A stretch of 64,000 bases of DNA from a virus (lineage: Duplodnaviria > Heunggongvirae > Uroviricota > Caudoviricetes). Numbering within the stretch: position 1 is the first letter of the stretch; each line of letters begins with the position of its first letter. The DNA lies in IMG/VR virus record IMGVR_UViG_2718218172_000010. One strand, 5' to 3'. Both the position numbers and the translations under genes were made by a program. The notes below the pieces were generated by a model. The model worked only from the letters and a program-made list of their open reading frames with translations, made no database searches and was not told where the DNA came from. Of this stretch, positions 1 through 64,000 are shown piece after piece.

Positions 1-1145
1 ATATCCACGATTTCCGGATCAGGGTTGGCATGATCGGTTTCAGTCAGTACTTTGTTCAGATATTCAGTGACGTGCGCGGGGATGACCTCGATCCCAATTG
101 GTGCTTCTTTCACGGACGCAACCACGATGGCGCGTGAATAATCCAGCCCGCCAGGCATGGTGATGAATTTGTCGCGGAAAACAGAAAAGGGCGGTTTATT
201 TTCAGCGATAATTTCCTCAATGCGTTTAGCGTGTGCCGGATGAAGGTTATAGATGTCCACGTCCATTGAACGGGCCAGTACGCCAGTGGCTACATCGCGC
301 GCCAGTGACGTCAGATTGTGGACGAAACCTTCGCCGCGATCGGTGAGGTTCCCGCCGCCAGCATTAGCACCGGAAGCCGTGCGAGTGATGCGTGAAACAC
401 GATTCCCACTTCGCCATTCTTTTGTCAGAAGACCGCGATCAATGTGTTCGGTATCCAGCCAGGCTGAAATGAAATTCTTAAATTCATAGGGCTGATGTTT
501 TTTCGTGATAGAGAAAACTGCCTTAATTGCATCAGTCAGGCGGAGCAGGGCGGCATTATCCAGAGTTGTCGGTTCTGCCATGCCGCGTATGGCCAACAGC
601 AGATTCTGGACATAGCTGTTTTCCTGATCCATCTCAAGAGCAGTAATGTGTTCGCGTTGTTCTCGGGTGGCATGATGCAGGTATTTCCGATCCCCGGCCG
701 CATAGGTAAAAATGTGCAGAAGACGCTGTGTGAACCGCAAAGTAGATACAGATACTTCGCAATCCTGGCAATCCCCGTGAGCGTCTGCCCGTGTGTTTTC
801 TTCCTGGCCTTCCGCCGGTTCTTCGGTCTTCGGTGCATTCTCCTGATGGTGAACGTCGTCTGGCGCTGCTCCCGGTTTTAGTTCCCAGGTCATGGAGTCT
901 TTGCTGAGTTGATAGCGTTCACTCCAGGTAAAATCGATCTCACCTTCAGGGGGAAGGTCATTAACGACAGGAAAATTCGTGGCAACAGGTTTAAAATAGC
1001 TGCTCAGTTTTTTACCTGACTTAACGAGCAGGTAGTCCAGAGTGGCACAGGTCGATTCAAAATCGTCGCTTGCCCACAGGACGACGTCAGGTTCACCGGA
1101 TGATTTTTTCGCTTTCCGTAACAGGAAGAGTGGTTTTGTGCTCAT
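1..1145 (-). CDS. recE: RecE-like exodeoxyribonuclease VIII, N-terminal part; the gene runs off the window start
   Basis: Reverse-strand ATG at 1143-1145 with GAGG SD; translation begins [26 protein letters not shown]..., matching recalled Rac RecE N-terminus; reading frame open to position 1. Confidence 0.7.
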
Positions 1146-1246
1146 TGTTTTTTAACCTCAACTCAGATTAAAATTCGTTTTGTTCAGTGAATGATCTTGC
1201 CGGATACACACTGTTCATAGCCTGCGCCATACGCAGGCTATTTCTT

Positions 1247-1522
1247 TCAGATTTCACCGTTTAATTTCATTGCAATCAGAGTTGCCAGAAATCCGGCTTT
1301 TTTTTCTGCGGGCAGATTCTTTCCGATGTGAACCAGGCACATTTTTGTGACACCTTCATCAAGTGTTTTTACGTTGCCTGATGGACCGTCGATATCAACC
1401 ACAGTGAATGGGGTTTCTTTATTTTCTGTTTTAATCACGTAGCCAATACGCTTTCCTTCCAGATTAACCTCGTGAACAATGTCATCGGTAGTTACAACAG
1501 TGGCTTCATAATTGGTAATCAT
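1247..1522 (-). CDS. racC: RacC-like small protein (91 aa)
   Basis: ATG preceded by AAGGAG; MITNYEATVVTTDDIVHEVNLEG...; sits immediately upstream of recE as in Rac. Confidence 0.6.
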   Translation of the reverse strand: MITNYEATVVTTDDIVHEVNLEGKRIGYVIKTENKETPFTVVDIDGPSGNVKTLDEGVTKMCLVHIGKNLPAEKKAGFLATLIAMKLNGEI

Positions 1523-1596
1523 GTTTTTCTCCTTAATTAAGGTTGAGCGAATCCCTGCCATTGCTGGCATAAATTCAGTTTCGAATAGTCAGTTAA

Positions 1597-1761
1597 TTAA
1601 AGTTCGTGTGCCATCTGGTCTTTTTCGGCACAATTTTCACTACAATATTTTTTCATTTCCGTCGTTGGGATAACTCCACGCATGAAATGAAGTGGTCTTT
1701 TAATGGTTTTGCTTTCTTCAACGTCTTTATTGCAAAGGTGGTAACCACATTTTATTTTCAT
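1597..1761 (-). CDS. YdaE-like Cys/His-rich small protein (54 aa)
   Basis: ATG with AGGAG SD; MKIKCGYHLCNKD...CSENCAEKDQ metal-binding-like pattern. Confidence 0.5.
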   Translation of the reverse strand: MKIKCGYHLCNKDVEESKTIKRPLHFMRGVIPTTEMKKYCSENCAEKDQMAHEL

Positions 1762-1963
1762 GATTTTCTCCTGTGAGGCCTGCGGGAATTTCTTCATCTA
1801 CAGGCCGGATAAATTTCTCAACAGGGAAACATTCACCAGCTACTTTTTGCTCAATAGCTGCGGCCTTGCATTCAGATTCGGAGTTATAAATTCCGGTAAC
1901 AACATCCTGAGTTTCGCCTGATGTCAGAAAAACGGTCATGACAAGAGCGAACAAAGTGTTCAT
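1727..1963 (-). CDS. hypothetical small exported protein
   Basis: ORF with N-terminal hydrophobic signal-like segment MNTLFALVMTVFLTSG; overlaps neighbours, start uncertain. Confidence 0.3.
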   Translation of the reverse strand: MNTLFALVMTVFLTSGETQDVVTGIYNSESECKAAAIEQKVAGECFPVEKFIRPVDEEIPAGLTGENHENKMWLPPLQ

Positions 1964-2093
1964 TTATTTTACTCCCGGTCGCAATTGCAAACTGAATAAT
2001 GGCCTGCTCAAACATTTCTTCATCCTGTAAAAATACAGCGATGGCGAATTTACTCTGTGCGGCACTGATAGCTGTTAGATGATTACGTTCCAT
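1884..2093 (-). CDS. hypothetical early-left operon protein (Kil-like position)
   Basis: ATG with AGGTGG SD 5 nt upstream; 69 aa; overlaps 1727-1963 ORF in another frame. Confidence 0.35.
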   Translation of the reverse strand: MERNHLTAISAAQSKFAIAVFLQDEEMFEQAIIQFAIATGSKINEHFVRSCHDRFSDIRRNSGCCYRNL

Positions 2094-2111
2094 AACGCCA
2101 CCTGAGCTACT

Positions 2112-2384
2112 TTATTCCTCGGTAACTTTATAACCATTAATTTCCAGAAATGTAGCGATATCCTGATATGAAAATTTTTCCAGAAGCTCATGAAGACGCC
2201 CCTCTGTTGAAAAGTATTCTGCTATTTCTTCGGCTCCAACCATTTCAATAATAGCGTCGTTATCTTCAACTGAATCAATCAGGTCTGATAACTTCACGCC
2301 ATTGACTTCAATACATAATTTTTGATTGTAATCGGGCTTAACCTGTACATCTTTTGCTGTTATTTCAAAACTTATCTCTTGCAT
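2112..2384 (-). CDS. hypothetical acidic protein (90 aa)
   Basis: Track ORF begins with TTG; first ATG at 2384 gives MQEISFEITAKDVQ... Confidence 0.4.
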   Translation of the reverse strand: MQEISFEITAKDVQVKPDYNQKLCIEVNGVKLSDLIDSVEDNDAIIEMVGAEEIAEYFSTEGRLHELLEKFSYQDIATFLEINGYKVTEE

Positions 2385-2557
2385 ATAATTCTCTTCTTGG
2401 TTACTAAGTGAATTTTGTGATGCGGTGCCTGGTGCCTCCAGGTGACTGCAACCAGTTAACAATTACAGTCGGCTTTCCCACCCAAACCAATAAGGACTAA
2501 CATGACTTTTAACTGTGCCGCGTGCGCTTAGCCGCATTCACCGCATCACAAAATTCA

Positions 2558-2640
2558 CTTTAAAAAGGGCGGACATCAGCCGAACTTCAAGAAAAAACTG
2601 ATGCCGCCAAGACTACACACAGCAATGTCGTTATTTACAA
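2558..2640 (-). ncRNA. dicF: DicF-like sRNA candidate with 3' terminator hairpin
   Basis: Minus strand reads ...GGCGGCAUCAGUUUUUUCUUGAAGUUCGGCUGAUGUCCGCCCUUUUUAAAGUGAAUUUUGUGAUG...; hairpin 2569-2608 then U-run; resembles recalled DicF 3' region; lies in the leftward early operon. Confidence 0.4.
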
Positions 2641-2806
2641 CCGGAGGCGCACTCCCACCATTTAAATTTAACAGACAAAACCGACTCTTTATGGATATCG
2701 GAAATGCGCCTTCGTGTTGCGCCCGGTTTTATTTCACCACCTCCGGGCTTTGGTGGCCTCGGCTATACCCCTACAGCGAGAATATTGAATTAATCCAAAT
2801 AATGGA

Positions 2807-2959
2807 TTAGCAAGTATTTCTGGCAAGCCAGCGACGTGCGCCCGTTTCAGTTTTGAATGTCTTGCTTTTGGTATAAGTCATGGCGGTGAACGTTCCATCC
2901 TGGTTGGGGAACACGCCACACACTAGGGATTCGTTGTTGCCGAGGTCGATTTTTTGCAT
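2807..2959 (-). CDS. YdfA-like small protein (DUF1391-like, 50 aa)
   Basis: Internal ATG at 2959; MQKIDLGNNESLVCGVFPNQDGTFTAMTYTK... Confidence 0.45.
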   Translation of the reverse strand: MQKIDLGNNESLVCGVFPNQDGTFTAMTYTKSKTFKTETGARRWLARNTC

Positions 2960-3340
2960 TTTGGAAACCCTCACATCTTGTTGTTGCGGATAGAGGCTTC
3001 TGCCTGCCAGAGATCCCAGTCGTTGCTGCGTAGAGCCTGTACAGCCTGGCTGTAAGTGATGTCGTAACAATCCATCAAATACTGAACTACTTCGTAATGC
3101 ACCATTTTATCTCTCCCTTTAACGCCGGGTGGCGGAACTAAAACCTACAGCGCCGTGCTGCTTCTGCAATAATATTAGTTATATTCATATAAGTGATCAA
3201 CACAAATATGCATTTTATTGATAAAAATGTACTATCGTAATGAAATTTTTAGTGTTTTTTTTGATAAAAAAGAAAGGTGAGGGTGCAGAGGGGACAAAAA
3301 AACCGCCAAAAATGGCGGTTTAGTTACGAGGTTACGGGAG

Positions 3341-3805
3341 CTATTTCTTCATGCGTTTCTGAGCTGCCAGCATCTTTTCAAACGCTTCTTTGTAGAGTTC
3401 ATTCTGACCTTTAAGCCTTTCGATTAGTTTTGCTTTTTCTGATTCGGGTAGGATTTCAAAAAGATCCAGTAAATCAGCTTGTTGCTTGTTAACCATCCGC
3501 CAACCTTCGCCTTCGAAACTTTCGTCATAAGTTCCTGAGGAACGGACGTAATTCATCAGATCAGCTAAATCAGGCCTCAACTCTTCAGGCTTAACTCTTA
3601 GTAATACAGCGAATTTTAATGCTGCATCAGTGTTTAGTGGAGCCTTTCCGTTGAGATAGTGGCTAACTGTGGATTGAGTCTCAAAGCCCATTAGCTCAGC
3701 AGCAAGCTCCTGAGTCAGTTTGAGCTCTCTTTTTTTGGCATCCCAGACTGCGCGCAGACGCTGCGTAGCTTCTGGCGATGCGATTTCTTCGCGTTTTCTT
3801 CTCAT
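3341..3805 (-). CDS. prophage repressor, HTH XRE-type (RacR/cI-like)
   Basis: 154 aa with helix-turn-helix LTQELAAELMGFETQSTVSHYLNGK; divergent from Cro-like gene. Confidence 0.7.
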   Translation of the reverse strand: MRRKREEIASPEATQRLRAVWDAKKRELKLTQELAAELMGFETQSTVSHYLNGKAPLNTDAALKFAVLLRVKPEELRPDLADLMNYVRSSGTYDESFEGEGWRMVNKQQADLLDLFEILPESEKAKLIERLKGQNELYKEAFEKMLAAQKRMKK

Positions 3806-3909
3806 ACCACCATCTTATGAACACAACTCATAATCTCAAACTGATATAGGTATTGATCATTTAAATTAATATAGTTAATATTTTGACAGGCATTACTAAG
3901 GTGACCCTT
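3806..3909. promoter_or_regulatory. immunity-region divergent promoter/operator region
   Basis: 104-bp AT-rich gap between divergent repressor and Cro-like genes; TTGACA at about 3885. Confidence 0.4.
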
Positions 3910-4185
3910 ATGACATTAGATGAATATTTGAAAAAAAATCGTGTACGACAGTCTTGTTTGGCTGCACTCGCTGGTTGTTCGCAATCAATGATTAGCCTCG
4001 TAGCTACTGGCCGTAGTCAGTTAAGCCCCGAAAAGGTATTGCGTATCGCGGAGGCTACGAATTTCGAGGTTACACCTCATGAACTTCGGCCTGATATCTA
4101 CCCGAATCCGACCGATGGTTTACCTGTTGGATGTAAAGCTAACACACAAAATGCACAGGAGTTGATTCATGAAAATCAGGCATGA
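3910..4185 (+). CDS. Cro/YdaS-like HTH protein
   Basis: ATG with AAGGTGA SD; HTH RQSCLAALAGCSQSMISLVATGR. Confidence 0.6.
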   Translation: MTLDEYLKKNRVRQSCLAALAGCSQSMISLVATGRSQLSPEKVLRIAEATNFEVTPHELRPDIYPNPTDGLPVGCKANTQNAQELIHENQA

Positions 4186-4591
4186 GCACATTGAATCAGT
4201 GCTGTTAGCCCTGGCCGCTGAAAAAGGGCAGGCATGGGTAGCCAATGCAATTACTGAAGAATATCTGCGCCAGGGGGACGGCGAATTGCCCTTGGTACCA
4301 GGCAGGGACTGGAACAATCAGCAGAATATCTATCATCGTTGGTTAAAAGGTGAAACGGAAGCGCAAAGGGAAAAAATTCAGAAGCTGATCCCAGCAATTC
4401 TGGCAATCCTTCCGCGGGAGCTGCGTCACCGACTCTGCATCTTCGATACCCTGGAACGCCGTGCATTACTGGCGGCGCAGGAAGCGTTGAGTACGGCAAT
4501 TGATGCGCATGATGACGCAGTCCAGGCCGTTTACCGTAAAGCGCATTTCGGCGGTGGTGGAGCGTCCGACGATTCTGTTGTAGTGCATTGA
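4169..4591 (+). CDS. YdaT-like regulatory protein (cII position)
   Basis: 140 aa, overlaps stop of Cro-like gene; MKIRHEHIESVLLALAAEKGQAW... Confidence 0.55.
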   Translation: MKIRHEHIESVLLALAAEKGQAWVANAITEEYLRQGDGELPLVPGRDWNNQQNIYHRWLKGETEAQREKIQKLIPAILAILPRELRHRLCIFDTLERRALLAAQEALSTAIDAHDDAVQAVYRKAHFGGGGASDDSVVVH

Positions 4592-4668
4592 TTGAAATTA
4601 ATCGTGCCGGATTGTTTTGTTCGGTATCAGTTAAATGTAACGCTGCGAGCGTTACAAGGTGAAAACAA

Positions 4669-5799
4669 ATGGCTTCAAACTGGATAAAGCTCGAGGTTAT
4701 TACGCCGGATAAGCCGGAAATATTCAGGCTTGCTGAGATTCTGAATATTGATCCAGATGCCGCATTAGGGAAGGTTATTCGCTTCTGGGCATGGGCGGAT
4801 CAACAAATGATAGACGGTAATGCAGATTGTAACGCTCGCGGCGTTACAAAAAGTGCAATAGATCGCATCACTTTTATGGCTGGTTTTGCTGATGCGTTAA
4901 TTCAGGTTGGATGGCTGGTCGAAAATGACGGTGGGCTTTCTCTACCTAACTTTGAACGTCATAACGGGAAAAGCTCTAAAAAACGGGCGGTTACAAACGA
5001 GCGAGTTACAAAAATACGCGAACTGAAACGAAAGGGTAACGCTGCCAGCGTTACACAAACGGATCAAAAAGCGTTACCAGAGGAAGAGGAAGAGGAAGAT
5101 ATAAATACTGATCTAACCCATCCCAAACCCTTCCCTTCCGGAAGGGAGTTCCGGGATTTTGTGGCTGGAGTGCTTGAGGGGAGATTATCTGGCGGTACTG
5201 CAGCGGAATTTTGTAATTCTGCGGTGGTTGCGTTGCAGGCTGCTGGCCTGGATGTCTGTCGTGAGTATCCGGTGCCAGAGCGTGGTGACGGCTGCGGAGG
5301 GCGGATTGATATCGTCGTGACTGACAGGAACGGTGTCCGGTGTGGGATCGAGCTTGACCGAAATTCTCCGCGACAGAAATCACTGCTCAAAATCGGTGCT
5401 GTTGAAACCGGGATATGTGTCTTGCGGCGCAGTGATATCGCAAGGCACACCGAGCAGGGAATTCTGGTTATCGGTGGGGCTGTTCGCCAGAAAAAATTTG
5501 ACCCGTTGTCTGTTGATCTGCCCGACTGGTTGCCGGAAACACTCTGGCATGAGTGGGTCCGGTTCAGACAGGCATTGCGAAAACCGATTCGAACGGAGCA
5601 GGGCGCTAACGGGGCGATACGGGAACTGGAAAAATTCCGTCAGCAGGGTTTTACACCTGAGCAGGTGATTCGACACAGCATCGCCAATGAATACCAGGGC
5701 CTGTTCGCGCCGAAAGGTGTTCGGCCAGAGACGTTGCTCCGACAGATTAACACCGTCTCGTTTCCGGACAGTGCGATCCCGCCAGGCTTCAGGGGGTAA
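4669..5799 (+). CDS. replication initiation / replisome organizer protein (O-like)
   Basis: 376 aa immediately upstream of DnaC-like loader; MASNWIKLEV... N-terminus. Confidence 0.55.
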   Translation: MASNWIKLEVITPDKPEIFRLAEILNIDPDAALGKVIRFWAWADQQMIDGNADCNARGVTKSAIDRITFMAGFADALIQVGWLVENDGGLSLPNFERHNGKSSKKRAVTNERVTKIRELKRKGNAASVTQTDQKALPEEEEEEDINTDLTHPKPFPSGREFRDFVAGVLEGRLSGGTAAEFCNSAVVALQAAGLDVCREYPVPERGDGCGGRIDIVVTDRNGVRCGIELDRNSPRQKSLLKIGAVETGICVLRRSDIARHTEQGILVIGGAVRQKKFDPLSVDLPDWLPETLWHEWVRFRQALRKPIRTEQGANGAIRELEKFRQQGFTPEQVIRHSIANEYQGLFAPKGVRPETLLRQINTVSFPDSAIPPGFRG

Positions 5800-5805
5800 C
5801 AGACC

Positions 5806-6552
5806 ATGAAAAATATTGCGACAGGCGGCGTTCTGGAACGTATCCGCAGACTGGCCCCGCCACATGTAACCGCGCCATTCAGGACGGTGGCGGAGTGGCG
5901 CGAGTGGCAACTTGCAGAAGGCCAGAAACGTTGTGAGGAGATCAACCGTCAGAATCGTCAGTTGCGGGTGGAAAAAATCCTGAATCGTTCCGGCATCCAG
6001 CCGTTGCACCGCAAATGCTCGTTTGCGAATTACCAGGTGCAGAACGACGGCCAGCGATACGCGTTGAGCCAGGCGAAATCCATCGCCGATGAACTGATGA
6101 CCGGATGCACAAATTTCGCATTCAGCGGAAAACCTGGTACCGGGAAAAACCACTTAGCGGCGGCTATCGGAAATCGCCTGCTGAAAGATGGCCAGACAGT
6201 GATTGTGGTTACCGTGGCTGATGTTATGAGTGCTCTACACGCCAGCTATGACGACGGGCAATCAGGCGAAAAATTTTTGCGGGAACTGTGCGAAGTGGAT
6301 CTGCTGGTTCTTGATGAAATTGGCATTCAGCGCGAGACGAAAAACGAGCAGGTGGTACTGCACCAGATTGTTGATCGCCGGACAGCGTCGATGCGCAGCG
6401 TGGGAATGCTGACAAACCTAAACTATGAGGCCATGAAAACGCTGCTCGGCGAGCGGATTATGGATCGCATGACCATGAACGGCGGGCGCTGGGTGAATTT
6501 TAACTGGGAGAGCTGGCGCCCGAATGTTGGTCAGCCAGGTATTGAAAAGTAA
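5806..6552 (+). CDS. DnaC-like helicase loader (AAA+)
   Basis: Walker [18 protein letters not shown] and Walker B LLVLDEIG; 248 aa. Confidence 0.8.
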
Positions 6553-6572
6553 TTTTTACCGGGAGGAAATTT

Positions 6573-7316
6573 ATGGAGACTGTTTTTGACGCACTGAAAG
6601 CGATGGGAAAAGCCACGTCGGTAGAGCTGGCTGCGCGACTTGATATCAGTCGTGAAGAAGTACTGAACGAGCTGTGGGAACTGAAAAAGGCTGGCTTCGT
6701 TGATAAAAGCGTATACACCTGGCGTGTGGCTGATAACAACGTTCAGCAGGAACAGCCAGCGCCAGAAGAACAGCCGGAAGAAACCACCACGGCGACAGTA
6801 GCGAAAATCTCAGAGTGCGATTTAACCGCGACGATTGAACAACGCGGACCACAAACGGCGGATGAACTGGCTACGCTGTTCGGTACAACATCCCGCAAAG
6901 TGGCTTCAACGCTGGCAATGGCAATCAGCAAAGGTCGTCTGATTCGTGTTAATCAGAACGGTAAATTTCGTTACTGCATGCCGGGCGGTAATTTACCAGC
7001 AGAGCCGAAAGCGGCATCGGTAGCGGAAACTGATGGTAAAGCCTTTCCTCAGCCTGCATGTGTTGCGTTACCAGTACAGGAGGCTGCAACACAGGAAGAT
7101 ATTAAAACAGAAACTGTGGCAGACATTGTGCAGCCGCTTGAGAAGCGAGTGGATAATCTGGTTCTGCCATCGCTGCGACAGGCAAACCGCGAACTGCGTC
7201 GGGCGAAAAGTGATATCCGGAAATGGGAGCGAGTCTGCGCCGCGCTGCGGGAGCTGAATAAATATCGCGATATTGTCGCCCAGCTTTGCCAGGAGGCAAC
7301 CAGTGAGCAAGATTGA
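6573..7316 (+). CDS. hypothetical phage protein
   Basis: 247 aa ORF with GGGAGG SD. Confidence 0.5.
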
Positions 7317-7803
7317 CTATCAGGCACTGCGTGGGGCGGCAGAAGCAATAAAAATAGCAGCCACACCACAAAAATTGCTGGCATTTCGTATGAAAGTCAC
7401 ACCTCAGGTTGTGCTGGAACTGCTGGATGAACTGGAAATTAAAAGCAAACGAATTAACGAGTTAATCAAGGGTGGTGAAAACGCCAAATACGTGACTGAA
7501 ATTTTCCGACTTGAGAAAGAACGCATGGCGCTGGCAGCGGAGAATGCGGCGCTTAAACAGTCGGAGAAGGAATTTAATAACTTCTGTCGTCAGGAGTACT
7601 ACGGTTGGGAGGACAACTTCACGGAAACCCCAGCCACCGATGCTTTCCTGGCTGAAGTACGGGCGGTGGCGTTTGACGAACTTCGCGCGGCGTTTGTCAG
7701 GCACGTAAAAGTTGCAGGACTGGATGAGGCCGATACCGTAACGCTTAAGGAAGTGACAGAAGCATTGTTGCATTGTGCGGAACAGATTCGCGCGCCTGAA
7801 TAA
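7303..7803 (+). CDS. hypothetical phage protein (GTG start)
   Basis: GTG at 7303 preceded by AGGAGG; overlaps upstream stop. Confidence 0.45.
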
Positions 7804-7898
7804 TTAAATTTAGTGTTGTAAATAAAATTTAATCCTTAACCGGAGGGATTTCTGCACCCTCAGAACATCAGGAGGCCGCCCGAAAGGGCGGTAATGAA

Positions 7899-8072
7899 AT
7901 GCGAAAGTTCAAAATAATTATTGAAACGGGAATAGCTGGTGGAGATTTTGAGGATGTATTCGAAGTGGATGATGATGCGACACCAGATGAAATACAGGAC
8001 GAAGCAAAAGAAATTTTCTTTAACTACTGCAATTACTCATATCACGAAATAAAAGACGAGGAGGAAGAATAA
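7899..8072 (+). CDS. small acidic hypothetical protein (57 aa)
   Basis: Short ORF below track threshold; abuts next small ORF. Confidence 0.3.
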   Translation: MRKFKIIIETGIAGGDFEDVFEVDDDATPDEIQDEAKEIFFNYCNYSYHEIKDEEEE

Positions 8073-8073
8073 A

Positions 8074-8250
8074 ATGGCTGATTTTGGTTCAACTAAATAC
8101 AACGTCAGTTTTGAAGAATGGCATGAACTGTTAATGGACTATGCAGAGTTACGCGGTGGAAGTGCCGCTGATGCTGAAGCATGGCGTGATGACTACGAAG
8201 CAGGAAAAACTCCGGTCGAAGCATATTGTGATGAGTGGGGCGATGAATGA
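8074..8250 (+). CDS. small hypothetical protein (58 aa)
   Basis: ATG 2 nt after previous stop; its stop overlaps the next start (ATGA). Confidence 0.3.
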   Translation: MADFGSTKYNVSFEEWHELLMDYAELRGGSAADAEAWRDDYEAGKTPVEAYCDEWGDE

Positions 8251-8606
8251 GCGAGATTAATTATCAGGAAGGACATGAAACGGCAGGGCAGGCAAAACCA
8301 GTTGCATGGCGATATCGCTACGTGAAAAAAGGCGTTACGGACTCTCAGGGGGAGCCGTGGGTTGGTGACTGGAAATATGTACCGACAAAAGAGGATTGCA
8401 ACGACAGGCCGAGCTATGAAATTCAGGCGTTATTCACTGCCCCGCCTGTGCCACTGACACCAGAAGGATTGATTAAAGCAGTGCGCTTCTATGAACAGGT
8501 AAAGTGTGAGAATCCGCCAGCTGAAACCGGAGCATGGAAGGACGCTATTGACTGGGTACTCAAGGAGGCCTGCCTGGTTGTAAACACTGGCATCAAAGGA
8601 GGCTGA
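8247..8606 (+). CDS. hypothetical phage protein
   Basis: 119 aa; translationally coupled to upstream small ORF. Confidence 0.45.
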   Translation: MSEINYQEGHETAGQAKPVAWRYRYVKKGVTDSQGEPWVGDWKYVPTKEDCNDRPSYEIQALFTAPPVPLTPEGLIKAVRFYEQVKCENPPAETGAWKDAIDWVLKEACLVVNTGIKGG

Positions 8607-8822
8607 ATGGGTATTGCTGCAAGTTACACCATGCATCTCTACTGTGATTGTCGCCAGTGTACGGATGGCAAATATCAGTCGCCAGACTTTGGTGAGTATA
8701 TCGGTACGTCATGGGCTGGCTGTGCAAAAGAGGCACGTAAAGATGGGTGGCGAATAAGCGCCGACAAAACGCGTGCTTTTGCGCCAGGGCATAAAATTTT
8801 GAGGAGCAACAAAGGAGAGTGA
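8607..8822 (+). CDS. hypothetical Cys-rich small protein
   Basis: AAGGAGG SD; 71 aa. Confidence 0.4.
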   Translation: MGIAASYTMHLYCDCRQCTDGKYQSPDFGEYIGTSWAGCAKEARKDGWRISADKTRAFAPGHKILRSNKGE

Positions 8823-8823
8823 T

Positions 8824-9042
8824 ATGCCTACATTATTCAGAAAAGAATATCCGCGAAAAAGTAGAGCGACAGAATTTTTGTTTCTCATTCTGTTTATCGT
8901 GTTGATGATACCGATATCCCCGCTATTACTGGCCTGGATAATCGGAAAAGTAATTGAGCCAGTTATTGAATTGTATAACGACGTGGTATGGGCCTCGTTC
9001 AACACACTGCACAATAAAATTAATCCGTATAAGGAAAACTGA
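8824..9042 (+). CDS. small membrane protein
   Basis: AAGGAG SD; hydrophobic core FLFLILFIVLMIPISPLLLAWIIG. Confidence 0.4.
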   Translation: MPTLFRKEYPRKSRATEFLFLILFIVLMIPISPLLLAWIIGKVIEPVIELYNDVVWASFNTLHNKINPYKEN

Positions 9043-9043
9043 A

Positions 9044-9589
9044 ATGACTTTTACCGAAAAAGAAATGATTAAAGAAATCAAAGAGCGCATAGGCAGCCTG
9101 GACGTGCGAGACAATATTGAGCGCCGGGCTTATGAAATTGCTCTGGCATCGCTGGAAGCAGAGCCGGTGCTTTATATGAATCGATTTACCGGAAAGACAT
9201 TCTCACTGGAAGGGCAACCAGGAGCAGACAAGGAACCGGAAATATACGTGCCGCTATACGCTGCTCCGCCAGCGCCGGTAGTGCCGGAATTTGAAACATG
9301 GTTTAACAGCCAGGAGTCAGGGAGGAGTATATGCAGCACACAGATTCGTCGCTCCCTTCAGGAAATCTCATGGAACGCCTGCTGCGCCGCCATGCTTCAG
9401 GGGAAAGGCGATGGTATCCTCACCAATGAGGATACCAAAGGGGACGTTCAGGTACGGGAATTAACAATGCTGATTAAACAACTGGCTAGCCAATTGAGGA
9501 AAGTGAAGCCGAACTGCAAATTACCGGATAAGGCGATGAGTTATCTGGAGCGGAACGGACTGATAAGCGTGGAGGATATTTTACGATGA
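9044..9589 (+). CDS. hypothetical phage protein
   Basis: ATG at 9044 after AAGGA; 181 aa. Confidence 0.5.
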   Translation: MTFTEKEMIKEIKERIGSLDVRDNIERRAYEIALASLEAEPVLYMNRFTGKTFSLEGQPGADKEPEIYVPLYAAPPAPVVPEFETWFNSQESGRSICSTQIRRSLQEISWNACCAAMLQGKGDGILTNEDTKGDVQVRELTMLIKQLASQLRKVKPNCKLPDKAMSYLERNGLISVEDILR

Positions 9590-9669
9590 CCTGGCCTGAA
9601 GCATTCACAACGGTAGGAATTGCGATGGCGGTGGCGCTGGTGGTGTATTCGATTTGCCGATGGGGATAA
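9586..9669 (+). CDS. 27-aa hydrophobic peptide
   Basis: ATG overlapping upstream stop, GGAGGA SD; MTWPEAFTTVGIAMAVALVVYSICRWG. Confidence 0.3.
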   Translation: MTWPEAFTTVGIAMAVALVVYSICRWG

Positions 9670-9880
9670 AAACGGTTTGCGGGAAAAGGAGAGTTAAGTA
9701 GAATTGCTGCGGGTGCTTGAGGCTATCTGCCTCAGGCATGAACACCAAAAGGCAGATAGAGAAAAGCCCCAGTTAACATTACGCGTCCTGCAAGACGCTT
9801 AACATTAATCTGAGGCCCAATCTATGTCTCACAAATGTAGGTTAGCCTCTTACGTGCCGAAAGGCAAGGAGAAGCAGGCT

Positions 9881-10036
9881 ATGAAGCAGCAAAAGGCGAT
9901 GTTAATCGCCCTGATCGTCATCTGTTTAACCGTCATAGTGACGGCACTGGTAACGAGGAAAGACCTCTGCGAGGTACGAATCCGAACCGGCCAGACGGAG
10001 GTCGCTGTCTTCACAGCTTACGAACCTGAGGAGTAA
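9881..10036 (+). CDS. hokD: Hok-family type I toxin (HokD/RelF-like, 51 aa), with overlapping mok-like frame from 9824
   Basis: MKQQKAMLIALIVICLTVIVTALVTRKDLCEVRIRTGQTEVAVFTAYEPEE; upstream fold-back elements resemble the plasmid hok locus at 61123-61422. Confidence 0.75.
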   Translation: MKQQKAMLIALIVICLTVIVTALVTRKDLCEVRIRTGQTEVAVFTAYEPEE

Positions 10037-10104
10037 GAGACCCGGCGGGGGAGAAATCCCTCGCCACCTCTGATGTGTCAGGCATCCTCAACGCACCCGC
10101 ACTT

Positions 10105-10136
10105 AACCCGCTTCGGCGGGTTTTTTGTTTTTTTTC
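10105..10136 (+). terminator. rho-independent terminator
   Basis: CCCGCTTCGGCGGG hairpin followed by T-run. Confidence 0.5.
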
Positions 10137-10316
10137 AGTGAGTTTGTTCCGTCTGCCTGTACTGGTGTGGGGGGGGCTAATTTTGTTATTCAGGTGGCTT
10201 ATTGCTGTTGATCGGTATGTCTTCACGGCTAGAATCGAGGCTCTTAAGTAGCGCGCAGGGATAAGAGGGATGGACCCTGAGAAGGGGAGAGCTATTTATC
10301 TGGAAGGATTCTGAAG

Positions 10317-20654: not shown

Positions 20655-21432
20655 GGTTCTGACGGATGCCGTTAACTACTACGTAAATCACGGGTGGGAT
20701 AGCGAAAAATCATTGCTCGAATGGTGCCGGAAACTCCGTGTAGCCGCTCAGCGAGAAACCCCTGATGATACCGTAGCCAGAAAACACCTCACCGCTATCT
20801 ACAGCCGTCTTGTCATCGACGGCGGGGCATTACGGGATCAGCCTCCTGACGGCCCTAAAAAAATCACTGTTGAAAAACTGAAACCTGAGTTTCGCAAGGA
20901 ACTAGACAGGCGAATTTTCGCCAGTGCCAACCTGATAAAACTCAACCGCGAACAGGCTATCGAGAAAACCATACAGCGTTTTCAGGGATGGGTTACGTCC
21001 ATTCCGCCTGACGGGGTGAGCGAAATTGATCGCCGGGAAGTGAAGTCCGGTTTTCAGAAGTCCGTGAAGGATATGGATTTTATCAGTCGCCGGGTGGCAA
21101 TTGACCAGGGACATAAGCTGGCGAGCAACGTTAAGTATCTGCTGGCTGTTCAGAGTGGTGCGATTGCTCTGCGCTGGCATTCTAACTGGCGGCGTCCGGG
21201 CTACAAATACCGACAGGACCACAAAGAGCGCGACGAGAAAATTTATCTCCTCCGCGATTCGTGGGCGCTGGAGCAGGGGCTTATTAAGCCCGTATATGGT
21301 TTTTATGACGAAATCACTGCTGCCGGGGAGGAGGTTTATTGCAGTTGCGATGCTCTGCCGATCTACGCCCCTCAGAAACTACCCGACGAATTTTTAACGG
21401 AGAAGGGCAAACGTGAGTTTAACCGAGCTTGA
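20599..21432 (+). CDS. head morphogenesis / minor head protein (positional)
   Basis: ATG at 20599 with AGGAG SD; overlaps portal 3' end by 56 nt. Confidence 0.4.
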   Translation: MAISSRAVREKKRIRTLYEVLTDAVNYYVNHGWDSEKSLLEWCRKLRVAAQRETPDDTVARKHLTAIYSRLVIDGGALRDQPPDGPKKITVEKLKPEFRKELDRRIFASANLIKLNREQAIEKTIQRFQGWVTSIPPDGVSEIDRREVKSGFQKSVKDMDFISRRVAIDQGHKLASNVKYLLAVQSGAIALRWHSNWRRPGYKYRQDHKERDEKIYLLRDSWALEQGLIKPVYGFYDEITAAGEEVYCSCDALPIYAPQKLPDEFLTEKGKREFNRA

Positions 21433-22735
21433 AGTGGCAGAACGCATCAGGGACGGAACCGTACCGTCTCCGGTGAAATTCTCCAACATGTGGTTGGTGA
21501 ATTTGCGCATAACCGGAACCGGGCTTGCCTATCGCGCCGGGCTGAAAGAGCACGTCTGGCGTGATCCAAAGCTCTATCTGAACGAGGAGTTTTTAAGGCG
21601 ATGCAATGGCCTTCCGGTTATCACAAACCATCCTGACGACGCAGTTCTGACGGAGGAGGATTTTAAATCGCGGATCGTCGGTAGCGTCATGTTGCCGTAT
21701 ATCCGGGGTGATGAGGTATGGGCGGTGTGCCGCGTTTACCTCCAGAGCATTGTTGAAGAAATCACTGAGGGGGATGTTTCGACAAGTCCGTCGGTGGTGT
21801 TCAACAGCACATCAGGAAATGTGGAAGTACAGGAAGGTGACACCAATTTTTTAATCGAGGGCGTTCCTTTCCTGGTTGATCACATCGCCCTGGTGACGAA
21901 AGCCCACGGCTCGCTGGGCGTGTGGGATAAAGACCGGATCCCCGCAGGGGTTGAAGTGACAAACACAGGTGAAATCGAGATGGAAAAAGAAGAACTCCAG
22001 GCCCTGTTACAGGGGGTTGTGAGCGATGCCCTGCAAGGCATTAATCAGAAAATCGATGGTGTCGTTACGCGCATGGACTCACTGGAACAGCGGGACAAAG
22101 CGCGGGCGGATGCCGAAGAGCAGGCGAAAAAAGAGACCGAAGAAAAGGCCAAAGCCGATGAAGCCGCAGAGGAACAGCGTAAAGCTGATGAAGCTGCGGC
22201 AAAGGAGGCGGAAGAAAAAGCCAAAGCTGATGAGGCGGCAGCTAAAGACGCTGAGGAGAAAGCAAAGGCTGATTCCGAAGCAGAAGAACAGCGTAAGGCC
22301 GACGAGGAGGCAGAAAAAGAACGCAATGATTCTGCCCTGGCAGAAGCGCAGGCAAAAGCCGACTCCGCATTCAGTGCCTGCGGTAAAAACGCGCCAGCAC
22401 CGTTTTCTGGTGAAAATGCGCTGGACTACCGCAAGCGTGCGCTTATCGCTATGCAGAAACACTCTCCGGCACATAAGGACGTCAATATTCGCGCGATTGC
22501 GGATTCTGCAACGCTGGCTGTGCTTGAAGACGCAATTTTCAGTGCCGCCCGTCAGTCCATCGAAAAAGAAATGATGAGTACGCAGGGGCAACTGCATAAA
22601 CGCATCCGCAACGACGAAGCCGGGCGTCGCATTACTGAATATCAGGGCGATCCGAACGTCTGGCTGAGTGCCTTCAAAATTCCGGGGCGTCGTCTGGCAA
22701 AAATTAACACTCAAGGGAGCCTGAACAATGGCTGA
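21413..22735 (+). CDS. scaffold / prohead-protease-like protein with internal Ala/Glu/Lys repeat
   Basis: GTG start; 440 aa; tandem AKADEAAAKEAEEKAKADEAA repeats. Confidence 0.45.
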   Translation: MSLTELEVAERIRDGTVPSPVKFSNMWLVNLRITGTGLAYRAGLKEHVWRDPKLYLNEEFLRRCNGLPVITNHPDDAVLTEEDFKSRIVGSVMLPYIRGDEVWAVCRVYLQSIVEEITEGDVSTSPSVVFNSTSGNVEVQEGDTNFLIEGVPFLVDHIALVTKAHGSLGVWDKDRIPAGVEVTNTGEIEMEKEELQALLQGVVSDALQGINQKIDGVVTRMDSLEQRDKARADAEEQAKKETEEKAKADEAAEEQRKADEAAAKEAEEKAKADEAAAKDAEEKAKADSEAEEQRKADEEAEKERNDSALAEAQAKADSAFSACGKNAPAPFSGENALDYRKRALIAMQKHSPAHKDVNIRAIADSATLAVLEDAIFSAARQSIEKEMMSTQGQLHKRIRNDEAGRRITEYQGDPNVWLSAFKIPGRRLAKINTQGSLNNG

Positions 22736-23345
22736 TATTAACTTTCATCCGTTTAAAAACCGTGGGGCATTTGGTGGCCTTTTTAACGTCGAATCCCGTG
22801 GGCTGATGCAGGGGGATGCGCAGGATGATCCGGCAATTCGTCTGCAACTTTGCTCCGGACGACTGGACAGCAAAATCACTGAACCGGTATGGGGTGGTGT
22901 CGGTGTTATCGAGTGCATCGCTCCCGCGAAAGACAGCGTTAACGGGGCGGTTATCAAGCAGGCCACGACGGACGCCTGTAACGCATTTACAGTCTTTAAT
23001 CAGGCATTTCATGGCATTACCACGCCGGATAATCCGGTGCCGTTATATCTCGCGGGTGGCTTTGTTCACTATTACCGCGTTGGCTCAGGCGCCCGCATTC
23101 CTCTCCCGGTCAGTGCAGAAGTTGTTGCGTTGGCTGATGGCAATAACACCGTTGCTGCCAGTGGTTTTGTGTGGGATCTGACGAAAAACGTGGTTGATGT
23201 TTATTCGGGAACGCCCGGAGCTAACCCGAAAGTGGACATTAAGTTGCTGATGGTTTCAGTTGACGGAAACCTGACGGTGAAAAAAGAGGACGGCGGTAAC
23301 GTTGTCTGGGAAATCGGTAAGCCGTGCGGCCTGTTTTTAATTTAA
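22728..23345 (+). CDS. head structural protein
   Basis: 205 aa between scaffold-like and capsid genes; AAGGGAG SD. Confidence 0.4.
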   Translation: MADINFHPFKNRGAFGGLFNVESRGLMQGDAQDDPAIRLQLCSGRLDSKITEPVWGGVGVIECIAPAKDSVNGAVIKQATTDACNAFTVFNQAFHGITTPDNPVPLYLAGGFVHYYRVGSGARIPLPVSAEVVALADGNNTVAASGFVWDLTKNVVDVYSGTPGANPKVDIKLLMVSVDGNLTVKKEDGGNVVWEIGKPCGLFLI

Positions 23346-23359
23346 GGGGATATTAATTA

Positions 23360-24388
23360 ATGAGCGCATTTACTCCTGCGACTACTATTGTGTCGCCGTC
23401 AATGGTGCTGCCGGAAATGATCGTGCAACAGAGCATGGCTTCCGGTGCGTTTGAAGTCCTGGCTGGCGGTGCTCCAGCGGTAAAAATCAGTTCCAGTGAT
23501 TTGATGGTCTATCAGAAATATCTGCGCATGACCTCGCAGGCGCAGGTCAGCCAGTCTCTGCCGGGTCAGTTACCGTCTTCCAGTATCTCTGGCGGCTATG
23601 ACGGAATGATGACTTACCGAATTTCTTCCCGCTCGCAATACAGCTATCTCGACACTGATGCAGCAGATCGCTGGGGCTATTCTCTGATTGAAGGCCTGCG
23701 CCTGGCTAACCGTCAGGGACACGCTCAAATGTTGCGTAATATGCTGCTGTATGGCGTGAATGCAGCTAATAACGAGGGGATCACCAACTCACCTAACGCA
23801 GTGACGTTGAATCTGGGCAACGACAGCAAAGGCAATGATTCTTACACCACCTGGGATTCCGGTGAGATGGCTAAATTTATGCTTGGCCTGATTGCTGACC
23901 AGAAAACCCGCATGTTGCTGCTGGGGCAGCCATTAACGACTGTTATTCTGAGCCCACAGCGATTCATGAAGGCGCTGGAGTGGACAGGAATTGTTGAGCT
24001 GACCAGTTACCAGCGTCCTGGTGGTGGTACCGGAACGGTGGGAACGATGGTTAAAGACGTCGCCGATAAGGCGACAGGCGACGACATCATTTTCTGCCAG
24101 GACGATACGCTGATCGGTAAAGGCGCTGGTGGTAATGACCTGATCATCGTTACGAACCCGACGATTGAGGTTCCGGAAGCGCGTCATACCATTAACACCA
24201 ATATTTTCTCCACGCTGGTTCCGAACCAGCAGGCCGTTAACGTGATGTTCTGCGACATGGCAGCGCCGACGGAAATCCCGTCCCCTATGCCGGATGGCGG
24301 CCTGACCACGTTGTATACCATGCGCGCGACGCCGGGCTGGAACTTCCGCCCGGAGGGGATCACCCTGTTGTCTGCCAAATACGCATAA
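23360..24388 (+). CDS. major capsid protein (positional)
   Basis: 342 aa, AAGGGGA SD, followed by a strong terminator. Confidence 0.55.
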   Translation: MSAFTPATTIVSPSMVLPEMIVQQSMASGAFEVLAGGAPAVKISSSDLMVYQKYLRMTSQAQVSQSLPGQLPSSSISGGYDGMMTYRISSRSQYSYLDTDAADRWGYSLIEGLRLANRQGHAQMLRNMLLYGVNAANNEGITNSPNAVTLNLGNDSKGNDSYTTWDSGEMAKFMLGLIADQKTRMLLLGQPLTTVILSPQRFMKALEWTGIVELTSYQRPGGGTGTVGTMVKDVADKATGDDIIFCQDDTLIGKGAGGNDLIIVTNPTIEVPEARHTINTNIFSTLVPNQQAVNVMFCDMAAPTEIPSPMPDGGLTTLYTMRATPGWNFRPEGITLLSAKYA

Positions 24389-24405
24389 ACGTTCAATCTG
24401 ATAAC

Positions 24406-24432
24406 GCGGGGAGCTAAATGCTCCCCTTTTTT
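24406..24432 (+). terminator. rho-independent terminator
   Basis: GGGGAGC...CTCCCC hairpin plus T-run. Confidence 0.5.
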
Positions 24433-24445
24433 GTGGGAAAAATTT

Positions 24446-24916
24446 ATGAAGCTCTACATCGCTAACTGCTCACGTCAGCCGCACACGTTCAACTACAAAC
24501 TCCCCGAAAAAACGCAGTCGTTCGGTGTGACAATTCCGTCCGGACGTCAGCATATGATCGAAAATCAGCCCGATATTATCGACCACATCATCCGACAGCA
24601 TGAGCCTTACGGATTCCAGCGTTGTGACAAGGTGGACAAGAATTTTTCCGGTATCTGCTATTCCATCGATAAACCTGTGAGCGTCGGTCGCATTGAGGAT
24701 TGCGCGGAGCAGAAAACGGAAAATCTGGAATCCATGTCAGAGGAAATTCTCGCGGCCAGCGCCGTATCGCTGAATAACGCAGTGGATCAGGCGGTGATTC
24801 AGAGCGGCGAAAAACCTCAACCGGGGGGTATTGAAATGGAAATTACCGGGGAAGCGGTTAACACCGAACAGGAAAATCCGCCCAGCACAAAGCGAAATAT
24901 TAAGGTTAAAAAATAA
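24446..24916 (+). CDS. hypothetical head/neck protein
   Basis: ATG at 24446; 156 aa. Confidence 0.4.
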   Translation: MKLYIANCSRQPHTFNYKLPEKTQSFGVTIPSGRQHMIENQPDIIDHIIRQHEPYGFQRCDKVDKNFSGICYSIDKPVSVGRIEDCAEQKTENLESMSEEILAASAVSLNNAVDQAVIQSGEKPQPGGIEMEITGEAVNTEQENPPSTKRNIKVKK

Positions 24917-25356
24917 TGACCCTGCGTCCGTCACTGGAGGGGTTTATTCGCTTTGTTCGTGACGACATGAAAGTACCGGTTCACGCTATTGCTGACGATG
25001 ATCCGACGCTGGAATGTTGCTTTCAGTCTGCGATGGAGCTAATCCCTCATGATCAGGGGCTGGAGCGTTTACCCATCATCTATGTGCGAACGGTTTATAA
25101 CGCTGCCGCCTCATTTCTCCTGAATTTCGCTCCCGGCTCGTGGTTTGCCGACCTGAGAAAAAAACTCAACCTTGGGAAACTGGCTACCGGGCTTGTCAGC
25201 GCGGCAGCAGACCAGGGGACATCGGGTTCGATCACCATCAGCGACGCGCTGAGTAATCTGTCTTTGCTGGATTTGCAGATGTTACAGGATCCGTATGGAC
25301 GACAGGTTGTTGCGGTGCTGATGCAGATGGGCACGGTATGGGGGTACACGCCATGA
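24916..25356 (+). CDS. hypothetical head-tail joining protein
   Basis: 146 aa, coupled to neighbours. Confidence 0.4.
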   Translation: MTLRPSLEGFIRFVRDDMKVPVHAIADDDPTLECCFQSAMELIPHDQGLERLPIIYVRTVYNAAASFLLNFAPGSWFADLRKKLNLGKLATGLVSAAADQGTSGSITISDALSNLSLLDLQMLQDPYGRQVVAVLMQMGTVWGYTP

Positions 25357-25793
25357 AACTTTGTTTTGGTGTTGTTGACCAGCCGTATGACTACGGTGAC
25401 GAACCGGGAAAAACCACGTTCGACGTGGCCTGTGACCTCGAGGAGCGATACGAAATTTTTACGCACTTCTGGGAAATGCATAAGGACGAGATTATCCAGG
25501 AGGCAGGTACTGAACTGGCGTACCAGTTGGTCAATCACTTCAAGTATAAGGCTCCGCTACCTGGCGAGCATTTTCTGGAAGGGACCGGGAAGATTTTCCA
25601 TATTTTTCTTGAAACTGAAGAAATGGCCGGGATGACGATTAACGGAAACCCTGTGCCAACTCAGGCCGCGCTACTGGGCGTTAACTCCAGGCTTAAGGAT
25701 AAATATACCGGAGAGCGGCGTCCGTCATTCATAGACGGCGGCCTGTTTAAGGGCAGCTTTATAGCGTGGATAGATAATAATGCCGAGTCTTGA
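25353..25793 (+). CDS. hypothetical tail completion protein
   Basis: ATG at 25353. Confidence 0.4.
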   Translation: MKLCFGVVDQPYDYGDEPGKTTFDVACDLEERYEIFTHFWEMHKDEIIQEAGTELAYQLVNHFKYKAPLPGEHFLEGTGKIFHIFLETEEMAGMTINGNPVPTQAALLGVNSRLKDKYTGERRPSFIDGGLFKGSFIAWIDNNAES

Positions 25794-26724
25794 GGAATTA
25801 GCCGAACAGCACAGTTCGCAGCTCTCGTCCGTTCTTAAATCCGCAGTTGAAACCATCTCGTCAGACCAGGAAATCACGTTCAGGCTCTATGTCCGGCAGG
25901 TTCTGCCGCTGGATGGCTTTGTCTATTGGGTTAATGCGGAAATCATCAGTTGCGATGAACTGTGTCGCCTGAATATTGAGTCACCAACTCGTCTGAAAAT
26001 CAAAGGCAGCCTGCATCGTCAGGTTATTGCGATTCAGGACGAGTCTGTCTCGAAGGATGTGAACAACATTATTTTCACGCCTGTTCAGCAGGTTGATGAT
26101 TTTAATGTGGAAAATCCCGACGTGATCTATCTCGGTGAGTACGGCGGCGTCCAGTTCGCTTTTTCTCGAATGGAGAGCCGCTATCAGCAGTCGGGTATTT
26201 TTCATTATCGCGGCATGGCGATTTTGCCAACCATGCGTTCCCAGATTATCGACTGCGAGGAGGATATCAGCGACGAGCAGATCATATCCAACAGCATCCC
26301 GATCTGGCTGCAAATGAAAGATGCCGCGACCGTGTATCCGTCTTACCTGGTACCGCAGAACCTTCGCCCTCCGTATATCGCGGTGGATGTTCGCAACAGT
26401 ATTCCTTTGCAGGTGGCTCCCGTTGTTTTCGGTGGTGAGCGATTCCAGCTCGTCCAGGATTCGGTTCGCCTGACGCTTTACGGATTCAGCAACAAAATGG
26501 CGCTGGATCTTATCGACTCGGTGGTGAACAGGGCGCTGGAGGAGGAAAAGTTTGGTGTAACCAATATTCCGGTGGTTCAGGACGCAAAGTCGGGACAGGT
26601 TGAAATCAACGCTCTGGCGAAGAAAAAAATTGTCGATTTTGACGTGAATTACTACCAGAGCACCACCCGGGAAATATCCCGGCAGTTGATTGAAAAAGTT
26701 ATTTGTAAATATGAGGTTAAATAA
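25780..26724 (+). CDS. hypothetical structural protein
   Basis: 314 aa. Confidence 0.4.
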   Translation: MPSLEELAEQHSSQLSSVLKSAVETISSDQEITFRLYVRQVLPLDGFVYWVNAEIISCDELCRLNIESPTRLKIKGSLHRQVIAIQDESVSKDVNNIIFTPVQQVDDFNVENPDVIYLGEYGGVQFAFSRMESRYQQSGIFHYRGMAILPTMRSQIIDCEEDISDEQIISNSIPIWLQMKDAATVYPSYLVPQNLRPPYIAVDVRNSIPLQVAPVVFGGERFQLVQDSVRLTLYGFSNKMALDLIDSVVNRALEEEKFGVTNIPVVQDAKSGQVEINALAKKKIVDFDVNYYQSTTREISRQLIEKVICKYEVK

Positions 26725-28061
26725 TGGGATTTAATATCGTCACGGTGAATGTGTCCCAGACCATCGGGGCCATACCCTCGAATCTGCAACAGATGGCTGC
26801 GATTCTCTCGTTTGGTTCCACGACTCATGAGCCGGGAAAGCCTGTATTACTCACCCGTAATCAGGATATTAACGATCTGGTTAAAAATCCGATTGCTGCG
26901 TTGTCGGCGGCTGCCGCAGGAAAATCTGCGGCAAACGTCACCGTTACGATGACGCTTCCGGAAGGGAGTAACATCCGACGCGAAAACAGTTCTGAGGTGA
27001 AAATTGTGGTGTCCGGGTGTTCGCCCGACGCGTGGAATGGCGAATATACTGCTACCGTCACGGATGAAAAAACACTGACCTGGACGATTGCTGATTCTCA
27101 GCTTTCCGGTTCGCCAGTGACACTGGGGCAGTTTTCCATTGTCGGCAGTGAAAATCTGGTGACGGCAGTAAACACGTTTTTTGCCCAGGGAAATTCAGTC
27201 GGGATTTACCTGCTGGAGCTGGGAGTACAGAAAGGCGGGGTCAGTAAGGAAATCGCTGCACTGAAAGCTTATATGGAAGATCCGCTCCTGCGTTTTTATG
27301 CGTATCTGGTGCCGCAGCCGTGGGATGGTGACGCAGAATTTATCAGTCTGGCAAAACTCCACACCGCCAACGAAGCGATGCAGTATTTCTTCGTGCTGAC
27401 GAAAACGCCGGACGACACGAATTACGTTTCGCCTTATGCCGGTATTAAGTCGGTTATTGTAACGGCGGATGATACGTACCCGGCGACAAACGCGGCAGCA
27501 GCCGTAATGTGGAACTATGTTTCCGCATCACCTTCAGAAATCAACAAGGTGCCGCCGATGGCATTTCGCTATCTGCAGGCGGTAAACGCCCACAAGGGCA
27601 AAAATTCCATTCTGGCCACGATGACAAAGCAGAATATTAACTACGTCGATACGGGTGCTGAGGGTGGAATTTCCAACACGATTCTGGTGAAAGGCGTTAC
27701 CAGTGACGGTAACGATATGACGTACTGGTATTCCGTAGACTGGGTGCAGATTAACGTCGATATGCAGCTCGCCAACACGGTGATCAACGGCAGCAATAAC
27801 CCAATTAACCCGCTTTACTACAACCAGGACGGAATCGACCGTCTACAGCAGGTCGCACAGGCGGTGTTCAATACGGGCGTATCTTACGGCCTTGTCAACG
27901 GCCAGCCTGTCGTCGATGCAGTGCCTTTCCGCCAGTATATCAACACTAATCCGAATGATTACGGTATCGGGCGTTATGCAGGCCTTTCGGCCTCCTATAC
28001 GCCGATGCGCGGATTTGTCGAAATCATTTTTAACATCAATGTGACAATGCAGCTTTCGTGA
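26724..28061 (+). CDS. tail sheath protein (positional)
   Basis: 445 aa directly upstream of tube-sized gene and chaperone/tape-measure pair. Confidence 0.5.
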   Translation: MGFNIVTVNVSQTIGAIPSNLQQMAAILSFGSTTHEPGKPVLLTRNQDINDLVKNPIAALSAAAAGKSAANVTVTMTLPEGSNIRRENSSEVKIVVSGCSPDAWNGEYTATVTDEKTLTWTIADSQLSGSPVTLGQFSIVGSENLVTAVNTFFAQGNSVGIYLLELGVQKGGVSKEIAALKAYMEDPLLRFYAYLVPQPWDGDAEFISLAKLHTANEAMQYFFVLTKTPDDTNYVSPYAGIKSVIVTADDTYPATNAAAAVMWNYVSASPSEINKVPPMAFRYLQAVNAHKGKNSILATMTKQNINYVDTGAEGGISNTILVKGVTSDGNDMTYWYSVDWVQINVDMQLANTVINGSNNPINPLYYNQDGIDRLQQVAQAVFNTGVSYGLVNGQPVVDAVPFRQYINTNPNDYGIGRYAGLSASYTPMRGFVEIIFNINVTMQLS

Positions 28062-28072
28062 GGGACTGAACC

Positions 28073-28516
28073 GTGCCTAATCCAATGATCCCCGTTGGCA
28101 CCCTTAACCGGGTTCGCGCCAGCGTTAAATTCACCTCTCATTCCGAACTGAATGTGTCCGCCTCATTTCTGGCAAAAGAAGGCGTCGAATTGTCCTTTCA
28201 GGGCAATATCACGGAGTTTTTACCCGCTATGACGGGAGCCGTGCAGTCGCCGCAGCCATACATGATTTTACAGGCGCGTGTTCATCTGTTGCGTAGCCAG
28301 GCGCTGGGAAAACAATTCAAGGCGCAATGGGAAAAGAATGCCACGATCGGCGACGCAAAAGTGTATAGCGACAGCACGGTATTCGGTGACTTCGATATCT
28401 ATAACACGGCGATCACCAACGTGCAGGATATGACCTTCGCCGGGGGCGAGCCGGGTGTGGCCATCACCATTACCGGTACGTATTACATCAACTCTGAAAT
28501 GTGGGATTTGGTATGA
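28073..28516 (+). CDS. tail tube protein (positional)
   Basis: GTG start with GAGGGA SD; 147 aa. Confidence 0.5.
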   Translation: MPNPMIPVGTLNRVRASVKFTSHSELNVSASFLAKEGVELSFQGNITEFLPAMTGAVQSPQPYMILQARVHLLRSQALGKQFKAQWEKNATIGDAKVYSDSTVFGDFDIYNTAITNVQDMTFAGGEPGVAITITGTYYINSEMWDLV

Positions 28517-29130
28517 AAATCGCGCGAAATTTAAACCTGATTATTCCTGTCCAGACCGAGAAAGGTAAAGCCTGGATTCACGCCACGCCGATCAGCAAAG
28601 AGGTGTTTAAAGAGCATTTCTTCATTCTGAGTAAAACTTTTTCTGCCATTTTCTCCGAAGGTCTTGGCGTCGTTGCCGGGCCGCGCGTTGCTTTTCTGAT
28701 GCTGGAGCGGATCTCGCGTGATTCCGGTATCTGGGACGATGATAAGGGAGTTCGTAATACGCTGGTGAACGAAATAATTCGCCTGGCAAACCTTGTTTAT
28801 CCGGTGGAGGGCAAAGGTTACGACACAATCCCTCTTGATATGGCGCTGGAGCGTGAAATCGTTGAGCTGGATGATGTTGCGGGTGAACTCGTTTTTTTTA
28901 CATGCGTCTCGTCGATAAACACACCGGAGCAGACGGAACAGATGATGCTGGTAGTCAGTGGAATGTGGAACAGTCGCACTTCATCCTTGAGTCTTACGGA
29001 CTGGATTGCTTCCTTGCCGACATTGAAGTCTGCCGCCAGTTCTGGCGCGACGGTGAACACATCATCAGCGACATCCTCGACTACTCAGCCGGAGCCGGAT
29101 TCAGAGACATCTGTGCAGATTCCGGTTTGA
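28513..29130 (+). CDS. tail assembly chaperone, upstream frame
   Basis: ORF immediately upstream of tape measure; contains the T8 slippery run. Confidence 0.5.
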   Translation: MKIARNLNLIIPVQTEKGKAWIHATPISKEVFKEHFFILSKTFSAIFSEGLGVVAGPRVAFLMLERISRDSGIWDDDKGVRNTLVNEIIRLANLVYPVEGKGYDTIPLDMALEREIVELDDVAGELVFFTCVSSINTPEQTEQMMLVVSGMWNSRTSSLSLTDWIASLPTLKSAASSGATVNTSSATSSTTQPEPDSETSVQIPV

Positions 29131-29195
29131 ATGTAAAAACAGCAGCTCAGTTTCGTGAGCTGCTCAAACTCAAAAATCCCGCAGGAGTATTGTGA
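28902..29195 (+). CDS. tail assembly chaperone -1 frame extension
   Basis: -1 frame opens at 28887 right after an in-frame TGA (28884-28886); T-run 28892-28899; ends at tape-measure start. Confidence 0.45.
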   Translation: MRLVDKHTGADGTDDAGSQWNVEQSHFILESYGLDCFLADIEVCRQFWRDGEHIISDILDYSAGAGFRDICADSGLNVKTAAQFRELLKLKNPAGVL

Positions 29196-31255
29196 TGGCT
29201 GGTAACCAGATGCCAGTTCTGACGCTGGACGTTAATGAAGAACACCTCAAGCGGCTTGAGGCGATATTTGAAAAGTATCGCAACGGACTGATGATTGGCC
29301 CTGCCGGGACACCGCTTAAAATGCCTTCAAATACAGGTCAGGGAGGTGGCGCCCGGCAGACAACCACAGGCGGAGAAGCCAATCAGGCTCCCAGGAAACC
29401 ATCTTCACCTGCGCCCACCGATGGACGTTTAATGGATGAAAAAGGGCGCTTTGTCGGTAGCGGAAAAACACCTGATTCGCTGGTGAGCAACTATAAAGGT
29501 CGCGGCGAAACGATGTTTGATAAGTATCTCAGTAGTCTGGGTAAAAACGCCAAACAGACGCTGAAAACTTACAAGCAGATCAATTCTACGCTACGGACGA
29601 CCACTTCGAGATTAAACAACCTGTTTAAAACCACCGTATCGTGGGGGACAAAACTTGCGGTTATGGGCGTTGCCGGGCCGTTCGGCTTTGGCATGATGTC
29701 CCGTAGTGTTGTAGAGAAACAGAAAAATGCTGATGAATTGCAGGCAACGCCAGGAGAGTTAAAGGCGGCAGAAAGCACTTATTCGCCTTATTTTTCCGGT
29801 GTTGGCAATGTGCTCAATACACTGGCAGCAGCACAAAATGATATATCGCATCCTGCCCGCGTCGGCCTACTTAATCTGGGGCTAAATCCTGATAAAAACG
29901 CGACTGAAAACCTGCCTGTATTCCTGAAAAAGGTTGCAGCGCTGGCAAAGGAATATCAGGGAACTGGTCTTACCCAGAGCAATTTCAGAGGAATGGGGCT
30001 TGGATGGGTAAATTTTGGTCTTACTAACCAGTTAGTCAAATATCAGGACAAAATACCTGAACTGAACAAAGAGTTTTCGTTACGTGCAGCACAAAATGAT
30101 TCGTTACTGACCTCTGCACATACAAGTAAATATCAGAATCTTACCAGTAACTTAGAAAATAACTGGGATCGACTTACCAGTGGGTTTCAGGGAGCGATGT
30201 CGGGTAATTCTGAACAACTGATTGGAATATCTAATGGCGTCACGAATGCTGCCCTGAATTTCATGAACGGTGAGAACTTTAAAAGGATTCTGACAGATGT
30301 AGAAACGGGGCTGGATAAACTTGGTAAGTACGTTAATGGCCCGGATTTTAATAACGACCTGAACAATTTTGCCGAAAACGTTGCAAAGGTCACCAAAGCT
30401 CTTGGCGGATTTGTTGGCTTTGCGGTTGAACATCCCTGGCTTTTTGGGGCCGCAGTGCTTGCCGGGCCATCAAGAGTTGGTGCTGTGGCAGCTACAACAA
30501 CCGGAGTTGCCGCCCGTGTTGTAGGCGGAAGCCTTCTAGGGGCTACAGCTGGAACAGTAGCAGGATTGGCTATTCCTACGAATAACACACCTACCACCAG
30601 TGAGGAAATGAAAGGGCTGGAAGGCCGTTTTAATTTTGAATATTTTAATGAAGTGCAGGAGTGGCAAAAAAACAATCCTGGCAAGGTCTGGCCTGGAGGA
30701 TTGCAGAAATATTCGAACAATGTAAACAGATCAACATATTTATCCAGAGGGATCAGGAATAACAATCCCGGAAACCTTAATTTCGCAGGACAAAAAGGGG
30801 CTACTCTGGAATCAGGGCCAAATGCCCGTTTTGCCAGCTTCCCGACGATGCTGGAAGGTATCGCCGCCTTAGATCGGCAGGTCATGCTATACCTGAAACG
30901 AGGCAAAAATACGATTGATCAGATTATTGATATTTATGCCCCTTCATCTGATGGAAATAACACATCGTCCTATAAAAGCTATCTCTCTCAGTACACTGGA
31001 TTAGGTGTTAAGGAGAAAATCGATGGTTCTAATTTTGAGCTAATGAGAAAGCTAATTCAGGGCATTATTAACCATGAAAATGGGGCCGCCGCTCGTGCTG
31101 TAAGTGGCGATGATGTGATGCGGGCGCTGGCAATGAACCGGGGGAACGTATATTCACCAAATAATGCTTCTCAGGTAATCAGGCTCGAAGTTCAACAAAA
31201 ACCAGGTTCAGATATACTGGCACAACTCGCCGGAATGCAACAAATACCGGGGTAA
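29195..31255 (+). CDS. tail tape measure protein
   Basis: 686 aa with Gly/Ala-rich hydrophobic segment, downstream of frameshift chaperone pair; AGGAG SD. Confidence 0.65.
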   Translation: MAGNQMPVLTLDVNEEHLKRLEAIFEKYRNGLMIGPAGTPLKMPSNTGQGGGARQTTTGGEANQAPRKPSSPAPTDGRLMDEKGRFVGSGKTPDSLVSNYKGRGETMFDKYLSSLGKNAKQTLKTYKQINSTLRTTTSRLNNLFKTTVSWGTKLAVMGVAGPFGFGMMSRSVVEKQKNADELQATPGELKAAESTYSPYFSGVGNVLNTLAAAQNDISHPARVGLLNLGLNPDKNATENLPVFLKKVAALAKEYQGTGLTQSNFRGMGLGWVNFGLTNQLVKYQDKIPELNKEFSLRAAQNDSLLTSAHTSKYQNLTSNLENNWDRLTSGFQGAMSGNSEQLIGISNGVTNAALNFMNGENFKRILTDVETGLDKLGKYVNGPDFNNDLNNFAENVAKVTKALGGFVGFAVEHPWLFGAAVLAGPSRVGAVAATTTGVAARVVGGSLLGATAGTVAGLAIPTNNTPTTSEEMKGLEGRFNFEYFNEVQEWQKNNPGKVWPGGLQKYSNNVNRSTYLSRGIRNNNPGNLNFAGQKGATLESGPNARFASFPTMLEGIAALDRQVMLYLKRGKNTIDQIIDIYAPSSDGNNTSSYKSYLSQYTGLGVKEKIDGSNFELMRKLIQGIINHENGAAARAVSGDDVMRALAMNRGNVYSPNNASQVIRLEVQQKPGSDILAQLAGMQQIPG

Positions 31256-31258
31256 ACC

Positions 31259-31927
31259 ATGTCACTTAATTACTTTGGACAAGCTTTCAAACTGGCGTTT
31301 GAAGTATCGCCCATTCTTTTAGTTGATGGCATAGCGTCGAAAATTCCCGGCGGGGTGATGCCGATTGCTGTTTTGACCGAAGGCCTAAGCATTGCGAATG
31401 GTCTGCTGCATGGCGAGATACGCACACGCTTGATGGCGGCATTTACCCCGATGGCGGGGACAACGTTAGTCCAGCAGGATATTTGCAACCTGAATTTCTA
31501 TAACCAGGTAACGGCAGCGAATGCGACCGTCAGGAAGCCTAACCGGGTAGTCATGCAGATGATCCGTCCGGCATCAACGGAGGACGGTGGCTACACCACG
31601 AAGGGAATGACGTTCACGGCGCTGAAAATGGCGCTTGATATGCATAATCAGTATGGCGGTTGTTACACCGTTCTGACTCCGTCGTTTATCTATACGCGTT
31701 GCCTGATGCGGTCGTTTATCGATACATCCGGTTTCTCTGAGCAGAACAAGCAAGTGCAGCATACCTGGCAGATTGAATTTGAGCAACCATTGTCATCTGT
31801 CGAACAAACAGTAAAGACGCTGGCGAGCGTTCTGGATAAATTTGATAAAGGGATGCAGTCAGACGGGCCGCTATCGTGGTCAGGTATTAAGAACCAGGTC
31901 GTGCAGGAGTTTGGTATTGGCTTATGA
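31259..31927 (+). CDS. tail/baseplate protein
   Basis: 222 aa. Confidence 0.4.
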   Translation: MSLNYFGQAFKLAFEVSPILLVDGIASKIPGGVMPIAVLTEGLSIANGLLHGEIRTRLMAAFTPMAGTTLVQQDICNLNFYNQVTAANATVRKPNRVVMQMIRPASTEDGGYTTKGMTFTALKMALDMHNQYGGCYTVLTPSFIYTRCLMRSFIDTSGFSEQNKQVQHTWQIEFEQPLSSVEQTVKTLASVLDKFDKGMQSDGPLSWSGIKNQVVQEFGIGL

Positions 31928-32190
31928 CAACGTTAATTCCTTTCAAACCGGACGGGCGAGGTCCGTTTCAGTTCACGGCCAGAATTGGAGAATATGAAAC
32001 ATTCGCCCGCGTTCCGTTTAATCTGTATGCAAATCGTTACTACCTGGAACTGAAAGACAGTTCTGGCGACGTGATTGTGTACATGCCGTTGATCGCGTCA
32101 CCTGACAATTACGACATCAATCTGGCGCTGCCTTGTTCACCGGGGAAACTTGTTTTTCGCGAAAGTACGAATCAGTTTGAGGTTTCGTAA
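31924..32190 (+). CDS. small tail protein
   Basis: 88 aa. Confidence 0.4.
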   Translation: MTTLIPFKPDGRGPFQFTARIGEYETFARVPFNLYANRYYLELKDSSGDVIVYMPLIASPDNYDINLALPCSPGKLVFRESTNQFEVS

Positions 32191-33197
32191 TGCGTTATTA
32201 CCGACTGGAAATTATTAATCCTAAAACAGGCAAGCCGCCTGTGGATAGCAATGGAAAACCCATTGGACCTTTTGATACCAGTGAAACACCAGGATGTGGA
32301 TTGCATGTCGAATTTGACTTTGAAGTAACTGGTTTGGATGTAGTCTGTTCGGGTACGATGCTGACGATCTATGGATTACCAATTGACATGCTGAAGCAAA
32401 GCGTGAGTTTGCAGGGTTGTCTGGTCCGTATGAAAGCAGGCTTTGTTCAGGGATTACCACTGGCAAATAAGGATCAACAGGGGGAGGTAATCTATGGTGA
32501 AATTTATCTGGCCTATGCCAACTGGATCGGTACGAACCAGACTTTGAACCTGGTAATAAATCCAAGCATACGCAAAACCGATGACGGTAAACCTTTTTCA
32601 ATTGAGGGGCAGGGGGAAGCAGGGGAAAGGGTAGGCGATGTTTTAGTCCGCGCTTTGCAAAAAGCATATCCCAATAAATTGATTGATTGCACAGTCAGCG
32701 ACAACCTGGTTTTGCCAGAGCCGTGGACGGGAAAATATACGGAGATTGGTTCTCTGGCTATGGTCGTAAAAAACGCCTCTATTGCGATGATGCGTAATGA
32801 AAGGTATAGCGGAATCGCCATCAGTATTCTTTCCGACAGAATACGAATTTACGATAACGCGTCAGCAAAGTGGGGTGAGCCAAAAACAATTCATGCCCAT
32901 GAACTGGTCGGGCAGCCGACATGGATAGCACCGTTTACCGTCAGTTTCAAATGTCCTATGAGAGGCGATATCAGATGTGGTGATGTGGTTAAACTGCCGG
33001 AGGGGCTATATTCTGGCGCTGCGTCGATTGTGATGGCTAATACAACGGCACCCAGCGTTATCGCAAAAAATTCGACCACGTTCACCGGGAAATTTCTTGT
33101 GAAATCGGTCAGACACATTGGTTCGTATCTGACAGCTGATGGCGATGCCTGGGTGACGGTATTTGAGGCATATGCTGAGAACTGGGCGAGGGTGTAA
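32190..33197 (+). CDS. baseplate hub-like protein
   Basis: 335 aa. Confidence 0.4.
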   Translation: MRYYRLEIINPKTGKPPVDSNGKPIGPFDTSETPGCGLHVEFDFEVTGLDVVCSGTMLTIYGLPIDMLKQSVSLQGCLVRMKAGFVQGLPLANKDQQGEVIYGEIYLAYANWIGTNQTLNLVINPSIRKTDDGKPFSIEGQGEAGERVGDVLVRALQKAYPNKLIDCTVSDNLVLPEPWTGKYTEIGSLAMVVKNASIAMMRNERYSGIAISILSDRIRIYDNASAKWGEPKTIHAHELVGQPTWIAPFTVSFKCPMRGDIRCGDVVKLPEGLYSGAASIVMANTTAPSVIAKNSTTFTGKFLVKSVRHIGSYLTADGDAWVTVFEAYAENWARV

Positions 33198-33910
33198 TGT
33201 CAAACGCTCAAAAATTACCGTTTCTCCGAACGCTGTCGGAGATGATGACCAGTTCTGGCAACCAGCAAGCCGAGCTTAAAGGACGCGAATTGCCCTGCCA
33301 TGTTGTCGATGTCAGTGGGCAGATAGTGACCGTTCAGTTTGATATGTTGCCAGAGGGGATCAACTTTCCGCAGATAACAATCCCTGTCGCCACATTCCCG
33401 TATATTCGTTACCCGATACAGCCGGGCGATCGAGGAGTAACAATTGCCGCAGATGTATCACTGCGCGGTGTGTCCGGATTGGGAACCGGTATGGCGACGC
33501 TCTCTTACTCGATGTCACTCACTCCACTGTTTTTCGTGCCACTGGCAAACAAGGACTGGTCCGACGAAGATCCGCAAAAAATCGTTTTGTACGGTCCGGA
33601 TGGCGCGATCCTCAAAACAGAGGACGGCAGTAGCTCGGTAACGGTGGCACCGGAAGAAATCAGGCTAAATTCGAAAGCTGTTTACCTCGAGGCCGAAGAT
33701 ATTTTCCTGAACGGGAAAATTCACCTCAACGGTCCAATCGTCCAGGACAAAGCCCAGATGAAGGATACAACAGCTTCGCTGATTGGCCCTCTCAAGGTCG
33801 AGAAGGATGCAGTTATCAACGGTGTGAGCGCCAGCGGCCACAGCCATGATGTGACCGGCGTTCAAAGCGGCAACAGCACGATCACGTCGAAGAAACCAAA
33901 TCCGGGTTAA
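33197..33910 (+). CDS. baseplate spike (gpV-like) protein
   Basis: 237 aa; followed by a terminator. Confidence 0.4.
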   Translation: MSNAQKLPFLRTLSEMMTSSGNQQAELKGRELPCHVVDVSGQIVTVQFDMLPEGINFPQITIPVATFPYIRYPIQPGDRGVTIAADVSLRGVSGLGTGMATLSYSMSLTPLFFVPLANKDWSDEDPQKIVLYGPDGAILKTEDGSSSVTVAPEEIRLNSKAVYLEAEDIFLNGKIHLNGPIVQDKAQMKDTTASLIGPLKVEKDAVINGVSASGHSHDVTGVQSGNSTITSKKPNPG

Positions 33911-33950
33911 TACCGGTTCATTTCACTTTAAATTCTATCCATAAAGCGAA

Positions 33951-33985
33951 AGCCCCGAACTGTTGCAGCAGTCGGGGCTTTTTGT
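33951..33985 (+). terminator. rho-independent terminator
   Basis: AGCCCCGA...TCGGGGCT 8-bp stem plus T-run. Confidence 0.45.
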
Positions 33986-34015
33986 TTCTGACCTTGAATA
34001 AGGCAAGGAGAAGTC

Positions 34016-34153
34016 GTGTTTGATTTTAGCAAACTGATTCGGGAGATTCGAGTTATGGCTGAAAAATTATCCACCTGGAAGTTTTTGCTTATTTGGTTGG
34101 TCTTTCTGATTCTGGCGTCTGGTTATTTTGTTGGCCAGATCCGATGGTGGTGA
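34016..34153 (+). CDS. 45-aa hydrophobic peptide (GTG start)
   Basis: AAGGAG SD then GTG; ...WKFLLIWLVFLILASGYFVGQIRWW. Confidence 0.25.
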   Translation: MFDFSKLIREIRVMAEKLSTWKFLLIWLVFLILASGYFVGQIRWW

Positions 34154-34160
34154 GGGCACG

Positions 34161-34508
34161 ATGAGAACATGGGGCCGCGTCACTGACGCGAACGGCAACA
34201 AAAAATGGGTTGCAGTAGAATCTGACACCAGCGGTGATTTCTCCTACGGCTGGCTGACGACGCTCATTCAGACGTTAAAGCTGGGGTTGGGGGAGTCGCC
34301 GTTTTACGCGAATTACGGCATTCCTGCGCAGCAGTGCATCGTGCAGCAGATTTACCCGGACTACTATGTGAACATGGTTCAGCAACAGTTTGCCGGGTAT
34401 TTTGCATCGCTGGCAATTTCAAAGGTAGATGGGGCAGAGAACCCCACCTATAACATCGATGTTGTGTTTTTTAACGGAACCAGTTACCGGACGCAGGTTC
34501 CGGTTTGA
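34161..34508 (+). CDS. hypothetical phage protein
   Basis: ATG at 34161 with GTGAGGG SD; 115 aa. Confidence 0.4.
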   Translation: MRTWGRVTDANGNKKWVAVESDTSGDFSYGWLTTLIQTLKLGLGESPFYANYGIPAQQCIVQQIYPDYYVNMVQQQFAGYFASLAISKVDGAENPTYNIDVVFFNGTSYRTQVPV

Positions 34509-35044
34509 GGCAAGTTTTCGGGTATCAATTGGGCCAGTGGCGTATTAAGAAGTTCATCGCGTGGCATGACAATCCATCCACTTTTGCGTAGTAAGTGAAT
34601 TGCCCATTCTGTGGTTATAACTGAGCCTGATTTGTGGTGCTCAATGTGGGTAACCGATCCGTTTCTGACGCGCATGATGATGTCAACATTCAGAGGGGGT
34701 TGTGTGCTGGTAGTTTCTTCGCGTAGTTTCTTCTCGCACTCGATGAAGTATCGGCGGATCTGGCGGCCTTTTTCGTTGCGTTCGACCATAGCCAGCTCTT
34801 TGGCGGTGTCCAGGGTGAGATGGTAGTCTTTGGCTGGTCTGCCTCTACCGATTTTTTCCCGATTTTGGGAAATAATCAAAAAGTCCTGATTTTCTACGAA
34901 TTCATACTCGCTGATTCGTTCGGTAATCCAAGTGGCAAAGCGTTTACCTACTTCGAGAAAGGCATGCAGATCGCGAGCGTTGCATAGAAGGATGGTTTCG
35001 TTCGAAATGGTTCCGTTGAACACGGTGATGAGTTGGGTGGTCAT
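34484..35044 (-). CDS. antirepressor-like protein on opposite strand (moron)
   Basis: ATG at 35042-35044 with AGAGG SD; MTTQLITVFNGTISNETILLCNARDLHAFLEVGKRFATWI...; inverted relative to tail genes. Confidence 0.5.
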   Translation of the reverse strand: MTTQLITVFNGTISNETILLCNARDLHAFLEVGKRFATWITERISEYEFVENQDFLIISQNREKIGRGRPAKDYHLTLDTAKELAMVERNEKGRQIRRYFIECEKKLREETTSTQPPLNVDIIMRVRNGSVTHIEHHKSGSVITTEWAIHLLRKSGWIVMPRDELLNTPLAQLIPENLPQTGTCVR

Positions 35045-35380
35045 AGTAACCTCTTTTGGCTTTTTTCGAATTGCCACTAACGTAGTGGCGCCGGGAGGTT
35101 CGAAACGGCCCAAAAGATACCGCGGACTTATTCCCCTTTCGGGTGTTGTATTCGTCGCCCTCCCGACATTGATCGGGGTTGTGATCGCACATATTGCCAT
35201 CACAAAAAAAGGCATAAAAAAACCAACACATTGTAGGGTGCTGGGTAATCAGCTTTTGGGGGAGGTTTCGACGCCTCATGCGTCCAATCATACTCAACTG
35301 GGCGCGGTTGTAAAGTATGAACTTGAACAGACATTAAGAATGGGTAAAATTTGTCCTCCTGTTTTATAAGGAGATTAAGG

Positions 35381-36127
35381 ATGTCTAAGTTAAAATTATT
35401 TGTAGTGTTTACCTTTTTATTACAAATAGGAACTGCGAATGCAGTATCTTTTGATTGCTCGAAAGCTAAATCATATTCTGAAAAGTTAATTTGCAACAAC
35501 AGTGAATTATCTGAACTTGATGATAAATTAAATTCTTTATATCAAAAAGTAAAGTTAGAGAGCACTGATAAGAAAGCTTTTAGAAAAATTGTTTCAGACT
35601 TGTGGAATGAAAGAGAGAAGTGCAAAACAGAATCATGTGTTCGACAATGGTATTCTAATGCATTCAGGGAATATTCATCTTTAAATGAAATTAATGAGAA
35701 CATAATCAATGAATCAGAGAATTACGCTGAATGGTATATTGATGGTGCGCTGATAATATTACCTCCATTGGAAGGTGTTAGTAAAAATAGATTCCTGATG
35801 TATGGCGATGATGGAACAATAGCTATTTTTATTGCTTCAAAATCTAAAGGTAATGGATTTTGCGATAATTCAGTGCAAATTGATGGCCCATTAGAATATC
35901 CACCAATTTTGATTAATGGTGAATATTATAAAACTTATAAATCATGCTTGTATGGAAATGGTTTTATAGTGCCAAAAACTGAAATTGGTAAAGCAGTTCT
36001 GAAAGAGTTGGTTATGAAAATGAAGCCTATAAAAATTTCTTTTGGAGACGGCGATGAATTTAACTATCCTCCATCAAATGTAAAAAGAATGCTTGAGAGG
36101 GTGGAAAAAATGAAACAGGCAAAATAA
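35381..36127 (+). CDS. secreted DUF1311 (LprI-like N-domain) protein, moron
   Basis: AAGGAG SD; signal peptide MSKLKLFVVFTFLLQIGTANA; Cys pattern FDCSKAKSYSEKLICNN...CKTESCVRQWY; low GC. Confidence 0.5.
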   Translation: MSKLKLFVVFTFLLQIGTANAVSFDCSKAKSYSEKLICNNSELSELDDKLNSLYQKVKLESTDKKAFRKIVSDLWNEREKCKTESCVRQWYSNAFREYSSLNEINENIINESENYAEWYIDGALIILPPLEGVSKNRFLMYGDDGTIAIFIASKSKGNGFCDNSVQIDGPLEYPPILINGEYYKTYKSCLYGNGFIVPKTEIGKAVLKELVMKMKPIKISFGDGDEFNYPPSNVKRMLERVEKMKQAK

Positions 36128-36135
36128 GTTAACTT

Positions 36136-36157
36136 AAAACCGCTTCGGCGGTTTTTA
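36136..36157 (+). terminator. rho-independent terminator
   Basis: CCGCTTCGGCGG hairpin plus T-run. Confidence 0.5.
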
Positions 36158-36169
36158 TATAGGGGATAT

Positions 36170-37396
36170 ATGTCAGAAATACCAATTACTATGACCAGTG
36201 CGGGTGCGCAGCCTACGCCACCCAATGATTTGCTCGCGAATCTTATCACCAGAGTTGCTGAAAAAGTACCTGGATATACAGCCAACCTTCCGGCAGGACT
36301 TATTACAGACCTTGCCAGCACGGCAGTAGGGGCGCTGGCATTAATAGACCAGGCGCGGGTGGACCTTATTAACTCTGTAAGCCCATACGGCGCGAATATT
36401 CCGTTACTGATGCAACTCGGAAACATATATGGAGCACAGAAGGGATTAAGTACAAATACGGCGGTATACGTGGTGTTTGAGGCGTTACCGGGGTTTGGTA
36501 TCCCTAAAGGATTTGTGGTTGGTGACGGTAACTACCAGTATGCAGTTTCCCGCGATACGGTGGTTCCGGAAAGTGGGCAGACTGAACCAGTCTACTGTGT
36601 GGCCACTACGTCAGGCTCATGGGCTGTACCGGAAGGGACCGTGACGCAGGTCATTACATCAGTACCAAAAGACCAGCCTGTAAAATGCACGAACCTAACC
36701 GCAGGGATGCCAGGTCAGGAGGCGCAAACGTGGGCATCTTACCGCGCCGAAGTCATGGAGTCCGGCATGTTTGGTGTGCAGGGAACACCGGATTGCTTTA
36801 AAGCGATGCTCAAATCAGTAAACGGTGTGCGAGAAAACCTGATTTCTTTTCGGCAGTCGTCGCTGGGGAAATGGGTTGCGGTTGTTGGTGGCGGTGATCC
36901 GTATGATGTGGCTTATGCGATTTACAAATCTGTACCGGATATTTCGAAACTGACCAACGATGTAAGCAATCCATCCGGTGCGGCAGTGGAAAAACGCACG
37001 GTTTCAATAACCGTTTCGCCGGACGTTTATCAGGTGCCGTTCGTTATCCCGTCATCACAAAACGTCATGGTGCTAATCACCTGGAACACGGTGTCTGATG
37101 ATTATGTTGATCCGGCGGGTATTGCTATGGCTGTGCAGCAAAACGTTGCTGATTACATCAATTCAATTGAAGTCGGACACCCGATAAATCTTCTGCGTAT
37201 CCAGGATATTTTTACCAGTTCCGTCAGGTTGCTGGTTGATGCGACGTTGATCTCAACAATCAGTGTGAGTATTGGTATTAACGGCCATATTGTTCTTCCG
37301 GCGAAAGACACAAGCCTGGTTTATGGCGATACCTATTCCTATTTTTCAACGGTGGCATCACAGGTTCAGGTCAACAAGCATGCAATATCTGACTGA
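36170..37396 (+). CDS. baseplate J-like protein
   Basis: 408 aa; AGGGGA SD. Confidence 0.5.
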   Translation: MSEIPITMTSAGAQPTPPNDLLANLITRVAEKVPGYTANLPAGLITDLASTAVGALALIDQARVDLINSVSPYGANIPLLMQLGNIYGAQKGLSTNTAVYVVFEALPGFGIPKGFVVGDGNYQYAVSRDTVVPESGQTEPVYCVATTSGSWAVPEGTVTQVITSVPKDQPVKCTNLTAGMPGQEAQTWASYRAEVMESGMFGVQGTPDCFKAMLKSVNGVRENLISFRQSSLGKWVAVVGGGDPYDVAYAIYKSVPDISKLTNDVSNPSGAAVEKRTVSITVSPDVYQVPFVIPSSQNVMVLITWNTVSDDYVDPAGIAMAVQQNVADYINSIEVGHPINLLRIQDIFTSSVRLLVDATLISTISVSIGINGHIVLPAKDTSLVYGDTYSYFSTVASQVQVNKHAISD

Positions 37397-38006
37397 GAAA
37401 ATTCTCCCTGCTTATCCATTTGCGCAGTACAGAGATGATCCGAATGTTGTTGCGTTCTTTGATGCATACAATGAAATTGCTCAGGAATACCTCGATTCAC
37501 TCAACAATCTGGCATTGCCATGCTGGACATCGGAATCAATAACCGGGCAATTACTGGACTGGATTGCACTCGGGATTTATGGCGTTGAAAGGCCTTTACT
37601 ACAGGTTTCCGAGGAGGCTATTGCACGCGGCGCATACGATACCATTGAATACAATACGATCCCGTATGCAGCAATGCGGAATTACGTTCCAGGGCAGGCA
37701 TCGTATGTCCCTGATGATTATTTCAAACGAATATTAACTTGGAATTTTTATAAGGCTGACGGTTCGCATTTCTGCATTGATTGGTTAAAGCGCCGTGTGG
37801 CACGGTTCATTCATGGGAAAAACGGAATAGACCCGCCATTGCAGCATACTTTTGATGTGAGTGTGACTGTATCGGACAGTGTTTTTTCTATTCAGATACC
37901 AGAGTATGGCGATGGCATAGGCTATTTTCTTAAAGATGCCATTGACCAGAAATATGTAAAACTCCCTTTTATTTATTCCTATGCAACAACGGTGATTCAA
38001 AAATGA
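37380..38006 (+). CDS. tail protein (P2 gpI-like position)
   Basis: ATG at 37380 (track start is TTG); MQYLTEKILPAYPFAQY... Confidence 0.45.
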   Translation: MQYLTEKILPAYPFAQYRDDPNVVAFFDAYNEIAQEYLDSLNNLALPCWTSESITGQLLDWIALGIYGVERPLLQVSEEAIARGAYDTIEYNTIPYAAMRNYVPGQASYVPDDYFKRILTWNFYKADGSHFCIDWLKRRVARFIHGKNGIDPPLQHTFDVSVTVSDSVFSIQIPEYGDGIGYFLKDAIDQKYVKLPFIYSYATTVIQK

Positions 38007-39089
38007 TTCTTGGATTTGGCAATAACGTTGTTTCAGCACTGGCTGGCGATATCACGACGATTCAGACTGATATTCCGGTGATGCCGGGCACGGGAGCTAA
38101 ATTTGCAAAATTGCTTTCTGCCGATTTTGAAAATAAATCGAACGGGCAACGCGTCTATGCAAAAATTACGCTTACCGATAATAAAGAGTCTGCATTTGAG
38201 ATTTGTCACCTGGTATCGGTAAGCGGTGATGTGTTGAAAGTCATTCGTGGGCAGGAAGGAACAACCGCGAAAGGTTGGTCCCTTAATGACGTTGTGGCTA
38301 ACTTTGCCACGCGTGGTTCGGAAAACCATTTCGTACAGATAGCGCAGCTTCAGAGTGGTCATTATATTGCGGGAGTTGCTGGCGGCACTGCAAACGCGCT
38401 GACTCTGGAGCTTCCCGCGACGTTTTTTGTTAATGGAGGTACAGACTGGACGCTACGAACCCCGATTATCGTTTTCCCCGTTCAGAACAATACCAATGCC
38501 GCGACACTTCAATTAACACTGGGCGGAAAGGTTCTTGGTACGTTCCCGCTTTATAAGGGGAACAAGTCCGAGCTGGTAGCGAACGATATCATTAAAGGCA
38601 TTCCCTTAATTTGTCTTCTTGATAGCGAGAAAAGCTATTTCAGCGTGATAAACCCTGGCAATATCTATTCAGATTTTGATCTGCGATATGTAAAAAAATC
38701 TGGTGATTTGATGACCGGAGAACTAAAAATCCGTGGTGTTAATGCACTGAGGATTTTCAACGAAGCTTTTGGCCTGATTTTTCGTCGTTCGGAAGAGTGC
38801 CTGCACTTTATTCCAACACAGGAAAACCAGGGTGAAAATGGCAATATTGGTCCACTTCGACCGTTCACTATTAATCTGCGGACGGGTGAAATATCCATGT
38901 CGCATAAAGTGTCTGTTGGCGGCGGTTCTCAGGTCAATGGTGCGCTGGGTATCGGTGTTCAGAACGCGCTGGGCGGTAACTCAATTGCTTTCGGGGATAA
39001 CGATACCGGCCTGAAACAGAATGGTGACGGCCTGCTGGATGTTTATGCCAATGGTCAGCACGTATTCCGTTTTCAGAATGGCGCGTTAC
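38003..39089 (+). CDS. tail fibre protein, 3' end lost in gap
   Basis: ORF open into the N-run at 39090; Gly-rich repeats. Confidence 0.5.
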
Positions 39090-39189
39090 NNNNNNNNNNN
39101 NNNNNNNNNNNNNNNNNNNNNNNNNNNNNNNNNNNNNNNNNNNNNNNNNNNNNNNNNNNNNNNNNNNNNNNNNNNNNNNNNNNNNNNNN
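39090..39189. other. assembly gap (100 N)
   Basis: Exactly 100 consecutive N. Confidence 0.95.
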
Positions 39190-39476
39190 ATTATCAGGCG
39201 CAACTGAAGCGGCATAATCTGCGTGGAAGTATGAGCGCAAAAGGTTGCTGCTACGATAATGCCTGCGTGGAAAGCTTCTTTCATTCGCTGAAAGTGGAAT
39301 GTATCCATGGAGAACACTTTATCAGCCGGGAAATAATGCGGGCAACGGTGTTTAATTATATCGAATGTGATTACAATCGGTGGCGGCGGCACAGTTGGTG
39401 TGGCGGCCTCAGTCCGGAACAATTTGAAAACAAGAACCTCGCTTAGGCCTGTGTCCATATTACGTGGGTAGGATCA
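39190..39476 (+). mobile_element. IS3-family transposase 3' end and right inverted repeat (fragment)
   Basis: Translation ...[21 protein letters not shown]...[22 protein letters not shown] to stop at 39446; terminal GTGGGTAGGATCA ending at 39476. Confidence 0.65.
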
Positions 39477-39596
39477 CATAACCTGAAATGGCACTAATGG
39501 CCAGAGCTTACTAATACATAATCCCTACAGGATGTAGCCACCAGTTTTGTTCATCCGGTATTCTGATTTGGTAACATGCTCCAGAAAGGAAGAAAT

Positions 39597-40829
39597 ATGT
39601 ACTGCAATGAATTAAAAGAATTTGCGCAAGAGCAGGAACAAAAACTTATCAGTGCGCTTGCTGATACCAGAGAGCACCCGTCCCCCGATGGTGAAACAAG
39701 AAGCCGGGATAATTATCAACGGGATTACGCGCGTATTCTGTATTCATCATCATTTCGCAGGCTGCAGGGAAAGATGCAACTTTTTGAAATTGATCCTGAA
39801 AAATTCAACAGAAACAGATTAACGCACAGTCTTGAGGTTGCTCAGATCGCCCGAAGTATCGCGTCAGACCTCAAACTGATTAACCCGGTGGTGGTTGAAC
39901 TGGCAGCGCTGGCGCATGACATCGGAAATCCTCCTTTCGGTCATTCCGGTGAAAAACTGCTTAATGAACTGTCTGAAGAAATCGGCGGCTATGAAGGTAA
40001 TGCACAGGCGCTACGTATCCTGAGAAAACTGGAGAAGAAATTTTCATACTGCAACGGATTAAATCTGACTCACCGTAGTTTACTTTCGGTTGTTAAGTAT
40101 CCCATCCCCCGCGCTGCAGCTACTGCCGGCAAGTTCATTTATGATGATGATTACTATTTTTACATTAACCTGCTTGCTGAAAATCAGCTCGATCTGAATC
40201 CCGGAGAGAAAACGATTGATGCGCAGATAATGGATCTCGCGGATGAGATTGCCTACGCCGCGCATGACCTGGAAGATGCCCTTAGCAGGAACATGGTCAC
40301 GATTGAAGATATTGAATATGAGTTTCAGATTTCTGACGAATTCCGGGGAGCGAGGGAACAGTTCAGGGAAATCGTTACTCAGTCGAGAAACACCGCTTTT
40401 CAGGCTAACTTACTGAAAACCTCAGAAGAATTTGCCATCATATTCCGCAAGGAGTTAACTTCAAATATTGTCAATCGCCTCGTTGCAGATATTTCTGTAG
40501 TAACGAACCTGAATGGTTTTCAGGAACTGGGGTTCGGGAAACTGAATGCGTTATCCGAAGGACTCAAAAAACTTCTCTTTAAAGTCATCATGCGAAAACG
40601 TAATATCCTCACCTATGAGTTCAGGGGAAATAAAATAATCAGGGATTTATATGACTTTTACAATGAAGGAGAGAATTATAAATTTCTGCCTCCTGAACTT
40701 AAATTCACCTTACCCCAACCAGATTCCTGTATATTTGAAATCAGCAAAAAACGAGCAGTGGTTGACTATATTTCAGGTATGATGGATACATTTGCAGTCA
40801 AGGAATGGGAAACTCACTGTCTGAAGTAA
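39597..40829 (+). CDS. HD-domain dGTP triphosphohydrolase-like protein (Dgt family)
   Basis: RLTHSLEVAQIARS, LAALAHDIGNPPFGHSGE, DLADEIAYAAHDLEDA; ATG with AGGAAG SD. Confidence 0.7.
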   Translation: MYCNELKEFAQEQEQKLISALADTREHPSPDGETRSRDNYQRDYARILYSSSFRRLQGKMQLFEIDPEKFNRNRLTHSLEVAQIARSIASDLKLINPVVVELAALAHDIGNPPFGHSGEKLLNELSEEIGGYEGNAQALRILRKLEKKFSYCNGLNLTHRSLLSVVKYPIPRAAATAGKFIYDDDYYFYINLLAENQLDLNPGEKTIDAQIMDLADEIAYAAHDLEDALSRNMVTIEDIEYEFQISDEFRGAREQFREIVTQSRNTAFQANLLKTSEEFAIIFRKELTSNIVNRLVADISVVTNLNGFQELGFGKLNALSEGLKKLLFKVIMRKRNILTYEFRGNKIIRDLYDFYNEGENYKFLPPELKFTLPQPDSCIFEISKKRAVVDYISGMMDTFAVKEWETHCLK

Positions 40830-40928
40830 CACTGCCGATTACCAGAGGCGCATATTTTCCCGTTATGGTTATTGCGCCTTTATTCCGTTTCGGTGACAGG
40901 TTATTTTAAATATTCTGGAAATGCGTTG

Positions 40929-41498
40929 ATGGGCAAGAACAATTACCCTGAAAATAAATACAGGAAATGGTTTTCCACAGCAATAACATATCTTATTACA
41001 GGTGGTTTGTGCTGGTATATGTTGTGGGCATCCGCTATATCTCATTATACTGTTTTACAAAATACGGTACCTGAATGGACAACATATTTTTGCACCGGTA
41101 TAATCACCGGATCTCTTTCTTTTATTTATGCATTTTATATCCGCACCTTTAACAGAACATTAAAGTCTTTATTAAATGCATTCACGGGGGGATTTTGTCT
41201 TGGATTTATACTGAGTCTGAACTGTTACGATGTCTGTGTTTATCTTTTTCCGGATAAGGTTATTAGCTATGAATCTGAATATGATGTTGTTTTTCCGGGA
41301 CCATCAAGAGGAAAGTATGGACATTGTGAAGCGGGACTCTGGTTGAAAGATCAAAACACTTCCAGATGGATACAACTTTGTACAAATAAAGAGTTCCTGC
41401 GCAGTCACCATAAGCAGGGGATGACAGGTGTATGGGTAACAGCTCGTGTTAATAAAATTGGGTCGTATATCGTGAAATATGAATTTATCTATATGTAG
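40929..41498 (+). CDS. multi-pass membrane protein, unknown function
   Basis: Three or more hydrophobic helices; low GC; 43 nt after dGTPase-like gene. Confidence 0.4.
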   Translation: MGKNNYPENKYRKWFSTAITYLITGGLCWYMLWASAISHYTVLQNTVPEWTTYFCTGIITGSLSFIYAFYIRTFNRTLKSLLNAFTGGFCLGFILSLNCYDVCVYLFPDKVISYESEYDVVFPGPSRGKYGHCEAGLWLKDQNTSRWIQLCTNKEFLRSHHKQGMTGVWVTARVNKIGSYIVKYEFIYM

Positions 41499-41914
41499 GT
41501 AAAAGCTGACATGTTTACCATGGATGAGTTGCTATATTTTTGCGCATACAGGAGTAATCGATTACTGGCTATACTAAAAATACAGAGAAAAGCTATCCCG
41601 GGATAAAGATTACCAACTCACAGAGACAAGCCTTGCCTTATAAACAGATAAATATCATCAACACAGATTCAGAAGCTGAAGCAGTAAGCCATGGTTAACT
41701 GCCTGCTGCCAGTACAGATAAAACAATCAGTCTCGCTGACTGGCTCTTATCACTATCGTTATTTCATAACTCTACAGTATAACTCATTTATCTTTATTGC
41801 CATATATTAGCATGAAGTCAGGCATTTTCATTCCCTGTCGATAATATATCAACTCCGGAGAAGTGCTTGCTATATATTCCTTGATATTAATACAAATTCA
41901 AATATATATTGCTG

Positions 41915-42349
41915 TTATTCATAATCAGGACCAGATGATACTTCCTGAGATATAAGAAAATCATCAAGAGAACCTCCGGCTTTTATAGCCTCTGCTATGG
42001 CCTTAGGCCGACGTCCTTGCCCATTCCAGTACATTCTTTTACCGTTATCGTCATACTCGTATTTATGCCCTCCTGACACACTTTTTCTGCCTGCCTGTGA
42101 TTTTTTGCCAAATTCACGACAAAAATCTTCCAGAGATATACCATGTTCATCCATGAGTGATTTGATAGCTTTCATATTTTCCTTTCGCTCATCACGTTGC
42201 TGAATAGCTATGTCAAAGTTTTCCTTAACCTTATTTAAATCTTCATCAGACATTTCTGTGACCAGTTTTTTAACAAAGTCAATACTCAGAAGTAATGCCC
42301 GGTAAGTAATGAACTCTTCATTTTCAACAGAAATTTTCTTCTTACTCAT
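41915..42349 (-). CDS. H-NS family nucleoid protein paralog
   Basis: C-terminal GKRMYWNGQGRRPKAIAEAIKAGGSLDDFLISQ, matching H-NS DNA-binding motif. Confidence 0.75.
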   Translation of the reverse strand: MSKKKISVENEEFITYRALLLSIDFVKKLVTEMSDEDLNKVKENFDIAIQQRDERKENMKAIKSLMDEHGISLEDFCREFGKKSQAGRKSVSGGHKYEYDDNGKRMYWNGQGRRPKAIAEAIKAGGSLDDFLISQEVSSGPDYE

Positions 42350-43241
42350 TTATTAACACTCAGCTTTTCATTCATTTATGGCAAATCCTATCAGGTGATT
42401 TGCCATAAAAATAATATATGTATCACATTTTTCGACACTTAATCGTCACTTCCTTTCCGAAGGAAAGGCCATCGCAGAAAGTAAGAGAACGTTCTTTGTA
42501 TTTGATACTTAGCGAAATTGCGCCGGTCACTACTTGTCTGAGTCCATTCACTTTCGTTAATGTTAATGAGAAAACCCGCAGTATGATGCGTAATTTCATC
42601 AAACTGATGAAATTCGGTAGCAATCATATATCTGGTGTAGCCTGCATATTCGCAGGAAAATGAATATCGATTATACTAATGGACTAACAATCTCCAGCCT
42701 CTTCAAGAAGATGTTATAAATACACACAGATACTGATTCTCATCCCTTTCAGGCCTGGAACACTATTTCTGCTTTTTAGCATCATCTGGTAGCGATACTT
42801 TCCAGGTATGTCGCCCCATTTTTGTTCGTCTCCATTTTTTTAAGAATTGTGCAAGTAAAAAACTTTTTACCTCTCCTGGAACTGTCGTATTTGCTGATAT
42901 TGTTCGTTTGTCTAAAGAACCTGCTGGTCTTGTCATTAATATTACCTGCTGATTGCTTCACACCCGGGCTCCTCGCACTGCGCGCGGGTTATTGTTTCGT
43001 TTTCAGCCCCGGGGTCGCCAAGGCTCTGGATGGGGTACTACTTCCATTGACAGCATGAGGTAACAATACTGATGGTAACGCTGACCATTAACCGTAAACC
43101 ACAGGGCATTTTCAGTAAATCACCGGCAACGCCGCTGCAGGATAAAATGAACACTGCACACAACGTGAAGGCCAGGGAACGGATACCACAGTTGAACGAT
43201 AAACAGAGCCCTGCTCTGCTGAAAAAACACCGTGGCGGCAT

Positions 43242-43586
43242 ATGACAAAACGCCAGCGTAAAAACCGTAAGCGTATTAATCGTCTTGTGGAACACTGGCC
43301 TGAGTTATTCAACCGGGAAAAACCCCAACCGCGTAAAGTTGAGATACCTGACGACCTGATACAGGATATCGCCATCAGAGAACTGGCGTTTAGCGCAGGT
43401 GCATTACGCGCGGCAGTAGCGTCTTATGTGCAGTCTCCGCGCTATTACCGTGCGTTAATGGCTGGCGGCGCCCGTTACGACCTGAAGGGGCAGCCGTGCG
43501 GGGAAGTGACTCCACAGGAACAGAAAGAGGCAGAGACCCGGCTAATGGTGCTGAATGACCGACAAAAAGCCAGAAAACCTCGTTGA
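43242..43586 (+). CDS. ProQ/FinO-domain RNA-binding protein
   Basis: LRAAVASYVQSPRYYRALMAGGARYDLKGQPCGEVT resembles ProQ RSALRLYTSSWRYLYG...RVDLDGNPCGEL. Confidence 0.6.
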   Translation: MTKRQRKNRKRINRLVEHWPELFNREKPQPRKVEIPDDLIQDIAIRELAFSAGALRAAVASYVQSPRYYRALMAGGARYDLKGQPCGEVTPQEQKEAETRLMVLNDRQKARKPR

Positions 43587-43604
43587 CTACACAACTGCGC
43601 TGAT

Positions 43605-44153
43605 TCACTGAGCTGTAATCAATGTACAGCGCTGTACCGGACGATGGGTAATGGCGGTCACAACCGGTAACCCCAGAGACAATGCGACGGTTTTTAACGC
43701 TACATACTGACCGGATGTATCACCCCGGGCAACCCGAAAACACCTTTCAACCTGGCATTGTCCGCCAGCGCTTATCACCTTCCAGGTCTGTTGCAATAAA
43801 TCCACCCGTTGCGAACATTCTTCATCAACCGTGGCACTGGCCCGCGGATGGCAAATGCTCGTCTGGCTGAGCAGCAACAGGCATCGTATTGTTGCTCCTC
43901 CATGTTGTTCCCGCAACCAGCGTAATACCACCGGCGAGGATGGACAGGCAGTGTGATTACGCTCAGTAATACGTTCGTGCACCTGTCGGTAAAAGGAAGT
44001 ACAGAATGCCTGAATCTGTTGCCCGTTGATGTTTCCTTCAGCCGAATGGAGCGTGAAGTGGACTGCCAGCAGACGCGGCCAGTGGTCCACCGCCTGCTGA
44101 ACAAAACGCCGGATGTCTCCCGGCTCTGAAATTAAGGCTTCGGTTATTTGCAC
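43605..44153 (-). CDS. hypothetical protein (GTG start)
   Basis: 182 aa; AAGGA SD before GTG. Confidence 0.35.
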   Translation of the reverse strand: MQITEALISEPGDIRRFVQQAVDHWPRLLAVHFTLHSAEGNINGQQIQAFCTSFYRQVHERITERNHTACPSSPVVLRWLREQHGGATIRCLLLLSQTSICHPRASATVDEECSQRVDLLQQTWKVISAGGQCQVERCFRVARGDTSGQYVALKTVALSLGLPVVTAITHRPVQRCTLITAQ

Positions 44154-44421
44154 GAAATGTTCCTTTTCAAACCCTGTTGAATTTTGTTAAGCCGGTGCAG
44201 ACACACGGGAAGGTGCGCATCAACACCGGTGTAATGCCAGTTATAAACAATGTGAATGGAATGACGAATCAGTCAGGAAAGAGCTACAACCTGCTGGCTG
44301 ACCGGAGAGGGTCAGCAGGAAAATGAACGGTAATGTCGCCAGCACCAGGGACAGGGCTGATTTCCGCAATACCAGCGCCGGCATTTTGCACATTGCCAGC
44401 GTACCGGCATCACAACACGTT

Positions 44422-44658
44422 TCATGCTGCTGCTCCTCGTGATTCCTCAATTCGCTGCTGCATCCACTGCTCCACTTCACTTTTGTACCAGCGGCTGCTG
44501 CGGCCCAGCTTGATGGGTTTCGGGAAATGGCCTTCACTGATCAGCTTGTAAAACCATTTATCGGTCATGCCGGTGAAACTGGTGATGTAGTTCATGTCGA
44601 TCAGGGGATCCTCGGCACGCAGCAATACACTGTCGTGGCCTGTTATTGAGGTCAACAT
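44422..44658 (-). CDS. AlpA-like excisionase/regulator
   Basis: ...FTGMTDKWFYKLISEGHFPKPIKLGRSSRWYKSEVEQWM, resembling AlpA. Confidence 0.55.
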   Translation of the reverse strand: MLTSITGHDSVLLRAEDPLIDMNYITSFTGMTDKWFYKLISEGHFPKPIKLGRSSRWYKSEVEQWMQQRIEESRGAAA

Positions 44659-44726
44659 AGTCAGAATATCCTCTGTGAGATTTATGAAGGTTGGGCAAAT
44701 GCGGGTGAATCTGCTGAACTGAGCTT

Positions 44727-45431
44727 TCAGAGCTGGCCTGCTACGGGATACCAGGGATTGCCGGCAAGGCAACGGGCTTCCGGATCGCACACTCCACGGC
44801 GATCGCGGGCGAAATCACTGAACGCCCTGATAAGGTCCTTAAACAGGGCTTCGCAGTCCGGTGACCGGCGATCCAGTACCACATCCCGGGTGATCTGCTT
44901 CTGGTACGGCTTTGCTTCACCTGGTGACGCGAACCCCAGCACATTACTCCAGGCATCCAGTATCAACCGATCCAGTTCGGTGCCGTCGAAATACTCCTGT
45001 CTGACGCACAGCACCACGTGGTATTCCGGCTTTTCCGGATGACGGGTCAGGAGCCAGCAAAGGTCGCGTCCGGGTTTCGCATTCATCAGCGCACTGACGG
45101 TTTCGATAAAATCCATACCAAACCAGGTCTGTCTGCTGTTGAAGGCGTTGTCATGTTCCCACGGCAGACGAAGCAGGATCCGCCGTATCCGTGAGCCGGA
45201 CTGCTCACGCAGCGCACGCTCAAGGACGCCGATGACTTTGTTCTGATAAGATGGCCAGAAGGGTGCCAGGCTATAGTCGAAATAAGGAATAGCATTCATA
45301 AGATATGTTCCGTTATGCGCAGCCCACAATGCGTCCTGCCCGTGAATGAGCTGACGTGTTATGGCTTGCGGATGAGATTGATGGAATAAGTGAAGAACTG
45401 AAGCAGAACGGGAAGATAAGGGACAGAACAC
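44727..45431 (-). CDS. YfjJ/YagK-family HUH-like protein (start uncertain: GTG 45431 or ATG 45299)
   Basis: HUH-like YHVVLCV motif; conserved upstream leader shared with 50314-50370. Confidence 0.45.
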   Translation of the reverse strand: MFCPLSSRSASVLHLFHQSHPQAITRQLIHGQDALWAAHNGTYLMNAIPYFDYSLAPFWPSYQNKVIGVLERALREQSGSRIRRILLRLPWEHDNAFNSRQTWFGMDFIETVSALMNAKPGRDLCWLLTRHPEKPEYHVVLCVRQEYFDGTELDRLILDAWSNVLGFASPGEAKPYQKQITRDVVLDRRSPDCEALFKDLIRAFSDFARDRRGVCDPEARCLAGNPWYPVAGQL

Positions 45432-45545
45432 CGGATTCAGGTTCAGGATGAATGATCTCCGTTGACTTCAGTTCACATCATTAATCAATGCGGTAAGTTT
45501 TTACCGACGGAGTGTTTCCAGGAGCGGAGGCTCAGGCCTTAAGCT

Positions 45546-46112
45546 TCAGAAGTGAGGCTTACGAGGACGCCCTGCAGCAGGACGTTCAGGAACTTCATTG
45601 CAGCCGTAGGCACACAGCCCGTCTTTTTGCTCTTCTTTCGCCAGATAATGCAGGGCACCGCGAATATTATCGATGCTTTCAGGATCATTGTGGCGCACAG
45701 GAATGTTGATGTTGTATGTATAATGCGGCTGATATGTACAGCGGTGTGCCGAACCGCTGTTATGCGTAATAGACCGCCAGCATTCCGTAATCCGCTCCGC
45801 AAAGGGATATATTTTTTTAACCCTCTGACGATCGATCCAGAAAACCGCATGCGCATGAAAACCATGATCAACCGTCCATTCAATCACCCAGAAGAAGCCA
45901 ACGATATTTTCAAATTGTTCCACCTGCTCCAGCAGCATACGCAACTGCAATTCAAGCCAGCGATGATCAGGTTGTAAGAAATCAGGCGTATCTTTCCTGT
46001 AGAAGAAATCCATGCGTAAGGCCCGCAGGCAGGAATAGCGTGCCATCATTTGATTGATGTGATTGTCAAGTAAAGCGGTAAAAAACCAGTTTGGTGTGTA
46101 AGATTTAGGCAT
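45546..46112 (-). CDS. YfjJ/YagK-family HUH-like protein
   Basis: AGGAG SD; HAHAVFWI motif; 188 aa. Confidence 0.5.
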   Translation of the reverse strand: MPKSYTPNWFFTALLDNHINQMMARYSCLRALRMDFFYRKDTPDFLQPDHRWLELQLRMLLEQVEQFENIVGFFWVIEWTVDHGFHAHAVFWIDRQRVKKIYPFAERITECWRSITHNSGSAHRCTYQPHYTYNINIPVRHNDPESIDNIRGALHYLAKEEQKDGLCAYGCNEVPERPAAGRPRKPHF

Positions 46113-47650
46113 GTTGATGACTCCTGAAAGTTAATGATGTTTTAAGCTCTGTGAGCGAATTAATGCTTTCGCTCATAATCAGATCTAAAACGGTAATAAC
46201 TTACAGATGGTATTTATCAGGCATGCTGTAGCAGAATGAATACGACGGGTTATTAACGATACGCAGCATTATGCAGAAAGAAATGGATTATCTGATGGTA
46301 TTAGCTAAAGAGATGAGATAAACGAGGAGTAAAGAAAATACAGACTCAATAAAACATCACGAAATACTGCAAAATACGCGATAAAACACCACGTCCAGAA
46401 GGTTAAGAAACATATTGCGACCAATCAATCATAAACTACAAACTTGCTCTCAGTGGTTGTAAAAACTGTGTACAAGGCCAATGCAATAAACTTATATGCG
46501 CTCATTCAATCTGTTCTTAAGGACATGAACATTCACGGCTCACGATAGCAGAATAAAAAATACCACTGACATGATTTTCATCCTGCATCTTAGATAATAC
46601 AACCCAGAACAAACATAATCAGGAATCTCTCCTGTCAATTCCATTGTTTATCCAGCTCTGTTAATCGTTACAGAATCATGGATACCTTATCAAAAAGTAA
46701 ACATTCGGTTAATCAGTAATGACAAAAGAATTGATGTTCATCAGAATAGTTAAAACACTTCAGATAAACAACCATTGTTAAGAAAATACAGCTCATGATG
46801 GATAAGATTAAAATTAATTGCTGTTTCAGTGAAAATGAGAACAGATGAATATCATCAGTAGAATGGTAGAGAATAACTTACCTGAACATCATATGAGTTA
46901 CAGTAAATATGATTGAGGGATGGAATGAATACGATAACAAGAGTAATACTAATGGAATGTGTAACGATAGAGTGAATATAATCGTAAAGATAGAGAGTGA
47001 GTAAAGACAGGAAGTAAATAACAATAGAGATTGTATGAAAAAGGGAGTGAGTATAATAATAGTAATAAACCTAAATTAAAATTATCCATGTTTAATGAAT
47101 GGAAATGAGAAATCCGCCGTTCTGAACATATTCCGGACAGTTCCATTCCCTTACAAAAAAATATCAAATTAATTTTCTTCAACCCTCTATTAAAACATGA
47201 ATCGCATCCCTTATCAGTAACAGACGAATAATAATTTGTTATTCAGAAAGAGAGCGACATCGTCATATACCCCAGCACTCATCACGGCAAGAATCAAACA
47301 AACTTATATATATAAACTCACACAATATGGTTAATGATTAGCTTTAATCCATGTTTAAAACAATCTTTCGATTACCTTTCGTTATATCTGAAACGAAAAC
47401 CACTCTTCCACCAGTGCGCACATCCCAGCATTCAATCAGCTCTGACAGCAGGTCATTATGAAAACAAAACCAAATCACAGATGTAGTGTATGTGCTGCTA
47501 CTGTTGCTACCATAGCGATTTTTTCAGAGAAATTTTCATTCACACCCAATAATTGGTGAATATTTGCACATGTGCAGGATATGCAACACACCTTATCATC
47601 AACCTTCATTCGAAGGATTATGATTTTCGTTTTCTACTCGCAAAATTGTT

Positions 47651-49255
47651 TTAAAATAAGGTGTAAGCTGAGGAATCAGGTGTAAATGACTGAATTAATG
47701 CCGGTGGAATAACAACGGAATATGTTTTCGCATTATGGTTATACTGGGGTGGAACAATATCAAACGGTTCGTAAGACATTGCGCCGAAAGGAAGGATGTA
47801 ACCATTATTATCAAGAGCAGAAACATAAAGTGCCTGATGCGATCGCATCTTGATGATACGGAAATAATTCTGAGCGATTAACTGATTGAGTACAGGTGTA
47901 AGTTTTTCTGCTCTTCTCAGACGATTGGGACCATATCTTTCAATGTCTGTTTTCCTGATAGCACGCCAATTATTCTGCCTTATTCGGGTCATAATCCATG
48001 CATACAGTTCACAGGCATCCTGTTCAAACTGGCATCGTGCAGACATGGGATAAAATATTGTGCTCGCCTCCTCCAGATACCAGTCCATGAGATGCATAGC
48101 TTTAAAAAGCGCAATTGATTCAATTTCCTCAGCATCTTTATAGCAATAGCAGGTGAATATTCCAGCTATCCTCAGTATATTAGAACCTGCTTTCAGAACA
48201 ATATCTCTGATGTGTTCCCACTCCCCTCCTGCAAGCGCTTTTCTTTCAATCTTAATCTGGTTTTCCTGCCACTCCCCCAACGCTTTCTTTGCAAGTTTTA
48301 ATGTTTTCCTTTCGGTGCTCATACCGGGGGAATTAATGTTATGGCTTAACAGAAATCCGTTAATCTTTTTATGAAACTTCTCCAGGGTTGGTTTTGTTCT
48401 GAACTCGCCTCTCGTATAATCCCGTACCCGGGAAGGACTTCCGGTCTGACTGAACAGAAACCGGGAAAGAAATCCGCTTCCCCACGCCAGTACGTCATTT
48501 TTATTTATATAATTCGTAAAGACATCCGGCTGGGACATTAACGAAAATGTCAGACGTGGCGTGATATGGTATTTCTCGTCAGCCCGTCCAAAATCAAACG
48601 GTTGTCCACTCCATGCTTTATTCAACAGGCCCGGATAATTTTTCAGATAGCTTCTGAAAAAAGTGACCGCCTCGTCAGAAATAACCCCTGCCTCAGGATG
48701 TTCATTGAGCCCTTCCACAAGCGCTTTAAGCGAAACATCTTCATAGATAAAATTCGGTCGAACCGGACGTGTCGGTTTATTTCTTTCGTGATTACGCAGC
48801 GCCTCTTCTTCCTGTTCCCCCGGATACCCCCGGTTAACAGTCTTTCTTAAATTGGCAGCAAGCGCTTTCTGCCGGGTATTCCAGATCTGTAGTTCAGTCT
48901 TATAATCTTTGTTTCTCTCTTCGTATTGTTGAATGAGTCGATCGGCAAATTCGTAACAGGGGTTCATCACCAGTCTGTTTATCGTTGTTTTTCCCGCGCC
49001 TGGCTCTGCGATTGCCAACAGATAAAGTGAGCAGGGTTCCGGCATGTTGGTGTGAGGATGAACAACGTCAACCAGTGACTGACAGGAGAGTGAGAGCGTT
49101 GCCAGTACAGTATTAAAAATGAGCTCCAGCGGAAGTTGGGTACTTTCATATAAGTCGTCAATGAGATATGCAAGCTCACTAGGAAATAATCTGTAGGTTA
49201 AATCAGCTGGGAAGTGGTGGGATGTCTGCAAGGATTGCATATAAGCGGAATTCAT
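47651..49255 (-). CDS. P-loop NTPase, DUF3987/YfjI-like
   Basis: 534 aa; Walker A AEPGAGKTT. Confidence 0.5.
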   Translation of the reverse strand: MNSAYMQSLQTSHHFPADLTYRLFPSELAYLIDDLYESTQLPLELIFNTVLATLSLSCQSLVDVVHPHTNMPEPCSLYLLAIAEPGAGKTTINRLVMNPCYEFADRLIQQYEERNKDYKTELQIWNTRQKALAANLRKTVNRGYPGEQEEEALRNHERNKPTRPVRPNFIYEDVSLKALVEGLNEHPEAGVISDEAVTFFRSYLKNYPGLLNKAWSGQPFDFGRADEKYHITPRLTFSLMSQPDVFTNYINKNDVLAWGSGFLSRFLFSQTGSPSRVRDYTRGEFRTKPTLEKFHKKINGFLLSHNINSPGMSTERKTLKLAKKALGEWQENQIKIERKALAGGEWEHIRDIVLKAGSNILRIAGIFTCYCYKDAEEIESIALFKAMHLMDWYLEEASTIFYPMSARCQFEQDACELYAWIMTRIRQNNWRAIRKTDIERYGPNRLRRAEKLTPVLNQLIAQNYFRIIKMRSHQALYVSALDNNGYILPFGAMSYEPFDIVPPQYNHNAKTYSVVIPPALIQSFTPDSSAYTLF

Positions 49256-49581
49256 TGTAACGGACCTCCTTCACATACTGTAATCAGCGCAAAACTTATT
49301 GTTCAGTTCAGGAACATACCGGCATGGTGAGTATGTTCGCTGACGTCGATAATAAAATGGCTTATCTCCATTCACCAGTCCCGGCGCATTTATGATGCTG
49401 ACAAAAGTAAAACAACATGTGTGCATCCAGAAGTCTGGCATCGCAGCGACAAATGATGGATGCATGAAAACCAGGAAACATTGCATGACTTCAGGACGAC
49501 TTTTTCAGAAAACGAGCTAAGGGCGTCAACCACGCCCTTACTGTGACATATACTCTGGCACCGGATGCCGTTTTACAGGGT

Positions 49582-50313
49582 TCACCTGCCATCCAGTAGA
49601 CGCCCCGCTCCACGGCTGCAACCATAATTACGTTGACCAGAACCGTCATGCTGCTTCGTCTCATACTTCACGAGATAACGGGCTCTCTCCATGGCTTTCT
49701 GCATCGCTTCCACATCACCACGCTTGATCCAGAGAACAGCGGCTTCACCCGGCTTTTTGTCTGAAGCCTTCCTGGTTTCAGAACATCCACCCGACAAAGG
49801 CGTATCATCGGAAGAAGGGCGAGCATCAGATGATGCCGGTTTACGGAAAGGCGTCCGCCTGGAAAAATGAACCAGTCCATTACCCTGCCAGGGCTCAAGA
49901 TGCAGAGCGCTACACCATGCCAGTTGGATCAGCGTCGCCAGCGAAGAAGGAACGGTGAAATCCCCTGGCGAGCACCAGGTATCTTTGTTGAGCAGTAATA
50001 TCACGTGATAATGTTTCCTGCCTTTTTCCTTGCCAAACTCCCGACACCAGAAATAATGCAGGGTGGTTGCACGCACACGCTTGTTGGTACGTCGTTTTTT
50101 CCGCTGGTAAGCCTGAATTTTGGCTTTCAGGGATTCGAAAAAACGAGAAATCACCGCTGAATCCGGATCGGGATCCATGATGGTGACAGGCATATGCTCA
50201 GGGAAACGTAAATCCACCCGGATTAACGAGACGGCACGGTGTTGCACCAGGGCACTGTTGAGAATACTTTCAAAACGGGATAACCAGTAATCATTGTGTA
50301 TTGGTTGATTCAT
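49582..50313 (-). CDS. YfjJ/YagK-family HUH-like protein
   Basis: HYHVILLL motif; ATG with GGAGA SD. Confidence 0.5.
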   Translation of the reverse strand: MNQPIHNDYWLSRFESILNSALVQHRAVSLIRVDLRFPEHMPVTIMDPDPDSAVISRFFESLKAKIQAYQRKKRRTNKRVRATTLHYFWCREFGKEKGRKHYHVILLLNKDTWCSPGDFTVPSSLATLIQLAWCSALHLEPWQGNGLVHFSRRTPFRKPASSDARPSSDDTPLSGGCSETRKASDKKPGEAAVLWIKRGDVEAMQKAMERARYLVKYETKQHDGSGQRNYGCSRGAGRLLDGR

Positions 50314-50982
50314 GATGAGAGATCTCCGTTGATTTGGATTGACTTCACATCATTAATCGCCGCGGTAAAACTTTACGGCATCCCACCAATGAGCAACGCC
50401 AATAGCTCATGATTAAAACGGAATGAATCGTCCCGTAACGAAAAGATAATCCTGCACACGACAGCAAAACGTAAAACAACAGCATGAATGAGCTAAATGT
50501 CTAAAGAAAAACTGCCTTTTCACATTATTTTTCAGCGAGTAATCATACCAGCATCCCTAACATACGAAATCGCATCGTGATCGATCGCTGATTCGCCGAA
50601 CAACTGATCGAATACACCGGAATCTGCACTAACATCCTGATGGGTAACGGAAGACTAAAAAACCAGTGTTCTATTGATTGCACGGAATGCCTGTGCGCTG
50701 GCCTGACCAGTAAGCACAATTCTACGAGTAGTAAGATATCTACTCCAAAACCATGCGCAGTAGCCACCATATGTTGCCAGGGTGAAAAATAAGCTCAGAG
50801 CTATAGGGGAGTAATTCCCGTTAATGTCATCGCCGTACCTCAATCAGCTCACAAACTGGCTGAAACGTTAAGCTGAGGCCTTTATTCTTCAGATGTATTT
50901 TCCGGTTTACCTGTAAATTATCTTCTGATATTTATCACATTAGTAATTGTGCTGATTATCTACATACTTCAAGGTCTGAAAT

Positions 50983-51513
50983 ATGAAGCTAACAGAAGAA
51001 AGTCTGAATCTAGTCATTGACATCCTGAATGATTTGATCTGTGAAGGAAAAATGCTGAACGATGTGGAGCGCAGATCTCTGCTCAATGCAGTTATGGCAA
51101 TTACAGCGGTAAAAGAACGTTCTGTCGTATCTGTATCATCCCGAAAAGAGCAAAGTAAGAAGGAGAAGAAGGAAAGAGAGATCGATCCTCGTTTCCCAAA
51201 TGCTGGTGTGGCATGGAATGAGGCAGACGAGAGTTTATTGCGAGATGTTCTGGAGGATGTACCGGACGATGAAATTGGTAAACACCTTTTCTGGCTGGCA
51301 GAGAAACTAGGGCGAACCCCGTACAGTGTAGCCTGTAAAGTCAGACAAATTAAGAAATTACCTGCAGAATGGAAGGATCAATTTCGTAAAATCTCTGACA
51401 GGATCCGTAGTTCTGGAATGTCAGTCAGTGAATATCTACAACGCCAGGGACTGTTAAGCCCAGAGTCAGGGGAAGAAAACAATCCTGTCAGTCATAACAA
51501 CAATGTAGCTTAA
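50983..51513 (+). CDS. hypothetical protein (orphan cargo)
   Basis: 176 aa; acidic and Lys-rich segments. Confidence 0.45.
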   Translation: MKLTEESLNLVIDILNDLICEGKMLNDVERRSLLNAVMAITAVKERSVVSVSSRKEQSKKEKKEREIDPRFPNAGVAWNEADESLLRDVLEDVPDDEIGKHLFWLAEKLGRTPYSVACKVRQIKKLPAEWKDQFRKISDRIRSSGMSVSEYLQRQGLLSPESGEENNPVSHNNNVA

Positions 51514-52029
51514 TCCTGAAGAAGATGAACAGTTTATACTCTTTAAACTGTTCCCTTAATTTTAGAAAAACAGTTTGTGTAAGTGCATGCTCCAACATTC
51601 TGAAGGCGTTATTTCTTACAATACATCATAATCATTGGCAGATCCTCATCTGAATCAAAACACCACAACCAATCATCACACTTTTTCTGAAAAGAGTCTT
51701 ATGATGAAGATAATCACCTTACGCTGAGAAAAAACACCAGGGCCAGTTAATCACCTTATCAATCTCGCCGTTACAAAATCATCCATAAGCCATTTAACAG
51801 TGTTATCGCAAACTCACAGTAAATCGCATCAGGTTACCTCAATCGGATTTGAGTTAATTCACTGGGCTTTACGTAAAGATACTTTTCTCAAGCTAACGTC
51901 GAAACTCGAAATCTAAGGAAAGGTTAAACGTAACATCAGTAAAATCGAATAGCAGATTGATTGCTTAAACAGAAAGGTTTTACAGCAGCATTAAACTGAT
52001 TTAGTTAACGTAAAGATTTACTAAACTGG

Positions 52030-52180
52030 ATGTGTATAGCAATGCTTAACGAAAACACTTGTAGAAGTGTTTATGAAAATACGTGTATGTCTGGTAAAAC
52101 ACTTAGTAGAAAATACGTGTATAACACTTACTGAAATGCTTAGTAAAAATACTTAGTAAAATACGTGTATATAGTATCAT
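52030..52180. repeat. cluster of short direct and inverted repeats
   Basis: AAAATACGTGTAT three times, CTTAGTA three times, palindrome AACACTTGTAGAAGTGTT. Confidence 0.45.
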
Positions 52181-52676
52181 ACCGACATTCTCAACATCTT
52201 CAGACTTCCATACATACTGGGTGTTAATTTTTCACTTTTACAGCCAGCATGGAGTTTTCTGTCCTAAAAACAGAGCAGATTTACTCTGGAGTTATTTTCC
52301 TGTTCACGTATTCAGTACAGCAGAAATCCCGTGATAACGAGACAGTAAACCATCGTAATCAGCGTCTGTAACTCCATCGCTTTACCCCAGAAAAGTTAAG
52401 CCATATAATGTGAGGGATATAAGTCGTCGTATCCGGTAAGTACAGATAACCACAACATAAGCTCATTCAGTAAATTTTATCTCTGAACAAACGACTATGG
52501 CATGCTCATTTATACTATTCATAAGAAAGTGTGATTATCTGTAAGCATTAACCATCAAATCATATAACCATACTAAACTGGCGGATCATCAGCACCATTA
52601 GCAGGTAACTTATTGAAATTTTATTATGTGTTTTTTGTTGATAATTAATATGCAATATGAATTTGCTATTTTAGAA

Positions 52677-53900
52677 TCATGAACACCATTTAAAATTACC
52701 ATCATTAATATCATATAAAAATATATTTTTACTAAAACATGAATTGTATATATTTATTAGCTCAGGAAAATTATCAGGGTTCACCTTCAAATTAACCTGA
52801 ATGTTATGCTTAATTTCACCCAGTAGTTCTTCATGTGTGGATTTTATTATCCCATTATTATAATCGATAAATGCACACATGTTTTTTATGAATTCAAAAC
52901 CTTTTCCTGTATACAGTTTAATGAATGCCACCAGAGCAAACATTTCAAGATGTAGCCATAATGCTACGTTAGTTTTTTGCAAAGTATAAAAAATTGAATT
53001 CGCCACTTTTTTACTTATTGCTCTTTTATACTGTGATCGAGCAAGATTCAGTAGCGGAAGCTCTCGTTCAATAAATGAATGTGAAAAGACTGGATAAATT
53101 GATGTCGGAAACCTTTCAGGCCTTATGATATTTTCTATTTCCACCATAAATCTATCCATAGAAAGAAAGTCACTTTCTTTTTTTATTCTGGTATAGAGAC
53201 CGCCTTTATTCCTTTCTGAGGTTTGTTTTCGTGCTATCCCCCCTAACAATTTCTCTAATTGTTTATTTATCTTCGTATAATTAAATACAACCATTCTTCT
53301 TATCATCCTCGGAAGGATAATAATATCAGTGCTTGAATCACTTGAACGGCAATTATTATTTATCCATGCAACTTCAAGTTGCAGTATCGGAACATTAACT
53401 TTTCTGGGGTGAATATCACTCTGATATCGTTTTTTGTATGCGTTTTCATTAAGATATTCTCTGCTGTAGAGAAACTTATAGCAATATAATCTGATAATAT
53501 CTTTTATGTAAAATTTAAATAGTTCACCTGTAACAGATATATGTTTTCTGCTCAGTAACTCCTGTGTATTAAGCCATTCCCGTGACCGAAGCACACCCTT
53601 GTGAAAACTTTTTCTTACTTGCTTTGAGGCACGGCATTGATGTAATATTTTTGCGTCCTCAATAATTCTCTTTCCCGTTTTATTTTTTGCAGCATCTCTT
53701 ACTCCATAAAATATCTCCCGGCCCAGACTTTTGTCATATTTACTGATTATACGACAAATATTCCTGACCCGACGATTCTCTTTATTTCGCTTCCATAGCT
53801 TATAATGATCATCGCATAACCTTAAGGCATTTGCCTCATCAAATTCTGAAACAGGATTACTGCATTTTTTATTCCGACAAATACCTTTGTTTTTAGCCAT
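52677..53900 (-). CDS. AT-rich orphan protein with N-terminal Cys cluster, unknown function
   Basis: 407 aa, very low GC, Lys/Arg-rich; N-terminus CRNKKCSNPVSEFDEANALRLCDDHY; divergent from GTPase gene. Confidence 0.5.
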   Translation of the reverse strand: MAKNKGICRNKKCSNPVSEFDEANALRLCDDHYKLWKRNKENRRVRNICRIISKYDKSLGREIFYGVRDAAKNKTGKRIIEDAKILHQCRASKQVRKSFHKGVLRSREWLNTQELLSRKHISVTGELFKFYIKDIIRLYCYKFLYSREYLNENAYKKRYQSDIHPRKVNVPILQLEVAWINNNCRSSDSSTDIIILPRMIRRMVVFNYTKINKQLEKLLGGIARKQTSERNKGGLYTRIKKESDFLSMDRFMVEIENIIRPERFPTSIYPVFSHSFIERELPLLNLARSQYKRAISKKVANSIFYTLQKTNVALWLHLEMFALVAFIKLYTGKGFEFIKNMCAFIDYNNGIIKSTHEELLGEIKHNIQVNLKVNPDNFPELINIYNSCFSKNIFLYDINDGNFKWCS

Positions 53901-54000
53901 ACTCTTCTTCCCGTCAATGGAAAAATTTTCACACCCATATTACCTGAATGATAAACCGGATTAGTGTGATCCGGTTCAGTGAAATCAACAGGATAACGGT

Positions 54001-54885
54001 ATGTCATTCAGCCATTCTTCCCTCTCCGCACAAGTGAAATCATATCTGACGTTTCTTCCTGAAGAAATTCGCCAGAAAATCCTTGAACATCTCCACGGTG
54101 TTATTCATTACGAACCCGTGATTGGCATGATGGGTAAAAGCGGCACCGGCAAAAGCAGTCTGTGTAATGCCATTTTTCAGTCCCGTATCTGTGCCACGCA
54201 TCCCCTGAACGGCTGCACCCGCCAGGCTCATCGTCTTACCCTGCAGCTCGGTGAACGCAGAATGACGCTGGTCGATCTGCCCGGCATTGGTGAAACACCG
54301 CAGCATGATCAGGAATACCGAGCGCTTTATCGTCAGTTACTGCCGGAACTGGATCTGATTATCTGGATCCTGCGGAGTGATGAACGTGCGTATGCTGCCG
54401 ATATTGCCATGCATCAGTTTTTACTGAATGAGGGCGCAGATCCCTCGCGCTTTCTGTTTGTTCTCAGCCATGCCGATCGCATGTTTCCTGCTGAAGAATG
54501 GAATGCCACAGAAAAATGCCCGTCCCGTCACCAGGAACTCTCACTGGCGACAGTAACAGCCCGGGTGGCCACCCTGTTCCCTTCATCATTTCCGGTACTC
54601 CCTGTAGCCGCACCTGCAGGCTGGAACCTTCCAGCGCTGGTGTCACTGATGATCCACGCGCTGCCACCACAGGCAACCAGCGCAGTTTATTCACATATCA
54701 GGGGGGAAAACCGCTCTGAACAGGCCCGGAAACACGCACAACAGACTTTTGGTGATGCCATCGGGAAAAGTTTTGACGACGCCGTTGCCCGGTTCAGTTT
54801 TCCGGCCTGGATGTTACAGCTTCTGCGTAAAGCCCGGGACCGCATTATCCACCTGCTGATCACACTGTGGGAGCGTCTGTTCTGA
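54001..54885 (+). CDS. YfjP/YkfA/YeeP-family GTPase
   Basis: G1 GMMGKSGTGKSSLCN, G3 LVDLPGIGET; 294 aa. Confidence 0.75.
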   Translation: MSFSHSSLSAQVKSYLTFLPEEIRQKILEHLHGVIHYEPVIGMMGKSGTGKSSLCNAIFQSRICATHPLNGCTRQAHRLTLQLGERRMTLVDLPGIGETPQHDQEYRALYRQLLPELDLIIWILRSDERAYAADIAMHQFLLNEGADPSRFLFVLSHADRMFPAEEWNATEKCPSRHQELSLATVTARVATLFPSSFPVLPVAAPAGWNLPALVSLMIHALPPQATSAVYSHIRGENRSEQARKHAQQTFGDAIGKSFDDAVARFSFPAWMLQLLRKARDRIIHLLITLWERLF

Positions 54886-55087
54886 CACACTCACGCCGAC
54901 AGGATGTGTCGCTGGATTAACGAGCATTCTTCTTTTTATGAAATCATGCTTAAAAATCAGATAATTAAAAGAATATTTTTTCTGCTGCATTTTATTCCTG
55001 ATTATCCGGATGCGACACATCCTTTCAACATCATGATGCATAATAACATCATGAAATAAAAGATGTTTTCTTACGGAGTGCACATCT

Positions 55088-55768
55088 ATGTCTGATAATC
55101 GTTCCCGGCATGATCGCCTGGCGGTTCGCTTATCACTCATTATCAGCCGACTGATGGCCGGAGAATCTCTGTCACTAAAAACACTGTCAGATGAATTTGG
55201 CGTTACAGAACGTACTTTACAGCGCGATTTTCATCAGCGTCTGGTTCACCTGGATTTAGAGTACAGAAATGGCAGGTACAGCCTCAGACGACAGAGCAGC
55301 CCGGGTGCGATCCCTGAAATGCTTTCTTTTATACAGAATACCGGGATCGCACGGATACTTCCGCTCCGGAACGGACGACTGATAACCTGTCTTACCGACA
55401 ACCAGGAGCCCTCTCCCTGCCTTATCTGGCTACCGGCGCCGGATATCACTGCAACGTTCCCCGAGTGTTTCTCGCAACTCATCCTGGCAATAAGACAGTG
55501 TATCCACATATCTCTGATGACTGAGCGATGGTATCCGTCACTGGAACCCTGCCGGCTCATTTATTACAGCGGAAGCTGGTATCTGATCGCGTTACAGAAG
55601 GGAAAACTGCGGGTCTTTCCCCTGGCAGACATCAAATCGGTCAGCCTGACATCAGAACGGTTTGAACGGAGAGACCACATCCACAGTCTGGTCGCTGAAG
55701 AGCGTTTTATCTCCGCTCTGCCACATTTCCCTTTCATCCATAAACTTATCAACACCTTTAACCTGTGA
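55088..55768 (+). CDS. YfjR-like transcriptional regulator
   Basis: N-terminal HTH LKTLSDEFGVTERTLQRDF; follows GTPase as in CP4-57. Confidence 0.55.
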   Translation: MSDNRSRHDRLAVRLSLIISRLMAGESLSLKTLSDEFGVTERTLQRDFHQRLVHLDLEYRNGRYSLRRQSSPGAIPEMLSFIQNTGIARILPLRNGRLITCLTDNQEPSPCLIWLPAPDITATFPECFSQLILAIRQCIHISLMTERWYPSLEPCRLIYYSGSWYLIALQKGKLRVFPLADIKSVSLTSERFERRDHIHSLVAEERFISALPHFPFIHKLINTFNL

Positions 55769-55988
55769 TCGCCGGCCTGCCAAAGCCGTCCCGACAGGTA
55801 TGGAGACAATATGTTGAACAGAAAACTAAATATACGGCTACGTCATTCCCTGAACAGTCACTGCATACCTTCCATCATTATCAATAACACCGTACGTTCA
55901 TTTGTAACCGTCTCATTTAAACCGTCTTTCGCCTCCCTTTCCTGTTTCCGATACTAATGTCCATTTTCGCAGTAAAGGGACATTTAAG

Positions 55989-56189
55989 ATGAATGCACGA
56001 AAAGCGGTACTGGCAGACAATCCGGAATTGATCCTGCGTGTGCTACAGCTGAGATTTGACGAGTCACTGTCGTACCCGCGCATTTCTGCGCAGACCGGTG
56101 TCAGCAAAACCGCCATTTTTTCTCTGGTGAGGCGATTTCACCAGGTATTCACTGACTGGCCTCTTTCCGGTGAATATTCCTGCGGGCAA
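55989..56189 (+). CDS. hypothetical protein, truncated by gap
   Basis: ATG with AAGGGA SD; ORF runs into N-run. Confidence 0.35.
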
Positions 56190-56289
56190 NNNNNNNNNNN
56201 NNNNNNNNNNNNNNNNNNNNNNNNNNNNNNNNNNNNNNNNNNNNNNNNNNNNNNNNNNNNNNNNNNNNNNNNNNNNNNNNNNNNNNNNN
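56190..56289. other. assembly gap (100 N)
   Basis: Exactly 100 consecutive N. Confidence 0.95.
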
Positions 56290-56520
56290 GTTCATGCTAC
56301 TGCTACTGTTCTTCTTTTTTCTGCTGCTCTGATTACTGTCTGTTTTGTTGTTCTCCTGCTTATGCCTTTTCCGGGCGTCCCCCTGGCGGGGCGGGCTGTC
56401 GTGAACGGAGCCAGCGGAGCTGTCTCCGCCCTGGCGGGCTTCCATCCCTGACGCGAAACCCCGGGCTTGCAGCGACCGTTCCGGTCGCGCCGCCTCTGTC
56501 GCGCCGTGGCCTGCGCTCCC
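56290..56520 (+). repeat. leading-region repeated element, copy 1 (5' end lost in gap)
   Basis: About 200 bp nearly identical to 61700-61915, including hairpin GCGACCG-TTC-CGGTCGC. Confidence 0.55.
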
Positions 56521-56927
56521 GGCATCCCGGCAAAAGGCCGCCGGGATGTGAGGGGCAACGCCGTTTCGCAAACCGCGCTTCACGTCGTTGCGGCGGGTCC
56601 CTGCCCGTTGTTGTGTCCGGTGCCATTCACCTGTTTAAGCCCCTGTCGCCGGGGGCTGATACAGCCACAACCGTCTCCGCCAGTCCAGGGGTGAAATGTA
56701 CATCCCGCAAAACTTTTTGCCCAAAAGCAGGCAAAAACTTTTGCGGTCTGCCCCCGGACAGTCGTTTCCGGCCGTGGCAGTGATGCCCCTTGCGGCGAAG
56801 GTTCTCAAAAAGGTGATGGTGAATACCGGAGGGAACAAAAGGCAGGTCCCCGCAAAACGTCAAAACCGCGGCTCCCGAAACTCAAAAGATGATGGGGGCT
56901 GAAAACATCAACAGAAGGAGATACATC

Positions 56928-57762
<835 letters not shown>

Positions 57763-57825
57763 GAGAGGTGCCGGACGGGAACGCGTCCGGCAGACATACA
57801 ACCATCCCGGTCAAAGGAGAAATAT

Positions 57826-59784
57826 ATGTCAGTTACAGAGTCTAAGACAAAAACGGAGCGTAAATCCAGCCGTAAACCGTCAAAAGAGCAGGAGACTGCC
57901 CTGTCTGCCCTGCTGGCGCAGACGGAGGAAGTGAGCGTGCCGCTGACCTCACTGATTAAGTCACCGCTGAATGTGCGCACGGTGCCGTATTCTGCGGAGT
58001 CCGTCAGCGAACTGGCGGACTCCATTAAAGGTGTCGGCCTGTTACAGAATCTGGTTGTTCATGCCCTGCCAGGTGACCGACACGGTGTCGCCGCAGGTGG
58101 TCGCCGACTGGCAGCACTCAACATGCTGGCAGAGCGTGGCATCATTCCGGCTGACTGGCCTGTCCGTGTGAAGGTCATTCCGCAGGAACTGGCGACTGCC
58201 GCATCAATGACTGAAAACGGTCATCGTCGGGATATGCACCCTGCCGAACAGATTGCCGGATTCCGCGCAATGGCGCAGGAAGGCAAAACACCTGCACAAA
58301 TCGGTGATTTGCTGGGCTATTCACCCCGCCACGTTCAGCGAATGCTGAAACTGGCTGACCTTGCGCCTGTCATCCTCGATGCGCTGGCAGAAGACCGCAT
58401 CACCACAGAGCACTGTCAGGCGCTGGCGCTGGAGAACGACACCGCACGTCAGGTACAGGTGTTTGAAGCTGCCTGTCAGTCGGGATGGGGCGGAAAACCG
58501 GAAGTACAGACCATTCGTCGTCTGGTGACCGAAAGTGAAGTGGCGGTGGCGGGGAACAGTAAATTCCGCTTCGTGGGGGCTGATGCCTTCTCGCCAGATG
58601 AACTGCGCACCGATTTGTTCAGCGACAACGAGGGTGGCTATGTGGACTGCGTGGCGCTCGATGCCGCCCTGCTGGAAAAACTCCAGGCTGTTGCAGAGTC
58701 CCTTCGGGAAGCCGAAGGCTGGGAATGGTGCGCCGGGCGCATGGAGCCTGTCGGTGAGTGCCGTGAGGATGCCGGAACATACCGCTGTCTGCCGGAGCCG
58801 GAAGCGGTGCTGACGGAGGCGGAAGAAGAACGCCTGAACGAACTGATGACGCGTTACGACGCGCTGGAAAACCAGTGTGAGGAATCCGACCTGCTGGAAG
58901 CAGAAATGAAGCTGATGCGCTGCATGGCGAAGGTCAGGGCGTGGACGCCGGAGATGCGTGCCGGAAGCGGTGTTGTGGTGTCCTGGCGTTACGGCAATGT
59001 GTGTGTCCAGCGTGGTGTGCAGTTGCGCAGTGAGGATGACGTGACTGACGACGCTGACCGCACGGAACAGGTGCAGGAAAAAGCGTCAGTGGAGGAAATC
59101 AGTCTGCCACTGCTGACGAAAATGTCTTCCGAACGCACGCTGGCAGTCCAGGCAGCACTGATGCAGCAACCGGACAAATCTCTGGCACTGCTGGCATGGA
59201 CGCTCTGCCTGAATGTGTTTGGCAGCGGGGCGTACAGTAGTCCCGCCAGAATTTACCTGGAATGTGGGCATTACTCACTGACCAGCGCTGCGCCGTCAGG
59301 GAAGGAAGGTACCGCATTCATGGCGCTGATGGCAGAGCACTTTCGCCTTGCTGCCCTGCTGCCGGATGAATGGGAACGGGACATGACGACGTTCCTGTCA
59401 CTCAGCCAGGAGGTTCTGTTATCCCTGCTCAGTTTCTGCACTGCGTGCAGCATCCACGGTGTTCAGACCCGTGAGTATGGTCACACGTCACGCAGTCCGC
59501 TGGATTCGCTGGAAAGCGCCATCGGCTTTCACATGCGCGACTGGTGGCAGCCGACAAAAGCAAACTTCTTCGGACACCTGAAAAAGCCGCAGATTATCGC
59601 AGCCCTGAATGAGGCAGGACTGTCCGGTGCTGCACGGGACGCGGAGAAGATGAAGAAAGGCGATGCGGCTGAACATGCAGAGTTCCACATGAAAGACAAC
59701 CGCTGGGTGCCTGGCTGGATGTGTGCACCACGCCCACAGACGGATGCCACTGAACGCACCGATAACCTGGCTGATGCCGCCTGA
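57826..59784 (+). CDS. ParB-like nuclease domain protein (652 aa)
   Basis: N-terminal ParB-like region; position between ssb and psiB as in IncF leading regions. Confidence 0.65.
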   Translation: MSVTESKTKTERKSSRKPSKEQETALSALLAQTEEVSVPLTSLIKSPLNVRTVPYSAESVSELADSIKGVGLLQNLVVHALPGDRHGVAAGGRRLAALNMLAERGIIPADWPVRVKVIPQELATAASMTENGHRRDMHPAEQIAGFRAMAQEGKTPAQIGDLLGYSPRHVQRMLKLADLAPVILDALAEDRITTEHCQALALENDTARQVQVFEAACQSGWGGKPEVQTIRRLVTESEVAVAGNSKFRFVGADAFSPDELRTDLFSDNEGGYVDCVALDAALLEKLQAVAESLREAEGWEWCAGRMEPVGECREDAGTYRCLPEPEAVLTEAEEERLNELMTRYDALENQCEESDLLEAEMKLMRCMAKVRAWTPEMRAGSGVVVSWRYGNVCVQRGVQLRSEDDVTDDADRTEQVQEKASVEEISLPLLTKMSSERTLAVQAALMQQPDKSLALLAWTLCLNVFGSGAYSSPARIYLECGHYSLTSAAPSGKEGTAFMALMAEHFRLAALLPDEWERDMTTFLSLSQEVLLSLLSFCTACSIHGVQTREYGHTSRSPLDSLESAIGFHMRDWWQPTKANFFGHLKKPQIIAALNEAGLSGAARDAEKMKKGDAAEHAEFHMKDNRWVPGWMCAPRPQTDATERTDNLADAA

Positions 59785-59838
59785 TGAACAACCACACCGC
59801 CCCGCCGGAGACGGGGCGGCAGCAAGGGAGATACCGTG

Positions 59839-60273
59839 ATGAAAACTGAACTGACCCTGAATGTATTACAGACCATGAACGCACAGGAATATGAAGATAT
59901 CCGGGCTGCCGGAAGTGATGAACGCCGTGAGCTGACTCACGCCGTGATGCGGGAGCTGGATGCGCCGGATAAGTGGACGATGAACGGCGAGTACGGCAGC
60001 GAGTTTGGCGGCTTTTTCCCCGTCCAGGTCCGTTTCACGCCTGCCCACGAACGTTTTCACCTGGCGTTATGTTCACCGGGCGATGTCTCTCAGGTCTGGG
60101 GGCTGGTTCTGGTGAATGCCGGTGGTGAGCCGTTTGCGGTGGTTCAGGTACAGCGGCGGTTTGCACCGGAAGCCGTCAGCCATTCACTGGCACTGGCGGC
60201 GTCACTGGATATGCAGGGGTACAGCGTTAACGACATCATCCATATCCTGATGGCGGAAGGAGGTCAGGTATGA
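59839..60273 (+). CDS. psiB: plasmid SOS inhibition protein B
   Basis: [40 protein letters not shown]..., matching recalled PsiB; 144 aa. Confidence 0.85.
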
Positions 60274-60989
60274 GCGTACGTTCACAGGCACTGGTTCCCC
60301 TCAGCACAGAGCAACAGGCCGCATGGCGGGCGGTGGCGGAGACAGAAAAACGCCGCCATCAGGGTAACACGCTGGCGGAATATCCGTATGCGGGGGCGTT
60401 TTTCCGCTGTCTGAACGGAAGCCGCAGGATATCGCTGTCTGACCTGCGATTTTTCATGCCGTCCCTGACCGCAGAAGAACTGCACGGCAACCGTCTTCAG
60501 TGGCTGTATGCCATCGATGTGCTGATTGAAACACAGGGCGAGGTCTGCCTCCTTCCCCTTCCCGGTGATGCAGCAGAGCGGTTGTTTCCGTCGGTGCGGT
60601 TTCGTGTCAGGGAGCGCAGTCGCCATAAATCCGCGCTGGTCATGCAGAAGTACAGCCGCCAGCAGGCACGGGAGGCAGAGCAGAAAGCCCGTGCGTACCA
60701 GGCGCTGGTCGCTCAGGCTGAAATCGAACTGGCATTCCATTCGCCGGAAACAGTCGGAAGCTGGCATGCACGCTGGAGTGACCGGGTGGCAGAGCATGAC
60801 CTGGAAACCCTGTTCTGGCAGTGGGGCGAGCGTTTTCCGTCACTGGCCGGAATGGAACGCTGGCAGTGGCAGGATATGCCGTTCTGGCAGGTTATTGCGG
60901 AAGCCAGTCTTGCAGCAAGAGAGGCCGGTCACGCTGTCCGTGAGATGGAGCGGTGGATGGTGCCGAACAAACTCCGGGAGGCAGCGTGA
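60270..60989 (+). CDS. psiA: plasmid SOS inhibition protein A
   Basis: 239 aa immediately after psiB with overlapping ATGA. Confidence 0.75.
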
Positions 60990-61263
60990 TGCGGCAACAA
61001 TCATACAGATTACCCGTAAACAGCCTGAATGAGCGGGTTATTTTCAGGAAAAGTGAGTGTGGTCAGCGTGCAGGGATATGGGCTATGATGTGCCCGGCGC
61101 TTGAGGCTTTCTGCCTCATGACGTGAAGGTGGTTTGTTGCCGTGTTGTGTGGCAGAAGGACAAAAGCCCCGTAGTTAATTTTTCATTAACCCACGAGGCC
61201 CCTGCATGCTTAGACAACATCAGGATAGCCTCTTACCGCGCTTTGCGCAAGGAGAAGAAGGCC

Positions 61264-61422
61264 ATGAAACTACCACGCAGCTCTCTTGTCTGGTGTGTGT
61301 TGATCGTGTGTCTCACACTGTTGATATTCACTTATCTGACACGAAAATCGCTGTGCGAGATTCGTTACAGAGACGGATACAGGGAGGTGGCGGCTTTCAT
61401 GGCTTACGAATCCGGTAAGTAG
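61264..61422 (+). CDS. hok: Hok toxin (52 aa) with overlapping mok-like frame from 61123
   Basis: [52 protein letters not shown]. Confidence 0.85.
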
Positions 61423-61431
61423 CAACCTGGA

Positions 61432-61453
61432 GGCGGGCGCAGGCCCGCCTTTT
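61432..61453 (+). terminator. rho-independent terminator
   Basis: GGCGGGC-GCAG-GCCCGCC hairpin plus T-run. Confidence 0.5.
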
Positions 61454-61689
61454 CAGGGCTGATGCTGGTCTGACTGCACTGAAGCGCCTTTATAAAGGGG
61501 CTGCTGGTTCGCCGGTAGCCCCTTTCTCCTTGCTGGCATTGTACGGGCATGAACAACCAGACTGCCAGGAAGGCCGTTTCCCTCCGGGAACGGGGATGAA
61601 CGTGCGCATGCGGCGCCCGTTCTTTTCCCCCGCCTTCTCTGTTTATGACCTGTCAGAAATCACATCACCTTCCCTTTGATTATTTTCTT

Positions 61690-61960
61690 TTTCCTCCTGT
61701 TCTGACTCTGATTACTGCTGCCCTGATTATTGTCTGTTTTGTTGTTCTCCTGCTTATGCCTTTTCCGGGCGTCCCCCTGGCGGGGCGGGCTGTCGTGAAC
61801 GGAGCCAGCGAAGCTGTCTCCGCCCTGGCGGGCTTCCATCCCTGACGCGAAACCCCGGGTTTGCAGCGACCGGAACGGTCGCGCCACCCTTGTCGCGCTG
61901 TGGCCTGCGGCGGCTCCCGAAACTCAACCGATGATGGGGGCTGAAAACCAGAGAGAGGAG
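61690..61960 (+). repeat. leading-region repeated element, copy 2
   Basis: Near-identical to 56330-56520 plus shared leader CGGCTCCCGAAACTCAA..GATGATGGGGGCTGAAAAC before the next gene. Confidence 0.55.
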
Positions 61961-61968
61961 AAAGCAGG

Positions 61969-64000: not shown

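Follow-up and report, generated by a model that had tools for sequence, protein, structure and literature searches.

DicF, the small RNA (sRNA) of the Qin prophage, pairs with different messages through its two ends, the 3' region binding the ribosome-binding site of ftsZ and the 5' end pairing with xylR (mSystems 2016). In Qin the terminator equivalent to the one described below is read through for dicB, and processing by RNase III yields the 72-nt DicF. A second prophage sRNA, KilS (b4833), is annotated as an ncRNA in the Escherichia coli K-12 MG1655 record, where it directly precedes kilR within the Rac prophage. It was predicted from RIL-seq data and then verified by Northern blotting by Bar et al. 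in 2021 (Front Microbiol, PMC8175672), with a band in the K-12 wild type, none in an hfq deletion, and accumulation in stationary phase. The same study mapped the transcription start to the 5' end of the RNA (1418502) and an RNase E site to 1418471, at about nt 32 and just 5' of the segment that we refer to below as the seed (PMC8175672). KilS was classed there as a 5'-UTR-derived RNA with only three RIL-seq interactions, of which that with yncL is reproducible; csgD was not reported among them and DicF is not mentioned in the paper (PMC8175672).

Two further RNAs are relevant to the comparison. The first, RprA, is a core-genome sRNA under Rcs control. The segment nt 60-77 of RprA, known as anti-site Ib, pairs with csgD, as was proven by compensatory mutations (CAGC, -87 to -90), and it is included in the ydaM-pairing region of RprA (nt 45-75), while the processing product RprA60-105 begins exactly at this segment (PMC3465796). 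There are three RprA sites on csgD, and a lesion in any one of them leaves repression in place, while lesions in any two relieve it (Mika et al., PMC3465796). Among the RprA targets common to RIL-seq and TRIC-seq is yncL. STnc100, finally, has been described as a prophage marker.

Here we examine a minus-strand locus in a stretch of 64,000 nucleotides (referred to as the window) from a virus of the class Caudoviricetes, IMG/VR record IMGVR_UViG_2718218172_000010, for which a DicF-like sRNA had been proposed. We find it very likely that 2562-2658 (-) is an allele of KilS, that is, an Hfq-dependent sRNA in the 5' leader of a Rac-type kil slot and a paralogue of DicF. The flagged sRNA is already known under that name and there is nothing new in the finding as first stated; its main value is for annotation, where the transfer of function from 'DicF-like' to ftsZ would be wrong for KilS.

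Layout of the locus

The elements of the locus follow one another on the minus strand. The most upstream is a ydaF-like gene with a DUF1391 domain (2807-2959), identified from Pfam (E 3e-29) and from the annotations at related loci, which is a synteny anchor in common with ydfA of Qin. About 150 nt of promoter and upstream spacer (2659-2806) separate it from the 97-nt sRNA (2562-2658), which ends in a G+C-rich intrinsic terminator hairpin of the form GGCGGCAUCAG-loop-CUGAUGUCCGCC (2568-2608), a module in common with DicF, and a U5 tract (UUUUU, 2562-2566). A structured, STnc100-like leader of 185 nt (2381-2565) extends from the sRNA terminator to the next gene, a 90-aa ORF of unassigned function (2112-2384) that matches phrog_7311 (E 8.5e-18) and, weakly, DUF5983_N. 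The original prediction described a minus-strand sequence resembling the DicF 3' region with a terminator hairpin and U-tract, and in this it was right, its hairpin (2569-2608) falling one nucleotide short of ours. The box that it drew around the sRNA (2463-2806) does hold the RNA and is too wide, since 2463-2561 belongs to the leader and 2659-2806 to the promoter and spacer.

The surrounding genes of the window include those for a RacR-like HTH repressor (3341-3805) and YdaS-like, DUF1482 and YdaE-like proteins, and judged by their sequences they confirm a Rac-type early region. Strain cq9 has an identical locus, together with recE, recT, ralR and xisR, and in its annotation the 90-aa ORF is the hypothetical protein WP_001156286.1; identical loci also occur in pig ETEC-type strains (complete E. 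coli genomes searched by megablast with 2380-2830). Relatives of 95-97% identity have kilR in the kil slot, annotated directly after ydaF, where the window has the 90-aa phrog_7311 ORF. What is the slot of an FtsZ inhibitor, held by kilR in most Rac-type relatives, is taken in the window by an unrelated protein-coding sequence.

Right after the RacR-like repressor gene there is a terminator-like hairpin, AAACCGCCA-UUUU-UGGCGGUUU, followed by a U-run (3300-3321, minus strand), which suggests something other than simple co-transcription of the ydaG, ydaF and sRNA genes with that of the repressor.

Extent of the resemblance to DicF

The region 2567-2621 (-) matches the Rfam model of DicF (RF00039) over all 52 model positions, with a score of 41.1 bits and an E-value of 1.5e-7 in the 651-nt stretch searched, which becomes approximately 1.5e-5 when scaled by arithmetic to the whole 64-kb window. 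This match was seen only in E-value mode and lies below the gathering score of the family (48 bits), so that the RNA does not qualify as DicF at that threshold; DicF was absent from the scan of the whole window at Rfam gathering thresholds, which returned only two sok matches and sRNA-Xcc1. As controls for the same model, DicF of K-12 scored 76.7 bits, a chimera from O157 54.7 bits, a copy from E. albertii 43.5 bits and KilS of K-12 39.1 bits.

Direct alignment of K-12 dicF with the window RNA identifies what the two have in common, namely the lower 5' stem UGGCGG.AUCAGUUUU, including the first residues of the loop, the 3' stem CCGCCCUUUUU and the U-tract. The approximately 170 nt downstream of the terminator are near-identical at the two loci, and the stem base GGCGG/CCGCC with its U-tract is common to all ten family members aligned. 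The RNA 2562-2658 has a predicted fold of -31.6 kcal/mol (z = -2.5 against dinucleotide shuffles). The resemblance to DicF is therefore genuine and far beyond chance, and it is limited to the terminator module. Both of the computational checks proposed with the original prediction, alignment to dicF and a covariance-model search, detect a relationship, the first as a shared terminator module and the second as a sub-threshold score.

A search of the window allowing up to three mismatches found no second copy of this family. Two other Rfam matches in the flagged region, to CRISPR-DR17 (E 3.5) and SpF10 (E 3.9), were discarded as chance.

Identity as KilS

When 2562-2658 (-) is aligned with kilS of K-12 (NC_000913.3, 1418405-1418502), the two sequences correspond from end to end, with 95 of the 97 window positions identical, as expected of full-length orthologues. 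They differ by a C>U substitution (GUAGUCCU in K-12, GUAGUCUU here) and by one loop U fewer in the window RNA. The setting is likewise that of KilS, the RNA lying downstream of ydaF and within the kil-slot leader of a Rac-type prophage, with the qualification that the gene downstream is here not kilR. Common to both loci are the promoter region, where a single position differs, the terminator, the upstream ydaF and the downstream structured leader, whereas K-12 has kilR downstream and a sieB insertion between ydaF and the sRNA, both of which are missing from the window.

Of 5426 complete E. coli genomes, 1763 have KilS-type sequences, with about 1850 copies between them. Such sequences are also present in five of the nine matching phage records, including that of phage Rac-SA53, and in Shigella and E. 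ruysiae. KilS carries an annotation in the record of K-12 MG1655 and none in any of the 30 RefSeq records among the matches listed.

Putative promoter and proposed mode of action

The sequence TGTTAAATT at 2665-2673 (-) was read by eye as a putative extended -10 element, 7 nt upstream of G2658, the position that would correspond to the K-12 start at 1418502. A scan for consensus -35/-10 promoters made no call at this element, for which the -35 is poor, and gave a single weak site at 2826-2799, inside ydaF, with a total number of sites not above that in shuffled sequence. Repressor control of the RNA, as originally suggested, finds no support here: for the K-12 orthologue a start of its own has been mapped, and the RNA builds up in lysogens that are in stationary phase and uninduced (PMC8175672).

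Expression, Hfq dependence and chimeras with yncL are known for the K-12 orthologue and may also apply to the window allele. We propose that transcription would begin at about G2658 from the extended -10 promoter and that most transcripts would end at the terminator (2568-2608) and its U5 tract, giving an RNA of about 97 nt, in which the 3' hairpin and U-tail would form the usual Hfq-binding module. Given the RNase E site at about nt 32 in K-12, just 5' of the seed, a shorter form beginning with the seed is likely to be made as well. The seed (2609-2626), single-stranded beside the terminator, would then pair with mRNAs bearing motifs similar to ACUACACACAGCA, and its identity to RprA would imply that some of the targets which RprA regulates through this site, such as the csgD leader, are shared. 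Transcripts reading through the terminator would continue into the structured leader and the next gene, and in this way the terminator may also serve as an attenuator in cis.

A seed shared with RprA

The seed AUUGCUGUGUGUAGUCUU is identical at 18 of 18 nt to nt 60-77 of K-12 rprA, that is, to anti-site Ib, and this exact match is the only one in the window. The substitution of GUAGUCCU by GUAGUCUU is what lengthens the identity, from 16 nt in K-12 to 18 nt here. We put the chance that an exact word of 16 to 18 nt is shared with any known sRNA, taking these as about 10 kb in total, at 2e-4 to 1e-5. What is shared is a seed and not membership of the family: against the whole RprA model (RF00034) the RNA scores 29.8 bits, with a gathering score of 70 and an E-value of 0.21, and only the 18-nt block aligns confidently.

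The two RNAs are alike in the immediate setting of the seed, with AACGA before it and the terminator hairpin immediately after it in both, in having a processing site just 5' of it (giving RprA60-105 in one case, the RNase E site at about nt 32 of K-12 KilS in the other), and in that yncL has been reported as a partner of each. They differ in that there is no similarity outside the seed block, the terminator and promoter are different and KilS is prophage-borne. KilS also lacks counterparts of RprA nt 28-45, the partner of csgD site II, and of nt 33-52, by which RprA binds the rpoS leader, and activation of rpoS is not predicted for it.

Pairing energies, here and for ftsZ below, were calculated from windowed duplexes with opening (accessibility) terms; full-length RNAduplex runs, with shuffled sequences as the comparison, were dropped for both ftsZ and yncL, as they gave long global duplexes with z near 0. 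The seed (nt 32-49 of the RNA) provides the best predicted pairing with yncL, both in the 5' UTR (-38 to -16) and just past the stop codon, each with a hybridisation energy of -18.7 kcal/mol. With csgD it forms 13 perfect base pairs at -99 to -85 (hybridisation -22.5 kcal/mol), and this duplex is the same for RprA, the window RNA and K-12 KilS. The predicted fold leaves the seed partly paired to a 5' segment, and the predicted costs of opening it are 8.4 kcal/mol in K-12 KilS, 5.7 kcal/mol in the window RNA, where the substitution noted above lowers it, and 3.3 kcal/mol in RprA; the total energies for csgD are -12.4, -15.1 and -17.5 kcal/mol, respectively. KilS has only one of the three csgD sites of RprA, and binding to csgD may therefore not suffice for repression.

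We tentatively put forward the idea that KilS, and with it the window allele, may imitate one of the seeds of RprA from within a prophage, which we regard as a serious possibility that falls somewhat short of probable. If it is correct, Rac-type prophages could reach that branch of the RprA regulon to which csgD, ydaM (dgcM) and yncL belong and which covers the control of curli and biofilm; alternatively, KilS could be a competitor of RprA, both for these target sites and for Hfq. RprA is controlled by the Rcs envelope-stress signal, and neither effect would depend on that signal. About a third of complete E. coli genomes have this prophage RNA, in which a targeting site validated in RprA is copied exactly, and this offers a concrete and testable example of a mobile element tapping into an sRNA regulon of its host, here one that controls curli and biofilm. 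In the literature searched we found no paper that names KilS and RprA together, nor any report of the identity between their seeds.

The downstream leader and probable attenuation in cis

The leader at 2381-2565 is strongly structured, with a predicted fold of -68.5 kcal/mol (z = -5.4) in which 2539-2560 and 2406-2427 are the two arms of a closing 22-bp helix. Its conservation extends over three different downstream genes, namely dicB in Qin, kilR in Rac and the 90-aa ORF in the window, and among 12 unique leaders compensatory changes occur in 3 of 44 consensus pairs. The full STnc100 model (RF02076) matches at 2381-2565 with 38 bits, below the 47 bits needed for assignment to that family, and equivalent leaders at other loci score 34-42 bits. 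The likeness to STnc100/PasD thus consists of a full-model match and the hairpin CACCUGGAGGCACCAGGCACC within the leader; the difference, apart from the sub-threshold score, is that the matching sequence here is an mRNA leader adjoining the flagged sRNA and not the sRNA itself. The 3' end of a 72-nt DicF would fall inside the 22-bp helix, and the leader probably corresponds to the place at which RNase III is described as processing the dicB operon transcript.

It is probable that the terminator also limits read-through into the downstream gene, and one may ask whether this is all that it does, the region being a cis-acting attenuator that shields a downstream and often toxic gene, with the short RNA as a by-product without consequential targets in trans. 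Such an explanation would account for the pattern of conservation in the family, in which seeds and loops are variable and the constant parts are the stem base of the terminator and the leader after it, and for the strong structure of that leader. It is also in keeping with the classification of KilS as 5'-UTR-derived with three interactions only (Bar et al., PMC8175672), and with Qin, where read-through of the terminator for dicB and RNase III processing to the 72-nt DicF are described. Set against it are the Hfq-dependent accumulation and yncL chimeras of the K-12 orthologue, an identity of 16 to 18 nt with a functional RprA seed that would seldom arise by chance, and the core GCUGUGUGUAGU, which is kept in six of the seven KilS-type variants compared. 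We consider a role in attenuation alone unlikely; attenuation as such is compatible with the KilS-allele explanation, which we continue to favour.

Pairing with ftsZ

A further explanation is the one originally advanced, in which the RNA is a functional DicF that blocks translation of ftsZ by antisense pairing and inhibits cell division on prophage induction. It draws on the full-length, though sub-threshold, match to RF00039, on the homologous position with a terminator and leader in common with Qin dicF, and on the presence of division inhibitors (kilR, dicB) as neighbours in relatives. The score of 41.1 bits is nevertheless well below that of true DicF, the protein division inhibitor kilR is itself replaced in the window, and the RNA is without the xylR-type 5' seed of DicF (UUUCUGGUGACG).

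The residues of DicF that pair with ftsZ lie in its 3' region, in the loop and 3' arm ACUCCGUGACUGCUCUGCC, and in the family alignment this sequence is replaced by UUUUUUCUUGAAGUUCGGCUGAUGUCC in the window RNA, which thus has no 3' region complementary to the ftsZ ribosome-binding site. Our calculations recover the known site of DicF (nt 32-53 with ftsZ -28 to -7) at a hybridisation energy of -22.7 kcal/mol and a total of -7.9 kcal/mol, and the O157 chimera served as a second positive control, its pairing with the same ribosome-binding site being recovered with totals of -5.7 and -5.5 kcal/mol. The best ftsZ pairing of the window RNA reaches only -11.6 kcal/mol in hybridisation and -2.9 kcal/mol in total, and the residues that it engages, nt 13-21, lie buried within the 5' helix of the RNA's own predicted fold. 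The loop of K-12 KilS, GUUUUUUCUU, offers a weak pairing with the ribosome-binding site sequence GGAGAGAAAC that might be cited in favour of an ftsZ role (hybridisation -9.5 kcal/mol), yet its total is approximately -0.5 kcal/mol. With a different seed and a different loop, no repression of ftsZ is to be expected from the window RNA, and as modelled here an ftsZ-targeting, division-inhibiting role is not supported; we regard a functional DicF as very improbable. That the region codes for a small protein instead, such as the 69-aa plus-strand ORF 2601-2810 in the mechanical ORF list, can be practically dismissed, as this ORF is unannotated at the identical cq9 locus, runs antisense to and overlaps the terminator, and has its 3' part (~2790-2810) in sequence that the sieB insertion replaces in K-12 Rac, where the RNA part is near-identical.

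KilS and DicF as positional paralogues

For KilS, the preferred identity of the window RNA, there remains the relationship to DicF. An exact search with the terminator/leader junction, using one genome per species, gave 13 loci, and the family comparison consists of these and four E. coli variants. Two 5' types can be distinguished, a DicF type in which the hairpin is preceded by ...UUAUCAAUUUUCUGGUGACGUU and a KilS type in which it is preceded by GUGGGAGUGCGCCUCCGGUUGUAAAUAACGACAUUGCUGUGUGUAGUC; the KilS-type 5' region aligns with the sequence upstream of the DicF 5' end, and loops and upper stems are swapped between the types. The position of the window RNA, between ydfABC-type genes and a small gene in the place of a toxic one, with the terminator and conserved leader, is that of DicF. 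In more general terms KilS and DicF of Qin have in common the slot between the DUF1391 gene (ydfA/ydaF) and a small toxic gene, the stem base GGCGG/CCGCC with its U-tract, a structured, STnc100-like leader of about 170 nt, and Hfq binding (reported for DicF and for K-12 KilS). The differences lie in the 5' seed and the hairpin loop, and in the origin of the 5' end, which in DicF is made by RNase E from an operon transcript while KilS has its own transcription start.

As slot, terminator and leader are the same and seeds and loops are exchanged, KilS and DicF are, on comparison of their sequences, positional paralogues on a constant terminator and leader. The claim of a DicF homologue in the leftward early operon can be kept to the extent that there is an sRNA gene, related to dicF and in the equivalent slot of an early region of lambdoid/Rac type; it cannot be extended to the DicF seed and ftsZ-pairing sequence, which are absent. 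If the relationship is as we describe, the DicF/KilS family would be a constant chassis of terminator plus leader that recombination fits with different seeds and loops, and its mosaic variants would show how prophage RNAs gain targets by module exchange. This modular architecture was not found in the literature searched.

Mosaic forms were seen among the variants. In E. coli O157:H7 SS TX 313-1 (L020, 745-795) a KilS-type 5' half with an RprA-like seed is fused, within the hairpin, to the DicF-type, ftsZ-pairing loop UUCUACUCCGUGGCUGC; at 54.7 bits this chimera is above the Rfam threshold for DicF, and some EHEC copies of 'DicF' may in consequence carry both seeds. The E. albertii copy (43.5 bits) combines a DicF 5' part with a KilS-type stem. 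In two relatives (L020, 1022-1210, and L008, 3236-3424) isrK and C4 antisense RNA elements, each scoring above its gathering threshold, take the place of the genes that follow the sRNA and leader; these elements adjoin a Rha-family regulator and have no counterpart in the window.

Other RNA elements in the window

Elsewhere in the window a full-length match to the Rfam family sRNA-Xcc1 is found at 35082-35167 (-), with 72.5 bits against a gathering score of 53. The sok antitoxin RNA is matched at full length twice, at 9711-9886 (+) with 121.7 bits and at 61095-61266 (+) with 92.6 bits (gathering score 59), which implies that the window holds two type I toxin-antitoxin loci of the hok/sok type.

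Follow-up and report, generated by a model that had tools for sequence, protein, structure and literature searches.

A very probable complete hok/sok-family module of the hokD/hokW lineage in a Rac-like Escherichia coli prophage, with a separate 27-codon gene upstream

The closest described relative of the locus analysed here, which lies on a 64,000-nt stretch of viral DNA (IMG/VR record IMGVR_UViG_2718218172_000010, hereafter the window), is hokW/mokW/sokW of the Stx2 phages 933W and Sp5 (= VT2-Sakai). Experiments have established the 933W/Sp5 hokW locus as a type I toxin-antitoxin (TA) system that promotes phage release (PMC8621323). The HokW protein of Sp5 is toxic and is counteracted by a 71-nt sokW RNA in a partly RNase III- and Hfq-dependent manner; mitomycin C treatment makes sokW disappear, and loss of the locus reduces phage release by half (PMC8621323). 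The architecture of the window locus is the same as that of hokW from the promoter through the fbi element, with a DNA identity of 90.5% overall and 94% in the leader and a Hok identity of 92%. In both 933W and the window prophage, mok shares the reading frame of hok, and the antisense RNA, a predicted one in the window, has a length of 71 nt. However, the toxin in the window is the HokD allele, unlike that of 933W hokW, and downstream of fbi the two loci are unrelated in sequence, terminator included. The sites also differ: hokW of 933W follows anti-repressor and Ea22-like genes and lies beside the gene of a very large LPD5-domain protein, whereas the locus described here occupies a nin-like position.

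A second relative is hokD (relF) of the E. coli K-12 prophage Qin, which shares with the window locus the toxin that RefSeq names HokD (WP_000813254.1). In K-12-type hokD, the relE coding sequence is found directly upstream and both tac and the 5' leader are missing, an arrangement seen in 3 of the 93 loci that we sampled for a closely related Hok. The window copy, in contrast, has a complete leader, the Sok promoter and the tac-fbi pair. A relBE-adjacent position with a truncated leader, as in K-12 Qin, was not found for it; ea-type genes and a 27-aa open reading frame (ORF) lie upstream instead.

The third group of relatives comprises R1 hok/sok and the hok loci of F-type plasmids, one of which is present on another contig of the window itself (61095..61490, +; hok 61264-61422, 52 aa), in a leading region beside psiA. 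Like the prophage locus, this plasmid locus matches Rfam RF01794, is closed by tac-fbi pairing and encodes a Hok of about 50 aa, and the two share the boxes GCUUGAGGCU.UCUGCCUCA, UAGCCUCUUAC and GCAAGGAGAAG. The RF01794 match of the plasmid locus covers 61095-61266 with 92.6 bits. Alignment of the two loci, which had been proposed together with the first-pass annotation, revealed an identity of 55% in the leader and only 42% in Hok. In addition, mok of the plasmid locus (61206-61418) lies in the +1 frame, whereas that of the prophage uses the hok frame.

Two 100-N spacers (39090-39189 and 56190-56289) divide the window into three joined contigs, namely a prophage, a chromosomal island and the leading region of an F-type plasmid. 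In the closed, 100%-identical genome of E. coli cq9, these contigs map to three separate places; the prophage hok is located on the chromosome and the second hok on a 221-kb plasmid. The spacers and the separate map positions therefore indicate that there is no physical linkage between the two hok loci, and on the same grounds it was ruled out that the window is a phage-plasmid or an integrated plasmid with both of them. Thus, the earlier description of two hok loci in one window holds true insofar as both match RF01794, but the loci belong to different contigs and replicons, and their co-occurrence, an artefact of concatenation, should not be taken as physical linkage of two hok lineages.

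The prophage carrying the first locus is a Rac-like lambdoid prophage, and its hok locus is in a nin-like position between the replication genes and a Q-like gene. It is flanked by a DnaC/IstB-like replication gene (5806-6552) and by a DUF1133 gene that is weakly Phage_antitermQ-like (11436-11978), which confirms the position originally assigned to it between replication and Q genes. DNA similar to this locus was detected in 4744 of 5426 complete E. coli genomes.

The toxin gene itself is located at 9881..10036 (+), encodes 51 aa and is preceded by a GGAG Shine-Dalgarno sequence at 9868-9871. As the first-pass annotation had proposed, its product is a full-length member of the Hok family: it matched Pfam HOK_GEF (PF01848) over the full model length with an E value of 1.2e-23 (82.9 bits, cut-off 22) and phrog_251 with 2.8e-33. 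The assignment to the hokD type was also borne out by RefSeq, in which the PGAP annotation of the 100%-identical cq9 copy carries WP_000813254.1, 'type I toxin-antitoxin system toxin HokD'. The mok-like frame overlapping it was recovered as well, at 9824..10036 (+). Its ATG at 9824 lies 57 nt 5' of the hok ATG and in frame with it, as in mokW of 933W, so that the frame encodes an N-terminally extended Hok of 70 aa, and a GAGG Shine-Dalgarno sequence (9812-9815) is present 8 nt upstream. The exact 70-aa sequence already exists in public records under the names Hok family toxin, HokC/D or regulatory protein.

The putative hok promoter, read from the sequence, is found at 9677..9704 (+), with the -35 box TTGCGG (9677-9682), a 16-nt spacer and the -10 box TAGAAT (9699-9704), and transcription would start near G9711. 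This promoter sequence is identical in 933W, and other lineages possess a TATAAT or TAGAAT box at an equal distance from GGGTGC. Because a strict sigma-70 consensus scan of 9400-10400 left both the hok and the Sok promoter below the threshold, the two promoters were placed by homology. The full-length hok mRNA would comprise about 420 nt (9711..10137, +), judging from the start of the Rfam leader, the terminator, the fold and the conserved structure. RF01794 (sok/leader) matched 9711-9886 with 121.7 bits (E 3e-27, gathering score 59) over model positions 1-157 of 157, and the transcript ends in an intrinsic terminator at 10105..10137 (+), formed by AACCCGCTTCGGCGGGTT and a T-run, with the hairpin at 10105-10122.

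Minimum free energy (MFE) folding, the sequence combinations observed among relatives and an alignment all pointed to the pairing of a 5' tac element, GGGUGCUUGAGG (9711..9722, +), with an fbi element, CCUCAACGCACCC (10086..10098, +). In the MFE fold of 9711-10130, tac was paired with fbi (dG -173.4 kcal/mol, z -6.9 relative to shuffled sequences). The helix was kept in 38 distinct sequence combinations from Escherichia, Kluyvera, Photorhabdus, Pantoea and Erwinia, including swaps of U-A to C-G; for example, the tac-fbi pair 4-414 was U-A in 13 and C-G in 8 sequences of a 25-sequence alignment. In the same alignment, 83.3% of the cells were paired, compared with 39-46% when the partners were slid, and changes on both sides were observed at 41 pairs, compared with 13-24. 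The leader match and the closing tac-fbi helix thus agree with the fold-back elements that had been suspected upstream of the toxin gene.

The Sok-like antisense RNA was placed at 9762..9832 (-), a length of 71 nt, by its positional correspondence to the sokW annotated in 933W. The predicted RNA starts with a single-stranded 5' tail of 14 nt, forms a long hairpin and terminates in UUUU (dG -29.2, z -5.3). Its putative promoter at 9839..9867 (-) consists of a -35 box TTGCCT (reverse complement of 9862-9867), a 17-nt spacer and a -10 box TAACCT (reverse complement of 9839-9844), and it places the +1 at 9832, which coincides with the annotated 5' end of the 933W sokW. At the sequence level, therefore, an antisense Sok with promoter, tail and terminator hairpin, complementary to the mok initiation region, is predicted for this locus.

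In our analysis, the region 9677-10137 is very probably a complete hok/sok-family type I TA module of the hokD/hokW lineage in a Rac-like prophage, and the 27-aa ORF upstream of it a separate gene. All of the sequence-level tests agreed with a hok locus that combines mok, fold-back elements and a presumed Sok in a nin-like region. Such a locus is of an already known kind, as hokD/hokW-type loci in lambdoid prophages are routinely annotated and have been experimentally characterised.

Because every chromosomal hok locus of E. coli K-12 has reportedly been inactivated (Pedersen and Gerdes 1999), an intact hok sequence is no proof of activity, and the locus might likewise be a decayed, inactive relic that has lost its TA activity. 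Truncated hokD copies do occur among the 93 related loci, since, besides the 3 with relE directly upstream that lack tac, 4 more lack tac, and both the hok and the Sok promoter are weak matches to the consensus. However, the window locus preserves every element intact and in register, its full-length toxin bears the HokD accession, and its regulatory region shares 94% identity with that of hokW-sokW, which is active by experiment. Moreover, the complete leader is kept in 86 of the 93 close relatives, which argues for selection. We therefore regard decay as very improbable; the window copy is the complete form, unlike the truncated K-12 hokD, and as far as its intact elements indicate it is probably active. 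By analogy with the 94%-identical hokW-sokW leader in Sp5 (PMC8621323), the Sok-like RNA would be expressed and would neutralise Hok.

What is known of the family suggests how such a complete and active module would work. A weak constitutive promoter would yield a stable hok mRNA of about 420 nt, which tac-fbi pairing would keep inert, until slow 3' trimming removed fbi and the leader refolded, exposing the mok ribosome-binding site and the Sok target. The unstable 71-nt Sok-like RNA (9832->9762) would pair with this target, block the translation of mok and hence of hok, and trigger cleavage by RNase III. Where Sok was lost, Hok would be made and the inner membrane depolarised; in a prophage, the likely trigger would be induction. 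The module points in the same direction as the early operon, and no terminator was found upstream of it in the 310 nt at 9400-9710 (part of the scanned range 9400-10400), so that read-through from the early operon is possible and could both add target RNA and oppose the Sok promoter. Hok would then aid lysis and phage release, and it may also stabilise the prophage. The candidate roles of the module are those of a lysis helper, a prophage stabiliser or a means of phage exclusion.

The 27-aa hydrophobic ORF, MTWPEAFTTVGIAMAVALVVYSICRWG, is located at 9586..9669 (+), and its start overlaps the TGA stop of an upstream early gene of PHROG 660 (9044..9589, +; 181 aa from the PGAP start; WP_064986938.1; phrog_660 7e-49), for which a Pfam search gave no match. 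A Shine-Dalgarno sequence, GGAGGA (9571..9576, +), precedes the ATG by 9 nt and falls within the 3' end of that gene. The first-pass annotation had described a translationally coupled peptide just upstream of hok. The ATGA overlap and the GGAGGA are indeed present, but the coupling is to the preceding gene and not to hok. Translation of the 27-aa peptide would depend either on the Shine-Dalgarno sequence of the ORF itself or on termination-reinitiation where the two genes overlap in ATGA, and the ORF closes the preceding array of ea-type early genes.

We considered whether the peptide is a functional partner of hok, acting as a leader peptide, a second toxin or a membrane modulator of Hok within one module. 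Both peptide and Hok are small membrane peptides, and the hok promoter directly follows the peptide stop. In 84 loci found through the 27-aa peptide, hok was present downstream in 54, at distances of 188 to 1336 nt and most commonly at 209-211 nt. The same arrangement exists in 933W, where the ORF, again with an ATGA overlap with the preceding gene and again unannotated, lies directly upstream of hokW. In ArgO145, where no intact hok adjoins the ORF, a 3' remnant of hok follows it, suggesting that the adjacency of peptide and hok was once more common. Nevertheless, several observations stand against a single module. First, the ORF ends 7 nt 5' of the hok -35 box, upstream of the promoter, and is therefore outside the hok mRNA. 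Second, its distance from hok varies widely, and in 26 of the 84 loci no hok follows for at least 1 kb. Third, in the converse sample of the 93 loci with a closely related Hok, only 25 carry the ORF upstream. Fourth, the ORF occurs without a hok gene in a lytic Vequintavirinae phage, in which it lies between EaA and ea22 genes, and in VT1-Sakai, in which it precedes xis and no intact hok adjoins. In addition, what is conserved is its coupling to the preceding gene. A functional partnership is thus quite improbable, and the idea that the peptide belongs to the hok locus did not survive these comparisons: it lies outside the mRNA, is often without hok and is absent from most hok loci.

The separate gene is itself well conserved. 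Its homologues were found in 93 phage records, 181 plasmid records and 1341 of 5426 complete E. coli genomes. The hosts of the ORF are lambdoid and Stx prophages, lytic Vequintavirinae phages and large non-mobilizable plasmids, which may be phage-plasmids. Among 38 intact DNA variants, dN/dS was 0.09-0.44, pS reached 0.70 and pN did not exceed 0.25; for example, relative to the reference, one variant carried 8 synonymous changes and 0 nonsynonymous ones. In the first seven aligned variants of the peptide, the residues M1, W3, P4, E5, A6, G11, M14, A15, V20, Y21, C24, R25 and W26 were invariant, while rarer variants found later differ at W3, E5, M14, A15 and C24.

The strength of this purifying selection on 27 codons also bears on whether the ORF is an independent gene at all, and neither a frame open by chance nor an addition to the C-terminus of the upstream protein in the -1 frame, reached by frameshifting at the ATGA overlap or remaining from a frameshift mutation. 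With respect to the upstream gene, whose stop codon it overlaps, the ORF lies in the -1 frame; PGAP made no call for it in cq9, and some fragments of 27 to 31 aa in public records are labelled DUF551 domain-containing protein. However, it has its own GGAGG at a spacing of 9-10 nt, which is kept together with the ATGA overlap behind at least three unrelated upstream genes, and no slippery heptamer was seen by eye in its two commonest junctions. Stop or frameshift alleles are rare and resemble ordinary pseudogenes. The 90%-identity clusters that contain the 27-aa sequence also include DUF551 proteins of 121 and 185 aa, which were considered as possible fusions with the peptide; the retrieved proteins lack it and end in ...PEPPQEVNQ, that is, at the stop overlapped by the ORF, and the idea of a fused or frameshifted product was therefore dropped. 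A chance or extension origin is extremely improbable, and the ORF is, as its conservation indicates, a real, conserved, independent and largely unannotated phage microprotein gene, with a predicted single-pass membrane product.

The peptide may resemble the small single-pass inner-membrane proteins of enterobacteria of the KdpF, MgtS and AcrZ type in its size, its one hydrophobic helix and its short basic C-terminus. Unlike them, it is phage-borne, and the stop codon that its ORF overlaps is always that of an ea-type gene. Searches of Pfam, NCBIfam and PHROG gave nothing above threshold, with a KdpF match below it (E 0.024, 14.7 bits, cut-off 26.85), and a sequence search of the PDB gave no match. 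The ORF is unannotated in RefSeq cq9 and in the phage records of 933W, VT1-Sakai, ArgO145 and vB_EcoM_TH18, and the peptide sequence did not occur in the main texts of the papers searched or in the supplements of two small-ORF surveys, Hücker et al. 2017 and 'The Cryptic Bacterial Microproteome'. We tentatively suggest, as a proposal that falls a little short of probable, that the ORF represents a widespread unrecognised family of single-pass membrane microproteins of phages, encoded at the end of ea-type genes with an ATGA overlap and having a membrane-directed function of their own. Given the frequent neighbourhood of hok, one possibility is that the microprotein tunes membrane integrity or the timing of lysis.

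Loci of the hokD/hokW type occur in most E. coli genomes. The 27-codon gene, which the reference Stx phages also carry, is present in about a quarter of the complete E. coli genomes and has mostly been missed by annotation; it would be a cheap target for small-protein studies.

Judged from its sequence, the prophage hok locus (9677-10137, + strand) is complete and canonical. An ORF scan identified a 51-codon hok ORF at 9881-10036 (+), the product of which covers the whole Pfam HOK_GEF model (E = 1.2e-23) and also matches PHROG 251 ('MokW-like host killing'); in the closed genome of E. coli cq9, RefSeq names this toxin 'type I toxin-antitoxin system toxin HokD' (WP_000813254.1). A mok-type ATG at 9824 opens a 70-codon frame (9824-10036, +) that includes hok in frame. 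The interval between the mok and hok ATGs is 57 nt, in frame, in the prophage lineage and 58 nt, in the +1 frame, in the F-type plasmid hok locus. That plasmid locus holds a full 52-aa hok ORF at 61264-61422 (+) and a 70-codon mok at 61206-61418 (+1 frame); on the identical cq9 plasmid, RefSeq uses an internal start codon for Hok (41 aa) and marks mok (DUF5431) as a partial pseudogene. We also noted that the hok Tyr47 codon, TAC, and the G after it form a TACG motif at 10019-10022 (+); in hokB, A-to-I editing by TadA is reported to change Tyr to Cys, and hokC, hokD and hokE are reported to be affected in a similar way (bioRxiv 10.1101/2025.08.07.668861, introduction).

The Rfam sok family (RF01794) matched 9711-9886 (+) with 121.7 bits, against a gathering score of 59, and also 61095-61266 in the plasmid locus with 92.6 bits. 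Because this model has the orientation of the hok mRNA and stops at the hok AUG, it effectively represents the hok leader. Upstream of the leader start, GGGUGC, lies a candidate hok promoter on the + strand (-35 TTGCGG at 9677-9682, a 16-nt spacer and -10 TAGAAT at 9699-9704), and TATAAT or TAGAAT is found at the same distance from the leader start in other lineages. On the opposite strand, a 71-nt Sok-like RNA is predicted from 9832 to 9762 (-), its ends being transferred by position from the annotation of the Stx2 phage 933W, and a candidate promoter directly upstream (TTGCCT, a 17-nt spacer, TAACCT; -) sets its +1 at 9832. This RNA folds into a free 5' tail of 14 nt followed by a long hairpin ending in UUUU (dG -29.2, z -5.3). 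A hairpin with a T-run at 10105-10137 (+) forms an intrinsic terminator. Just beyond it, we observed a promoter-like TTGATC-16-TAGAAT at 10208-10235 and a 57-aa ORF at 10317-10490 (+; PHROG 340, 1e-18), of which RefSeq covers only the first 78 nt, as a truncated pseudogene.

Closure of the mRNA by pairing of its 5' tac element with its 3' fbi element is the defining feature of the inert full-length hok mRNA. In the predicted fold of the 420-nt transcript 9711-10130 (-173.4 kcal/mol, z -6.9), the first 12 nt of the leader, GGGUGCUUGAGG, pair with CCUCAACGCACCC at 10086-10098. This pairing is kept in 38 distinct tac/fbi combinations from Escherichia, Kluyvera, Photorhabdus, Pantoea and Erwinia, among which GGGCGC/GCGCCC substitutes for GGGUGC/GCACCC. 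When the predicted structure of this copy was applied to a 25-sequence alignment, 83.3% of the cells were paired, compared with 39-46% when the partners were slid by 1-3 columns, and changes on both sides were found at 41 pairs, compared with 13-24 in the slid controls. The HOK_GEF and RF01794 matches and the tac-fbi fold bear out the first-pass annotation, which had described a hokD-type toxin locus with an overlapping mok-like frame and upstream fold-back elements.

The locus is an ordinary and already characterised kind of element: of 5426 complete E. coli genomes, 4744 contain similar DNA. Its promoter-to-fbi stretch is 90.5% identical to that of 933W (leader 94%), where sokW (a 71-nt antisense RNA), mokW and hokW are annotated. 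Among 93 related loci with Hok identity of at least 90%, 86 carry the full leader, while the K-12 Qin arrangement, with the relE coding sequence directly upstream and without tac, occurs in only 3. In addition, E. coli-type hokD with 96-100% identity was seen on very short contigs labelled Acinetobacter idrijaensis, Xanthomonas pisi and a Candidatus Scatousia MAG, which are probably assembly contamination; one of these contigs also carries the 27-aa ORF that lies upstream of hok in the window. HokD is toxic according to a recent survey, which also reported an approximately four-fold prophage enrichment of hok genes (bioRxiv 10.1101/2025.08.07.668861). In the Stx2 phage Sp5, whose hokW-sokW is nearly identical to this locus, HokW is toxic and is counteracted by sokW, in part via RNase III and Hfq; after mitomycin C, sokW vanishes and HokW production requires RecA; HokW is detectable about 1 h ahead of endolysin; and phage release is halved without the hokW-sokW locus (Takada et al., PMC8621323).

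By analogy with the family, the full-length hok mRNA would be inert until 3' trimming allowed it to refold, upon which Sok would pair with the region where mok translation starts and the duplex would be cut by RNase III. Loss of the short-lived Sok would then permit translation of mok and subsequently hok, and Hok would damage the inner membrane. Since the locus points in the same direction as the early operon, and a scan of 9400-9710, upstream of the hok leader, found no terminator, read-through after induction could both provide target RNA in excess and disturb the Sok promoter, which it would meet head-on.

The window consists of three joined contigs and is not a single molecule. Runs of exactly 100 N occupy 39090-39189 and 56190-56289, and in the closed cq9 genome the three pieces lie in a prophage, in a chromosomal island 1.9 Mb away (dGTPase, H-NS-like, YfjI and IS66 genes) and in the leading region of a 221-kb F-type plasmid (ssb-psiB-psiA-hok, plus the tra region) of the same strain. 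The pig isolate cq9 carries positions 1-39089 unchanged on its chromosome (NZ_CP031546.1), as a Rac-like lambdoid prophage (recET, ydaS/T/U/V and others) inserted beside uspF/ompN. The remark that two hok loci share one window is correct to the letter, but the adjacency of the two lineages is an artefact of contig concatenation.

The placement of hok between replication and Q genes holds, with a DnaC/IstB-like gene (5806-6552) on one side and a DUF1133 gene (11436-11978), which also marginally exceeds the Phage_antitermQ cut-off, on the other. Directly downstream of the latter lies a pertussis-like AB5 toxin gene pair (12366-13091 and 13159-13584, +), at the position that the Stx genes occupy in Stx phages. 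Its A subunit matches Pertussis_S1 (4e-15) and Scabin-like; the second gene, annotated as a subtilase-family AB5 binding subunit, matches Pertussis_S2S3 below threshold (19.8 bits against a cut-off of 27). Elsewhere in the prophage, RefSeq places an 'anti-CBASS protein Acb1 family protein' among the head genes at 19218-20654 (+; fetched cq9 locus 21719-23155), and sRNA-Xcc1 (RF02221) matches 35082-35167 (-) in the tail-gene region with 72.5 bits (gathering score 53).

Upstream of hok, the 27-codon ORF MTWPEAFTTVGIAMAVALVVYSICRWG (9586-9669, +) is real and separate from hok. Its start codon shares bases with the stop codon of the ORF before it (ATGA), with GGAGGA 9 nt upstream, and the same overlap, with GGAGG 9-10 nt upstream, stands behind at least three unrelated gene ends: ...GGAGGATATTTTACG|ATGA, ...CAGGAGGTGAATCA|ATGA, which belongs to DUF551 proteins terminating in PEPPQEVNQ, and ...GAGCAGGAGGTGAATCG|ATGA. 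Among the fetched loci, we found 38 different intact DNA versions, with 14, 10 and 23 variable sites at codon positions 1, 2 and 3, respectively; stops or frameshifts occur in a few alleles. The dN/dS of diverged versions relative to the commonest allele is 0.09-0.44 (pS up to 0.70, pN up to 0.25), and one allele shows 8 synonymous and 0 nonsynonymous differences. Judging by its sequence, the peptide may consist of one transmembrane helix and a short basic C-terminus; searches of Pfam, NCBIfam, PHROG and PDB matched it to no curated family or solved structure, and no mention of it was found in the searchable literature.

Homologs of this ORF are present in 93 phage records, including 933W, VT2-Sakai, Stx2 II, BP-4795, ArgO145 and lytic Vequintavirinae phages, in 181 plasmid records, the majority of them E. 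coli and Salmonella plasmids that are non-mobilizable (several of about 92-96 kb among the matches listed), and in 1341 of the 5426 complete E. coli genomes, where they are nearly always chromosomal. It is not annotated in the RefSeq cq9, 933W, VT1-Sakai, ArgO145 and vB_EcoM_TH18 records, and a few GenBank records name it, as 'bacteriophage protein' or 'hypothetical protein'. Clusters at 90% protein identity mix the 27-aa sequences with DUF551 proteins (121 and 185 aa) that lack the peptide, and 'DUF551 domain-containing protein' is the label on some fragments of 27 to 31 aa; the pattern is apparently an artefact of clustering or of name transfer from the neighbouring gene that overlaps the ORF.

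The ORF lies outside the hok mRNA, its end being 7 nt upstream of the hok -35 box. Of 84 sampled loci that were retrieved through the peptide itself, 54 have hok downstream, at a spacing of 188-1336 nt, and 26 have none for at least 1 kb; in the latter, terminator-like hairpins often follow the stop codon of the ORF. Conversely, the ORF is upstream in only 25 of the 93 loci with closely related Hok. In ArgO145 (KY914478.1, fetched locus about 2085-2200), a seeming hok 3' remnant (...GCCTACGAATCCGCCAGTAAGAG...GGGGGCGG) downstream of the ORF adjoins a type II TA pair on the opposite strand, suggesting that hok was replaced there. The ORF and hok often lie side by side where the ea-type early gene array ends, but they do not form one unit, and the only mildly new item here is a conserved, mostly unannotated 27-codon gene that is independent of hok.

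What the first reader, a model, noticed from the sequence alone, without database searches (positions are those of the whole stretch)
28884..28905. Programmed -1 frameshift site in the tail assembly chaperone pair
The -1 frame is closed by TGA at 28884-28886 and opens exactly at a run of eight T (28892-28899) inside the upstream chaperone ORF, then stays open 294 nt to the tape-measure start. This is the arrangement of lambda G/GT-type chaperone frameshifting.
Basis: seen in the sequence. Interest (0 to 1): 0.45.

Follow-up and report, generated by a model that had tools for sequence, protein, structure and literature searches.

The report
Tail chaperone frameshift site, unannotated family
This is very probably a real programmed -1 ribosomal frameshift in a prophage tail-assembly chaperone gene: an ordinary kind of phage signal, but in a protein family no database recognises and with an unusually long stretch of DNA read in two frames.

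Summary
TGA lies at 28884-86, a run of eight T at 28892-99, and the -1 frame stays open to a TGA (29193-95) that overlaps the tape-measure ATG (29195).

In frame the site reads GTT TTT TTT ACA. That gives a canonical X_XXY_YYZ heptamer, T_TTT_TTT (28893-99), at codons 128-129 of a 205-codon ORF. The ORF lies between the sheath and putative tube genes and a tape-measure gene with a lytic transglycosylase domain.

I examined 171 non-identical relatives, down to about 30% protein identity. They include E. coli prophages and Klebsiella, Pantoea and Shewanella phages.
- The in-phase heptamer is T_TTT_TTT in 170 and T_TTT_TTC in one.
- The preceding codon always ends in T, although the amino acid varies (V, I, C, A, S, T).
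- The -1 ORF encodes a conserved domain of about 100 residues.
- Many clades have no start codon in that ORF, so it can only be reached by recoding.

The best explanation is -1 ribosomal frameshifting that yields a 205-aa G-like and a 227-aa GT-like chaperone.

Two things differ from lambda G/GT. The slip site lies 76 codons before the 0-frame stop, inside a predicted helix. Both frames of the overlap are conserved.

No conserved downstream RNA structure was found. No product has been observed, and no database record annotates the frameshift.

The parts
26724..28061 (+). Tail sheath gene (445 aa)
   Evidence: phrog_205 'tail sheath', E 6.2e-54; ORF.
28073..28516 (+). Putative tail tube gene (147 aa). 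Assigned by position and size only.
   Evidence: Lies directly after the sheath gene. Matches phrog_6566 (unknown function) at 5e-79. No Pfam, NCBIfam or PDB sequence match.
28513..29130 (+). 0-frame chaperone ORF, the 'G-like' product (205 aa). This is the only product annotated by PGAP.
   Evidence: Matches phrog_11810 (unknown function) at 2e-87. AlphaFold2 model has pLDDT 90.9, with a folded domain at 1-170 and a disordered S/T-rich tail at 171-205. The tail motifs LW..TSL..T.F..SLP and the C-terminal (I/V/L)P(S/V) are conserved down to about 30% identity.
28884..28886 (+). TGA that closes the -1 frame upstream of the site
   Evidence: It is not conserved in distant relatives that have GGC GAG instead of GGT GAA, so it is not a functional element.
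28893..28899 (+). Slippery heptamer T_TTT_TTT (X_XXY_YYZ in the 0 frame). P-site Phe128 is TTT 28894-96 and A-site Phe129 is TTT 28897-99. The eighth T (28892) is the middle base of Val127 GTT.
   Evidence: The heptamer is in phase in 171 of 171 non-identical relatives: 170 TTTTTTT and 1 TTTTTTC. Run length is 8 in 154, 7 in 13 and 9 in 4. The preceding codon is GTT, ATT, TGT, GCT, AGT or ACT, always ending in T. Elsewhere in the same genes TTT makes up 48% of Phe codons and T is the third base in 30% of comparable codons.
28899..29195 (+). -1 frame segment ('T domain'): 98 codons from TAC 28899-28901 to stop TGA 29193-95
   Evidence: Matches phrog_14324 (unknown function) at 4e-60. The motif YG..F..D(I/V)(D/E)..R.(F/Y)WR(D/E)G...LD(Y/W)...GF.....(F/Y)R.R is conserved. 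Y1, Y33, G34 and R86 are invariant in 16 deep clades at 18-35% identity.
28513..29195 (+). Predicted frameshift product, 'GT-like' (227 aa): residues 1-129 from the 0 frame (28513-28899) joined to 98 residues from the -1 frame (28899-29192). T 28899 is read twice.
   Evidence: The same protein is encoded directly by rare T9 alleles: P0001 (85% identical, 6 contigs) and P0125 (40% identical), both with the junction ...FF|Y.... The diagnostic tryptic peptide is EIVELDDVAGELVFFYMR.
28905..28935 (+). Weak 5-bp hairpin (CGTCT 28905-09 pairs with AGACG 28931-35), 5 nt after the heptamer. Probably not a stimulator.
   Evidence: folding z-scores are +2.0 for 91 nt and +0.06 for 51 nt; consensus energy -3.3 kcal/mol in 17 sequences, with one compensatory change. 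The hairpin is absent from the Chronis clade.
29183..29187 (+). AGGAG ribosome-binding site of the tape-measure gene. It lies inside the last codons of the T domain, 7 nt before ATG 29195.
   Evidence: Read.
29195..31255 (+). Tape-measure protein with a C-terminal lytic transglycosylase domain (686 aa)
   Evidence: Matches phrog_7694, phrog_2276 'tail length tape measure protein' (4e-30) and phrog_873 / phrog_7182 (endolysin / tail injection transglycosylase). Residues 513-632 match PDB endolysin 7q47 at 2e-11. Klebsiella phage RothC annotates the homologous position as 'tape measure protein'.

Best explanation

**How it would work**
1. Ribosomes translate the 0-frame ORF (28513-29130) and reach U_UUU_UUU (28893-99), with tRNA-Phe on UUU in both the P and A sites.
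2. In a minority of passages both tRNAs re-pair one base back (UUU and UUU at 28893-98).
3. Decoding then continues at UAC 28899 in the -1 frame, down to UGA 29193-95.

**Products**
- The major product is a 205-aa 'G-like' protein: a folded domain at 1-170 plus a disordered Ser/Thr-rich tail.
- The minor product is a 227-aa 'GT-like' protein: residues 1-129 plus a 98-residue helical T domain.

**Likely roles.** By analogy with lambda gpG/gpGT and P2 E/E+E', the shared N-terminal part would coat the tape-measure protein, and the T domain would recruit the tube protein. Neither product would be expected in the virion.

**What is shown and what is inferred**
- Shown by sequence: the heptamer, its phase, its conservation at synonymous sites, coding conservation of both frames, the lack of a start codon for the T domain in many relatives, and the synteny.
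- Inferred: that the shift is ribosomal rather than transcriptional, its efficiency, and the chaperone roles of the two products.
For: **Anatomy.** The in-phase heptamer, the upstream -1 stop, and a -1 ORF that ends in an ATGA overlap with the tape-measure start.

**Conservation of the site at synonymous positions**
- 171 of 171 non-identical relatives keep T_TTT_TTY in phase.
- The codon before Phe-Phe is GTT, ATT, TGT, GCT, AGT or ACT and never ends in another base.
- Elsewhere in the same genes TTT is only 48% of Phe codons and T only 30% of third bases.
- For 16 deep clades this gives about 1e-8 for the wobble T and 1e-5 for the first TTT.
- F129 is the only invariant residue in 111 diverse homologues.

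**The heptamer, not the run length, is the conserved unit.** All 13 sequences with seven T in phase keep exactly X_XXY_YYZ. Examples are Pantoea phage PdC23 (TGT TTT TTT), L176 (GCT TTT TTT), L177 (AGT TTT TTT) and L081 (GTT TTT TTC).

**The -1 ORF is a real domain**
- It is 94-116 codons long in 165 of the 171 non-identical sequences (the others are the T9 variants or are truncated), with invariant Y1, Y33, G34 and R86 at 18-35% identity.
- It stays open with a median probability of 0.017 if only the 0-frame peptide were selected.

**The T domain needs recoding.** 80 of 166 sequences have no ATG, and 71 of 166 have no ATG, GTG or TTG, in its first 60 codons.

**Context.** Sheath, tube-sized gene, chaperone pair and tape measure are in the expected order.

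**The motif is competent.**
- H_HH.U_UU.Y heptamers are among the most efficient -1 motifs in E. coli.
- U_UU.U_UU.U and U_UU.U_UU.C exceed 0.1% without stimulators.
- UUUUUUU is otherwise avoided in E. coli genes (PMC4066793).

**Precedent.** P2 E/E+E' uses TTTTTTG without a downstream structure (PMC3091744). Lambda G/GT is the general model (PMC5009743).
Against: - No fusion protein, Ribo-seq data or reporter assay is available.
- No significant or conserved downstream RNA structure was found. An upstream Shine-Dalgarno-like sequence is weak in this clade (-3.8 kcal/mol). Efficiency may therefore be low.
- A run of eight U could also cause RNA polymerase slippage, which sequence alone cannot exclude.
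- The slip site is 228 nt before the 0-frame stop. Annotated chaperone frameshifts average 26-36 nt (PMC10885494).
- The proteins match no known chaperone family by sequence. The PDB fold search found nothing. The viral-model search gave only weak hits.
- The 'chaperone' role therefore rests on synteny and on the frameshift architecture itself.
- Rare T9 and T7 alleles exist.
Confidence: 0.8

Rival explanations
1. Transcriptional slippage. RNA polymerase stutters on the T8 template run and adds one extra U to a fraction of transcripts. Standard translation of those mRNAs then gives the same 227-aa fusion.
For: - The run is 8 T in 154 of 171 non-identical relatives.
- UUUUUUU is avoided in all three frames of E. 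coli genes, partly attributed to transcriptional slippage (PMC4066793).
- T9 and T7 DNA alleles show that the run is slippage-prone at the DNA level.
Against: - The conserved unit is the in-phase heptamer, not the run length. In 13 non-identical sequences, among them representatives of 8 of the 16 deep clades, the run is only 7 (T7, or T6C-type T_TTT_TTC). It always occupies exactly X_XXY_YYZ.
- Phase would not matter for polymerase slippage. As far as I know (not checked here), such slippage in E. coli becomes appreciable at runs of about 9 or more.
- The 8th T is explained by the hydrophobic residue at codon 127 (GTT or ATT).
Confidence: 0.1
2. An independent overlapping gene. The -1 ORF is translated on its own from ATG 28902 as a 97-aa protein, which is how PHROG phrog_14324 and some gene callers treat it. 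No recoding is involved.
For: - ATG 28902 is present and conserved throughout the E. coli clade.
- ORF 28902..29195 is listed as a normal ORF.
- Some predicted proteins start there (P0127).
Against: - The ATG is lost in more distant relatives, which read YL.., YI.., YG.., YC.. at that position.
- 80 of 166 sequences have no ATG, and 71 of 166 have no ATG, GTG or TTG, within 60 codons. The T domain and the heptamer are conserved all the same.
- There is no Shine-Dalgarno sequence at a useful distance. The nearest, GGGTGA, ends 15 nt upstream, and the spacer is the T-run.
- This model does not explain the synonymous-site conservation of T_TTT_TTT.
Confidence: 0.03
3. A sequencing error or a pseudogene. 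The true gene is a single-frame 227-aa fusion (T9), and T8 is a homopolymer miscall or an inactivating mutation in a decaying prophage.
For: - Direct-fusion ORFs exist in a few assemblies: L041, L093 (P0125) and L094/L095 (P0001, in 6 contigs).
- PGAP flags the T7 copy in E. coli RM9088 as 'frameshifted'.
Against: - T8, or seven T in phase, is found in 167 of 171 non-identical sequences. These come from complete genomes, isolated phages and metagenomes made with different technologies.
- The 0-frame tail after the site is conserved to about 30% identity. It is always 53-83 codons long in sequences with the normal seven- or eight-T run, and is predicted to be part of the fold. An out-of-frame artefact would not behave this way.
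Confidence: 0.02

Closest known systems
Bacteriophage lambda gpG / gpGT tail assembly chaperone -1 frameshift (Levin 1993; Xu, Hendrix and Duda 2004, 2013, 2014, as summarised in PMC5009743)
   Same: - The gene pair lies immediately upstream of the tape-measure gene and downstream of the major tail / tube gene.
- Two products share an N-terminus.
- The longer product is made by a -1 shift on an X_XXY_YYZ heptamer.
- The -1 ORF has no start of its own.
- No strong stimulatory RNA structure is present.
   Different: - The heptamer is U_UUU_UUU rather than G_GGA_AAG.
- The phage has a contractile tail.
[quoted passage not shown] Here the shift is at codon 129 of 205, 228 nt before the stop, inside a predicted helix.
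- The GT-like product therefore lacks the last 40 or so folded residues of the G-like product, and both frames of the overlap are conserved.
- There is no detectable sequence similarity. Pfam, NCBIfam, PHROG chaperone families and PDB all found nothing.
Bacteriophage P2 E / E+E' frameshift in the FETUD tail operon (Christie et al. 2002, as described in PMC3091744)
   Same: - It is a myovirus with the order sheath, tube, chaperone pair, tape measure.
- It uses a T-rich slippery heptamer (TTTTTTG in P2, TTTTTTT here).
- It has no downstream hairpin.
- The -1 ORF runs up to the tape-measure gene.
   Different: - P2 E is 91 aa and E+E' is 142 aa. Here the products are 205 and 227 aa.
- Here the 0-frame product is nearly as long as the fusion, because the 0 frame continues for 76 codons.
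- No sequence similarity was found.
Bacterial -1 frameshift cassettes with stimulators (dnaX; IS3 / IS911 family)
   Same: A -1 shift on an X_XXY_YYZ heptamer decoded by E. coli ribosomes. U_UU.U_UU.C occurs among IS-element heptamers.
   Different: - Those sites combine the heptamer with an upstream Shine-Dalgarno-like sequence, a downstream hairpin or pseudoknot, or both.
- Here no conserved downstream structure was found.
- Upstream there is only an ambiguous enrichment of SD-like sequence, confounded by the peptide motif.
Overprinted (dual-coding) viral genes
   Same: - About 230 nt are read in two frames, and both products are conserved.
- The variable linker of one frame (-1 codons 1-32) lies over the folded helices of the other.
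- The T core lies largely over the other frame's disordered Ser/Thr-rich tail.
   Different: Access to the second frame is by frameshifting within one translation event, not by a separate start. The two products share their first 129 residues.

Membership tests
G/GT-type tail assembly chaperone frameshift (Xu et al. 2004 class) | The gene pair lies between the major tail / tube gene and the tape-measure gene, on the same strand | tested here: met
   The order is sheath 26724-28061, tube-sized gene 28073-28516, chaperone 28513-29130 / 28899-29195, tape measure 29195-31255. The same order holds in the Chronis, PdC23, QDWS and RothC phages.
G/GT-type tail assembly chaperone frameshift (Xu et al. 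2004 class) | A slippery sequence in the correct phase, conserved among relatives | tested here: met
   T_TTT_TTY is in phase in 171 of 171 non-identical sequences. Synonymous positions are fixed, against 48% TTT and 30% third-position T elsewhere in the same genes.
G/GT-type tail assembly chaperone frameshift (Xu et al. 2004 class) | The downstream ORF is in the -1 (or +1) frame, encodes a conserved domain and has no start of its own | tested here: met
   The -1 ORF is 94-116 codons long in 165 of the 171 sequences and has conserved motifs. There is no ATG in 80 of 166 sequences and no ATG, GTG or TTG in 71 of 166 within 60 codons.
G/GT-type tail assembly chaperone frameshift (Xu et al. 2004 class) | [quoted passage not shown] | tested here: not met
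   The heptamer ends 228 nt (76 codons) before the 0-frame stop. The distance is 53-83 codons across the family where the run is seven or eight T. Reference values come from PMC10885494 and PMC5009743. This is a typical feature of the class, not a mechanistic requirement.
G/GT-type tail assembly chaperone frameshift (Xu et al. 2004 class) | Two products are made in a fixed ratio, and the fusion is demonstrated | not testable with these tools
   This needs mass spectrometry, western blotting or a reporter assay.
G/GT-type tail assembly chaperone frameshift (Xu et al. 2004 class) | The G part binds the tape-measure protein, the T part binds the tube protein, and both are absent from virions | not testable with these tools
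   This is inferred by analogy only.
Known tail-assembly-chaperone protein families (Pfam Phage_TAC and gpG / gpT families, NCBIfam, PHROG chaperone families, solved structures) | Sequence match to a family profile | tested here: not met
   - Pfam: no hit for the window proteins or for 15 + 16 diverse homologues.
- NCBIfam: none.
- PHROGs: only phrog_11810 and phrog_14324, both 'unknown function'.
- PDB profile search: none.
Known tail-assembly-chaperone protein families (Pfam Phage_TAC and gpG / gpT families, NCBIfam, PHROG chaperone families, solved structures) | Fold similarity to a known chaperone | tested here: inconclusive
   - The model is of high confidence (pLDDT 90.9).
- PDB: nothing below E 0.9 and TM below 0.22.
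- BFVD: the best hit is an uncharacterised protein (E 1e-4).
- About 8 of the top 50 weak BFVD hits (E 0.03-0.9, query TM 0.20-0.36) are named tail assembly chaperone or pre-tape-measure frameshift protein.
Transcriptional-slippage recoding sites | Homopolymer length is the conserved property and reading phase is irrelevant | tested here: not met
   Run length varies (7 in 13 sequences, 8 in 154), while the X_XXY_YYZ phase is invariant.

The most novel reading that the evidence does not exclude
The frameshift is more than a C-terminal add-on of the lambda type. It would act as a mid-domain switch inside a long, anciently conserved dual-coding region.

- The 0-frame product completes a 170-residue fold and ends in a conserved (I/V/L)P(S/V) tail.
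- The shifted product drops the last third of that fold (two helices and a strand, residues 130-170). It replaces them with a linker and a T domain encoded over the same nucleotides.
- G-like and GT-like would then be structurally different chaperones, not 'G' and 'G plus T'.
- This whole phage lineage, which includes the Klebsiella phages placed in the proposed family Felixviridae, would have maintained 53-83 overlapping codons under double selection.
Probability: 0.55. Interest if true: 0.55.

Novelty: new member of a known kind. Interest (0 to 1): 0.4.

Why it matters
**Annotation.**
- Every record examined annotates only the 205-aa ORF. These are RefSeq/PGAP E. coli genomes and the phages Rac-SA53, vB_Apl-pPE4, Chronis, RothC/D, PdC23 and QDWS.
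- They leave a 64-nt 'intergenic' gap, or a stray small ORF, before the tape-measure gene.
- Both PHROG families are labelled 'unknown function'.
- Recognising the site names two proteins (G-like and GT-like chaperones). It also fixes the tail module for a widespread group of enterobacterial prophages and for the related Klebsiella, Pantoea and Shewanella phages.

**Gene prediction.** This is a clean, deeply conserved example of a chaperone frameshift whose slip site lies about 230 nt from the in-frame stop. The PRFect predictor scores its candidate sites by that distance. Its authors attribute missed sites partly to distances above 30 nt.

**Biology.** The long overlap, with both frames conserved, gives a tractable case for asking how two proteins are encoded over the same nucleotides. 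It also lets one ask whether the G-specific C-terminal module has a function that GT must lack.

Tried and rejected
- **Downstream stimulatory RNA.**
  - Single-sequence folds of 28900-28990 and 28900-28950 are no more stable than shuffles (z +2.0 and +0.06).
  - RNAalifold on 17 E. coli-clade sequences gives only a 5-bp stem (-3.3 kcal/mol, one compensatory change).
  - On 7 Chronis-clade sequences it gives unrelated pairings. No conserved stimulator was found.
- **Upstream Shine-Dalgarno-like stimulator.**
  - Anti-SD pairing is enriched family-wide (median -6.1 against -2.6 kcal/mol).
  - It is weak in this clade (-3.8) and is confounded by the E-V-E-G peptide motif. Left open.
- **Independent start at ATG 28902.** Rejected, because the ATG is not conserved outside the E. 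coli clade.
- **'Direct fusion' homologues as proof of a natural single-frame gene.** The 226-233-aa proteins turned out to be T9 variants (P0001, P0125), or assemblies with indels elsewhere (P0002, P0003 and P0004). They confirm the junction but not a separate architecture.
- **The 64-71% 'coverage' of the fusion query by 205-aa proteins.** This looked as if the shift point moved. It is only BLASTP extension into the alternative frame's weak similarity.
- **Codon-position tallies among close relatives.**
  - The overlap gave 10/20/21 variable sites by codon position.
  - That is compatible with dual coding but not decisive.
  - I replaced it with synonymous-shuffle tests and deep homologues.
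- **Homology to known chaperones.** Pfam, NCBIfam, PHROGs, PDB sequence and PDB fold searches all gave no assignment.
- **Structure of the fusion.** The T domain was modelled at low confidence (pLDDT 40-64, 11-sequence alignment), so I did not use it for a fold search.
- **The search for related loci on genome contigs.** It found pattern matches but confirmed none, for reasons I do not understand. IMG/VR, RefSeq E. coli and GenBank phages were used instead.
Full report
**1. The observation**

The sequence is as described.
- TGA is at 28884-86 and eight T are at 28892-99.
- The upstream ORF (ATG 28513, or GTG 28501, to 29130) reads ...GGT GAA CTC GTT TTT TTT ACA TGC... (G E L V F F T C).
- The -1 frame reads TGA ACT CGT TTT TTT TAC ATG CGT... 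and stays open to TGA 29193-95.
- That stop overlaps the start of the next large gene (GTGATG, ATG 29195). This ATG is also the start used by PGAP in an identical E. coli genome.
- An AGGAG lies 7 nt before it.

In the 0 frame the last seven T form a canonical X_XXY_YYZ heptamer, T_TTT_TTT (28893-99), with Phe128 and Phe129 as the P- and A-site codons. A -1 shift gives ...ELVFF|YMRLVDK..., a 227-aa product.

A T-run on its own is unremarkable. T7 occurs 33 times in the window against 30.9 expected.

One qualification is needed. The site is at codon 128-129 of 205, not near the end of the ORF.

**2. Context**

- The window carries an E. coli prophage. The region is 100% identical to E. coli cq9, U90 and ETEC1747 and to GenBank PP818812. 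It is 91% identical to Escherichia phage Rac-SA53.
- Upstream lie a tail sheath gene (phrog_205, E 6e-54) and a 147-aa tube-sized gene.
- Downstream lies a 686-aa protein that matches tape-measure and transglycosylase PHROGs and a PDB endolysin domain.
- This is the P2/Mu-type order: sheath, tube, chaperone pair, tape measure.
- No record annotates a frameshift. PGAP and the phage submitters call only the 205-aa ORF and leave 29131-29194 uncovered.

**3. Conservation of the site**

I collected homologous loci from four sources:
- RefSeq E. coli genomes;
- IMG/VR;
- GenBank phages: Klebsiella phages Chronis and RothC, Pantoea phage PdC23 and Shewanella phage QDWS, at about 31% identity;
- metagenomic contigs.

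This gave 171 non-identical sequences.
- The in-phase heptamer is TTTTTTT in 170 and TTTTTTC in one. Both fit H_HH.U_UU.Y, a class listed among the most efficient -1 motifs in E. coli (PMC4066793).
- The codon before Phe-Phe encodes V, I, C, A, S or T. It always ends in T: GTT 136, ATT 23, TGT 6, GCT 3, AGT 2, ACT 1.
- Elsewhere in the N-terminal domains of 43 representatives, TTT is 48% of Phe codons and T is 30% of comparable third positions.
- Counting only 16 deep clades, the wobble T alone has a probability of about 1e-8 and the first TTT about 1e-5.
- In an alignment of 111 homologues at 30-45% identity, F129 is the only invariant residue.
- Run length is 8 in 154 sequences, 7 in 13 and 9 in 4. 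Where it is 7, the run occupies exactly the heptamer.
- So the conserved unit is the phased heptamer, not the homopolymer length.

**4. The -1 ORF is a real domain that needs recoding**

- In 165 of the 171 non-identical sequences the -1 frame is open for 94-116 codons from the heptamer (the rest are the T9 variants or are truncated). In the window's own clade it ends in an ATGA-type overlap with the tape-measure start. In some other clades it ends a little before or after that start.
- Its product is conserved: YG..F..D(I/V)(D/E)..R.(F/Y)WR(D/E)G...LD(Y/W)...GF...(F/Y)R.R.
- Y1, Y33, G34 and R86 are invariant across 16 clades that share only 18-35% identity.
- If only the 0-frame peptide were under selection, the -1 frame would stay open across the overlap with a median probability of 0.017. 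For this sequence the figure is 0.0035.
- The ATG at 28902 is conserved in the E. coli clade but not beyond it.
- 80 of 166 sequences have no ATG, and 71 of 166 have no ATG, GTG or TTG, in the first 60 codons.
- The T domain therefore cannot generally be made by independent initiation.

**5. The 0-frame tail is also real**

Unlike lambda G, the 0 frame continues for 76 codons here, and for 53-83 across the family where the run is seven or eight T.
- The tail is conserved to about 30% identity. The motifs are LW...TSL..T.F..SLP, then a Ser/Thr-rich stretch, then a terminal (I/V/L)P(S/V). L168 is invariant in 15 diverse homologues, and S167 and L168 are at least 90% conserved in 111.
- AlphaFold2 with the 111-sequence alignment gives a confident model (pLDDT 90.9, pTM 0.81).
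- In that model the slip site lies inside helix 119-135. Residues 130-170 (a helix, a strand, a helix) belong to the fold, and 171-205 are disordered.
- About 230 nt are thus read in two frames, both under selection.
- The variable linker of the -1 product (codons 1-32) lies over the folded 0-frame helices. The T core lies largely over the disordered 0-frame tail.
- In annotated chaperone frameshifts the slip site is on average 26-36 nt from the in-frame stop (PMC10885494). Here it is 228 nt.

**6. Stimulators**

- No significant downstream structure was found (z +2.0 and +0.06).
- Alignment folding finds only a weak 5-bp stem in the E. coli clade and nothing shared with the Chronis clade.
- This matches P2 E/E+E', which shifts on TTTTTTG without a hairpin (PMC3091744).
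- SD-like GAGG / GAAGG sequences 9-19 nt upstream are enriched family-wide. They are weak in this clade and are confounded by a conserved peptide motif.

**7. Length variants**

- T9 alleles encode the fusion directly. They are L041, the metagenomic L093 (P0125), and P0001, which occurs in six assemblies from different sequencing runs. L088, which also has T9, carries other indels.
- One E. coli genome (RM9088) has T7 read in the wrong frame, and PGAP marks it 'frameshifted'.
- These variants are rare (about 3%) and are what a homopolymer is expected to produce. They confirm the predicted junction (...FF|Y...). They do not suggest that the run is free to vary.

**8. Family membership**

- The proteins match no Pfam, NCBIfam or PDB sequence. 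They match only two 'unknown function' PHROGs.
- The confident model has no PDB fold match.
- Against predicted viral structures it gives one good hit to an uncharacterised protein. It also gives a scatter of weak hits, about eight of which are named tail assembly chaperone.
- So it works like a G/GT or E/E+E' pair, but it is not a detectable member of any named chaperone protein family. Its chaperone role is inferred from synteny and architecture.

**9. Verdict**

- The most likely mechanism is -1 ribosomal frameshifting on U_UUU_UUU (confidence 0.8).
- The main rival is transcriptional slippage on the same run (0.1). Independent initiation (0.03) and artefact or pseudogene (0.02) are unlikely.
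- The kind of feature is well known. What is new is its recognition in an unannotated, widespread family, together with the long, doubly conserved overlap and a slip site inside the fold.
- Interest is moderate (0.4). A direct demonstration by junction-peptide mass spectrometry or a reporter with a TTC TTC mutant is still missing.

Noticed in passing
window 28073-29400 (whole prophage region): GenBank PP818812 'Actinobacillus phage vB_Apl-pPE4' is 100% identical here to this window. The chromosomes of E. coli cq9, U90 and ETEC1747 are likewise 100% identical over 28513-29200. The Actinobacillus host label therefore looks doubtful. This could be an E. coli prophage picked up during isolation.
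   Followed up: no
L041, L093, L094, L095 (T9); L012 = E. coli RM9088 NZ_CP042298 (T7); equivalent to window 28892-28899: Rare alleles have one T more, so the 227-aa fusion is encoded directly. P0001 is seen in six assemblies from different sequencing runs. One allele has one T fewer, giving a truncated 134-aa product that PGAP flags as 'frameshifted'. Whether these are real variants (defective prophages?) or homopolymer errors is unknown.
   Followed up: partly
L012, L013, L014, L016 (E. coli RM9088, ETEC1749, STEC346, ETEC4079), positions 1-404: In these genomes the chaperone gene directly follows a DUF2213-domain gene instead of the tube gene, so the sheath and tube genes are not at this position. 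These may be a mosaic relative or a deleted prophage.
   Followed up: no
window 28874-28890 and the equivalent positions in 43 representative loci: SD-like GAGGT / GAAGG motifs lie 9-19 nt upstream of the heptamer in many family members. Median anti-SD duplex energy is -6.1 kcal/mol against -2.6 for background windows. The window's own clade is weak (-3.8). This could be a frameshift stimulator, or only a by-product of the conserved E-V-E-G peptide.
   Followed up: partly
window 28899-28901: The first -1-frame codon is always TAY (Tyr) in 16 deep clades, so the base after the heptamer is almost always A. The one exception is L081, where the heptamer is T_TTT_TTC and the codon is CTC. It is unclear whether this reflects a need for Tyr in the fusion or a 3' context effect on slippage.
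   Followed up: no
window 29131-29194: Every annotation examined leaves this 64-nt stretch as intergenic between the 205-aa ORF and the tape-measure gene. It actually encodes the last 21 residues of the T domain and contains the tape-measure ribosome-binding site (AGGAG 29183-87).
   Followed up: yes
window 29195-31255: The tape-measure protein carries a C-terminal lytic transglycosylase / endolysin-like domain. Residues 513-632 match PDB 7q47 at E 2e-11, and PGAP names it 'transglycosylase SLT domain-containing protein'.
   Followed up: partly
Genome-contig scan (no window coordinates): the search for related loci with P0001 on genome contigs reported 128 pattern matches but confirmed none by tblastn. 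Yet the same family is abundant in RefSeq E. coli and IMG/VR. This is probably a tool artefact.
   Followed up: no

Follow-up and report, generated by a model that had tools for sequence, protein, structure and literature searches.

Layout of the spike-to-J interval

The window, by which we mean the whole 64,000-nucleotide stretch of DNA that was analysed, comes from a prophage in E. coli in which accessory genes are inserted at two points of the tail-baseplate operon. The myophage baseplate operon runs in the order hub, spike, 115-aa gene, J, DUF2612-like gene and fibre. On the left, the interval is bounded by a conserved spike-like, gpV-like baseplate gene of 237 aa (33197-33910, + strand), which gives weak matches to TIGR01644 (phage_P2_V) and GpV Apex, is named bppV or baseplate protein in relatives and is kept in all of them. 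On the right, it is bounded by the conserved baseplate J-like gene (36170-37396, + strand; PF04865, phrog_6). Between these flanks lie four genes, none of which has a second copy elsewhere in the 64-kb window. The original prediction had read them as a single terminator-flanked moron island, and all the elements it named were recovered from the open reading frames and the sequence.

One of the four, a 115-aa gene in the gpW/gp25 position of the baseplate module (34161-34508, + strand), matches phrog_7986 over its full length and has homologues of 45-57% identity in phages of Yersinia, Klebsiella, Pantoea and Shewanella. In those four distant lineages the spike gene, a gene of 110-115 aa and J are contiguous, and their stop and start codons overlap. 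Judged by this conservation, the 115-aa gene is a core gene of the baseplate module and not a moron. It had been counted as island cargo, a reading meant to fall if the gene were conserved in related tail modules; such conservation is what the homologues show, and the gene is removed from the cargo. Searches with it returned no match in Pfam or NCBIfam, GPW_gp25 included, and no PDB sequence match with either the single sequence or a profile. Since the gene agrees with gp25 and gpW in position and size only, we do not file it as a member of that family.

Because the 115-aa gene is conserved between spike and J in distant phages, the interval splits into two separate insertion slots. Slot A, from the spike gene to the 115-aa gene (33911-34160), contains a strong terminator hairpin and then the gene for a 45-aa membrane peptide; in two closer metagenomic relatives this slot measures 2 bp. 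Slot B, from the 115-aa gene to J (34509-36169), contains an AntA antirepressor gene on the - strand and, on the + strand, the gene for a low-GC secreted protein of 248 aa. The breakpoints of homology with relatives are located at 35278/35316 and at 36136-36169, where the match to all relatives resumes. The single island therefore stands in part: the secreted-protein, ant and 45-aa genes are accessory, while the 115-aa 'small protein' is core and divides the island into two slots. With a probability that we put at roughly 70%, 33911-36169 belongs to a baseplate operon into which DNA has entered at two sites in a single E. coli prophage lineage, with a moron in slot B. Slot B would consist of a mobile ant module, comprising the AntA antirepressor and a ribosome-binding-site (RBS)-masking leader of the sRNA-Xcc1 type, placed beside a divergent classical moron.

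The first element of slot A is an intrinsic-terminator hairpin plus U-run (33952-33993, + strand). The hairpin itself (33952-33985), followed by UUUUUGUUU, folds at -25.1 kcal/mol (z = -4.7, with 0 of 200 shuffles folding as well) and is kept, with compensatory changes in the stem, in all E. coli relatives and in a lambdoid copy. A simple terminator scan called neither this hairpin nor the one at the far end of slot B, and both are supported by folding and by a like hairpin-plus-U layout in relatives. Rfam matches to sar, the rimP leader, ctRNA and F6 on the spike terminator were sub-threshold and were taken as chance matches to the hairpin.

The 45-aa gene (34016-34153, + strand) matches phrog_6632 over its full length, starts with GTG behind a AAGGAGAA ribosome-binding site and encodes a single-pass membrane peptide with one C-terminal transmembrane helix. 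Matches at 80-90% identity were found in 809 records, most of which are explained by a 193-bp stretch that carries the 45-aa gene in an endolysin-Rz lambdoid context. Against the lambdoid-prophage copy, which is flanked by the endolysin and Rz genes, the gene has a dN/dS of 0.08. In relatives of the present prophage it is swapped for other small membrane peptides or accompanied by a Rha gene, and it is accessory.

The low-GC secreted gene of slot B

Morons, as defined in HK97 and HK022 and exemplified by lambda lom and bor, are extra genes that lie between genes adjacent in relatives, within a late structural operon. The cargo gene of slot B (35381-36127, + strand) is flanked by genes that are adjacent in the Yersinia, Klebsiella, Pantoea and Shewanella phages, is variably present in close relatives and deviates in base composition. 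Its GC content is 0.31, whereas the flanking tail genes have 0.47-0.49, and the same low-GC contrast is seen in six other loci. AAGGAGA is placed 7 nt upstream of the ATG as its RBS, and a terminator hairpin plus U-run (36139-36163, + strand) ends the cassette 6 nt before the ATG of J. This CCGC-UUCG-GCGG hairpin with its UUCG loop is modest (-10.3 kcal/mol, z = -1.9) and weak by energy alone; a like hairpin plus U-run is found 3' of the homologous cargo genes in four other loci (L016, L019, L018 and L031). Two promoter-like sites, taken from a consensus scan only, are arranged back to back, TTGAAC-16-TAAAAT towards the cargo gene (35323-35350, + strand) and TTTACA-16-TATGAT towards ant (35314-35287, - strand). 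The former is a 9/12 consensus match in a region holding fewer such matches than shuffled sequence, and the back-to-back region is near-identical in the 90%-identity variant L032.

The module was found in 91 of 5426 complete E. coli genomes, where the span from spike to J is 3.4-6.2 kb. An LprI-family gene is present in 14 of these 91, 12 being of the 248-aa type and 2 being a 356-aa variant with a different C-terminus. In the remaining prophages the cargo consists of unknown minus-strand ORFs, an HSDR_N nuclease-like gene, a Rha gene or IS elements; the minus-strand ORFs of Rac-SA53, pPE4 and other relatives gave no Pfam match. PADLOC assigned no known defence family among the four genes of the interval and five cargo genes of relatives. 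The 248-aa gene has a dN/dS of 0.14 overall and 0.03 in the region encoding its C-terminal domain. A variant that is ~10% divergent across the ant-to-cargo segment differs in the coding sequence by 19 substitutions and retains the RBS, the promoter-like region and the terminator.

Considering that its neighbours are adjacent in distant relatives, that it is present in 14 of 91 prophages, that its GC content is foreign and that it has its own RBS and terminator and evolves under purifying selection, the secreted-protein gene, as far as sequence can tell, is a genuine moron-type insertion and an ordinary phage moron, whose expression in the prophage is predicted. On this gene the original prediction was right, and the GC profile and the presence-or-absence comparison that it had proposed as checks both came out in its favour. 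The moron would be transcribed on its own in the lysogen, insulated by the two terminators, and during lytic growth both terminators would be read through by RNA polymerase modified by the Q-like antiterminator of the prophage. Such an antiterminator is encoded in the prophage itself, with DUF1133 and a weak Phage_antitermQ match. The gene resembles the lambdoid morons in its deviant GC, own expression signals, terminator and predicted envelope product. What sets it apart from them is its site in a contractile-tail baseplate, between the gpW-position gene and gpJ, its pairing with an antirepressor module that runs divergently, and its expression in the prophage, which is predicted.

The ant gene and its 5' leader

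The antirepressor gene of slot B (35044-34484, - strand) encodes 186 aa with an AntA domain (PF08346; 99 bits versus 27, E = 2e-28) and matches PHROG anti-repressor families, and antirepressor activity is predicted. The last 25 nt of ant are shared with the 115-aa gene. At the nucleotide level the gene, leader included, is 78-79% identical to ant of Stx phages, and in some relatives it is truncated or a pseudogene. No LexA box of the form CTGT-N8-ACAG was found near ant, so SOS control of the gene is not supported.

The 5' leader of ant contains a structured RNA of the sRNA-Xcc1 type (35167-35082, - strand; 86 nt), which matches RF02221 over the whole model (1-87 of 87) at 72.5 bits, the gathering score being 53, and ends 37 nt upstream of the ATG. 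A loop strand of the leader (35117-35110) has its complement in CCAAAAGA (35059-52), a stretch overlapping the Shine-Dalgarno sequence, and a junction strand, UUUCGAA (35105-35099), has its complement in UUCGAAA (35069-63). The third hairpin loop of the leader and the junction following it would form a long-range helix with the RBS of the gene downstream and so mask it. The pairing between leader and RBS covaries across 79 unique instances, as judged by cognate versus non-cognate controls, with helix length and register varying. At no fewer than 79 phage loci, sRNA-Xcc1 is followed after 25-40 nt by an antirepressor-type ORF, with whose RBS it covaries, and the genes that it precedes belong to six unrelated N-terminal families (KilA-N, P22_AR_N, ORF6N, Bro-N, AntA and Rha). 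A leader of this type is also reported in the literature to precede symE. Upstream of the ant leader lies a hairpin plus T-run (35213-35244, - strand; -10 kcal/mol, z = -2.4), a candidate insulator or attenuator, and an equivalent hairpin and T-run precede the leader motif in both AntA-type and Bro-N-type loci.

RF02221 was described as a trans-acting sRNA of Xanthomonas integron cassettes (PMC2996969). The ant leader agrees with it in giving a full-length covariance-model match and differs in its apparent cis placement before an antirepressor ORF. As the leader is located just upstream of the RBS of the ORF and covaries with it, cis action is pointed to. We consider it somewhat probable that sRNA-Xcc1 is a widespread cis-acting translational control element, and not a trans-acting sRNA, and that it provides a shared off switch for induction genes. 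Such an off switch for prophage-induction genes would be responsive to a ligand or a protein. P22 ant with sar and the ant gene of Stx phages are comparable in that an AntA-type antirepressor outside the immunity region has dedicated control at the RNA level. While P22 ant is controlled by the antisense RNA sar, control here is apparently exerted by a structured 5' leader that pairs with its own RBS; sar itself was matched in the interval only below threshold, on the spike terminator.

The secreted protein and the meaning of the interval

The cargo protein starts with a predicted signal peptide (35381-35443, + strand), MSKLKLFVVFTFLLQIGTANA, cleaved before VS at an AXA signal-peptidase site with no lipobox, followed by a helical DUF1311/LprI-like N-domain (~35444-35695, + strand) and a rare beta-rich C-domain (~35714-36124, + strand). 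Cysteines at positions 26, 38, 81, 86, 161 and 189 show little or no variation within their families. A single-sequence AlphaFold model was unusable (pLDDT 45), and AF2 with a 39-row alignment reached a mean pLDDT of 75. Since a word-indexed homologue search returned only the protein's own cluster, an exhaustive HMMER search was used for relatives. Sub-threshold matches to GapR_DNA-bd and A1S_1983 were dropped. Nothing relevant was retrieved by PDB sequence and profile searches with the cargo protein, its N-domain profile and the PF07007-positive set.

The Pfam LprI match (PF07007) is itself sub-threshold (E = 0.016, 16.0 bits against a cut-off of 22) and covers residues 26-66 and positions 1-47 of the 106 in the model. 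Of the 50 proteins that an N-domain profile retrieves, 20 carry PF07007, and hhalign aligns the N-domain with this PF07007-carrying set at 99.7% probability (E = 2e-26); since the query profile had also been used to collect the set, the link between the N-domain and PF07007 is transitive. By profile comparison the N-domain, ~85 residues forming the N-terminal third, is a remote DUF1311/LprI relative. The earlier label 'DUF1311-type' thus holds as remote homology of this third, though not at the Pfam threshold. In common with the known members, M. tuberculosis LprI, Salmonella ScwA and Etsi4, the protein has a signal peptide, four cysteines and, in a putative three-helix domain, the shared motif SFDC-x-KA-x4-EK-x-IC...L-x2-LD-x2-L-x3-Y...W-x2-RE-x-C-x4-C. 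It differs from them in its sub-threshold score, in being without MliC and in that its remainder is a rare beta-rich domain without a match. The N-domain has 3476 relatives with many different C-termini, including Ank repeats and inactive restriction-endonuclease folds, and proteins consisting of the N-domain only occur in unrelated, heterogeneous chromosomal and island contexts.

The C-domain is very rare, with 7 clusters in 5.8 billion sequences, and had no informative structural match; a Foldseek search of the cargo model against PDB gave nothing significant. All four readable contexts of its homologues are myophage tail or baseplate operons: C-domain-only homologues lie directly upstream of baseplate J in L016 and L019, another is between hub and spike in L031, and in L018 one follows the DNA-circulation gene of a Mu-like tail operon. 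At these four loci the homologues are intact secreted ORFs. Restriction of the C-domain to tail operons could also reflect mere exchange among related phages.

In the proposed mechanism, the cargo protein would be exported by Sec, would fold in the periplasm with three disulfides and would act on the cell envelope. The gene for T5 Llp, a phage superinfection-exclusion protein, adjoins a receptor-binding protein gene. Our preferred functional analogy is with T4 Spackle, a periplasmic inhibitor of the tail-spike lysozyme (PMC7677548), and with T5 Llp (PMC9586334), both phage-encoded envelope proteins with signal peptides that block the entry apparatus of related phages. By analogy, we tentatively suggest that the cargo protein gives a Spackle-like or immunity-like protection by binding and blocking an incoming peptidoglycan-degrading or envelope-penetrating protein, for which the tail tip of superinfecting phages related to this one is the most plausible candidate. 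In this scheme the N-domain, being DUF1311-like, may act as a general scaffold in the periplasm, with specificity supplied by the C-domain. The tape-measure protein of the window has no Pfam SLT match; its homologues have one, and relatives are annotated as lytic transglycosylase. The reading of the rare C-domain as a tail-lineage-specific, Spackle-like superinfection-exclusion module is weaker than that of the ant leader.

According to the original prediction, the protein could be a lysozyme inhibitor and a lysogenic-conversion factor. Shielding of the lysogen from animal lysozyme, as a conversion or fitness function, would suit the PGAP name 'lysozyme inhibitor LprI family protein', the remote homology to PF07007, the predicted periplasmic location and the origin of host strains from pig, cattle and goat guts. 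However, only the ~85 N-terminal residues are DUF1311-like, the PF07007 match is sub-threshold and covers half of the model, and Pfam shows no MliC (PF09864) even at E <= 10. In M. tuberculosis LprI it is reportedly the MliC domain that is enough to confer lysozyme resistance, DUF1311 as a label lacks experimental support, and ScwA, a DUF1311 periplasmic protein of Salmonella, plays no part in lysozyme resistance (PMC7933661); the bona fide inhibitors treated in that work are lipoproteins, which the cargo protein is not. Moreover, virulent T4-like phages have fold relatives too, so lysogenic conversion is not what specifically defines the family. The lysozyme argument is weak, and we regard this function as unlikely. 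An orphan immunity protein against a cell-wall-degrading effector of a T6SS or contact-dependent system, which would protect the host from competitors, is doubtful as well. DUF1311 proteins with signal peptides are reported to give immunity to lysozyme-like T6SS cell-wall effectors (PMC12135965, PMC12981562), Etsi4 being one such immunity protein (PMC12981562), and N-domain relatives are fused to many C-terminal domains while the gene is mobile and low in GC; yet a T6SS effector was seen in 0 of 8 examined contexts of N-domain or C-domain relatives, and the C-domain is confined to phage tail operons.

That same confinement, the location within a baseplate operon and the true conservation of the 115-aa gene could be taken to mean that everything in the interval, the 45-aa and 248-aa products among it, serves as tail assembly factors or structural parts and that nothing is accessory. 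This is extremely improbable, given that distant and some close relatives are complete, isolated phages with neither insertion, that the LprI-like gene is absent from 77 of the 91 E. coli relatives, and that a Sec signal peptide and disulfide cysteines are ill-suited to cytoplasmic tail assembly; the foreign GC, the terminator 3' of the gene and the neighbour on the opposite strand also speak against it. A cargo gene without function, carried along and decaying after illegitimate recombination had left it there, is very improbable too. Several relatives have a truncated or pseudogenised ant gene in the adjoining position, and in a Salmonella relative an N-domain-only ORF of 122 aa is followed by a separate ORF of 300 aa, but the frame studied here is intact with the low dN/dS values given above, its cysteines are conserved, its expression signals are kept in the ~10% divergent variant, and the C-domain homologues are intact and secreted at four other loci.

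Taken all together, the flagged island is ordinary, one more case of accessory genes in a phage structural operon, and the ant leader, not the secreted protein, is the most novel thing in the interval. For annotation, the lesson is that 'LprI family' does not equal lysozyme inhibitor. In this prophage lineage, the junction between the gpW-position gene and gpJ repeatedly gathers cargo (antirepressors, a nuclease-like gene, secreted proteins, and a YafO toxin gene that with an adjacent ORF may form a toxin-antitoxin pair), and as such this hotspot can be mined. The rare secreted C-domain, so far in myophage tail operons only, offers a testable candidate for a new superinfection-exclusion protein. 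If true, the cis reading of sRNA-Xcc1 would re-classify an Rfam 'sRNA', and an RBS-masking cis switch common to all antirepressor-type genes would explain the silence of dangerous induction genes in many prophages.

The tail module and the two slots around its core gene

The interval between the spike-like gene and baseplate J belongs to an E. coli prophage; over 4.2 kb it is 100% identical to chromosomal DNA of cq9 and U90, both isolated from pigs, and 99.9% identical to that of UMNF18. It is surrounded by a contractile-tail module, which comprises a sheath (445 aa), a tube gene, a tape-measure protein (29192-31255), two small genes, a baseplate hub (32190-33197), the spike-like gene (33197-33910), baseplate J (36170-37396), a 208-aa gene and a tail fibre. 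This module was present in 91 of 5426 complete E. coli genomes, with a spike-to-J span of 3.4-6.2 kb. Among phage records, the nearest matches are Escherichia phage Rac-SA53 and an entry titled Actinobacillus phage vB_Apl-pPE4 (PP818812.1). The latter, ascribed to Actinobacillus pleuropneumoniae, is 99.4% identical to the tail region of the window and 98-99.9% identical over aligned segments, and its host assignment looks doubtful.

The original prediction described a single terminator-flanked moron island in this interval, and all the elements that it named were found, including the terminator, the hydrophobic 45-aa peptide, the small protein, the antirepressor and the secreted protein. The small protein, a 115-aa ORF with an ATG start at 34161, has homologues with 45-57% identity in Yersinia, Klebsiella, Pantoea and Shewanella phages. 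In all four distant phages compared (4/4), the hub, the spike, the 115-aa homologue and baseplate J follow in this order with overlapping stop and start codons and no intervening gene. Conservation in related tail modules, which the prediction had named as counting against a moron, was found for this gene only; the gene is outside the moron insertion, and the moron view holds for the secreted-protein gene but not for the 115-aa gene. The position and size of the latter are those of gpW/gp25, and Pfam, NCBIfam and PDB single-sequence and profile searches gave no sequence support for this identity. Considering the conserved compact order, the E. coli lineage has been opened twice, at slot A between spike and 115-aa gene (33911-34160) and at slot B between 115-aa gene and baseplate J (34509-36169). 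As such, the island is, judging from the gene order, two insertion slots flanking a core gene.

Slot A begins with a strong hairpin 3' of the spike stop codon (33952-33985), followed by UUUUUGUUU, and this hairpin folds at -25.1 kcal/mol (z = -4.7; 0 of 200 shuffles folded equally well). A simple terminator scan called neither this hairpin nor the one on the baseplate side (36139-36163); we accepted both as real because of their folding and recurrence in relatives. All E. coli relatives examined have the same hairpin at the start of slot A, with compensatory changes in its stem. Behind it, the slot encodes a single-pass membrane peptide of small size or two such peptides, of the 45-aa type or as an unrelated pair of 55 and 54 aa, to which a Rha-family gene is sometimes added. 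The 45-aa ORF of the window (34016-34153) has a GTG start, the ribosome-binding site AAGGAGAA, one C-terminal transmembrane helix and a full-length match to phrog_6632. Hairpin, ribosome-binding site and ORF recur together in lambdoid prophages; in strain 55989 they separate the endolysin gene from Rz. Most of the 809 E. coli records at 80-90% identity to the 4.2-kb query are explained by this 193-bp stretch, sampled matches being ~84% identical. In lambdoid prophages (L008 3984-4196, equivalent to window 33961-34153), the 45-aa gene is unannotated or 'hypothetical'. Between the two contexts, the ORF differs by 12 synonymous and 5 conservative non-synonymous changes, and the resulting dN/dS of 0.08 indicates a genuine gene and a small mobile unit.

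Further features were observed elsewhere in the window. In the region 38003-39446, the tail-fibre ORF reaches a block of N, exactly 100 in length (39090-39189), beyond which lies a C-terminal fragment of an IS3-family transposase (rve_2, E = 5e-22); possibly, the fibre gene is interrupted here or the sequence has been masked. Another 100-N block lies at 56190-56289. Directly behind the IS fragment, where the tail region ends, a 417-aa HD and HD_assoc protein of the dGTPase-like phosphohydrolase type (39576-40829, plus strand) could be cargo of the prophage end or serve in defence. In Stx phages, Stx is located between the Q antiterminator and the holin. In the window, a pertussis-toxin-S1-like ADP-ribosyltransferase (12366-13091, plus strand; PF02917, E = 4e-15) and a following 160-aa ORF (13102-13584, plus strand), which had no match in a Pfam search, are flanked by a Q-like antiterminator (11316-11978) and a holin (13642-14034). 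Because of this placement, the pair resembles a prophage toxin of the ArtAB or Plt type. A further antirepressor-type gene of the same prophage (P22_AR_N and ORF11CD3; 14891-15460, plus strand) sits between an endolysin (14296-14679, Peptidase_M15_4) and Rz (15408-16079). Rfam sok (hok/sok antitoxin RNA) matches occur at 9711-9886 (121.7 bits) and 61095-61266 (92.6 bits), both on the plus strand, one within the prophage and the other far downstream.

The secreted cargo protein of slot B

The cargo ORF of slot B (35381-36127) encodes a 248-aa protein with the signal peptide MSKLKLFVVFTFLLQIGTANA|VS. The strong Shine-Dalgarno sequence and terminator ascribed to it were confirmed as AAGGAGA 7 nt before the ATG and a CCGC-UUCG-GCGG hairpin with a U-run downstream of the ORF, 6 nt before the baseplate J ATG. 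Its GC content of 0.31, versus 0.47-0.49 in neighbouring tail genes, marks it as compositionally foreign. In most relatives, other DNA takes the place of the cassette (~35279/35317 to 36168): two minus-strand ORFs without assigned identity in Rac-SA53, one in pPE4, an HSDR_N nuclease-like gene in strain JNU, where the antirepressor gene ant is absent, and a 179-aa ORF or IS elements in others. The minus-strand cargo ORFs of Rac-SA53, pPE4 and other relatives had no Pfam match. Slot B of relatives also holds a YafO toxin gene behind a 194-aa ORF (locus L019, 1140-2098), the two possibly being toxin and antitoxin. In locus L007 (1794-2954) it holds a nuclease-like HSDR_N gene of 386 aa; the slot thus gathers conflict-type genes in general.

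Presence of the gene is variable, an 'LprI family' gene being found in 14 of the 91 module-bearing genomes; 12 are of the 248-aa type and two are a 356-aa variant with the N-domain in common and a different C-terminus. Compared with a variant ~10% divergent across the ant-to-cargo region, in which the promoter-like region and ribosome-binding site are kept, the cargo gene showed 12 synonymous and 7 non-synonymous changes, with a dN/dS of 0.14 for the whole gene and 0.03 for the C-domain. The gene was shown to be inserted, compositionally foreign, selectively maintained and self-terminated; for it the moron claim holds, and it is a moron in a structural operon, of a well-known kind.

An exhaustive HMMER search collected 3476 relatives, nearly all of which match residues 1-105 only and have highly varied C-terminal parts; two small secreted proteins match residues 112-247 only. 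The N-domain carries the motif SFDC-x-KA-x4-EK-x-IC...LS-x2-D-x2-L-x3-Y...W-x2-RE-x-C-x4-C-x3-WY; its own Pfam LprI score is below threshold, and its profile retrieves PF07007-bearing proteins (hhalign 99.7%). Profile comparison places it at the periphery of the DUF1311/LprI superfamily; of the predicted low-GC secreted DUF1311-type protein, composition and signal peptide stood, and the domain label is reduced to remote homology of the N-domain. The C-domain is very rare (7 clusters among 5.8 billion sequences). Two C-domain-only proteins are encoded immediately ahead of baseplate J in related tail operons (L016 and L019), one of them preceded by a YafO toxin gene and a Bro-N gene; another homologue lies between hub and spike (L031), and an N-plus-C protein follows a DNA-circulation gene in a Mu-like tail operon (L018). 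These homologue genes have a GC content of 0.31-0.39 versus 0.47-0.53, and all end in a hairpin and U-run directly before the next tail gene. Klebsiella phage vB_Kpn_Chronis, isolated from sewage and bearing the same tail-module type, encodes the secreted gp22 (L014, 833-1525) with the same LprI-like N-domain and another C-terminus, at a GC content of 0.32-0.36 versus ~0.5, in a slot between a DUF2612-like gene and the fibre. The alignment-based AlphaFold model of the cargo protein (pLDDT 75) has a helical N-domain, a disordered linker and a beta-rich C-domain. Its BFVD matches, from virulent T4-like phages (RB49, KP15), PhiKpNIH-6 and Aeromonas phages, are uncharacterised or annotated 'LprI-like N-terminal' or DUF1311. 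The protein has a site for signal peptidase I and lacks a lipobox; its six cysteines are conserved within their families.

The cargo protein would be exported to the periplasm and stabilised by disulfides. In the lysogen, its gene would be transcribed from its own promoter-like site (35323-35350) and insulated by the two terminators, both of which the prophage Q-like antiterminator would override in lytic growth. T4 Spackle inhibits the tail lysozyme of a superinfecting phage (PMC7677548). We tentatively prefer a similar protective role in the envelope, with a probability of about 0.3, because the C-domain is associated with tail modules of one kind and because virulent phages have fold relatives of the protein. 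Counting against such a role, the tape-measure protein of the window had no Pfam SLT match, whereas its homologues do, and PADLOC gave no defence match. A related possibility is that the protein is akin to the DUF1311 immunity proteins that act against T6SS cell-wall effectors (PMC12135965, PMC12981562). Inhibition of host lysozyme, in line with the possible lysogenic-conversion role that the original prediction drew from the DUF1311 label, is a weaker candidate, because Pfam found no MliC domain, reported to be the part of LprI that confers lysozyme resistance, and because the DUF1311 protein ScwA is reported to have no such role (PMC7933661). The lysozyme-inhibitor label is not established, and the prediction is partly supported, its observation being confirmed and its interpretation in part. 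The interval is moderately interesting, both as a hotspot for cargo and for a rare secreted domain with a link to tails.

The leader of the antirepressor gene

The opposite-strand antirepressor-like gene was borne out as AntA (ant, 35044-34484, minus strand; PF08346, E = 2e-28). Together with ~235 nt upstream, it forms a module also present in Stx phages, at 78-79% nucleotide identity, the homology stopping at 35277; some relatives have a truncated ant or an ant pseudogene. No LexA box was found near ant. Immediately upstream of its ATG lies a full-length Rfam match to sRNA-Xcc1 (35167-35082, minus strand; 72.5 bits versus a gathering score of 53), preceded, likewise in other families, by a hairpin and T-run (35244-35213, minus strand). 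Between this T-run and the motif, a palindrome GTGAT-n-GCA-N5-TGC-n-ATCAC (35172-35196, minus strand) is conserved in AntA-type loci (same place in L002, L004, L013, L015 and L022) with co-varying arms, and could be a protein operator or a further RNA hairpin. The motif occurs 25-40 nt before the ant start codon in five relatives, twice in one Stx2 phage, and also ahead of a Bro-N gene in another baseplate-slot cassette; the leader was compared in the window and the loci L002, L004, L005, L013, L015, L019, L022 and L033-L152.

When these loci were compared side by side, the loop of the third hairpin was complementary to bases ending in the Shine-Dalgarno 'AG', and compensatory changes keep the pairing. 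In the window, the loop UCUUUUGG (35117-35110) is complementary to CCAAAAGA (35059-35052), and the junction UUUCGAA (35105-35099) forms a further helix with UUCGAAA (35069-35063). From an IMG/VR scan with the conserved core of the leader, 79 unique instances were analysed. Of the 79 cognate pairs of loop and ribosome-binding site, 63 can form a perfect helix of 6 bp or more, whereas 13% of the non-cognate pairs can; 38 sequences were counted among the helices. The mean duplex energies were -14.6 kcal/mol for cognate and -9.2 kcal/mol for non-cognate pairs. The 22 diverse proteins encoded downstream all have an N-terminal domain of antirepressor type (6 KilA-N, 4 P22_AR_N, 4 ORF6N, 4 Bro-N, 3 AntA and 1 Rha).

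Two publications mention the motif in passing, one ahead of an ORF6N gene of APSE phages (10.1101/2020.03.17.996009), the other ahead of symE in integron cassettes of Xanthomonas (10.1101/2025.06.18.660453). While sRNA-Xcc1 was published as a trans-acting sRNA (PMC2996969), the ant leader covaries with the ribosome-binding site of the downstream ORF. This covariation of loop and junction suggests cis translational control instead, and we infer that the motif acts as a leader masking the ribosome-binding site. Taken together, such a masking leader, common to antirepressor-type genes, is the by-product of this analysis with the most potential.

Follow-up and report, generated by a model that had tools for sequence, protein, structure and literature searches.

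A Vdg-type dGTPase gene of an Escherichia coli genomic island and its probably independent membrane-protein neighbour

Single-gene dGTP triphosphohydrolases that deplete dGTP on infection have been described as Sp-dGTPase and Ec G177 dGTPase (Tal et al. 2022; 10.1101/2021.04.26.441389), and genes of this type are often found beside type I restriction-modification (R-M) operons (10.1101/2021.04.26.441389). Vdg, the standalone dGTPase of Vibrio cholerae O1 (Shi et al., Nat Commun 2026, PMC13519002; PDB codes 9VWA/9VWC/9VWG), is octameric, in contrast with SpdGTPase, which is a hexamer. Vdg alone protects E. coli against T2, T4, T5, T6, T7 and phiX174, an effect that depends on H114 and on the octamer interface, and residue R31 of Vdg contacts the phosphate and excludes dADP and dATP (PMC13519002). 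Clover is a true two-gene system with a defence dGTPase at its core: it comprises the dGTPase CloA, also octameric, and CloB, a Pol-beta-type nucleotidyltransferase (NTase) whose product is an inhibitory nucleotide (Yamaguchi et al. 2025, PMC12265719). Clover therefore constitutes a precedent for seeking a partner gene of a defence dGTPase. Here we describe a locus in which a Vdg-type dGTPase gene is followed by a gene for a membrane protein.

The window, the whole 64,000-nucleotide stretch of DNA that was analysed, carries a gene for a 410-aa protein with the His/HD/Asp motifs beside the end of an IS3 element, as the original prediction had described. The features of this region are the following:

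39090 to 39189, no strand: run of 100 N, a join of unlinked contigs and non-biological sequence.
39192 to 39476, plus strand: 3' end of an IS3-family element, which encodes the transposase C-terminus and closes with the right terminal repeat, ending ...GGATCA at 39476.
39597 to 40829, plus strand: Vdg-type standalone dGTP triphosphohydrolase of 410 aa and probable anti-phage effector, assigned from PADLOC, TIGR01353, the match to Vdg and the H/HD/D motif.
40830 to 40928, plus strand: spacer of 99 nt with an imperfect hairpin and then a T-rich stretch.
40929 to 41498, plus strand: membrane protein of 189 aa (WP_000517677.1), described from family alignment, hydropathy and an AF2 model.
41915 to 42349, minus strand: gene for an H-NS-family protein (Pfam Histone_HNS, E 2.2e-12; Histone_HNS_N, E 6.8e-8).

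The closed genome cq9 (NZ_CP031546.1) is 100% identical to the window on both sides of the N-run, and in that genome ~1.9 Mb separates the dGTPase gene from the prophage tail genes that the window places to the left of the N-run. The two flanks are unlinked in cq9, and the prophage is thus not the true neighbour of the dGTPase. Carriage of the dGTPase by this prophage, as the window would have it, was rejected on the same distance in closed genomes. The IS3-family sequence encodes the rve_2 part of the transposase C-terminus at 39192-39446 (Pfam rve_2, E 1e-21), and the transposase is annotated as frameshifted in closed genomes. The dGTPase gene is intact and starts 120 nt past the right end of the IS3 element; the stretch from 39477 to 39596 holds no called promoter-like site, and the insertion may have changed the promoter of the dGTPase gene. 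In some E. coli genomes the match to the window starts only at 39476, a cdiBAI remnant replacing the insertion sequence. In E. coli A24 this remnant adjoins the block formed by the dGTPase and membrane-protein genes, with the cdiB remnant upstream of the dGTPase gene. The H-NS-family gene is found downstream of the pair in cq9, 14EC020 and A24 and is absent at the membrane-gene loci of other species; it belongs to the same island block as the pair and marks the island backbone.

The dGTPase is identical to RefSeq WP_000271619.1, of which a full-text literature search found no mention. It displays an HD domain (Pfam HD, E 1.8e-14) followed by a C-terminal HD_assoc domain (E 6.3e-15), and the metal motif H77 ... 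H107-D108 ... D213/D216 lies inside the HD domain, with H116/E119 as catalytic dyad. The protein scores 316.4 bits against TIGR01353 (dGTP/dNTP triphosphohydrolase; curated cut-off of 152.35) and gives a full-length match to the PADLOC dGTPase model PDLC02374, with an E-value of 1.5e-109 and 365 bits, its residues 21-413 aligning to 19-369 of the 395 model positions. Its scores lie below the cut-offs of both the NCBIfam anti-phage dGTPase model NF041026 (284 bits against 400) and the housekeeping Dgt model NF003429 (156 bits against 405). Judged by its sequence, the protein is a member of the already described family of single-gene anti-phage, dGTP-destroying enzymes. The view put forward originally, of a Dgt-type enzyme of the mobile, defence-associated kind, is borne out by the PADLOC match, by the bit scores of 387 to anti-phage Vdg versus 81 to housekeeping E. 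coli Dgt (PDB code 4X9E) and by the position of the gene on an integrative island, with a type I R-M system alongside.

The closest relative of solved structure is Vdg (PDB code 9VWA; E 9.7e-115, 55.6% identity over 387 residues), which is similar in length (402 versus 410 aa), has the same HD and HD_assoc architecture and likewise stands as a single gene, lacking any fused or partner domain. The two differ in that Vdg comes from another genus, while the E. coli gene is island cargo adjoining IS3. Vdg H114/E117 correspond to H116/E119 in the E. coli island enzyme, the residues of the dGTP pocket are identical at all nine positions, and those of the dAMP allosteric site are identical at seven of eight, R31 being replaced by E33. 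At the octamer interface E236, R322 and K323 are kept while H235 is replaced by Y and K324 by R, and Vdg Y400 and K402 fall outside the alignment of the two proteins. Residues C127, C366 and N364, which provide octamer-octamer contacts in Vdg, are not kept in the E. coli protein. The replacement of R31 by E33, together with the interface substitutions, suggests that the allostery and the oligomeric state of the E. coli enzyme could differ from those of Vdg. Vdg is also the nearest relative that has been experimentally tested, at only 55.6% identity.

Sp-dGTPase and Ec G177 dGTPase belong to the same enzyme class and share its presumed defence logic, a single gene depleting dGTP on infection, and the island gene resembles Sp-dGTPase-type genes in lying near a type I R-M system. 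However, it scores 167 bits against the SpdGTPase structure (PDB code 9P8W) versus 387 against Vdg and does not belong to the Sp-dGTPase clade, from which the original claim of a defence role was drawn. Identities to the Sp and Ec G177 enzymes, computed on their N-terminal parts (~133 codons of the reference sequences), are ~50-54% over ~100 residues of a conserved N-terminal core. CloA of Clover is distant from the island dGTPase (~92 bits), and the neighbour of the latter, unlike CloB, is a membrane protein; it lacks an NTase signature and is not co-conserved with the enzyme. No Pol-beta-type NTase gene was found beside the island dGTPase, where the downstream gene lacks a significant Pfam match and the upstream position is taken by IS3 or, in A24, by the cdiB remnant. 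Housekeeping E. coli Dgt (505 aa, the target of T7 Gp1.2) shares the HD-domain dGTP triphosphohydrolase chemistry, but it is encoded by a core gene. Human SAMHD1 likewise belongs to the HD-domain dNTP triphosphohydrolases. It restricts viruses by depleting dNTPs and is under allosteric control by nucleotides; by description it is set apart by remote homology, a broad dNTP specificity, a tetrameric assembly and a SAM domain.

Of 5426 complete E. coli genomes, 326 (6%) contain the 5' part of the dGTPase gene. In cq9 the island bearing it contains an integrase, HsdR/M/S (type I R-M), a MazG-like gene, CbtA/CbeA and antirestriction genes, and in closed genomes thymidylate synthase and the MazG-like gene, both of nucleotide metabolism, lie near the dGTPase. 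Relatives with 66-81% identity were found at 11 loci in six genera. Those of Proteus, Edwardsiella and Morganella stand alone at accessory-gene positions within prophages, those of Klebsiella and Pantoea adjoin a NACHT gene and a SIR2_2 gene, respectively, and that of Cronobacter lies amid nucleoside-metabolism genes (PfkB/Nuc_deoxyrib_tr, QueC, AMP nucleosidase).

The start of the membrane-protein gene at ATG 40929 is favoured by RefSeq and by the alignment of homologues, which gives a protein of 189 aa and a gap of 99 nt. The distance of 43 nt initially reported fits the alternative start of the longest open reading frame, TTG 40872, located 42 nt past the dGTPase stop. Its GC content of 0.368 is lower than that of the dGTPase gene (0.429) and of the window (0.476), in agreement with the original description of a low-GC, multi-pass protein; the multi-pass character holds for the N-terminal half, which has three predicted hydrophobic transmembrane (TM) helices, while the remainder is predicted to form an 80-residue β domain with two invariant Cys (AF2 model, pLDDT 85.8). 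From the charge distribution and the two invariant cysteines, the C-terminal β domain is probably periplasmic. Twenty-five homologues with 43-76% identity have 21 invariant columns in common, and the open reading frame is thus a real gene. A profile search of 1.84 billion representative proteins placed the family in 53 clusters at 50% identity, all of about equal length and without fusions, and the family is narrow, being confined to Enterobacterales and Pseudomonas. No significant match was found in Pfam, NCBIfam, PADLOC or PHROGs, no Pfam domain was found in distant members of the family, and a Foldseek comparison of the fold with BFVD returned nothing at E <= 0.001. Sub-threshold Pfam hits to Sulf_transp and CLC were observed on the hydrophobic part. 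The tblastn searches did not find the gene in phage genomes and found it in five plasmid records, comprising two Pantoea megaplasmids, an E. coli fragment and two Proteus records.

Clustering of neighbouring open reading frames at 34 loci revealed no universal partner of the membrane-protein gene. LysE-family genes occur near it in 10 and LysR-type regulators in 9 of these loci, at varying distance and strand, and the genes upstream of it elsewhere are unrelated and encode a helicase, an aldehyde dehydrogenase, a molybdopterin oxidoreductase, RlaP, DeoR, a sulfatase, AmpC or CdiA. It is probably an independent gene, belonging to a family with no assigned function and no consistent genomic partner. 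In the spacer that separates it from the dGTPase gene, no terminator was called by a terminator scan, and the fold of the segment 40826-40930, which includes the spacer, is no better than that of shuffled sequences (MFE -23.1 kcal/mol, z -0.66). The spacer hairpin is located at ~40844-40880. The DNA 5' of the ATG aligns weakly with sequence lying upstream of homologous genes in other genera.

Besides E. coli, 34 species were found to carry the membrane-protein gene, and tblastn detected a dGTPase within 8 kb of it in none of them, 32 of the 34 loci being informative upstream and 2 beginning at a contig end. A search with the dGTPase-family HMM of all open reading frames within 6 kb of the membrane-protein gene gave a match at the E. 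coli locus only. Conversely, the membrane-protein gene is absent from all 11 loci of the 66-81% identical dGTPases in the six genera. Among complete E. coli genomes, in which counts are not phylogenetically independent, the dGTPase 5' part was found in 326, the membrane-gene 3' part in 206 and at least 80% of the whole pair in 188, the last with at least 98.4% identity. Thus, ~42% of the E. coli dGTPase carriers are without an intact membrane-protein gene, although the ~140 genomes with a truncated gene may represent few clones. Where a papA/resistance-gene junction cuts the membrane protein at residue 96, the dGTPase is still the intact WP_000271619.1. The two genes are therefore not co-conserved in either direction, the finding by which the original prediction had itself proposed that a two-gene defence unit be dismissed, and its fallback, in which the membrane-protein gene is unrelated cargo, is the reading that the data favour.

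The gene at 39597-40829 is likely to be a Vdg-type single-gene anti-phage dGTPase carried on an island, and the membrane-protein gene an independent neighbour, considering the family membership, the conserved catalytic and ligand residues, the accessory, island location and the lack of co-conservation. By analogy with characterised relatives, we infer enzymatic activity, octamer formation, regulation by dAMP and phage protection for the island dGTPase. The HD-domain triphosphohydrolase would cleave dGTP into deoxyguanosine and triphosphate, and an infecting phage would thereby exhaust one of its DNA precursors. As in Vdg, the enzyme would probably form an octamer of dimers, and an allosteric site for dAMP would lie where the two subunits of a dimer meet. 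The gene is cargo of an E. coli tyrosine-integrase genomic island that also bears the type I R-M system, and a copy of IS3 has inserted 120 nt upstream of it. The membrane-protein gene would have become its neighbour once, in an ancestor of the E. coli island block, and would have no conserved part in dGTPase defence.

Membrane effectors are frequent in defence systems, and the two genes could form one operon whose membrane protein senses infection or damages the membrane together with the dGTPase. They lie on the same strand, separated by 99 nt (42 nt when counted to the longest open reading frame), with no terminator called, and the pair is kept almost unchanged in the 188 genomes. However, this conservation is accounted for by the inheritance of one island block from a recent common ancestor, the pair does not co-occur beyond E. 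coli in either direction, and a large share of the E. coli carriers lack an intact second gene. Moreover, the membrane protein matches no PADLOC model, its charge and invariant cysteines suggest that the conserved domain is periplasmic and thus away from the cytoplasmic enzyme, and Vdg acts alone (PMC13519002), which together make such an operon extremely improbable. The membrane protein could instead be protective alone, as an orphan immunity protein against a membrane-acting contact-dependent-inhibition (CDI) toxin or bacteriocin or as a surface-exclusion factor. This would agree with its small size, three TM helices and conserved, probably periplasmic domain, with its sporadic occurrence at variable genome positions, with the CdiA, hemagglutinin-repeat or PT-VENN genes found within a few kb at four loci (L014, L020, L032, L036) and with the cdiBAI remnant that adjoins the A24 block. 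Nevertheless, most loci have ordinary chromosomal neighbours (LysE, LysR, solute-binding protein, chemoreceptor, AmpC), the gene never directly follows a toxin C-terminal domain (at L020 it is 2 kb away and at L036 there is a fragment only), no immunity family matches it in fold or sequence, and it is absent from phage genomes, so that a protective role of its own is quite improbable. It is very improbable that the family constitutes a mobile protective factor, for instance an orphan immunity or exclusion protein of the inner membrane or periplasm, that was recruited beside the dGTPase in the E. coli island so that each would add to or modulate the protection given by the other.

A different question is whether the dGTPase is immune in function or is a housekeeping enzyme of the dNTP pool or mutation rate, carried by the island as metabolic cargo. 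Homologues with less than 45% identity to Sp-dGTPase seldom adjoin defence genes and may be housekeeping enzymes (Tal et al., 10.1101/2021.04.26.441389), the island protein scores under the NF041026 cut-off, thymidylate synthase and the MazG-like gene lie nearby in closed genomes, and the Cronobacter relative has a nucleoside-metabolism setting. Against this, E. coli already possesses Dgt, from which the protein is distant by both the 4X9E and the NF003429 scores, the gene is restricted to 6% of genomes, its relatives are solitary in prophages or lie beside NACHT, SIR2 and R-M genes, and the closest characterised relative, Vdg, is anti-phage. A non-immune function is thus unlikely, and an island-borne, single-gene anti-phage dGTPase is the preferred interpretation.

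The pairing of the dGTPase with the membrane-protein gene vanished once other genera were compared, and adjacency within a single species, even at identities of 98% or higher, is no evidence of functional coupling. Little changes in the general picture. With this locus the Vdg-type branch of defence dGTPases gains a representative carried on an E. coli island. The branch has so far been characterised only in the Vibrio protein, and the E. coli island dGTPase could serve as its native-host model in E. coli.

The three features underlying the original prediction, a dGTPase, a membrane gene and an IS3 end, were all located in the sequence, and its description of the locus is therefore accurate:

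39192-39446, upstream of the dGTPase: C-terminal rve_2 part (Pfam) of an IS3-family transposase, with the element end at 39476.
39597-40829, plus strand: dGTPase, 410 aa, identical to RefSeq WP_000271619.1.
40929-41498, plus strand, the same as the dGTPase: membrane gene, 189 aa, WP_000517677.1, with the ATG start given by RefSeq and by homologue alignment.

The dGTPase, labelled in RefSeq as [quoted passage not shown], comprises the Pfam domains HD and HD_assoc and displays the metal motif H77/H107-D108/D213-D216 together with the catalytic dyad H116/E119. The ORF of the membrane gene is already open from a TTG at 40872, and its GC content, 0.368, is below that of the dGTPase (0.429) and of the window (0.476).

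The PADLOC dGTPase defence model matched the 410-residue protein over its full length (E 1.5e-109), and the general dGTP triphosphohydrolase model TIGR01353 scored 316 bits (cut-off 152). Comparison with solved structures revealed that the best matches are those of Vdg, the standalone dGTPase of Vibrio cholerae O1 (PDB codes 9VWA, 9VWC and 9VWG; E 9.7e-115, 387 bits), which is the closest known system. Other matches include SpdGTPase (PDB code 9P8W; 167 bits), the Thermus protein (PDB code 2DQB; 157 bits), CloA (PDB codes 9P8S-V; about 92 bits) and housekeeping E. coli Dgt (PDB code 4X9E; 81 bits). The dGTPase and Vdg are 55.6% identical over 387 aligned residues, and the catalytic dyad, 9 of the 9 dGTP-pocket residues and 7 of the 8 dAMP-site residues of Vdg are retained, the exception being R31, which is replaced by E. 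Most residues of the dimer-to-octamer interface of Vdg are also kept. Judged from this alignment, the protein is a Vdg-type HD triphosphohydrolase with active site and substrate pocket intact. Two other assignments were rejected. The NCBIfam anti-phage model NF041026 scored 284 bits (cut-off 400), which places the protein outside the clade of Sp-dGTPase described by Tal et al. (10.1101/2021.04.26.441389); this enzyme and Ec G177 are systems of the same type from a sister clade. The protein is not housekeeping Dgt either, as NF003429 gave 156 bits vs a cut-off of 405.

The window contains exactly 100 N at 39090-39189, and a second 100-N run at 56190-56289. On either side of the first run the sequence is 100% identical to the closed genome of E. 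coli strain cq9, in which the prophage tail genes are located at 2.386 Mb and the dGTPase at 4.291 Mb, with about 1.9 Mb between them. Thus, the window strings draft contigs together, the dGTPase contig beginning within the repeated IS3, and the prophage to the left of 39090 was rejected as a neighbour of the dGTPase. Within that prophage, amid phage tail and baseplate genes, a 258-aa ORF (35351-36127, plus strand) with very low GC (0.31 over 35500-35999) and a signal-peptide-like N-terminus appears to be an accessory gene of the prophage with no structural role; its sole match, to the A1S_1983 family, is weak and below cut-off.

The true setting of the dGTPase is a large integrative island, as in cq9. 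This comprises, in order, a tyrosine integrase; a type I restriction-modification (R-M) system of HsdS, HsdM and a DEAD/DEAH helicase that is probably HsdR; a MazG-like gene; an XRE regulator, a hypothetical gene and thymidylate synthase; IS3, the dGTPase and the membrane gene; H-NS-family, ProQ/FinO, YagK/YfjJ and YfjI genes; and antirestriction, CbtA/CbeA and related genes. In the closed genomes (cq9 locus L001, 7662-10668, outside the window), thymidylate synthase and an opposite-strand 314-aa hypothetical gene precede IS3, with the XRE regulator to their left and the MazG-like gene and type I R-M further left. A nucleotide-metabolism-type cluster thus lies beside the dGTPase. This cluster is of interest since CloA of the Clover system senses dTTP (PMC12265719). 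Directly 3' of the membrane gene and convergent with it lies a 144-aa H-NS/StpA-family paralogue (41915-42349, minus strand), which accompanies the block in all 4 of the 4 examined E. coli loci keeping that flank and is absent from the loci of other species.

The adjacent genes had been proposed to form a possible two-gene defence unit or, alternatively, to be unrelated cargo, and partnership was tested both from the membrane gene and from the dGTPase. Homologues of the membrane protein number 61 in a collection of 5.8 billion proteins; with identities of 43-96%, they belong to Enterobacterales and, in a few cases, to Pseudomonas. When a single genome was scanned for each species, 34 membrane-gene loci emerged in 34 non-E. 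coli species; 2 of these loci start at the end of a contig and give no upstream information, leaving 32. No match to the window dGTPase was detected by tblastn in any of the 34 loci, up to 8 kb either side, and a dGTPase profile HMM built from 114 homologues, applied to every ORF of at least 70 aa within 6 kb, matched the E. coli locus only. Upstream neighbours of the membrane gene vary by locus, including an SF1 helicase with DUF2726, aldehyde dehydrogenase, molybdopterin oxidoreductase, RlaP, a DeoR regulator, sulfatase, AmpC beta-lactamase and CdiA, while LysE, LysR, solute-binding, chemoreceptor and similar genes lie downstream; no common neighbour occurred in more than 10 of the 34 species' loci. 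In the reverse direction, the membrane gene was found in 0 of 11 dGTPase loci from six genera. Among complete E. coli genomes, the whole pair is present in 188, the 5' part of the dGTPase in 326 and the 3' part of the membrane gene in 206, counts that are not phylogenetically independent and are consistent with the cross-genus result. In a large group of these genomes a papA/resistance-region junction cuts the membrane gene after codon 96, with the dGTPase intact; in a smaller group the dGTPase lacks its 5' end; one genome of this kind was examined, and its membrane gene carries a frameshift. The two genes stand side by side in E. coli simply because a single island block has been passed down, at 98.4% identity or more. 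The two-gene unit is thus contradicted by the lack of co-conservation in both directions, an outcome that the original prediction itself had named as refuting, and the cargo alternative is favoured: the membrane gene is an unrelated neighbour, matching no characterised family. Clover, a real dGTPase two-gene system, differs in its defining nucleotidyltransferase partner, which is absent at the window locus.

The alignment of 25 membrane-protein sequences, with identity down to 43%, contains 21 invariant columns, and by this measure the gene is a real, constrained one. The family forms 53 clusters among 1.84 billion representatives, in a single length class. Three hydrophobic helices extend over residues of about 16-37, 52-72 and 84-107, and the N-terminus and second loop are positively charged. 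Behind the helices comes a beta-rich domain of 80 residues, which contains a PGP motif and the two invariant cysteines C133 and C151. This C-terminal domain is probably periplasmic, as judged by the positive-inside rule and by the cysteine pair. Sequence and fold searches gave no functional lead. Among Serratia, Enterobacter and Pantoea, the approximately 100 nt preceding the start codon can be aligned weakly, and the E. coli sequence (window 40830-40928) aligns in part; this would fit a gene moving with its own control region, although this weak alignment is not leaned on. In three Pantoea species, CdiA, hemagglutinin-repeat or PT-VENN genes lie a few kb from the membrane gene; in one Klebsiella locus, cdiA and a 124-aa ORF are followed by no more than a C-terminal fragment of the protein. 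The dGTPase-membrane block of E. coli A24 (L051, 1517-8718) abuts a cdiB/cdiA/cdiI remnant in place of IS3. Such proximity may reflect chance in variable regions, or it may hint at orphan immunity as the role of the protein.

The dGTPase gene is accessory, being present in 326 of the 5426 complete E. coli genomes, and stands alone on an island rich in defence genes. The island also holds the type I R-M system, the type of context that pointed Tal et al. to defence dGTPases. In other genera, the nearest relatives of the dGTPase (66-81% identity) occur as single genes within mobile or defence contexts. They adjoin a prophage integrase in Proteus, lie in lambdoid prophages of Edwardsiella (between the recET and N/cI regions) and Morganella (between replication genes and Q), occupy an island next to a NACHT protein of 2092 aa in Klebsiella variicola (L042, 7276-11227; 75% identity), and are followed 143 nt 3', on the same strand, by a SIR2_2 protein in Pantoea sp. 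Mb-10 (L045, 6374-7681; 75% identity). The Cronobacter relative, among nucleoside-metabolism genes, has the least defence-like setting.

A study of July 2026 characterised Vdg as a standalone, octamer-forming dGTPase with dAMP at an allosteric site; when expressed by itself, it protects E. coli against T2, T4, T5, T6, T7 and phiX174, and this protection requires H114 and the octamer interface (PMC13519002). By analogy with Vdg and the enzymes of Tal et al., the window dGTPase would act as an octamer of dimers, hydrolysing dGTP to deoxyguanosine and triphosphate under tuning by a nucleotide at the dimer interface, and would lower dGTP during infection far enough for phage DNA synthesis to stall. 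With E in place of R31, the enzyme could differ in the adenine nucleotide that it accepts. The IS3 copy 120 nt 5' of the gene may have changed its expression; no promoter-like site was called in these 120 nt by a simple consensus scan, which is weak evidence. Taken together, the accessory spread and the neighbourhoods fit an immune gene travelling alone, and the dGTPase is, by sequence, a new representative, from E. coli, of an already known family of single-gene defence systems.
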